A DNA stretch of 21,871 nucleotides from Promethearchaeota archaeon (GCA_016930515.1 JAFGGO010000013.1:1-21871), one strand, 5' to 3'. Shown: positions 1 to 21,871, counted from the first letter of the stretch. The notes: generated from the sequence alone by a model not told the origin. Numbers and translations are program-made.

Positions 1-903
1 GCTATATGGGCCGCAGAGCACGGAAGAAACACTCTGATAATTAGTACTGATCCTGCCCATTCTTTAGGAGACAGTTTAGGAATGGATCTGGCACCCGGCG
101 TTCCCACTCAAGTAGAAGGAATTCCAAACCTGACAGCCTTGGAGATTAATCCAGAAGTAAATATGTCTGAGTTGAAAAATTTGACTTCTGTAAATCCAAT
201 GGAAGAAATGGGAATGGACGGAATGATGGGGGGCATGATGGAAGGGCTTGGAATGGGAGATATCCAAGATTTAGCGTCTTCAAATCCTCCAGGGATCGAT
301 GAAGCATTGGCGTTCGGAAAAGTATTAGAATTTATCGAAACTAAGCATGAATATGATTTAATTGTATTTGATACGGCCCCCACGGGCCATACATTAAGGT
401 TTTTGAGTTTACCAGAAACGCTCTCCAGCTGGGTAGGAAAGATCTTAAAATTAAGGCTCAAAATAGGGAAATTATTTGGTGCTTTTAAGGGAATGTTCTC
501 CAAGGAACAAAAAAAGAAAGATAACTCCCTGGAAATGTTGGAAAAGTTTGCAGAATCGATAGAAAAAGGCAGGGAAGACTTGACAAATCCCTTGAAAAAT
601 AATTTTATAATCGTAATGATCCCAGAAGAAATGGCGATTGCAGAGACGGGTCGATTGATTAACGAACTCGTTAAATATCAGATCCCTAACGATAGCATTG
701 TCATAAACCAGCTTTATCAGGACGATACGGAATTATGTGCCTTTTGCAGGGGACGCAGAAACATGCAACAAAAAAATCTTGAAAAAATTCGATCTTTATT
801 CGGACAAAAATTAGGAAAAAACTTGGTAGAAGTTCCCTTGTTCGAGGAAGAAATTCGAGAATACCAGCAACTTAAAAAAATGAGCGAATACCTAGTATTA
901 TGA
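1..903 (+). CDS. get3: Get3/TRC40/ArsA-family ATPase (5'-truncated by window edge)
   Basis: Frame 1 is open from base 1 (AIWAAEHGRNTLIISTDPAHSLGDS...). It contains STDPAHSL, PGIDEA, switch II DTAPTGHTLRFL, a Met-rich insert and the C-terminal CAFC (CxxC) typical of the Get3 branch. The P-loop lies upstream of the window. Confidence 0.92.
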   Translation, partial: AIWAAEHGRNTLIISTDPAHSLGDSLGMDLAPGVPTQVEGIPNLTALEINPEVNMSELKNLTSVNPMEEMGMDGMMGGMMEGLGMGDIQDLASSNPPGIDEALAFGKVLEFIETKHEYDLIVFDTAPTGHTLRFLSLPETLSSWVGKILKLRLKIGKLFGAFKGMFSKEQKKKDNSLEMLEKFAESIEKGREDLTNPLKNNFIIVMIPEEMAIAETGRLINELVKYQIPNDSIVINQLYQDDTELCAFCRGRRNMQQKNLEKIRSLFGQKLGKNLVEVPLFEEEIREYQQLKKMSEYLVL

Positions 904-907
904 CCAT

Positions 908-1897
908 TCAAGTCGAGAGAGCCTTTACATATTCACAATATGCACAAATTTTATCGTTTCCAGAAGGATAACCACATTGTGGACAAGTTCCGTATCCTGA
1001 AGGTTCAGCATTATCGTATAATAATTTTGATAACTTTAAAAAGCCATTAAATAGGTTAAATTCGATTTCCGGGCTAAGGGCCTTGCAATCTTGAATAAAA
1101 TCGAGAACTCTTTTCCTCAAGATTGGTTCTTTCTCCCGGAAGGGACAATGGGAAGAATAATATTGGAGTTTCTTGATATTAGAGTATAAATATATTTCTT
1201 CTTCGGGAATTCTCATTAGAGGATTGATCTTTTTTACAAAAATTCTGTTTGCCTCCAATGATACTGATTTAAATGGATATTGATTTGAAATGAGGTGAAA
1301 CCTATTATACATAATGTTCATCAAGTATGTTTCGGCAAAATCTGTAAGATTATGACCAAGTGCTAAACGATCTGCTTTTAGTTCTCGAGCGCCCTCATTG
1401 AGAAGCCTCCTTCGTATTATGGCGCAATAATTACATGTGTATCTGTAATTGAGGATTTTTTTTTTTGTCTCGTTGATCTCGTCAAGGGTTTTTCCCATAA
1501 CATCCTTGAAAGAGAGAATTTTATGCTCTATGTCGTATTTATCACAGAATTTCCGAGCAGATTCGATGCTTTTATCCCGATAATCCTTAATACCTTCATC
1601 TATAGTTAGTGCTACAATTGGTTTTGCATTGTAAGATCGTTCCTGTATGTTGGCAAGATTGTAAAGCAATGCAATTGAGTCTTTTCCTCCTGAAACGGCC
1701 ACTACAACCTTATGGTGGGGATTAAGCATCTTATACTTTGATATCGTTTGATAAATGATTTTTTCAACGCTGCGCGTGAAACAAGAGGAACATAATTCAT
1801 CTCCTGAATGATTTCTCCTTATTAGAGATGCGTCCGCTTTACATGAAGTACAAGTGCCCTTCTTCAACGAGACACGATAGTTAGAAATGATAACCAC
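908..1897 (-). CDS. ncsA: tRNA 2-thiolation protein NcsA/TtuA/Ctu1 (PP-loop ATPase, TIGR00269-like)
   Basis: N-terminal CxxC..CxxC Zn finger, PP-loop SGGKDS, CNYC, GHNLTD, CP motif, C-terminal CPQCG..CAYC Zn finger; GTG start. Confidence 0.9.
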   Translation of the reverse strand: MVIISNYRVSLKKGTCTSCKADASLIRRNHSGDELCSSCFTRSVEKIIYQTISKYKMLNPHHKVVVAVSGGKDSIALLYNLANIQERSYNAKPIVALTIDEGIKDYRDKSIESARKFCDKYDIEHKILSFKDVMGKTLDEINETKKKILNYRYTCNYCAIIRRRLLNEGARELKADRLALGHNLTDFAETYLMNIMYNRFHLISNQYPFKSVSLEANRIFVKKINPLMRIPEEEIYLYSNIKKLQYYSSHCPFREKEPILRKRVLDFIQDCKALSPEIEFNLFNGFLKLSKLLYDNAEPSGYGTCPQCGYPSGNDKICAYCEYVKALST

Positions 1898-1910
1898 TTT
1901 TACCTAATAG

Positions 1911-3725
1911 TTAGATGGGAACCCAAAATAGACCAAATCCAAATTTCACGAAGGATAGAATGAAATTCCCAAGAACTATGACCAAAGTTATTAATCGGAT
2001 GAAGTTAATAATATATTTCTTTTTTTTAGACTTTTCATCGAACCAATATTCATATTCCACTTCGATAATGGATTTATCTTCCTCTAAATAAGCTTCGGTT
2101 GGGGTAATCTCTAGCTGGACGGCATCATAGTGACCGTCTCCAATGGTGTCCACGAGTTTACAAGCATTTGGGTTTAATAAATGCTCGTTGCGCTCTTCCA
2201 GATTCTTGCCATTTTGTGTTTGGTAGGTCTTAATGGAAATTATTTTGTCGACTCGATATTCCATAAATTCATAATTTTTATCGCTTTTTTTGTAAGTAAA
2301 TTTTTCCTTTTTCTTCTTTTTTTTTGTATAGCTGCCCTCTCCCAAGCCCCAATTGACTAATTCTGTTGTAACGCGATCGCCGTCAAAAATAGGTAAGGGG
2401 AGAGTGTTAAATAAAACCAAGCTAAACGATATGATAAAAAGCCAAGAAAATTCTTTAATCGTAAAATCGGGCCAGAATGGTCCAAAAAATTGGCTAACTT
2501 CGTTTGTACCCATCCAATATAAGGAATCGTATACGACACCGATGTAAACGCCATTAACAGCGATATTGATTGACTGAACCGTGGAATCACTCATTGTTAT
2601 ATTAAGGCTTGTAAGTCCATAAACAGTTAAGTGTTTTTCAAATGTATCTCCAATCGTGTAATTAAGAGGATTCCCGTTTATTTCAGTTATTAAGTTTCCT
2701 ACTTCAAGCCACCAATTATTTCCACCGTCCTCTTGAGTATCGACTTCTGTAATTTCGATGGCGGTATCGTTATATTTTTCAAACGAAAAGCCATAATAAT
2801 AATGAGGACCTAATGTTACGATTCTTTCCTGTTCCTTGTTTGTTCCTGGATTGAATGTGAGAAATGTTAATTGATTTCCAGGAGAACAAGCAATTTTTGT
2901 TTTATTGTCTAAAATCCTTGTGAGAGTAAGATCAAACTGATAATCAAGATAAACATAGGAACCATTGTCTTTTTTAACTCCAACGATGACATCACCAGAA
3001 CCGAGCACACCATAATTAAACCCTCCTTCTTCTTCTGTTAGCATGTATGCAATTTGGGGTGCTTGCCGATAAAATGGTTGGATGAGAAACGGCAAAGCCA
3101 TTAGTATTAATAGCCCAATAAAGGCAGTTATGGCATTAATAAATGTTCCAGAAGTTGCAATTCTCAGGCGCGTGTTTCTCGGATACTTGGAGGACCTTAC
3201 TTTTCTTTCGTCAACTTCTACAAAAGCACCTAATCCAATGAGGAAGAATATACCTGCCCCTAAGACGCCCGATGATACAACTTCAACACCATCAACGCTG
3301 GAAGAGATGCCATGAGCCAATTCGTGAGTTGTTATGACGAAAAGCAAGGGTAAGATTAAATACATAAATGTTGGAAGGGAAATAGTGACACCAGGAATGA
3401 GCGGAGTGATTACATTTGTAATTTGAGGTTCGATTATGAGTGAGACGAGGTTAGAAAAGAAAAACCAAAACGCAAAAATCATAAAAGAAAAACTGACAAA
3501 AATACCCATTGTCCAAAACATTCGCCATAGTCTTGGGGATTTCTGACCAATGGAGTTTATAAACTTATTCAATCTTTTTGTTTTAAACATTGCAAGTAAT
3601 GGAAAAAACACATAAGCAGCACCTTTCCTTTTTCTTAGAACTAAAGCACCAAACCCTACAAAAAGCCAAAATATAAGGCTCACGATTGTCCAAGGATTGA
3701 ATATAATAGCCAAAATTGCTTCCAT
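1911..3725 (-). CDS. Site-2 protease (peptidase M50) with PDZ-like domains
   Basis: HELAH (HExxH), GAFVE, NTLPLPIFDG (NxxPxxxxDG), PLIPGVTI motif, several hydrophobic TM segments and two PDZ-like segments (GDVIVGV / GNLITEING). Confidence 0.9.
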   Translation of the reverse strand: MEAILAIIFNPWTIVSLIFWLFVGFGALVLRKRKGAAYVFFPLLAMFKTKRLNKFINSIGQKSPRLWRMFWTMGIFVSFSFMIFAFWFFFSNLVSLIIEPQITNVITPLIPGVTISLPTFMYLILPLLFVITTHELAHGISSSVDGVEVVSSGVLGAGIFFLIGLGAFVEVDERKVRSSKYPRNTRLRIATSGTFINAITAFIGLLILMALPFLIQPFYRQAPQIAYMLTEEEGGFNYGVLGSGDVIVGVKKDNGSYVYLDYQFDLTLTRILDNKTKIACSPGNQLTFLTFNPGTNKEQERIVTLGPHYYYGFSFEKYNDTAIEITEVDTQEDGGNNWWLEVGNLITEINGNPLNYTIGDTFEKHLTVYGLTSLNITMSDSTVQSINIAVNGVYIGVVYDSLYWMGTNEVSQFFGPFWPDFTIKEFSWLFIISFSLVLFNTLPLPIFDGDRVTTELVNWGLGEGSYTKKKKKKEKFTYKKSDKNYEFMEYRVDKIISIKTYQTQNGKNLEERNEHLLNPNACKLVDTIGDGHYDAVQLEITPTEAYLEEDKSIIEVEYEYWFDEKSKKKKYIINFIRLITLVIVLGNFILSFVKFGFGLFWVPI

Positions 3726-4031
3726 GACATCAACTAAGATTATCTTTAAATTAGTTCAAAAAATGCGATATAGAAATTAAGTTTATCTAAAATTTTTAAA
3801 TATTTATTCTCGCCAATTTTCTCTTGAATATTAGAGGAGATTTTTTTAAAATAAAGATATTTTTTTTTAATGATAGTTAAAAATAGAAAAATAAATATGG
3901 AGTACATGTTGTTTCTAAACAAGATTTAATAAGAAACTAATAAGTCTATAACCACAAAATTTATATGAAAGACGCACTTTTATATAACTGTTCATAAAAA
4001 AGTATTGAAAAAGGAATAAAGACGAGCACTG

Positions 4032-4079
4032 GAGCTTTATAATATGATCGGGGCGAGGAAATGTCCCTTTATAATGCTC
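4032..4079 (+). other. Inverted repeat / stem-loop immediately upstream of tRNA-iMet, containing two TTTATAAT boxes
   Basis: GAGCTTTATAA (4032-4042) pairs with TTATAATGCTC (4069-4079) with one mismatch; inner GGGGCG-AGGAAA-TGTCCC hairpin. Confidence 0.5.
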
Positions 4080-4087
4080 AGAAAAAC

Positions 4088-4185
4088 AGCGGGGTGGGCT
4101 AGCCTGGTTTATGCCGCAGGGCTCATATATAGCCATTCGCTATGGAGAAACCCTGAGATCGTTCGTTCAAATCGAACCCCCGCTA
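4088..4185 (+). tRNA. tRNA-iMet: Initiator tRNA-Met (CAT) with 22-nt intron at position 37/38 (intron ~4128-4149)
   Basis: Acceptor stem AGCGGGG/CCCCGCT (A1:U72). Anticodon stem CAGGG/CCCTG with three consecutive G:C pairs; anticodon CAT at 4124-4126. T-arm GTTCG-TTCAAAT-CGAAC. The intron folds as a relaxed BHB. No encoded CCA; followed by a T-tract. Confidence 0.93.
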
Positions 4186-4277
4186 CTTTTATTATTTTAT
4201 ATTTATTGACAAATAATCAACTCTAAATTTTAAAATATTTTAAATTATTCAATTAATAATAAATAGTAAGAATCATC

Positions 4278-5015
4278 ATGATGGAATCTCAGAGTTATAG
4301 AAGATGGCCTGCCATTAGGTGTTGGGTCAAACATATTCTTGAAGGAAAGTATTCGGAAGAGAACAAGACATTATATACAATTTTCGGGGAAACTAAGCGT
4401 ATTAGGCTCTTAGCGACTATTATCAAGAAGAGTGAAAAAATTACTACCCAAAACACGAGTGAGGACGATTTTTCTCACGATGAGGGGGATCAAAACTTAC
4501 GGATGGAATTTGAGCTAGATGATGGAACAGGAATTATTCGAGCGGTAATTTGGAATGCCAATCCCGAGGAATATCAGGATTATAAGGAGGGATACATTGT
4601 TGACATTGTTGGATTAATACAATATTGGAACGGTTTTAACTATATTAGACCCGAAATTATAAAAAAAATAAATAATCCGAATTTTGTTTTACTCAGAGAC
4701 GCAGAAATTATAAAAAAAATAAAATCGGGAAATACAAGGGAAATTCCCGATATATCTCAATTATATGACGATATAGACGAGATACCCGACGATATTGATG
4801 TGGAGCAACTTTTTGGGGATGAAAGTTCCGTTGATGGGACTGATATGAAAAATTTAGTATTTTCACTCATAGAAAAGCACGAAAAAGGCATGAGTTTCAG
4901 GGATTTAAACACAAAACTTAAAATATCTACTAGTGAACTTAAAAACATTCTTAGGGATCTAGAGATGGAATCGAGGATATACCAATCCGACGAGGGAATA
5001 TACCAATCTTTTTAA
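4278..5015 (+). CDS. rpa2: RPA32/RPA2-like ssDNA-binding protein (OB fold plus C-terminal winged helix)
   Basis: OB motif FELDDGTGIIRAVIW...VDIVG...IRPEII, an acidic linker, and a C-terminal wHTH-like segment (GMSFRDL...LRDLEMESRIYQ). Confidence 0.75.
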   Translation: MMESQSYRRWPAIRCWVKHILEGKYSEENKTLYTIFGETKRIRLLATIIKKSEKITTQNTSEDDFSHDEGDQNLRMEFELDDGTGIIRAVIWNANPEEYQDYKEGYIVDIVGLIQYWNGFNYIRPEIIKKINNPNFVLLRDAEIIKKIKSGNTREIPDISQLYDDIDEIPDDIDVEQLFGDESSVDGTDMKNLVFSLIEKHEKGMSFRDLNTKLKISTSELKNILRDLEMESRIYQSDEGIYQSF

Positions 5016-5133
5016 TTATTGTGTATTCCCGTCTTTTTGGGATGCCCAAAAATCACATCTTTAATTCACAAAAAACAAAAATAAATTAATTTAAATATTC
5101 ATTATATTTCATAAAAAAAAGATGATTTAAACA

Positions 5134-5547
5134 ATGAATTTCAACGACTACGAAAATTTATTAGACAAAGCCTATGAAAAAATTCCCGATAATGTGAAAA
5201 AATCCAAGAGATTCGAAATACCCACAGTCGAGCTGAGGTTCGAGGGCAAAAACACTTTTATAGTTAATTTTAATAAAATTATCAACACGCTTAATAGAGA
5301 TAAAAATCATTTTACAGGAGTATTCCTAAAGAAAGCAGGTACTTTTGGTGAAATTAGAGGCCAACAATTATTTATGAAATCGCTTCATAAGGAAAAAGTA
5401 TTAAACCGACTACTTGAAAATTATACAAAAACATATGTCTTATGTAAGATCTGTAACAAACCCGACACGGAAATACAAAGGGAAGGAAAAAGATTATTCT
5501 TGAAATGCGAAGCGTGTGGTGCCCGAGAAGAAATTAAAGAGAAGTAA
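5134..5547 (+). CDS. eif2b: Translation initiation factor aIF2 beta subunit
   Basis: YENLLDKAY, RFEIP, TFIVNF, YVLCKICNKPDT...CEACGA Zn ribbon. Confidence 0.95.
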   Translation: MNFNDYENLLDKAYEKIPDNVKKSKRFEIPTVELRFEGKNTFIVNFNKIINTLNRDKNHFTGVFLKKAGTFGEIRGQQLFMKSLHKEKVLNRLLENYTKTYVLCKICNKPDTEIQREGKRLFLKCEACGAREEIKEK

Positions 5548-5560
5548 GAGTTTGCTTTGA

Positions 5561-5863
5561 ATGGTCGGTAAAGTGTACATTAAAATTCATTGTTACCAAG
5601 AATATGAAACCATAGCATGTTGCGATGAAAAACTCTTAAATCAAGTTTTTAAAGAGGGAAATTTAAGAATTGAAATTTCGGAGCAATTTTTTGGAGGAAA
5701 ATTAGTCCAAATCGAGGAAGCAATGAAACTACTAAGAGACGCCAGCTCCTTTAATATCGTTGGAGAAAATGTCATTGATGAGGCAATTGCAAAGAATCTC
5801 TTGCCAAAAGATGGTGTTCGAATCATTAATGGAGTTCCAATGGCAATGAAGATGATGTTGTAA
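5561..5863 (+). CDS. DUF424 family protein
   Basis: ACCDEKLL, ISEQFFGG, NIVGENVI, INGVP motifs; usual position between aIF2-beta and NMD3. Confidence 0.85.
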   Translation: MVGKVYIKIHCYQEYETIACCDEKLLNQVFKEGNLRIEISEQFFGGKLVQIEEAMKLLRDASSFNIVGENVIDEAIAKNLLPKDGVRIINGVPMAMKMML

Positions 5864-5865
5864 AT

Positions 5866-6786
5866 ATGGTCCATCGATTTTGCGCTATTTGCGGAAAACC
5901 ATTAGAAGAAGATGCCCCTCATTTTGGTATGTGTCTCGAGTGTTATGTAAAAGAATCTCCACTATTCGAAATTCCGAATCATTTTTCATTTAGAACTTGT
6001 TTAGATTGTGGAAAGTATTCAATTAAAGATGAATGGATAGAACCTTCCGAAAATAACATTTATATCATCATTAAAGAAGCAATAAATCGATTCCTGTTAA
6101 AATCGCTCTATAGAAAGGGTACAATAGATTTAAATTCCTCAATTGATGAAGAAAGCTTTAATTTTTCTTCAAAAGACCTTTTAAAATCTCTTGAAATGGT
6201 GATCAGTGGTACTTCAAAAATTAATAAAAAAATCTCATATCAACAAAATGTGAAAGTATCCATTAATTACGAGTTATGCAAAAATTGTACCAATTTGAGA
6301 GGAGGAACTTATTTTTTATCCATAGTACAGCTTCGGGTTAAAGATGAGGTAAACTTCTACAAGATCAAAGAAGTTTTAGATTTTGTTTATACTCAAGTAG
6401 AAAAATTATTCGAAAAAGACCCTCGACAATACATAACCAAATCAGTCGACGAGAAATATGGTGTTGACCTTTACTTGAGTACGAACGAATTAATGAACTA
6501 TATCATTAAGATTTTACGGGGAAATTACCATTTTGTTTTGAAAAGATCGAAAAAATTAGTTGGTCGGGATATTCAAGGGGGAAAGAATTTATATAGACAA
6601 AAGGCATTAATTAAATTCATTCCAATAAGGCGAAACGATGTTATTGAAATAGAGGGCAAGGATTATATAGTTGAAAGTATTCTAAAAAACAAGGTAATTT
6701 TGAGAAACCAGAAAGACGAAAAATTAATTAAAGATTTTTCTTTTTTCTTTGGTGAGAATTTATCTATTAAGCACGAGCAGGGGTAA
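5866..6786 (+). CDS. nmd3: NMD3 ribosome biogenesis protein
   Basis: Four CxxC pairs (FCAICG, CLEC, CLDCG, CKNC), GGTYFLSIVQLR, GVDLYL, KLVGRD. Confidence 0.9.
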   Translation: MVHRFCAICGKPLEEDAPHFGMCLECYVKESPLFEIPNHFSFRTCLDCGKYSIKDEWIEPSENNIYIIIKEAINRFLLKSLYRKGTIDLNSSIDEESFNFSSKDLLKSLEMVISGTSKINKKISYQQNVKVSINYELCKNCTNLRGGTYFLSIVQLRVKDEVNFYKIKEVLDFVYTQVEKLFEKDPRQYITKSVDEKYGVDLYLSTNELMNYIIKILRGNYHFVLKRSKKLVGRDIQGGKNLYRQKALIKFIPIRRNDVIEIEGKDYIVESILKNKVILRNQKDEKLIKDFSFFFGENLSIKHEQG

Positions 6787-6792
6787 AAATAT

Positions 6793-7629
6793 TTGACGGA
6801 TGAAGAAGACGATTTAGACGAGGAACTTACAAAAGAAACTGTAGAAAGCAAGCTTTATTCTAATATTGACGCTTTAGAGAAACAAAAAATAGACAATAAA
6901 AGAATTCGCTTAATTGACGATTCGAAAAGGCGTTCTACTTTAAATTCAGTTTTTGACGAACGTACGATTTATCAATTGACAAAATTAGAAAAGAATGGCC
7001 CATTGATAAAAATAGAAGGCATGATTTCGGCAGGGAAAGAGGCAAATGTGTATCTAGGCTATGATCAAGACGGAAAAGAAGTAGCGATAAAGATATATAA
7101 AATAGATAATAATACATCTAAATGGATGAGAAATTACATCGTGGGAGATCCACGATTCAAAAAAGTACCTCATAACATTTCGAAAATAATTTTTCTATGG
7201 GCAAGTAAGGAATATAAAAACCTAAAACGCGCACATAAGGTTGGGTTAAGGGTTCCAAAACCAATCTTCATAAAAAATAATATTTTAATAATGGAATATA
7301 TTGGAGATGGTCCAAATCCTGCTCCAAGATTAAAAGATATCAAAGAATTAAAGAATATTTCGCTTTTATTTGAAGATATATTGAGTTTCATAAAGAATCT
7401 TTATCAAAAAGCGAATTTAGTACATGGCGATCTTAGCGAATTCAATATCTTATATAACAACCAATATCCTGTCGTAATTGATGTTTCACAAGCAGTTACA
7501 ACCCAACATCCAAAAGCAGAAGTTTATTTGGCACGAGATATTAAAAATGTGTTTACTTACTTCGGGAGAATAGGATTGAAACTCCCAAATCCTCAAGAAT
7601 TTTATTTTGAAGTAATAAAACATGAATAA
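6793..7629 (+). CDS. rio1: RIO1 atypical kinase/ATPase
   Basis: ISAGKEANVY, AIKIY, YIVGDPRF, WASKEYKNL, LVHGDLSEFNIL, IDVSQAV; TTG start. Confidence 0.95.
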   Translation: MTDEEDDLDEELTKETVESKLYSNIDALEKQKIDNKRIRLIDDSKRRSTLNSVFDERTIYQLTKLEKNGPLIKIEGMISAGKEANVYLGYDQDGKEVAIKIYKIDNNTSKWMRNYIVGDPRFKKVPHNISKIIFLWASKEYKNLKRAHKVGLRVPKPIFIKNNILIMEYIGDGPNPAPRLKDIKELKNISLLFEDILSFIKNLYQKANLVHGDLSEFNILYNNQYPVVIDVSQAVTTQHPKAEVYLARDIKNVFTYFGRIGLKLPNPQEFYFEVIKHE

Positions 7630-7697
7630 CCATAAACTCAAAATATGATTGTTTCTTTATACTTTTTAAGCACTTATGAAAGGAGTTTGATGTTTTA

Positions 7698-8258
7698 ATG
7701 TTCAAGGTTCAAAAGTCTAGAATAGCTGTTGTGATCGGGAGGAATGGAGAAACCAAAGAAGAAATTGAAGGGGTATTAGGCGTTAAGATTGATTTAAATA
7801 GCAAAACAGGAGATTGTGAAATCATTCCAGATATTGAGAGCCCTAAATACACACCCTTGAATGTTTTAACGGCTCAAAAAATAGTTTCTGCGATAAATAG
7901 AGGGTTTAATCCTAAGAAAGCAATGATTTTAACAGAAGAGACTTACGACCTTGAAATCTTTAACTTGTTGTCTATCCTCGGAAAATCAGAAAAAAGAATT
8001 AAAAGAATGAAAGGACGTGTGATCGGGAGGAATGGAGAAATGAGGAGAGCAATCGAAAAATACGCAGAATCGTTTATTTCAGTTTTTGGAAAGACCATCT
8101 CAATAATTTCTGAATATGAAAATTTACAGATTGCGCGAAAAGCCGTAAGCATGCTCCTGAATGGAATACCTCATCACACTGTAATGAAATATTTAGAGAA
8201 TAAGTATAATGAGAAGAAAAAAGAAGAATTTCGACAAATGTACAAGCCAGAATTTTAA
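7698..8258 (+). CDS. dim2: Tandem-KH RNA-processing protein (Dim2/Pno1/Krr1-like)
   Basis: Two KH GxxG motifs (VIGRNGE twice), AINRGFNP, and adjacency to RIO1. Confidence 0.88.
   Translation: MFKVQKSRIAVVIGRNGETKEEIEGVLGVKIDLNSKTGDCEIIPDIESPKYTPLNVLTAQKIVSAINRGFNPKKAMILTEETYDLEIFNLLSILGKSEKRIKRMKGRVIGRNGEMRRAIEKYAESFISVFGKTISIISEYENLQIARKAVSMLLNGIPHHTVMKYLENKYNEKKKEEFRQMYKPEF
7730..8040 (+). repeat. Exact 23-bp direct repeat TGTGATCGGGAGGAATGGAGAAA (7730-7752 and 8018-8040)
   Basis: Read directly; both copies encode VIGRNGE in the two KH domains. Confidence 0.9.
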
Positions 8259-8266
8259 ATAAAAAA

Positions 8267-8632
8267 TTATTCATTTTGCTTGAATTTAGATCTCACACAA
8301 TACATTAAATCTTTTCCATTTATAACATCTCTTAGTTCTTTAACAAGTTTGTCTTCAGATTGTATTTTATTAACATAGTACAGCTCTTCGTACTCATTCT
8401 TTCCATCTTCTTTATTATGAACTTCAAAACTTTTAATGGAATAGCTATTAGTATCGTAAGATTTGAAGAGAATAATTATTCGAGGATACATGCTTTTTTC
8501 TTTTAAAGTTATCGCCCATCCATCAAAATAATATTCAAATTCAAAAAAAAATAAAGTTTCCCATATCTTTATTTTATGGAATAAATACTGAATCTCTTGT
8601 TGGACTTTAGGAGAAAATTTTTGAACCATCAT
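8267..8632 (-). CDS. Hypothetical protein directly downstream of ftsZ
   Basis: 121-aa ORF with ATG start, filling the gap between the KH gene and ftsZ; no recognisable motif. Confidence 0.65.
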   Translation of the reverse strand: MMVQKFSPKVQQEIQYLFHKIKIWETLFFFEFEYYFDGWAITLKEKSMYPRIIILFKSYDTNSYSIKSFEVHNKEDGKNEYEELYYVNKIQSEDKLVKELRDVINGKDLMYCVRSKFKQNE

Positions 8633-8673
8633 ATTAATTATTAAAAAAATAGATTAAAACACAAAGGTTTTCT

Positions 8674-9762
8674 TTAAATTTCCCCAATATCAAAAATATC
8701 GCTAGAGAGGTCAACTTCTCCTCTCGAAACATTTGTTCGGAAATTCGAAAGCACAGGTTTTCCAAAAATCTGGGGGGAATGAATGCCCGTTATTAATAGC
8801 ATTACCCTCAAAAATCCGTCAAAATCAGTTGATACTCGCGCGCCCCAGATAACCATGGCGTTGTTATCCATTTTTTCATAAATCTTTTTAGCAACGGAAT
8901 TAGCTTCAGCTAGGGTCATATCGTTTCCGCCACACACATGTATTAGAGCCCCTTTAGCACCTTCGATACTTACATCAAGAAGAGGTGTATTAAGAGCGTC
9001 TGTAATTGCTTCCTCAACTCGGTTATTATCTCCACTTGATTCGCCTATCCCAACAATTGCAACACCCCCCGTACCTAAAATCGTTCGAACATCGGCAAAA
9101 TCAAGATTAATTAAAGAGGGTAAAGATATTGTTTCAGTAATTCCTTTAACCATGGTGGCCAATACTTCATCTGCAACGCTAAAAGCTTCCAGAATGGGCA
9201 AATCTGGAGCAATTTCTAAAAGCCTATTGTTGTCAATAACAACTAGGGTATCGACATATTGTTTCAAGCTATCCAAGCCTCTTTGAGCGATTTCTATCCT
9301 ACCAATTTCGGTTTTAAAAGGTAAAGTTGCAACACCAACTACAATAGCGCCTTCAGATTTTGCTATTTCGGCAACAATTGGAGCGCTACCAGTTCCAGTA
9401 CCACCACCCTCACCACAAGTAATAAACACGAGATCTGTTTCCCTTAATATGGCTTTTAACTCGTCTCGCGATTCTTCTGCTGCTGCTCTCCCTATCTCGG
9501 GATTTCCCCCCGCACCCAAACCGCGCGTTAAATTTTTTCCTATCAATATTTTTCTATGGGCATCGATCATTTCAAGATGTTGATGGTCCGTATTAAGAGC
9601 TATACATTTTGCACCCATAATTCCTATTTTCATGAGCCTATTGATCGTGTTATTTCCAGCACCACCACAACCCATTATTTTAATATTAGCGTAACCCACT
9701 GAAGAATACTTATCTTTAAGAAAAGATTCCCGTTGTCTTGCCTCATTCAATATTCGTTCCAT
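8674..9762 (-). CDS. ftsZ: Cell division GTPase FtsZ
   Basis: GCGGAGNNT, NTD, GLGAG, tubulin signature GGGTGTG, NLDFADV T7 loop, IWGA. Confidence 0.97.
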   Translation of the reverse strand: MERILNEARQRESFLKDKYSSVGYANIKIMGCGGAGNNTINRLMKIGIMGAKCIALNTDHQHLEMIDAHRKILIGKNLTRGLGAGGNPEIGRAAAEESRDELKAILRETDLVFITCGEGGGTGTGSAPIVAEIAKSEGAIVVGVATLPFKTEIGRIEIAQRGLDSLKQYVDTLVVIDNNRLLEIAPDLPILEAFSVADEVLATMVKGITETISLPSLINLDFADVRTILGTGGVAIVGIGESSGDNNRVEEAITDALNTPLLDVSIEGAKGALIHVCGGNDMTLAEANSVAKKIYEKMDNNAMVIWGARVSTDFDGFLRVMLLITGIHSPQIFGKPVLSNFRTNVSRGEVDLSSDIFDIGEI

Positions 9763-9774
9763 TTATTATTACCA

Positions 9775-9817
9775 TTGGTGTTTTTTTAAGTAATTCCTAC
9801 TCAAAAAAAAGCACTAA
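9775..9817 (-). other. Long imperfect hairpin in the ftsZ upstream region
   Basis: Minus strand TTAGTG-C-T8-GAGTAG-GAA-TTACTT-A7-CACCAA, ending 12 nt before the ftsZ ATG. Confidence 0.45.
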
Positions 9818-9898
9818 AAATTCAAAAAATCGTGTAATACAAGGATATTATTCACAATCTTAATCTTTTTATTTAAAACTAATCAAATCATTCATAAT

Positions 9899-11119
9899 TC
9901 ATTTCAAAGAAAAATCACCATCGATATTGCTATCGAAGATTATTTTAACATCATTATTTTTAACAAGATATATTTTAGGAAGAGTGTATGGAAATCTAGT
10001 TGAAAACGTTAGATTGTATGCCCCAACATTTAAAACAAGAACGATATCTCCTTCTATTAATTTTTCGGTAAAAAAATAATATTTCACAAGCACATCTTGT
10101 TCAGAAGGAATGATGCCTGCGATTGAAGTTTTAAATTTATGAGGATTTTCGATTTGAGATGCATTATAAAACCGAAGTGAACTTCGAGCAAATTTAGGAC
10201 AAATATGATTTCCAATATTTAAGAATATCCATCGATCAGGAATAACATTTATAATCCTGGCAATAAATATTCCCGCATCTCCAATAAAATATCTTCCAGG
10301 TTCAAAATATATTTGTTCATAAGAAATTGAAAGCTCTTTTAATCGATTTTTAATTGAAATTGCAATTTTTTCGAGTTGGTTCTTGGGCATAACCGAGGCT
10401 TCGGGAAACCCACCTCCAAGATTAATATTTTTAATTTTTAGACCAAGATTGTCTAATTTTTTAAAATTATTAACCAATATCTCCACATTACTTAAAAATT
10501 GTTCAGGATTATTCATTTGAGAACCGTAATGGGATAATAGCGTTGTTATTTCAATGTTATTACATTCCATTAAGACATCTTTTAAAGCAATTAATCCATC
10601 GGCATCTAAACGAAACCCGAGTTTAGCCCCATATCTCTGGGAATTAACTCTAAGACATATATCTTGAACGATACCGTGATTTTTAGCTATATGGTTAACC
10701 TCTCTAAGATCTTTTATGTTATATATTATAAATTGTTTCACTCTATTTTTTACGCTGTATTCTATCAATTTTTTTGGTAAATAAGGACCGCCAACGAGGA
10801 TATTTTCCGGAAGAACGCCTATACTAAGTGCTAGCTTTAATTCGGGAAAACTTATGACTTCGGCACCTATCCCCTCAGAATTAACGATTTCACAAATTTC
10901 TGAAAGGAAATTAGCCTTATAAGAATAAAAACCGCGGAAATTTTCAAAAATTTTCGAAAAAATATCTTGAAATGTTTTCAGGTTATATCTTATACGATTT
11001 TCTAAAAAGATCATAAGTGGATCTTCGTTATTCTTAAGAAAAGTCTCTAAAGGAACATTATCTAAATATATTTTTCTATCATCCCTTTTAATAAAATTGT
11101 TTCCTCCAATTCTTCTCAT
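9899..11119 (-). CDS. Fold-type III PLP-dependent Orn/DAP/Arg decarboxylase-family protein, atypical
   Basis: YSYKANF (PLP Lys), LRVN, HYGSQ, NLGGGF, EPGRY, GAY. The GPxCxxxD motif reads GIIPSEQD, with no Cys. Confidence 0.82.
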   Translation of the reverse strand: MRRIGGNNFIKRDDRKIYLDNVPLETFLKNNEDPLMIFLENRIRYNLKTFQDIFSKIFENFRGFYSYKANFLSEICEIVNSEGIGAEVISFPELKLALSIGVLPENILVGGPYLPKKLIEYSVKNRVKQFIIYNIKDLREVNHIAKNHGIVQDICLRVNSQRYGAKLGFRLDADGLIALKDVLMECNNIEITTLLSHYGSQMNNPEQFLSNVEILVNNFKKLDNLGLKIKNINLGGGFPEASVMPKNQLEKIAISIKNRLKELSISYEQIYFEPGRYFIGDAGIFIARIINVIPDRWIFLNIGNHICPKFARSSLRFYNASQIENPHKFKTSIAGIIPSEQDVLVKYYFFTEKLIEGDIVLVLNVGAYNLTFSTRFPYTLPKIYLVKNNDVKIIFDSNIDGDFSLK

Positions 11120-12453
11120 GTGTTTTTCTCAATTCCATCTTTAATTAATTTTTTTTCGAATTTTTCATAAATTTTATTATGCATATTCGCAATTATATCC
11201 CAAGTATGATAAGATTTAGTTTTATTACTTCCGTTTCTCCCAAGTCTTTTTCTCAAGCGTTTTTTCTTCAATAATTTAATAACTTTATTAGCAATGTCAA
11301 CAGGGTCATCAAAATTAACTAGATATCCATCAATATTGTTTCTTATAACTTCGGGTGTCGCTCCAATCTTAGCCCCAATAACTGGTTTTCCCGCAGCCCA
11401 TGCTTCTAAAAAAGAAATTCCAAAGGCGTCAGAGCGACTTGGCATTAAATATATATCTGTTTCCTTAAATGCAGCAATTTTTTTCTCGTCAAAATATCCC
11501 TTTAAATTATCTGGAGTGAGATTAATAATTTTTGTTTTAGGATTTTTCTTAATTTTAGATAGTTCCCTGTTATATGCTTCTGTGGTGGGACCAATTAGTA
11601 CGAAGTATACTTTTTTAAAATGTTCCAAGATATAAGGAATTGCTTTTAAAATTGAAATTGCACCTTTTTCGTAATTTTTATATCCACAAAATAAAACCAT
11701 CTTAAATTTTTTTTCTTTAGCGAGAAAATAGTGTTGTTTAAATTGGTAATATTTTCCTTTTTCTTGTGAATTCTTGTTATATTTACTAAAATCAACCCCC
11801 ATTGGAATAACCCTAATCTTTTCGCAAGGAACACCTGCAACCGAAGTTAAAAATTCTTTTTCGGTTTTGGTACAAGCAAGAAGAAGATCAAATTTCTTCA
11901 AAACCTCCATAAGATGCGATTCTGTATATCGAGGATTAGAAAAATGAAAAAAGGGCGTTATAACTACTGGTACTTCAAATTTTTTACCGAGAATAAGACT
12001 CAATATTATGTTAAAATATGGAAAATAAGTTGTATGAATAAGATCAAATTTAAATTCATCTAAATTATAAAAATAATTGATAGCGCTTAACAAAAATGGC
12101 CCATTTTTTAAAATTTCATCCAATAATTCATCGTTTAGTTTTAAATCCTTGTATTCTGGTATGCTTTTAATTAGAGTAACCATTTCATTGTGATTCAGAT
12201 TATATGCTATTGGAAACCTTCGGATTTTAAGACCATTAACTTCTTCGAAGTATTTTTGTTTGGAACTAATTAATTTTCCCCCAGAATCTCTTAAGGATTT
12301 GAAATCTATCGCGTTTGAAGTAGAAATTTCAACATGATAGCTATAATCTGATTTCATCAACTCGGCAATTCTTTGCATATAGAATTCTGCTCCAGATATC
12401 GAAGGAAAGTATCTTGTGGGAAAAAATAGTATCTTTTTCAAAGTTAAAATCAA
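11116..12453 (-). CDS. GT4 family glycosyltransferase
   Basis: YFPSISGAE, IPMGVD, KNYEKG, PSRSDAFGISFLEAWAAGKPVI, GATPEVI. TTG start; an alternative TTG lies at 12441. Confidence 0.9.
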   Translation of the reverse strand: MILTLKKILFFPTRYFPSISGAEFYMQRIAELMKSDYSYHVEISTSNAIDFKSLRDSGGKLISSKQKYFEEVNGLKIRRFPIAYNLNHNEMVTLIKSIPEYKDLKLNDELLDEILKNGPFLLSAINYFYNLDEFKFDLIHTTYFPYFNIILSLILGKKFEVPVVITPFFHFSNPRYTESHLMEVLKKFDLLLACTKTEKEFLTSVAGVPCEKIRVIPMGVDFSKYNKNSQEKGKYYQFKQHYFLAKEKKFKMVLFCGYKNYEKGAISILKAIPYILEHFKKVYFVLIGPTTEAYNRELSKIKKNPKTKIINLTPDNLKGYFDEKKIAAFKETDIYLMPSRSDAFGISFLEAWAAGKPVIGAKIGATPEVIRNNIDGYLVNFDDPVDIANKVIKLLKKKRLRKRLGRNGSNKTKSYHTWDIIANMHNKIYEKFEKKLIKDGIEKNT

Positions 12454-12571
12454 TTATTTTTTAATTAAATATCATATAATTATCATTGCTTATTGTTTCA
12501 ACTATTTTATAAAAACTAGAATTTACCATAAGATTCAATTAATATGTATTAAATATTGTCTAGTGAAAGAG

Positions 12572-12970
12572 ATGCCAATAAATATTCTATCAAAAGTTTT
12601 CCAAGTGGTCATAGAAAAAGGTGTTATTGATGACGAGTTTATAATGTATTTGGATAAACTCATACTTGATAAAAGTAAGAATATTTTTGATGTGATTCAA
12701 AGAGGATTTATAAAATATATTTATAAACCATCAAATATGGTAATTTGGACAGTTAAAGCAAAAAAGAAACAAAAAATGTATTTGATATATCCTAGATTGT
12801 ATTGTTCTTGCCAAGATTTCTATAAATCTGTCGTAATTTTACGAAAACGCTTATTTTGCAAGCATCTTTTAGCTCAAACTATTTGTGAGGCTTTAAACAA
12901 TTTTACTGAAGAACACTTAAAAGATTCTGAATACAGACTAATAATTAAAGAGGCTACCTTAGATGTATAA
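12572..12970 (+). CDS. SWIM zinc-finger protein (Sws1/ZSWIM7-like)
   Basis: YCSCQDF-x(12)-CKHLLA SWIM motif. Start placed at ATG 12572 because the longer ORF from 12416 overlaps the GT4 gene and crosses the AT-rich divergent promoter region. Confidence 0.8.
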   Translation: MPINILSKVFQVVIEKGVIDDEFIMYLDKLILDKSKNIFDVIQRGFIKYIYKPSNMVIWTVKAKKKQKMYLIYPRLYCSCQDFYKSVVILRKRLFCKHLLAQTICEALNNFTEEHLKDSEYRLIIKEATLDV

Positions 12971-13591
12971 AATTTCGGCACGATTAATTGAATCCCGCAC
13001 GAGTGACTCTATATCGATTCTTGATTCTGCAAGTGTTAATTCTTCTATTTTAGCGTGTGTCTCTGGATATTTTGGATTATATTGACATCCTGCAGATTTT
13101 TTTGAGATAATATCATAAGTTTTAATGGTTTGATTAAAAATAATAACATCTTCTTTATTATAACCTATTAAGGGCCGTAGAAGGATATGATCATTTAATA
13201 GCTGATTGTAAGCGTAGAGATTATCAAGAGTTTGGCTAGCTTGTTCCCCTAAAATGTCTCCAGTTACGATAAGGGATGTTTTTTCAAGATCACATGTTTT
13301 TTGAGCAATTCTTATCATTAATCGTTTGCATAAAACACAGGTTAATTTCCGATCGCATTTTTCTATAAGCACCTCTAAATTCGGGTCGTGATTAATGAAA
13401 TAGAGTTTAATTTTTTTATCGCTAAATGAACTTAAGATTTGGAGAATTTTTATGACCTTGTCCTTCATAGAATTCATACTATCATCAGATGTTAAAAAAG
13501 ACAAGCAAATTGGTTCCATTCCCTTTTTTATCATTAAATAAATTGCTATAGGACTATCCAATCCACCAGAAAGTAAGGAAATAAATTTCAT
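12959..13591 (-). CDS. thiI: ThiI-like PP-loop sulfurtransferase, catalytic domain only (no NFLD/THUMP)
   Basis: LLSGGLDSP at the very N-terminus, CVLCKR, TGDILGEQASQTLDN, RPLIG, distal Cys (GCQYNP); 210 aa. Confidence 0.78.
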   Translation of the reverse strand: MKFISLLSGGLDSPIAIYLMIKKGMEPICLSFLTSDDSMNSMKDKVIKILQILSSFSDKKIKLYFINHDPNLEVLIEKCDRKLTCVLCKRLMIRIAQKTCDLEKTSLIVTGDILGEQASQTLDNLYAYNQLLNDHILLRPLIGYNKEDVIIFNQTIKTYDIISKKSAGCQYNPKYPETHAKIEELTLAESRIDIESLVRDSINRAEILYI

Positions 13592-13593
13592 TT

Positions 13594-14217
13594 TTACTCT
13601 TCTAATTCTCCTTTTTTAACTTTAACTCTTAACTCCATTCTTTTCCATTTTTTTAGGGCATTGTTAAAATCTTCAAGGGTTACTTCACGAGCTATTTTAA
13701 TCTTGTTTTCCGCTTCAAGTTTGAGAATTTTATATTGTAATTTTTTATTTTTTTCGTAAAATCGTTTCGCTTTAGGAAATTCCTCAATAAAGATCCCTTC
13801 TAATTCTTTTAAACTTTTACTGGCTAATTCCTCGTAATTATTAATGACAAAATTACATAGGGGGTCAATTGTTATTTCAAATTGGAAAGCATCAAGCCGT
13901 TTTAATGATAAGGGATATGCTTGACATGCGTAAGGTTTATGATCGTGAATAGAACATCCTCTATCGGTTATAAAAAAAGGGCAATGCCCTGAAGGTTCAA
14001 GTATTATTCTATATGTAATTACAATGATCTTAGAATTTAACTCATCTGGAAAGACAAGATCTTCCTTGACAGCAAATCGAATATTATATTCTTTTGCTAT
14101 GCTTATTAACTTATCAACTTCTTCGGGATAAAGAGGAATTCTTTTTGCTCCAGGCTGATTGGGTATCTCAAAGCAGCATGTTCCACATTTTTGACAACTA
14201 TACACTAAATTTGTCAT
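13594..14217 (-). CDS. YkgJ-family cysteine cluster (CxxCxxCC) protein
   Basis: CQKCGTCC...CPF...CSIHDHKPYACQAYP. Confidence 0.88.
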   Translation of the reverse strand: MTNLVYSCQKCGTCCFEIPNQPGAKRIPLYPEEVDKLISIAKEYNIRFAVKEDLVFPDELNSKIIVITYRIILEPSGHCPFFITDRGCSIHDHKPYACQAYPLSLKRLDAFQFEITIDPLCNFVINNYEELASKSLKELEGIFIEEFPKAKRFYEKNKKLQYKILKLEAENKIKIAREVTLEDFNNALKKWKRMELRVKVKKGELEE

Positions 14218-14383
14218 TAATTCTAGAAGTAAATAATAGTTCTTATTTTTTTCAAATAAAAAAAAAATCTATCAAATCCAATAAATTACTATTATGCCGC
14301 ACTCACGAGGATATTACATGAATATAAAAGATTGACTGTAAACATCTTTCTTAACAATCATATAAATATTAAATAATAAAACC

Positions 14384-15211
14384 ATGATAGACGACGAAGA
14401 TGGGATTAGAATAATTAAACATGTTGACTACCAGAAAAGTGATTTTATTAATCCAATTTGCATTCTAGGAATGCCTGGGATCGCTGATGTAGGTAAATTT
14501 GCTTTGGACTCATTAATAGGTCAATTAGATGCAGTTAGTTTTATGGACATCATTTTTGATGACTACCCCGCGGGTGCCATAGTAGACGATAGCATGTTAT
14601 CAGCACCAAAAGCAGAAATTTTGGTATGGAAAGATCCAGAAGAATTACGAGATATCGTATTAATTACGGCCGATGCTCAATCATTAACTCCAAAAGGAAT
14701 ATATAGAATATCGTTCTTTATAACTTCTATATTAAAAGAATTGGGCATATCTTTAATCGTTGCTCTTGGAGCATACCCCGTCGCATCTAGATCCATGAAT
14801 TCAAAAATACCAAGAATTTTTGCTAGTTCTACAAACAAGGAAATGCTTGAAAGTTTTTTAATCGAAGTATCCTGTGAAAAAATACAAAAAGGAGTGATTA
14901 TAGGTGCGAATGGTTTGATACCCACGCTTGCAAAGGCTAGGTTTGGGATCGATGGATTAGTTTTTCTTGCAGAAACGGATAATCTTGCAATGGTTAACGA
15001 AGATATAACTGATTTGAGGGCTTCAATAACATTATTAGAAATGTTAAAGAAATCGTTTACATTACCAATCAAGAAAAATTATTCGCTCGATAATATCGAT
15101 GATATCACAAAAAATCTTCAAAATAAAAGAGAACAGTTAGAAAAGGATCTCGATAGTTTACAAATAGTATCTGCTGATGCTGAAGAAAAGCGTAAATCTC
15201 TTTATATATAA
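14384..15211 (+). CDS. PAC2-family proteasome assembly chaperone/activator (PbaA/PbaB-like) with HbYX tail
   Basis: GMPGIADVGK, ADAQ, ALGAY, IIGANGL, LAET motifs; C-terminus ...SLYI. Confidence 0.87.
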   Translation: MIDDEDGIRIIKHVDYQKSDFINPICILGMPGIADVGKFALDSLIGQLDAVSFMDIIFDDYPAGAIVDDSMLSAPKAEILVWKDPEELRDIVLITADAQSLTPKGIYRISFFITSILKELGISLIVALGAYPVASRSMNSKIPRIFASSTNKEMLESFLIEVSCEKIQKGVIIGANGLIPTLAKARFGIDGLVFLAETDNLAMVNEDITDLRASITLLEMLKKSFTLPIKKNYSLDNIDDITKNLQNKREQLEKDLDSLQIVSADAEEKRKSLYI

Positions 15212-15268
15212 GATAATTTTCTTCATATCATAAAAAAATATTTAATCTATGCCTCATTTAAGTTAATT

Positions 15269-15418
15269 ATGAGCTATGTTTGTGCTAGAAAGAGTTGTGG
15301 TAAGGAAGTATCAAAAAAAGAACTCAACGCTTTGCCAGGGATAAAATGCAGCCACTGTGGTTTTCGAATTTTATACAAAAAAAGACCCGAAATTATAAAA
15401 AGATTAAAGGTTAGGTAA
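15269..15418 (+). CDS. rpo12: RNA polymerase subunit Rpo12 (RpoP); not in ORF track
   Basis: My translation: MSYVCARKSCGKEVSKKELNALPGIKCSHCGFRILYKKRPEIIKRLKVR* (49 aa); CxxCGxRILYKxR signature. Confidence 0.93.
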   Translation: MSYVCARKSCGKEVSKKELNALPGIKCSHCGFRILYKKRPEIIKRLKVR

Positions 15419-15424
15419 GTAATA

Positions 15425-16360
15425 TTAAATTCCATTAGGTATATTACCTTTTAGTTCAAAATTTAAGCTTTTAACTAATTCTTTATACCTATTTCTAATT
15501 GTTGCTTCAGTGACTCCCGTGGCGAGAGAGATTTCTTTTTGGGTTCTATGTTCACCTTCTTGTATTGCAGCAACATAAAGTGCAGCTCCTGCAAGACCCG
15601 TGGGCGCCTTACCCGCGGTTAAACGAGATTTTTTCGCCAGTTCTAATATTAGGGCAGCACGATTTTGTGTTCTGCCTGAAAGGTTCAATTCTGCACAAAA
15701 TCTTGGAACAAAATTAGTAGGAGAGGATACATTGATGTTCAACTTTAATTCCTGTAAAATTAATCGATAACATCGAGCAATTTTTCTTTTATCTACAGAT
15801 GCAAATTCTAAAAAATCTTCGATGGTCTTGGGTATCCTATTCAATCTACAGGACAAATAAATTGACGCTATTAGCATTGCTTCGATAGATCTTCCTCGGA
15901 TTAGGTTTTTATTCGCCATCTTTCTATAGATATAGGCTGCGGATTCTTTAATGTCCTTTGATAGATTTAGTTGAGATGAAAACCTATCTAATTCATTCAT
16001 TGCATGAGCTAGGTTTCTATCGATGGATTTATTAGTTCTTGTTCTAACATTCCATTTCCTTAATCTGTAAACATCAGCCTTCATTTTTGGACTAATATTT
16101 TTTCCAAACGCATCTTTATTCTTCCAACCAATTATCGTGCTAAGACCTTTATCATGTAAGGTCAAGGTAGATGGAGCTCCAACGCGCGCTTTCTTATTTA
16201 ATTCGTCTGATGAAAAAGCTCGCCATTCTGGACCATTATCAATTATTTTTTGGGATATTACTAATCCACAGACGTTACAAGTGATTTCTGCGCGAGATTC
16301 ATCAAGAATCACATCCTTATTGCCACAATCAGAGCAAATGTTTAATTCATCATGAGACAT
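15425..16360 (-). CDS. tfb: Transcription initiation factor TFB (TFIIB)
   Basis: CSDC..CNVC Zn ribbon, GPEWRAF B-reader, LHDKGLST, RGRSIE, GKAPTGLAGAALY, VTEATIRNRYKEL. Confidence 0.97.
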   Translation of the reverse strand: MSHDELNICSDCGNKDVILDESRAEITCNVCGLVISQKIIDNGPEWRAFSSDELNKKARVGAPSTLTLHDKGLSTIIGWKNKDAFGKNISPKMKADVYRLRKWNVRTRTNKSIDRNLAHAMNELDRFSSQLNLSKDIKESAAYIYRKMANKNLIRGRSIEAMLIASIYLSCRLNRIPKTIEDFLEFASVDKRKIARCYRLILQELKLNINVSSPTNFVPRFCAELNLSGRTQNRAALILELAKKSRLTAGKAPTGLAGAALYVAAIQEGEHRTQKEISLATGVTEATIRNRYKELVKSLNFELKGNIPNGI

Positions 16361-16530
16361 TTTTATGTTATTAGAGATAAAACTTCAATTCCTTAAGTTC
16401 TATAATTAAAATAGCACATTTAAATGTTTGCGTTTTAAAGATTTACTGGCTAATAAAAATTAATGAATTTATAATTTGAATCATATTGATGACAAAAATT
16501 TTTAATAGAATGGTTTTTATTGTTTATATA

Positions 16531-16977
16531 ATGCGACATAATTATAAGTCACATGGAAAGCATTGCTATCTCCGCTCATTTAAAACAAAATGCAGGAAAT
16601 GTGGAGACGATGTGCTTTATTGGGAATGTACTCATGGGAGCAAGCTATATTTTAATTATCCGCCATATGGTAAATTGGTCAGACATTATTGTCGGAAGGT
16701 ACCAGATGAAAATCAGAAAAAAAAAAAAGAAATTATCGTAAAAAGACCAATTGGAATTGATAATAAGGAGTCGCCAAGATGCCTTGTATGTGGAAAAATG
16801 TTTAAAAGTGCCCAAGATCTTGAGCAACATTTCAATCAATTAAAAAAATCCGATTATTTGCATCAATTATTCTCAGATTCAGCAATTTCTCCTAAGCAAG
16901 AAAAAAGTGAAGAGAACAGCGAGTATCAACCAAAATTTGGACGAATAAATATAAAAAAGAAAGAACAAAAAAAATAA
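16531..16977 (+). CDS. Hypothetical multi-zinc-finger protein
   Basis: CRKC..CTHG..HYC Cys/His cluster plus C2H2-like CLVCGKMF..L..H. ATG 16531 preferred over TTG 16486. Confidence 0.65.
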   Translation: MRHNYKSHGKHCYLRSFKTKCRKCGDDVLYWECTHGSKLYFNYPPYGKLVRHYCRKVPDENQKKKKEIIVKRPIGIDNKESPRCLVCGKMFKSAQDLEQHFNQLKKSDYLHQLFSDSAISPKQEKSEENSEYQPKFGRINIKKKEQKK

Positions 16978-17263
16978 TCCATTCCTACTTAGCAATCGTA
17001 GAAAATCATTTTTAAAAGTAAAAACTTTAGGAAAATTTTGAAAAAATGATTCATATAAAATAGTGCTTTAAACTGACAAAAAATATGTTATTATGAATCA
17101 CAAAAATCGTAATTTAAATATGTCTAATGTTGATATTTATAGAAATAACATTTACGCTTACAAAAAATTTTTTAAAAGAGTAATTTCATTATATTTATAT
17201 TATATTGTTGTTATCATGTTATTAAAATTATAAAATTGAATTAAACACATACAAGGAAAAATT

Positions 17264-17887
17264 ATGTCTGCTGTAGATCCCGAAACTGCTGTTTATAATT
17301 TAATGCAACGCGACCCAAACATTATTGCTGTCGCCATTTTAAACTCGAGCAATAATATTATATATACTACCGACAACTGGGATGTGAGTGGCGATATTGG
17401 TAAAGTAATGTCAAGTTGGGCGTCTTTAAACGCTCAATTCATTATGATATCTGGAGTGAAATACTCGATGTTGGCTCAAACCATGGAAGGTTTTACAGCC
17501 ACATCGATTCGAGGGGAGGGACATATTATCGGAGCAAAGGATGACGAGCATAGGGTTATTGCGTATTTAGAGCCAGATGGATATATGCAAGGCGCCTCTA
17601 TGGATGTACAAAAATGCCTAGCAGATATGAGTAACAAAAAAAAGGCTGTTTCCGAGGATATTTCCACAAGGTCGAATGCTTCAGCAGCAATGGCGGGAGG
17701 CGGCAATAATTACGGGGCTAGCATCGATCCTCAATTAAAGGGGGAAATACAAGCATTTTTAGATTGGGTTAAAGATAGCGAGGGTCTTGCGGGATATATA
17801 AAATATTACATAGATCAAAACAACGGCCAAATTATGGCTGCAATGGCCCAAGTCTACAACGAATTAAGACAAATCTTTGGTGTATGA
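17264..17887 (+). CDS. Asgard profilin-like protein with C-terminal helical extension
   Basis: The N-terminal ~123 aa follow the Loki profilin pattern (AVAIL..IIYTTDNWDVS..ISGVKYSM..ATSIRGEGHII..IAYLEPDG). An Ala/Gly/Asn linker and a ~54-aa helical domain follow. AAGGA lies upstream of the ATG. Confidence 0.75.
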   Translation: MSAVDPETAVYNLMQRDPNIIAVAILNSSNNIIYTTDNWDVSGDIGKVMSSWASLNAQFIMISGVKYSMLAQTMEGFTATSIRGEGHIIGAKDDEHRVIAYLEPDGYMQGASMDVQKCLADMSNKKKAVSEDISTRSNASAAMAGGGNNYGASIDPQLKGEIQAFLDWVKDSEGLAGYIKYYIDQNNGQIMAAMAQVYNELRQIFGV

Positions 17888-18115
17888 ACTTTCATATTTT
17901 TATTTTATATTTCCAAATAGATTCTTAAATAACTCCTTTCTCCATAACTTCGCTCAAAATTTCTTCCCTAATAGGAATAGAAATAGTTTTAAAGATTTTC
18001 AAATTAAAATTATATCATTTTATACTATACATTAGATAACCTTTTAAGTAAAAAAATTTAATTCTATAAAACAAATACATATATTATCATTATGTAAATT
18101 AGTAGGGATATAATT

Positions 18116-18766
18116 ATGAGGTTAAATATATCAAAGGTTTGGAAGCTTACTGCGATAAACTGTGTGATTGTTATCATTAGCATAGTTCTTATGTTTCAAA
18201 ATATGATTTATCATCTAATATTAGGAGATCCATTATTATTAATAGTGTTTATCAGTCTATTAAGTGTTTTATTATTCAATATTATTCTTATTATTTTTGT
18301 CATTAAAACCGAAAATTTAATATTTGAACAGGTGAATTCAAGAGAAAGTAACAAATCCCTCATAAAGGATGAATTTAAAATACAAAAATTAAAAGAAATA
18401 AGTACTGATAACGAAAAAAAATATATGACAAAAGAAGATTTAGAGTTAGAAATACCAATAATTCCAGAGGCACCTAAGAAAAAAGAAAAAATTACCAAGG
18501 ACACTCAGGGATTATCGATGAATATCATAAACGAAATAAAGAAAATGGAATCAGACCAAGTTCAAGTCGTTTTAGTTAACTGCGATCGATGTAAAGGCGT
18601 CATTCCAGTACCTATTCCTAAGAAAGCAGTTCTAGAATCAGATTTACCCGTGGTTCCTATAAGTTATGTTCATTCTATGGGTAACGATAAGCATTGCATT
18701 ACGCTTCACCTTGATCACGATTTTGATATTCGTAGACAGAGAATATCCGAAGTAGTTCTTTCCTAA
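18116..18766 (+). CDS. Membrane protein (2 N-terminal TM helices) with C-terminal CxxC/His putative Zn-binding domain
   Basis: Two hydrophobic segments, a charged linker, then CDRC..IPVPIP..YVH..HCITLHLDHDFDIRR. Confidence 0.7.
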   Translation: MRLNISKVWKLTAINCVIVIISIVLMFQNMIYHLILGDPLLLIVFISLLSVLLFNIILIIFVIKTENLIFEQVNSRESNKSLIKDEFKIQKLKEISTDNEKKYMTKEDLELEIPIIPEAPKKKEKITKDTQGLSMNIINEIKKMESDQVQVVLVNCDRCKGVIPVPIPKKAVLESDLPVVPISYVHSMGNDKHCITLHLDHDFDIRRQRISEVVLS

Positions 18767-18825
18767 CAGGAGCGATTCGAGATTTTAACGATAAATTTTT
18801 AATTCTTATTAAATTATTGAATACT

Positions 18826-19893
18826 ATGAAAATAAATGTTGGCGTTATAGCCGCAAGCGGATATGCGGGGGGAGAAGCTGTCCGATTATTGAGTTATCAC
18901 CCTCATGTTAACTTGAATTATATAACATCCCGAAAGTTAATAACGAAATATTTTCACACAATATATCCTAATTTGAGAAATTTATCAAATTTGAAGTTCG
19001 AAGAATTCAATGTAAAGGTTGCCAAGGAAAAGTGTGATTTTGTTTTTCTAGCCGTACCGCACAGAGTATCTCAGGAAATGGTTCCTGAATTAATAGATGC
19101 AGGTCTTAAAATTATTGATCTTAGTGCGGATTTTAGATTGAAAGATGTATCTACCTATAAAAAATATTACAAGAAGGAACACACCCATCCAGAAATTCTT
19201 GAAAAGGCGGTATATGGAATCCCAGAACTCCATCGTGAGCAAATTAAAACGGCCCAATTAATAGCTGTTGCTGGTTGTCAAGCTTCAAGCGCAATTTATG
19301 GGTTATATCCCTTAATTAGTGAGGGATTAATAGAAACCAATAATATAATCGTTGATTCAAAAACGGGCTCTTCTGGTTCGGGAGCCAGTTTTAACGAGGC
19401 GTCTCATCATCCCATTCGAGCAAACAGCATCCGCCCATATAAAATGACGGGACATAGGCACACCGCAGAGATCGAACAAGAATTAACCAATTTAAATGGC
19501 GGTAAGCAAGTAAAAGTGGGCTTTTCAGCTCATGGTGTTAATTTAACGAGGGGGATTTTGTCTACTTGTCATGTATTTTACAATCAAAATAATACAATTG
19601 AAGAAAAGGATTTATTTAGAGCTTATAGAAAGTATTTTAAAGACGAACCCTTTTTGCGCTTAATTACTCAAAAATCGGGAATTTTTCGCTTACCAGACCC
19701 AAAATTGATTATAGGAACGAATTTTGCTGATGTGGGGTTTCAAATTGATGGAAACATGAATAGAATCGTTGTTTTATGTGCTTTAGACAATCTAATAAAA
19801 GGTACTGCGGGTAACGCAGTGCAATGTTTAAACATCATGAATGGTTTTCCAGAAACCGAAGGACTTGATTTTCCAGGAATTTTTCCTCTATAA
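18826..19893 (+). CDS. argC: ArgC/LysY semialdehyde dehydrogenase (N-acetyl-gamma-glutamyl-phosphate / LysW-carrier reductase)
   Basis: ASGYAGGE Rossmann motif, DLSADFRL, YGIPEL, catalytic AGC, GSSGSG, HRHTAEIEQEL, DNLIKGTAGNAVQ. ATG at 18826; TTG 18817 is in frame. Confidence 0.92.
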   Translation: MKINVGVIAASGYAGGEAVRLLSYHPHVNLNYITSRKLITKYFHTIYPNLRNLSNLKFEEFNVKVAKEKCDFVFLAVPHRVSQEMVPELIDAGLKIIDLSADFRLKDVSTYKKYYKKEHTHPEILEKAVYGIPELHREQIKTAQLIAVAGCQASSAIYGLYPLISEGLIETNNIIVDSKTGSSGSGASFNEASHHPIRANSIRPYKMTGHRHTAEIEQELTNLNGGKQVKVGFSAHGVNLTRGILSTCHVFYNQNNTIEEKDLFRAYRKYFKDEPFLRLITQKSGIFRLPDPKLIIGTNFADVGFQIDGNMNRIVVLCALDNLIKGTAGNAVQCLNIMNGFPETEGLDFPGIFPL

Positions 19894-19953
19894 AGCACAA
19901 TTCATATTTAATTCTTATTTATGAAAATTTATAAAGAATAAGAGAAATCTAAA

Positions 19954-20310
19954 ATGAAAAAAATCGTAGAAGAGAGCATAAACATTGATAAATATACTAT
20001 TAATATTGATGTATTTCAAATGCACAAAAGCCATTTAATGCTCATTTCTGACCAAGAAGATATGGGAATTGGAAATGTTACCTTGAGTAGCCCTCCAGTT
20101 GTAGAAGGTTTGAATTCTATTGCGGCTTCTTATAACTTATTTGGAATGAATGAAGGATTATTAAGCAAGATAATCGCAGAGAGAGCCTCTAAAATTTTAA
20201 AAACACCTGTTTTATTATTATTCTTTCTAAAAGAAGTTAAAAAGGAGGAAGATATTATGCAAGAATTAACCTCATCAGTCAATGATATTTTAGACAAGAT
20301 TAAAAAATAA
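19954..20310 (+). CDS. PAC4/PAC3-like proteasome assembly chaperone-fold protein
   Basis: 118 aa. The pattern strand-strand-GNVTLS..SYNLFG..SKIIAERASKILKTPVLL..helix resembles my recollection of PSMG4/PAC4. Pattern similarity only. Confidence 0.6.
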   Translation: MKKIVEESINIDKYTINIDVFQMHKSHLMLISDQEDMGIGNVTLSSPPVVEGLNSIAASYNLFGMNEGLLSKIIAERASKILKTPVLLLFFLKEVKKEEDIMQELTSSVNDILDKIKK

Positions 20311-20386
20311 AAACAAGTTTTAAAAAATTTGAGGTATAAATCCAAATATTAAGGACCGCTTATTTAATAGAGAAAAAACAATTTCT

Positions 20387-20917
20387 TTATTTTTTTTGAT
20401 TTGCGAAATATATTAACCATTTAGCCATGGCTTGAAAAGATTCTTGTATGTTAATATCTTGTTTAGCTGAGCAAAATACGCATTGATTGCATTTTGCTTG
20501 TGTGGCATATTCGTTAGCTAAATCAAAATCTACCTCGTGGTTTTCTAAATCCCATTTCATACCAAGGAGGATGATTGGAATAAAACCTGCTTTTTGTCTT
20601 ATAATTTTCAACCATTCTGGTACTTCCTTAAAGGTTTCATAGTCGGTGAGGTCAAAGCAGATGAATGCGCCACTCGCACCCTTGCAGTAATCGGGGAGTA
20701 ACTCACGAAAGCGTTTTTCTCCTGCAAAATCCCATAACTGCATTTTTACAGCTTCACCCGTATCAAGTACTTCAGATTTTGTGTGAAATCCCGCACCTAT
20801 GGTCATTTTATATCCTTCTTCAAATTTTCCCGTACAATAACGAGTAATCATCGCTGTTTTACCAACTCCACCTGCGCCTGCAACAATCACTTTAAATATC
20901 CACGAATTTTGCATCAA
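20387..20917 (-). CDS. Rab-like small GTPase (Ras superfamily)
   Basis: FKVIVAGAGGVGKT (G1), TIG (G2), LWDFAGE (G3), MKWD (G4 variant), CSAK (G5); no C-terminal prenylation Cys. Confidence 0.92.
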   Translation of the reverse strand: MMQNSWIFKVIVAGAGGVGKTAMITRYCTGKFEEGYKMTIGAGFHTKSEVLDTGEAVKMQLWDFAGEKRFRELLPDYCKGASGAFICFDLTDYETFKEVPEWLKIIRQKAGFIPIILLGMKWDLENHEVDFDLANEYATQAKCNQCVFCSAKQDINIQESFQAMAKWLIYFANQKK

Positions 20918-21050
20918 TATCCCAATATGTTATTTTTTATTCTATTAATTATATCTCGCTCTGAAAATTTATATTTTTTTTTTAAGGTAAAATAAAAAAG
21001 ATTTTTATAAGATTTTATTCTATTATTTGTTAGTACTCAATTTTAAAATA

Positions 21051-21058
21051 TTTAAATA
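21051..21058 (+). promoter_or_regulatory. Candidate TATA box for aIF1
   Basis: TTTAAATA about 30 nt upstream of the ATT at 21089; the AT-rich context limits confidence. Confidence 0.3.
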
Positions 21059-21088
21059 TCATAATAAGAAAGGTTGTGAAAAGAGCGT

Positions 21089-21415
21089 ATTAAAGACGAC
21101 GATATTTGCCCATTATGTAGTTTCCCAAAAGAACTATGTATTTGTGATAATTTAAGCGCCGACGAGCAACAAATTATTATTTCTAATGCCCGTCGTAAAT
21201 GGGGCCGTATTGTAACCGTTATTACATTTGACGGTAACATCGACGCTAATTTGAAAGATATTCTTACTGAAGCAAAAAAAAAATGTGCTTCAGGAGGAAC
21301 CGTTAGAGGAAACGAAGTCGAACTTCAGGGAGATCACAAGTTTAAGATGAAAAAGTTCTTAATCGACTTAGGATTTCCTGAAGAGAATATAATTATTCAA
21401 GAAGCAATGGATTGA
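21089..21415 (+). CDS. aif1: Translation initiation factor aIF1 (SUI1/YciH), probable ATT start; not in ORF track
   Basis: Frame reads (I/M)KDDDICPLCSFPKELCICDNLSADEQQIIISNARRKWGRIVTVI...KKKCASGGTVRGNEVELQGDHKFKMKKFLIDLGF...AMD*. In-frame TGA at 21077; the first canonical in-frame start is TTG 21251, mid-domain. Confidence 0.88.
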   Translation: MKDDDICPLCSFPKELCICDNLSADEQQIIISNARRKWGRIVTVITFDGNIDANLKDILTEAKKKCASGGTVRGNEVELQGDHKFKMKKFLIDLGFPEENIIIQEAMD

Positions 21416-21471
21416 TTTCATATTTTTCTTTTTTTTATTTTACATCCTAATAAAATACGGGTTATTTCCCC

Positions 21472-21871
21472 ATGAGTGCCTCAAATTATAAGGTTGTTTT
21501 TAGTGGAATGAAAGAATCAGATAGTGAACTTATGACCTTGACTTTTAGAGCAATACCATTGGACCATCAAATTGAAATTGCTCCTTCTTTCCTTCAAAAA
21601 ATAAAAGAGAAAAGTGAAGAAGGAAATAATATTATTCATTTTCGAAATATCAAAGATGTAATAAAACTTGGAAAGGATGAAAATTATAATACTTATGATG
21701 GTTTTTTTGTAGTGTTATATACTTTAAAAAAAGAAGAAAAAAAGGAAGGTTTTTTAATTGCAAAGTCTAAAAAAAAAGGCACATTATTAGTTGGTTATTG
21801 GCCTTTTAATTTAGAAATATTGGAATGGGTAAGAGAAAGTTTTAATGAGTTTTTAAACAGATTTATTGATA
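21472..21871 (+). CDS. Hypothetical protein (3'-truncated by window edge)
   Basis: ATG 21472 opens a frame with no stop to the window end (MSASNYKVVFSGMKES...GYWPFN...). Confidence 0.7.
   Translation, partial: MSASNYKVVFSGMKESDSELMTLTFRAIPLDHQIEIAPSFLQKIKEKSEEGNNIIHFRNIKDVIKLGKDENYNTYDGFFVVLYTLKKEEKKEGFLIAKSKKKGTLLVGYWPFNLEILEWVRESFNEFLNRFID

Follow-up and report, generated by a model that had tools for sequence, protein, structure and literature searches.

Where does translation of the aIF1 gene begin when its reading frame holds no canonical start codon ahead of the first conserved motif of the protein? The question is raised by positions 21,051-21,415 of the window, by which we mean the whole 21,871-nucleotide stretch of Promethearchaeota archaeon DNA analysed here (GCA_016930515.1, JAFGGO010000013.1), which is the entire contig C31 of a 4.0-Mb MAG (35% GC, 94% complete) whose named relatives are Promethearchaeota throughout (i.e. 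Loki-type Asgard archaea). On the plus strand, positions 21080-21415 form an intact SUI1/aIF1 protein frame, and the description of the domain in an earlier note, made from the sequence of the window, holds in every element: the N-terminal zinc knuckle CPLC-x6-CIC (21107-21145, +) aligns with EICPRCGLPKELCVC of Methanocaldococcus jannaschii aIF1 (PDB 4MO0), and the RRKWG, GGTV and ELQGDH motifs lie within the SUI1 domain (21164-21379, +; PF01253 over residues 29-100 of protein P0001). Matches to Pfam PF01253 (55.4 bits against a cut-off of 25.5, E 8.8e-15), to NCBIfam PRK00939 (107 bits against a cut-off of 98) and to 4MO0 itself (E 7e-24, with the alignment beginning at 4MO0 residue 3) all agree with this identification, and the C-x2-C...C-x-C knuckle present here is typical of many archaeal aIF1 proteins. 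A genome search finds a single full aIF1 copy in the 4.0-Mb MAG, as expected of an essential factor. The gene is flanked by a divergent small GTPase gene (20387-20917, -) and a downstream ORF (21472-21870, +) that is cut by the contig end; because the GTPase gene lies upstream on the opposite strand, no other gene precedes aIF1 in its transcription unit. This gene order (divergent small GTPase, aIF1, uncharacterised ORF MSASNYKVVF...; window 20387-21870) is kept across the family (L003-L121).

The aIF1 frame is closed upstream by an in-frame TGA (21077-21079, +), after which the codons read AAA GAG CGT ATT(21089) AAA GAC GAC GAT ATT TGC(21107) CCA TTA TGT, with no ATG, GTG or TTG in frame between the TGA and the zinc knuckle. 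The proposed near-cognate start codon is the ATT at 21089-21091 (+), with the TGA four codons ahead of it. The earlier note had reported the closing TGA, the lack of a canonical start before CPLC and the ATT at 21089, and all three match base for base; moreover, within the genus an independent MAG (G003, contig JBHLMB010000533) has a 5' region identical to that of the window. The earliest in-frame canonical start is a TTG at 21251, and a protein begun there would lack the zinc knuckle and half of the domain. Initiation at ATT 21089 would instead give a coding sequence of 108 codons (21089-21415, +; (M)KDDDICPLC...QEAMD, with a TGA stop at 21413-21415), and the claim that this yields a normal N-terminal length agrees with orthologues that have canonical starts, for example L152, in which GTG ACA GAT GAC GAA ATT TGT matches ATT AAA GAC GAC GAT ATT TGC codon for codon.

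An immediate objection is that the locus is an artefact or a dead gene, whether through a miscounted homopolymer (the A4 run at 21079-21082), through reading of the TGA as an amino acid, or because the gene is a pseudogene. Removal of one A does place the GTG at 21076 in frame, and some ENA gene calls do read the TGA as tryptophan (MWKKSIK...). However, the same layout recurs in dozens of independent assemblies, many of which have no A run (GTGATAAGAC, GTGAATATAG) and carry TAA or TAG as their in-frame stops, which excludes both homopolymer error and TGA recoding; the remainder of the gene, furthermore, is under clear purifying selection and is the sole complete aIF1 in a 94%-complete genome. 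We consider the probability of an artefact or dead gene to be negligible. The suggestion that an extra A in this run hides an in-frame GTG start is likewise refuted as a sequencing error by the relatives that share the layout but have no A run, and a programmed shift is improbable given that the GTG is missing in several lineages.

Orthologous loci were drawn from the same GTDB family and order, from named GenBank contigs and from a phylum-wide sample of 251 genomes, and the resulting family set comprises 114 loci and 85 distinct sequences from at least 12 genera of Promethearchaeota. At the aligned start position these 85 sequences have ATT (77), ATA (5) or ATC (3), here termed the AUH codon, and never ATG, GTG or TTG. 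For 76 of the 85, the stretch from the nearest upstream stop to the AUH codon contains no canonical start in frame, and that stop, which may be TAA or TAG, stands only 2-4 codons away in 74/85. Some relatives have additional in-frame TAA or TAG stops upstream (TGATAA, TGATAATAG, TGAATATAG), many lineages combine TAA or TAG stops with a leader without any A run (GGTTGTGATAA GAC AGC ATT, GTGATAATAG AGC ATT, GTGAATATAG CCT ATT), and in several only one codon, and not a start codon (CCT, CGT, AAA or AGC), stands between the ATT and the last in-frame stop. Since AUU, AUC and AUA are synonymous isoleucine codons, conservation alone cannot separate a start codon from an internal isoleucine, and it is the upstream in-frame stops that carry the argument for a start.

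The pattern of substitution on either side of the AUH codon points the same way. Conservation of the ATT among the 67 ungapped family sequences is 100/100/96% by position, and the five codons that follow it are 94-100% conserved at positions 1 and 2 and 33-88% conserved at position 3, which is a coding signature, while the purine-rich 9-nt spacer that precedes it (AAAGAGCGT, 21080-21088, +, with A at -3) is 45-90% conserved and has no codon periodicity. Sequences L006 and L007 differ by a compensating pair of indels within the spacer, and after the spacer their differences are synonymous only. A second ATT, at 21104 (MCPLC..., the start used in some NCBI calls), was considered as an alternative and rejected, as positions 21092-21106 evolve as coding sequence and the upstream motif discussed below would be 24 nt away. 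Alignment of orthologue 5' ends keeps the AUH codon in 85/85 sequences and finds no uniform ATG or GTG at the aligned position; together with the stops 2-4 codons upstream, the coding conservation downstream and the canonical starts of sister families, this gives strong comparative support to the view that AUU is the initiation codon. Three single-base changes would leave a start-competent codon; the weak codons ATC and ATA are seen in the family, ATG is not, and the absence of ATG over some 12 genera may be taken as only weak evidence of selection against a strong start.

Matched controls are available at the same loci, where the aligned start codon of the GTPase gene is ATG in 62/65 distinct loci and that of the downstream ORF is ATG in 64/68. 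The aIF1A, aIF2-beta and aIF2-alpha genes of the window's genome all start with ATG as well. The unusual start is therefore specific to aIF1, and its recurrence in 85 distinct sequences with ATG neighbours is, on this comparison, a pattern far beyond chance. From these alignments we infer that AUU is actually used as the start codon, and we consider translation of aIF1 from AUU highly probable when the variants weighed below (initiation led by a Shine-Dalgarno (SD) motif, a short leader, and use of the codon without feedback) are taken together.

Comparison with other lineages shows that the family codon aligns exactly with their canonical starts. In the sister family f2 the aligned start is TTG or GTG (L027, L028, L030, L031) or ATA (L025, L026, L029); it is GTG in L152, L130 and L136, and ATG in Odin-, Hermod-, Atabey-, Frey- and Jordarchaeia. 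Weak starts are found in further groups. In Thorarchaeia, the 72 distinct loci (L300-L371) have GTG (59) or CTG (13) behind an AGGAG SD and not once ATG, often with an in-frame TAA one or two codons upstream of the start, as noted for the CTG cases (e.g. L309, L320, L356). In Baldrarchaeia (L144, L145, L228, L233-L235) an ATA stands 9 nt after a perfect AGGAGG, with no in-frame ATG, GTG or TTG, and families f5, f7 and f17, together with one Thor genome, contribute isolated cases of ATA, CTG or ATT. When 80 other loci were sampled from Asgard and TACK archaea (the latter from Bathyarchaeia, Methanomethylicota, Nezhaarchaeota and Nitrososphaerota, with a closer 8-sequence alignment as the locus query), they yielded ATG in 73, GTG in 2, TTG in 1 and no canonical start in 4, all of them Baldrarchaeia. 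Judged by these loci, weak aIF1 starts are lineage-specific but recurrent, and are not a general archaeal trait. Two smaller observations belong here: the baldrarchaeial loci L135/L233 have an out-of-frame ATG 4 nt after the same AGGAGG, and within one genus of family f17 L207 reads TGA ATG ACA ATA TTC where L205 reads TGA ACA ACA ATA TTC, the only start candidate in L205 being the ATA.

How a ribosome might find an AUU in this context is suggested by the sequence immediately upstream. An SD-like motif, AAGGTTGTGA (21070-21079, +), ends 9 nt before the ATT, and its GTGA and AGG are complementary to the 3' end of 16S rRNA, GAUCACCUCCU. The MAG has no assembled rRNA, and the 16S 3' end was taken from a closed genome of the sister family (G032), in which it is canonical (...GGAUCACCUCCUUU); pairing with it is possible for GUGA and AGG, with a 2-nt mismatch between them. 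The motif is thus imperfect, with a complementarity of 7/9 and two central mismatches, and it is also distant, its GTGA starting at -13 as against a genome mode of -10/-11, i.e. at a spacing about 3 nt beyond the modal distance. Upstream of ATG genes in the window's genome GAGGT and GGTGA are enriched, and the GTGA begins most commonly at -10/-11 (55 and 33 cases), with 21 cases at -13.

Conservation of this region is consistent with a ribosome-binding function. Positions -20 to -10 (AAAGGTTGTGA) are 88-97% conserved, while the AT-rich DNA farther upstream varies, and in divergent lineages the motif is replaced at the same register by other sequences complementary to the anti-SD: GAGGTGA followed by 8 nt in the paralogues L018, L185 and L188, GGAAGGAA in L016 and L022, and ACCGTGA in L014 and L017. 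Within one and the same architecture the GTG falls in frame at an 8-nt spacing and out of frame at a 9-nt spacing, which fits a ribosome-binding site and not a start codon. We favour SD-guided initiation at a weak codon by means of a weak and distant SD, the motif presumably acting as an SD on the mRNA. The possibility that AAGGTTGTGA is a shared regulatory element was considered and rejected, since AGGTTGTGA occurs 11 times in the genome, below expectation and with no common context; one of these copies lies 6 nt before an ATG and is itself SD-like. Sixteen diverse leaders (-45 to +48), each folded as a single sequence, had z values from -1.2 to +1.1 and no shared helix, i.e. no conserved RNA structure at the start. 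On the same contig as aIF1, the aIF2-beta gene (window 5134-5547) has an ordinary ATG start with no obvious SD (aaaaagatgatttaaaca ATG).

A different account of how the AUU is found would make the mRNA leaderless or very short-leadered, with the AUU chosen from the 5' end without an SD and AAGGTTGTGA serving as a promoter-proximal or operator element. TATA-like boxes, candidate promoter elements, lie at 21041-21059 (+), with TTTTAAAA at 21041 and TTTAAATA at 21051-21052; across the family, such boxes are conserved at -40/-39 (57/80 sequences) and -30/-29 (40/80), and also at -78. Where genes of the window's genome lack an SD, their TATA-like 8-mers are most frequent 29-32 nt ahead of the start codon, and boxes at -40 and -30, when calibrated on such leaderless-type genes, would place the start of transcription at about -9 or at the ATT itself, leaving the motif outside the mRNA. 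Additionally, SD motifs precede only about a quarter of the genes of the window's genome, a proportion also reported for Prometheoarchaeum (PMC7531240). Several boxes compete in this prediction, however, and in a region so rich in A and T such calls are weak evidence; a further TATA-like box at -78/-86 could drive a leadered transcript, the motif is swapped for other anti-SD-complementary sequences in relatives, and unambiguous SDs (AGGAGG, AGGAG) stand ahead of the non-canonical starts of Baldr- and Thorarchaeia. We therefore regard this account as very improbable. A short-leader or leaderless AUU mRNA is possible, and would alter how the AUU is found and not its being the start.

The start region also contains an out-of-frame mini-ORF, GTG AAA AGA GCG TAT TAA (21076-21093, +), whose TAA (21091-21093) shares one base with the ATT; the report in the earlier note of a GTG at 21076 opening a 5-codon ORF that overlaps the ATT is confirmed by the sequence, and this GTG lies in the +1 frame relative to aIF1. 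The same 5-codon mini-ORF is present in 66/85 relatives, being absent or different in 19, and it may have a modulating role. It could further be argued that translation starts at GTG 21076 and then either undergoes a programmed +1 frameshift near the mini-ORF stop or terminates at the UAA and re-initiates on the AUU. In keeping with this, a GTG occurs at -13 in 72/85 relatives, the stop of the 5-codon ORF overlaps the ATT (as ATTAA or ATTAG) in 66/85, the GTG is in frame at 8-nt spacing in three genera (L018, L021, L024), and in genus g17 an ATG or TTG followed by A6C could be read likewise. Yet none of the three frames contains an ATG, GTG or TTG from the upstream stop to the ATT in L016, L022, L023 and L187, and the lack of an upstream GTG in several lineages makes a GTG start with a frameshift unlikely. 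The mini-ORF extends to 14 codons in the ATC lineage (L006, L007, L045) and stops early in three other sequences, and the last sense codon before its stop varies (TAT, CAT or AAT), so that there is no conserved slippery or shift site. Moreover, the GTG has no SD at a working distance, with GG only 2 nt upstream, and the arrangement of GTGA, 8-9 nt and ATT persists irrespective of the frame of the GTG, which is what one would expect of a ribosome-binding site and not of a start codon. Initiation at the GTG followed by a shift or by re-initiation is accordingly an improbable explanation.

A precedent for such a shift is the prfB gene (RF2), which is autoregulated by programmed +1 frameshifting. 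The aIF1 leader resembles it in that a short upstream frame stops where the main frame continues, in having an SD-like sequence upstream, and in belonging to a translation-factor gene; it differs in having no conserved slippery codon, in that the upstream start is missing in several lineages, and in the variable length of the mini-ORF. Set against +1 frameshifting of the prfB or antizyme type, the family has sequences in which the start is missing (4), a variable shift site, and a mini-ORF length that differs in 6 lineages. In genus g17 of family f2, L025 and L029 have an out-of-frame ATG or TTG, then AAAAAAC, before ATA CCA AAA, and L026 has GTG AAA AAA ATA CCA in frame, such that in this genus either the start is the ATA or a one-base shift is tolerated or used.

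If initiation at the AUU is accepted, the identity of the gene product suggests a function for the weak codon. The AUU at 21089 would be read as methionine by initiator tRNA to give MKDDDICPLC..., with initiation most likely placed by the conserved, imperfect SD-like AAGGUUGUGA, 9 nt upstream and about 3 nt beyond the genome optimum. Initiation complexes that form on codons other than AUG are destabilised by aIF1, so that a weak start in the aIF1 mRNA would lower its synthesis when aIF1 is abundant and raise it when aIF1 is scarce, and the outcome would be negative feedback on start-codon stringency, comparable to that exerted through the AUU of infC and through the poor-context AUG of eIF1. 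The idea of autoregulation derives from discrimination against AUU by Sulfolobus aIF1 in vitro and from the IF3 and eIF1 precedents. In Sulfolobus solfataricus, aIF1 is cited as keeping 30S complexes off AUU mRNA while allowing AUG (ref. 41 in PMC4705826; refs 25 and 26 in PMC6237735), and binding to the small subunit with discrimination against non-AUG codons is known only for the aIF1 of S. solfataricus and of Pyrococcus abyssi (PMC4705826, PMC6237735). Ribosome profiling of Haloferax shows initiation at near-cognate sites (PMC7261190).

The closest precedent in arrangement is bacterial infC, which starts at AUU and whose translation is repressed by its own product, IF3 (Butler et al. 1987, ref. 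25 of PMC4705826). As in infC, the AUU that starts the gene of a fidelity factor follows a ribosome-binding site (a probable one in aIF1) and is conserved across relatives, and AUU is a codon that the factor is known to disfavour; in the family a conserved non-canonical start is found in 85/85 sequences, with no in-frame canonical start in 76/85. However, aIF1 is not a homologue of IF3, being of another fold and an orthologue of eIF1; the feedback is proposed here by analogy, and the aIF1 leader differs from that of infC in its imperfect, distant SD-like motif and in the mini-ORF that overlaps the start in most relatives. With eIF1, which autoregulates through a poor-context AUG (Ivanov et al. 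2010, PMC2964218; cited as ref. 55 in PMC6237735), the likeness is one of homologous proteins (SUI1 domain) and of a stringency factor with a deliberately weak start of its own. Here, by contrast, the weakness lies in the codon (AUU) and not in its context, there being no AUG whose context could be poor; the start would be chosen by an SD or from the 5' end and not by long-range scanning, and the eIF5 antagonist is absent. The aIF1 proteins of S. solfataricus, P. abyssi and M. jannaschii belong to the same family and have the same zinc-knuckle N-terminus, and those studied discriminate against non-canonical starts in vitro (PMC6237735), but the accessible papers on them mention no unusual start or autoregulation.

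A competing interpretation retains the AUU as the start and dispenses with the feedback, the codon either setting a fixed level of translation or reflecting lineage-specific drift that is tolerated thanks to the nearby ribosome-binding motif. The prevalence of plain ATG in other Asgard and TACK aIF1 genes (73/80) is in its favour, as it implies that a weak start is not required for aIF1 function, and so is the fact that the identity of the start codon differs among lineages (ATT, ATA, CTG, GTG or TTG). Drift or a fixed level accounts less readily for a weak aIF1 start that has arisen or been kept in several separate lineages, namely the Loki family, Baldrarchaeia and Thorarchaeia (no ATG in 72 loci), while neighbouring and other initiation-factor genes use ATG. 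Switches from AUG to AUU are, furthermore, extremely rare in prokaryotes at large (1.6e-5, PMC5622118), and the gene concerned encodes the very factor known for discriminating against AUU (as described in PMC4705826). We see an AUU start without feedback as unlikely, albeit a more serious contender than the alternatives discussed above.

Negative feedback is in our analysis the most economical functional reading, although everything beyond the statement that AUU is the start goes further than the alignments themselves. Whether aIF1 does exert feedback on its own AUU is to our minds evenly balanced, and the best explanation as a whole, combining an AUU start, SD-like placement and self-limiting feedback, is one that we hold to be fairly probable. 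A wider version, in which Asgard aIF1 would limit its own synthesis through a near-cognate start (AUU in the Loki family, AUA in Baldrarchaeia, CUG or GUG in Thorarchaeia) that was acquired or kept in several lineages, is tentative, and we place it slightly short of an even chance.

Bacteria (IF3) and eukaryotes (eIF1) both provide textbook examples of fidelity factors that throttle their own synthesis through a weak start; eIF1 has its direct orthologue in aIF1, and no known organisms are more closely related to eukaryotes than the Asgard archaea. The AUU start of aIF1 fits, without proving, a self-limiting feedback of this kind, and the conserved codon offers a testable route to how archaea set stringency and to possible archaeal roots of the eukaryotic circuit. 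If the proposal is true, the autoregulatory logic of IF3 and eIF1 would be found in all three domains and, in the eIF1 lineage, would be older than eukaryotes. The earlier note had suggested that this is undescribed, which is borne out by the full-text-searchable literature, archaeal initiation reviews included and subscription-only papers lying outside it, in that no non-canonical start or autoregulation of an archaeal aIF1 gene is described there; in databases, however, NCBI PGAP annotation already reads the ATT as a start and calls many of these proteins from it (MKDDDIC...), which also counts as an independent call in favour of the AUU start.

Public gene calls for these proteins are nonetheless inconsistent (P0003, P0005, P0036, P0042, P0117), the MWKKSIK... 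version in ENA combining a TTG start with TGA as Trp, and other calls being truncated to 70-90 aa from internal codons. Gene callers restricted to ATG, GTG and TTG truncate or miss the essential aIF1, and marker-gene sets and completeness estimates are consequently distorted for such genomes. The NCBI product name given to aIF1 here, 'stress response translation initiation inhibitor YciH', is the name that the family has in bacteria.

Additional aIF1-like sequences occur both in the window's genome and in its relatives. At the end of contig C70 of the MAG there is a knuckle-only aIF1-like fragment of 33 residues (L002 1501-1600; G000 C70 41003-41101), in which ...DICPHCSFPKELCICE... is 52% identical to aIF1 residues 2-34 and runs on into unrelated sequence, meeting a stop at about 60 residues; a decayed paralogue, a small zinc-knuckle protein and an assembly join are all candidate explanations. 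Some family genomes have a second aIF1 paralogue, 56-63% identical to the first (L185, G024:C2; L188, G124:C23; L018, G022:C222; L187; L023). These paralogues have either a perfect SD, GAGGTGA, 8 nt before an ATT or ATA, or no upstream GTG (ACGGGAWTAAARCTT ATT), and the weak start is present in both copies.
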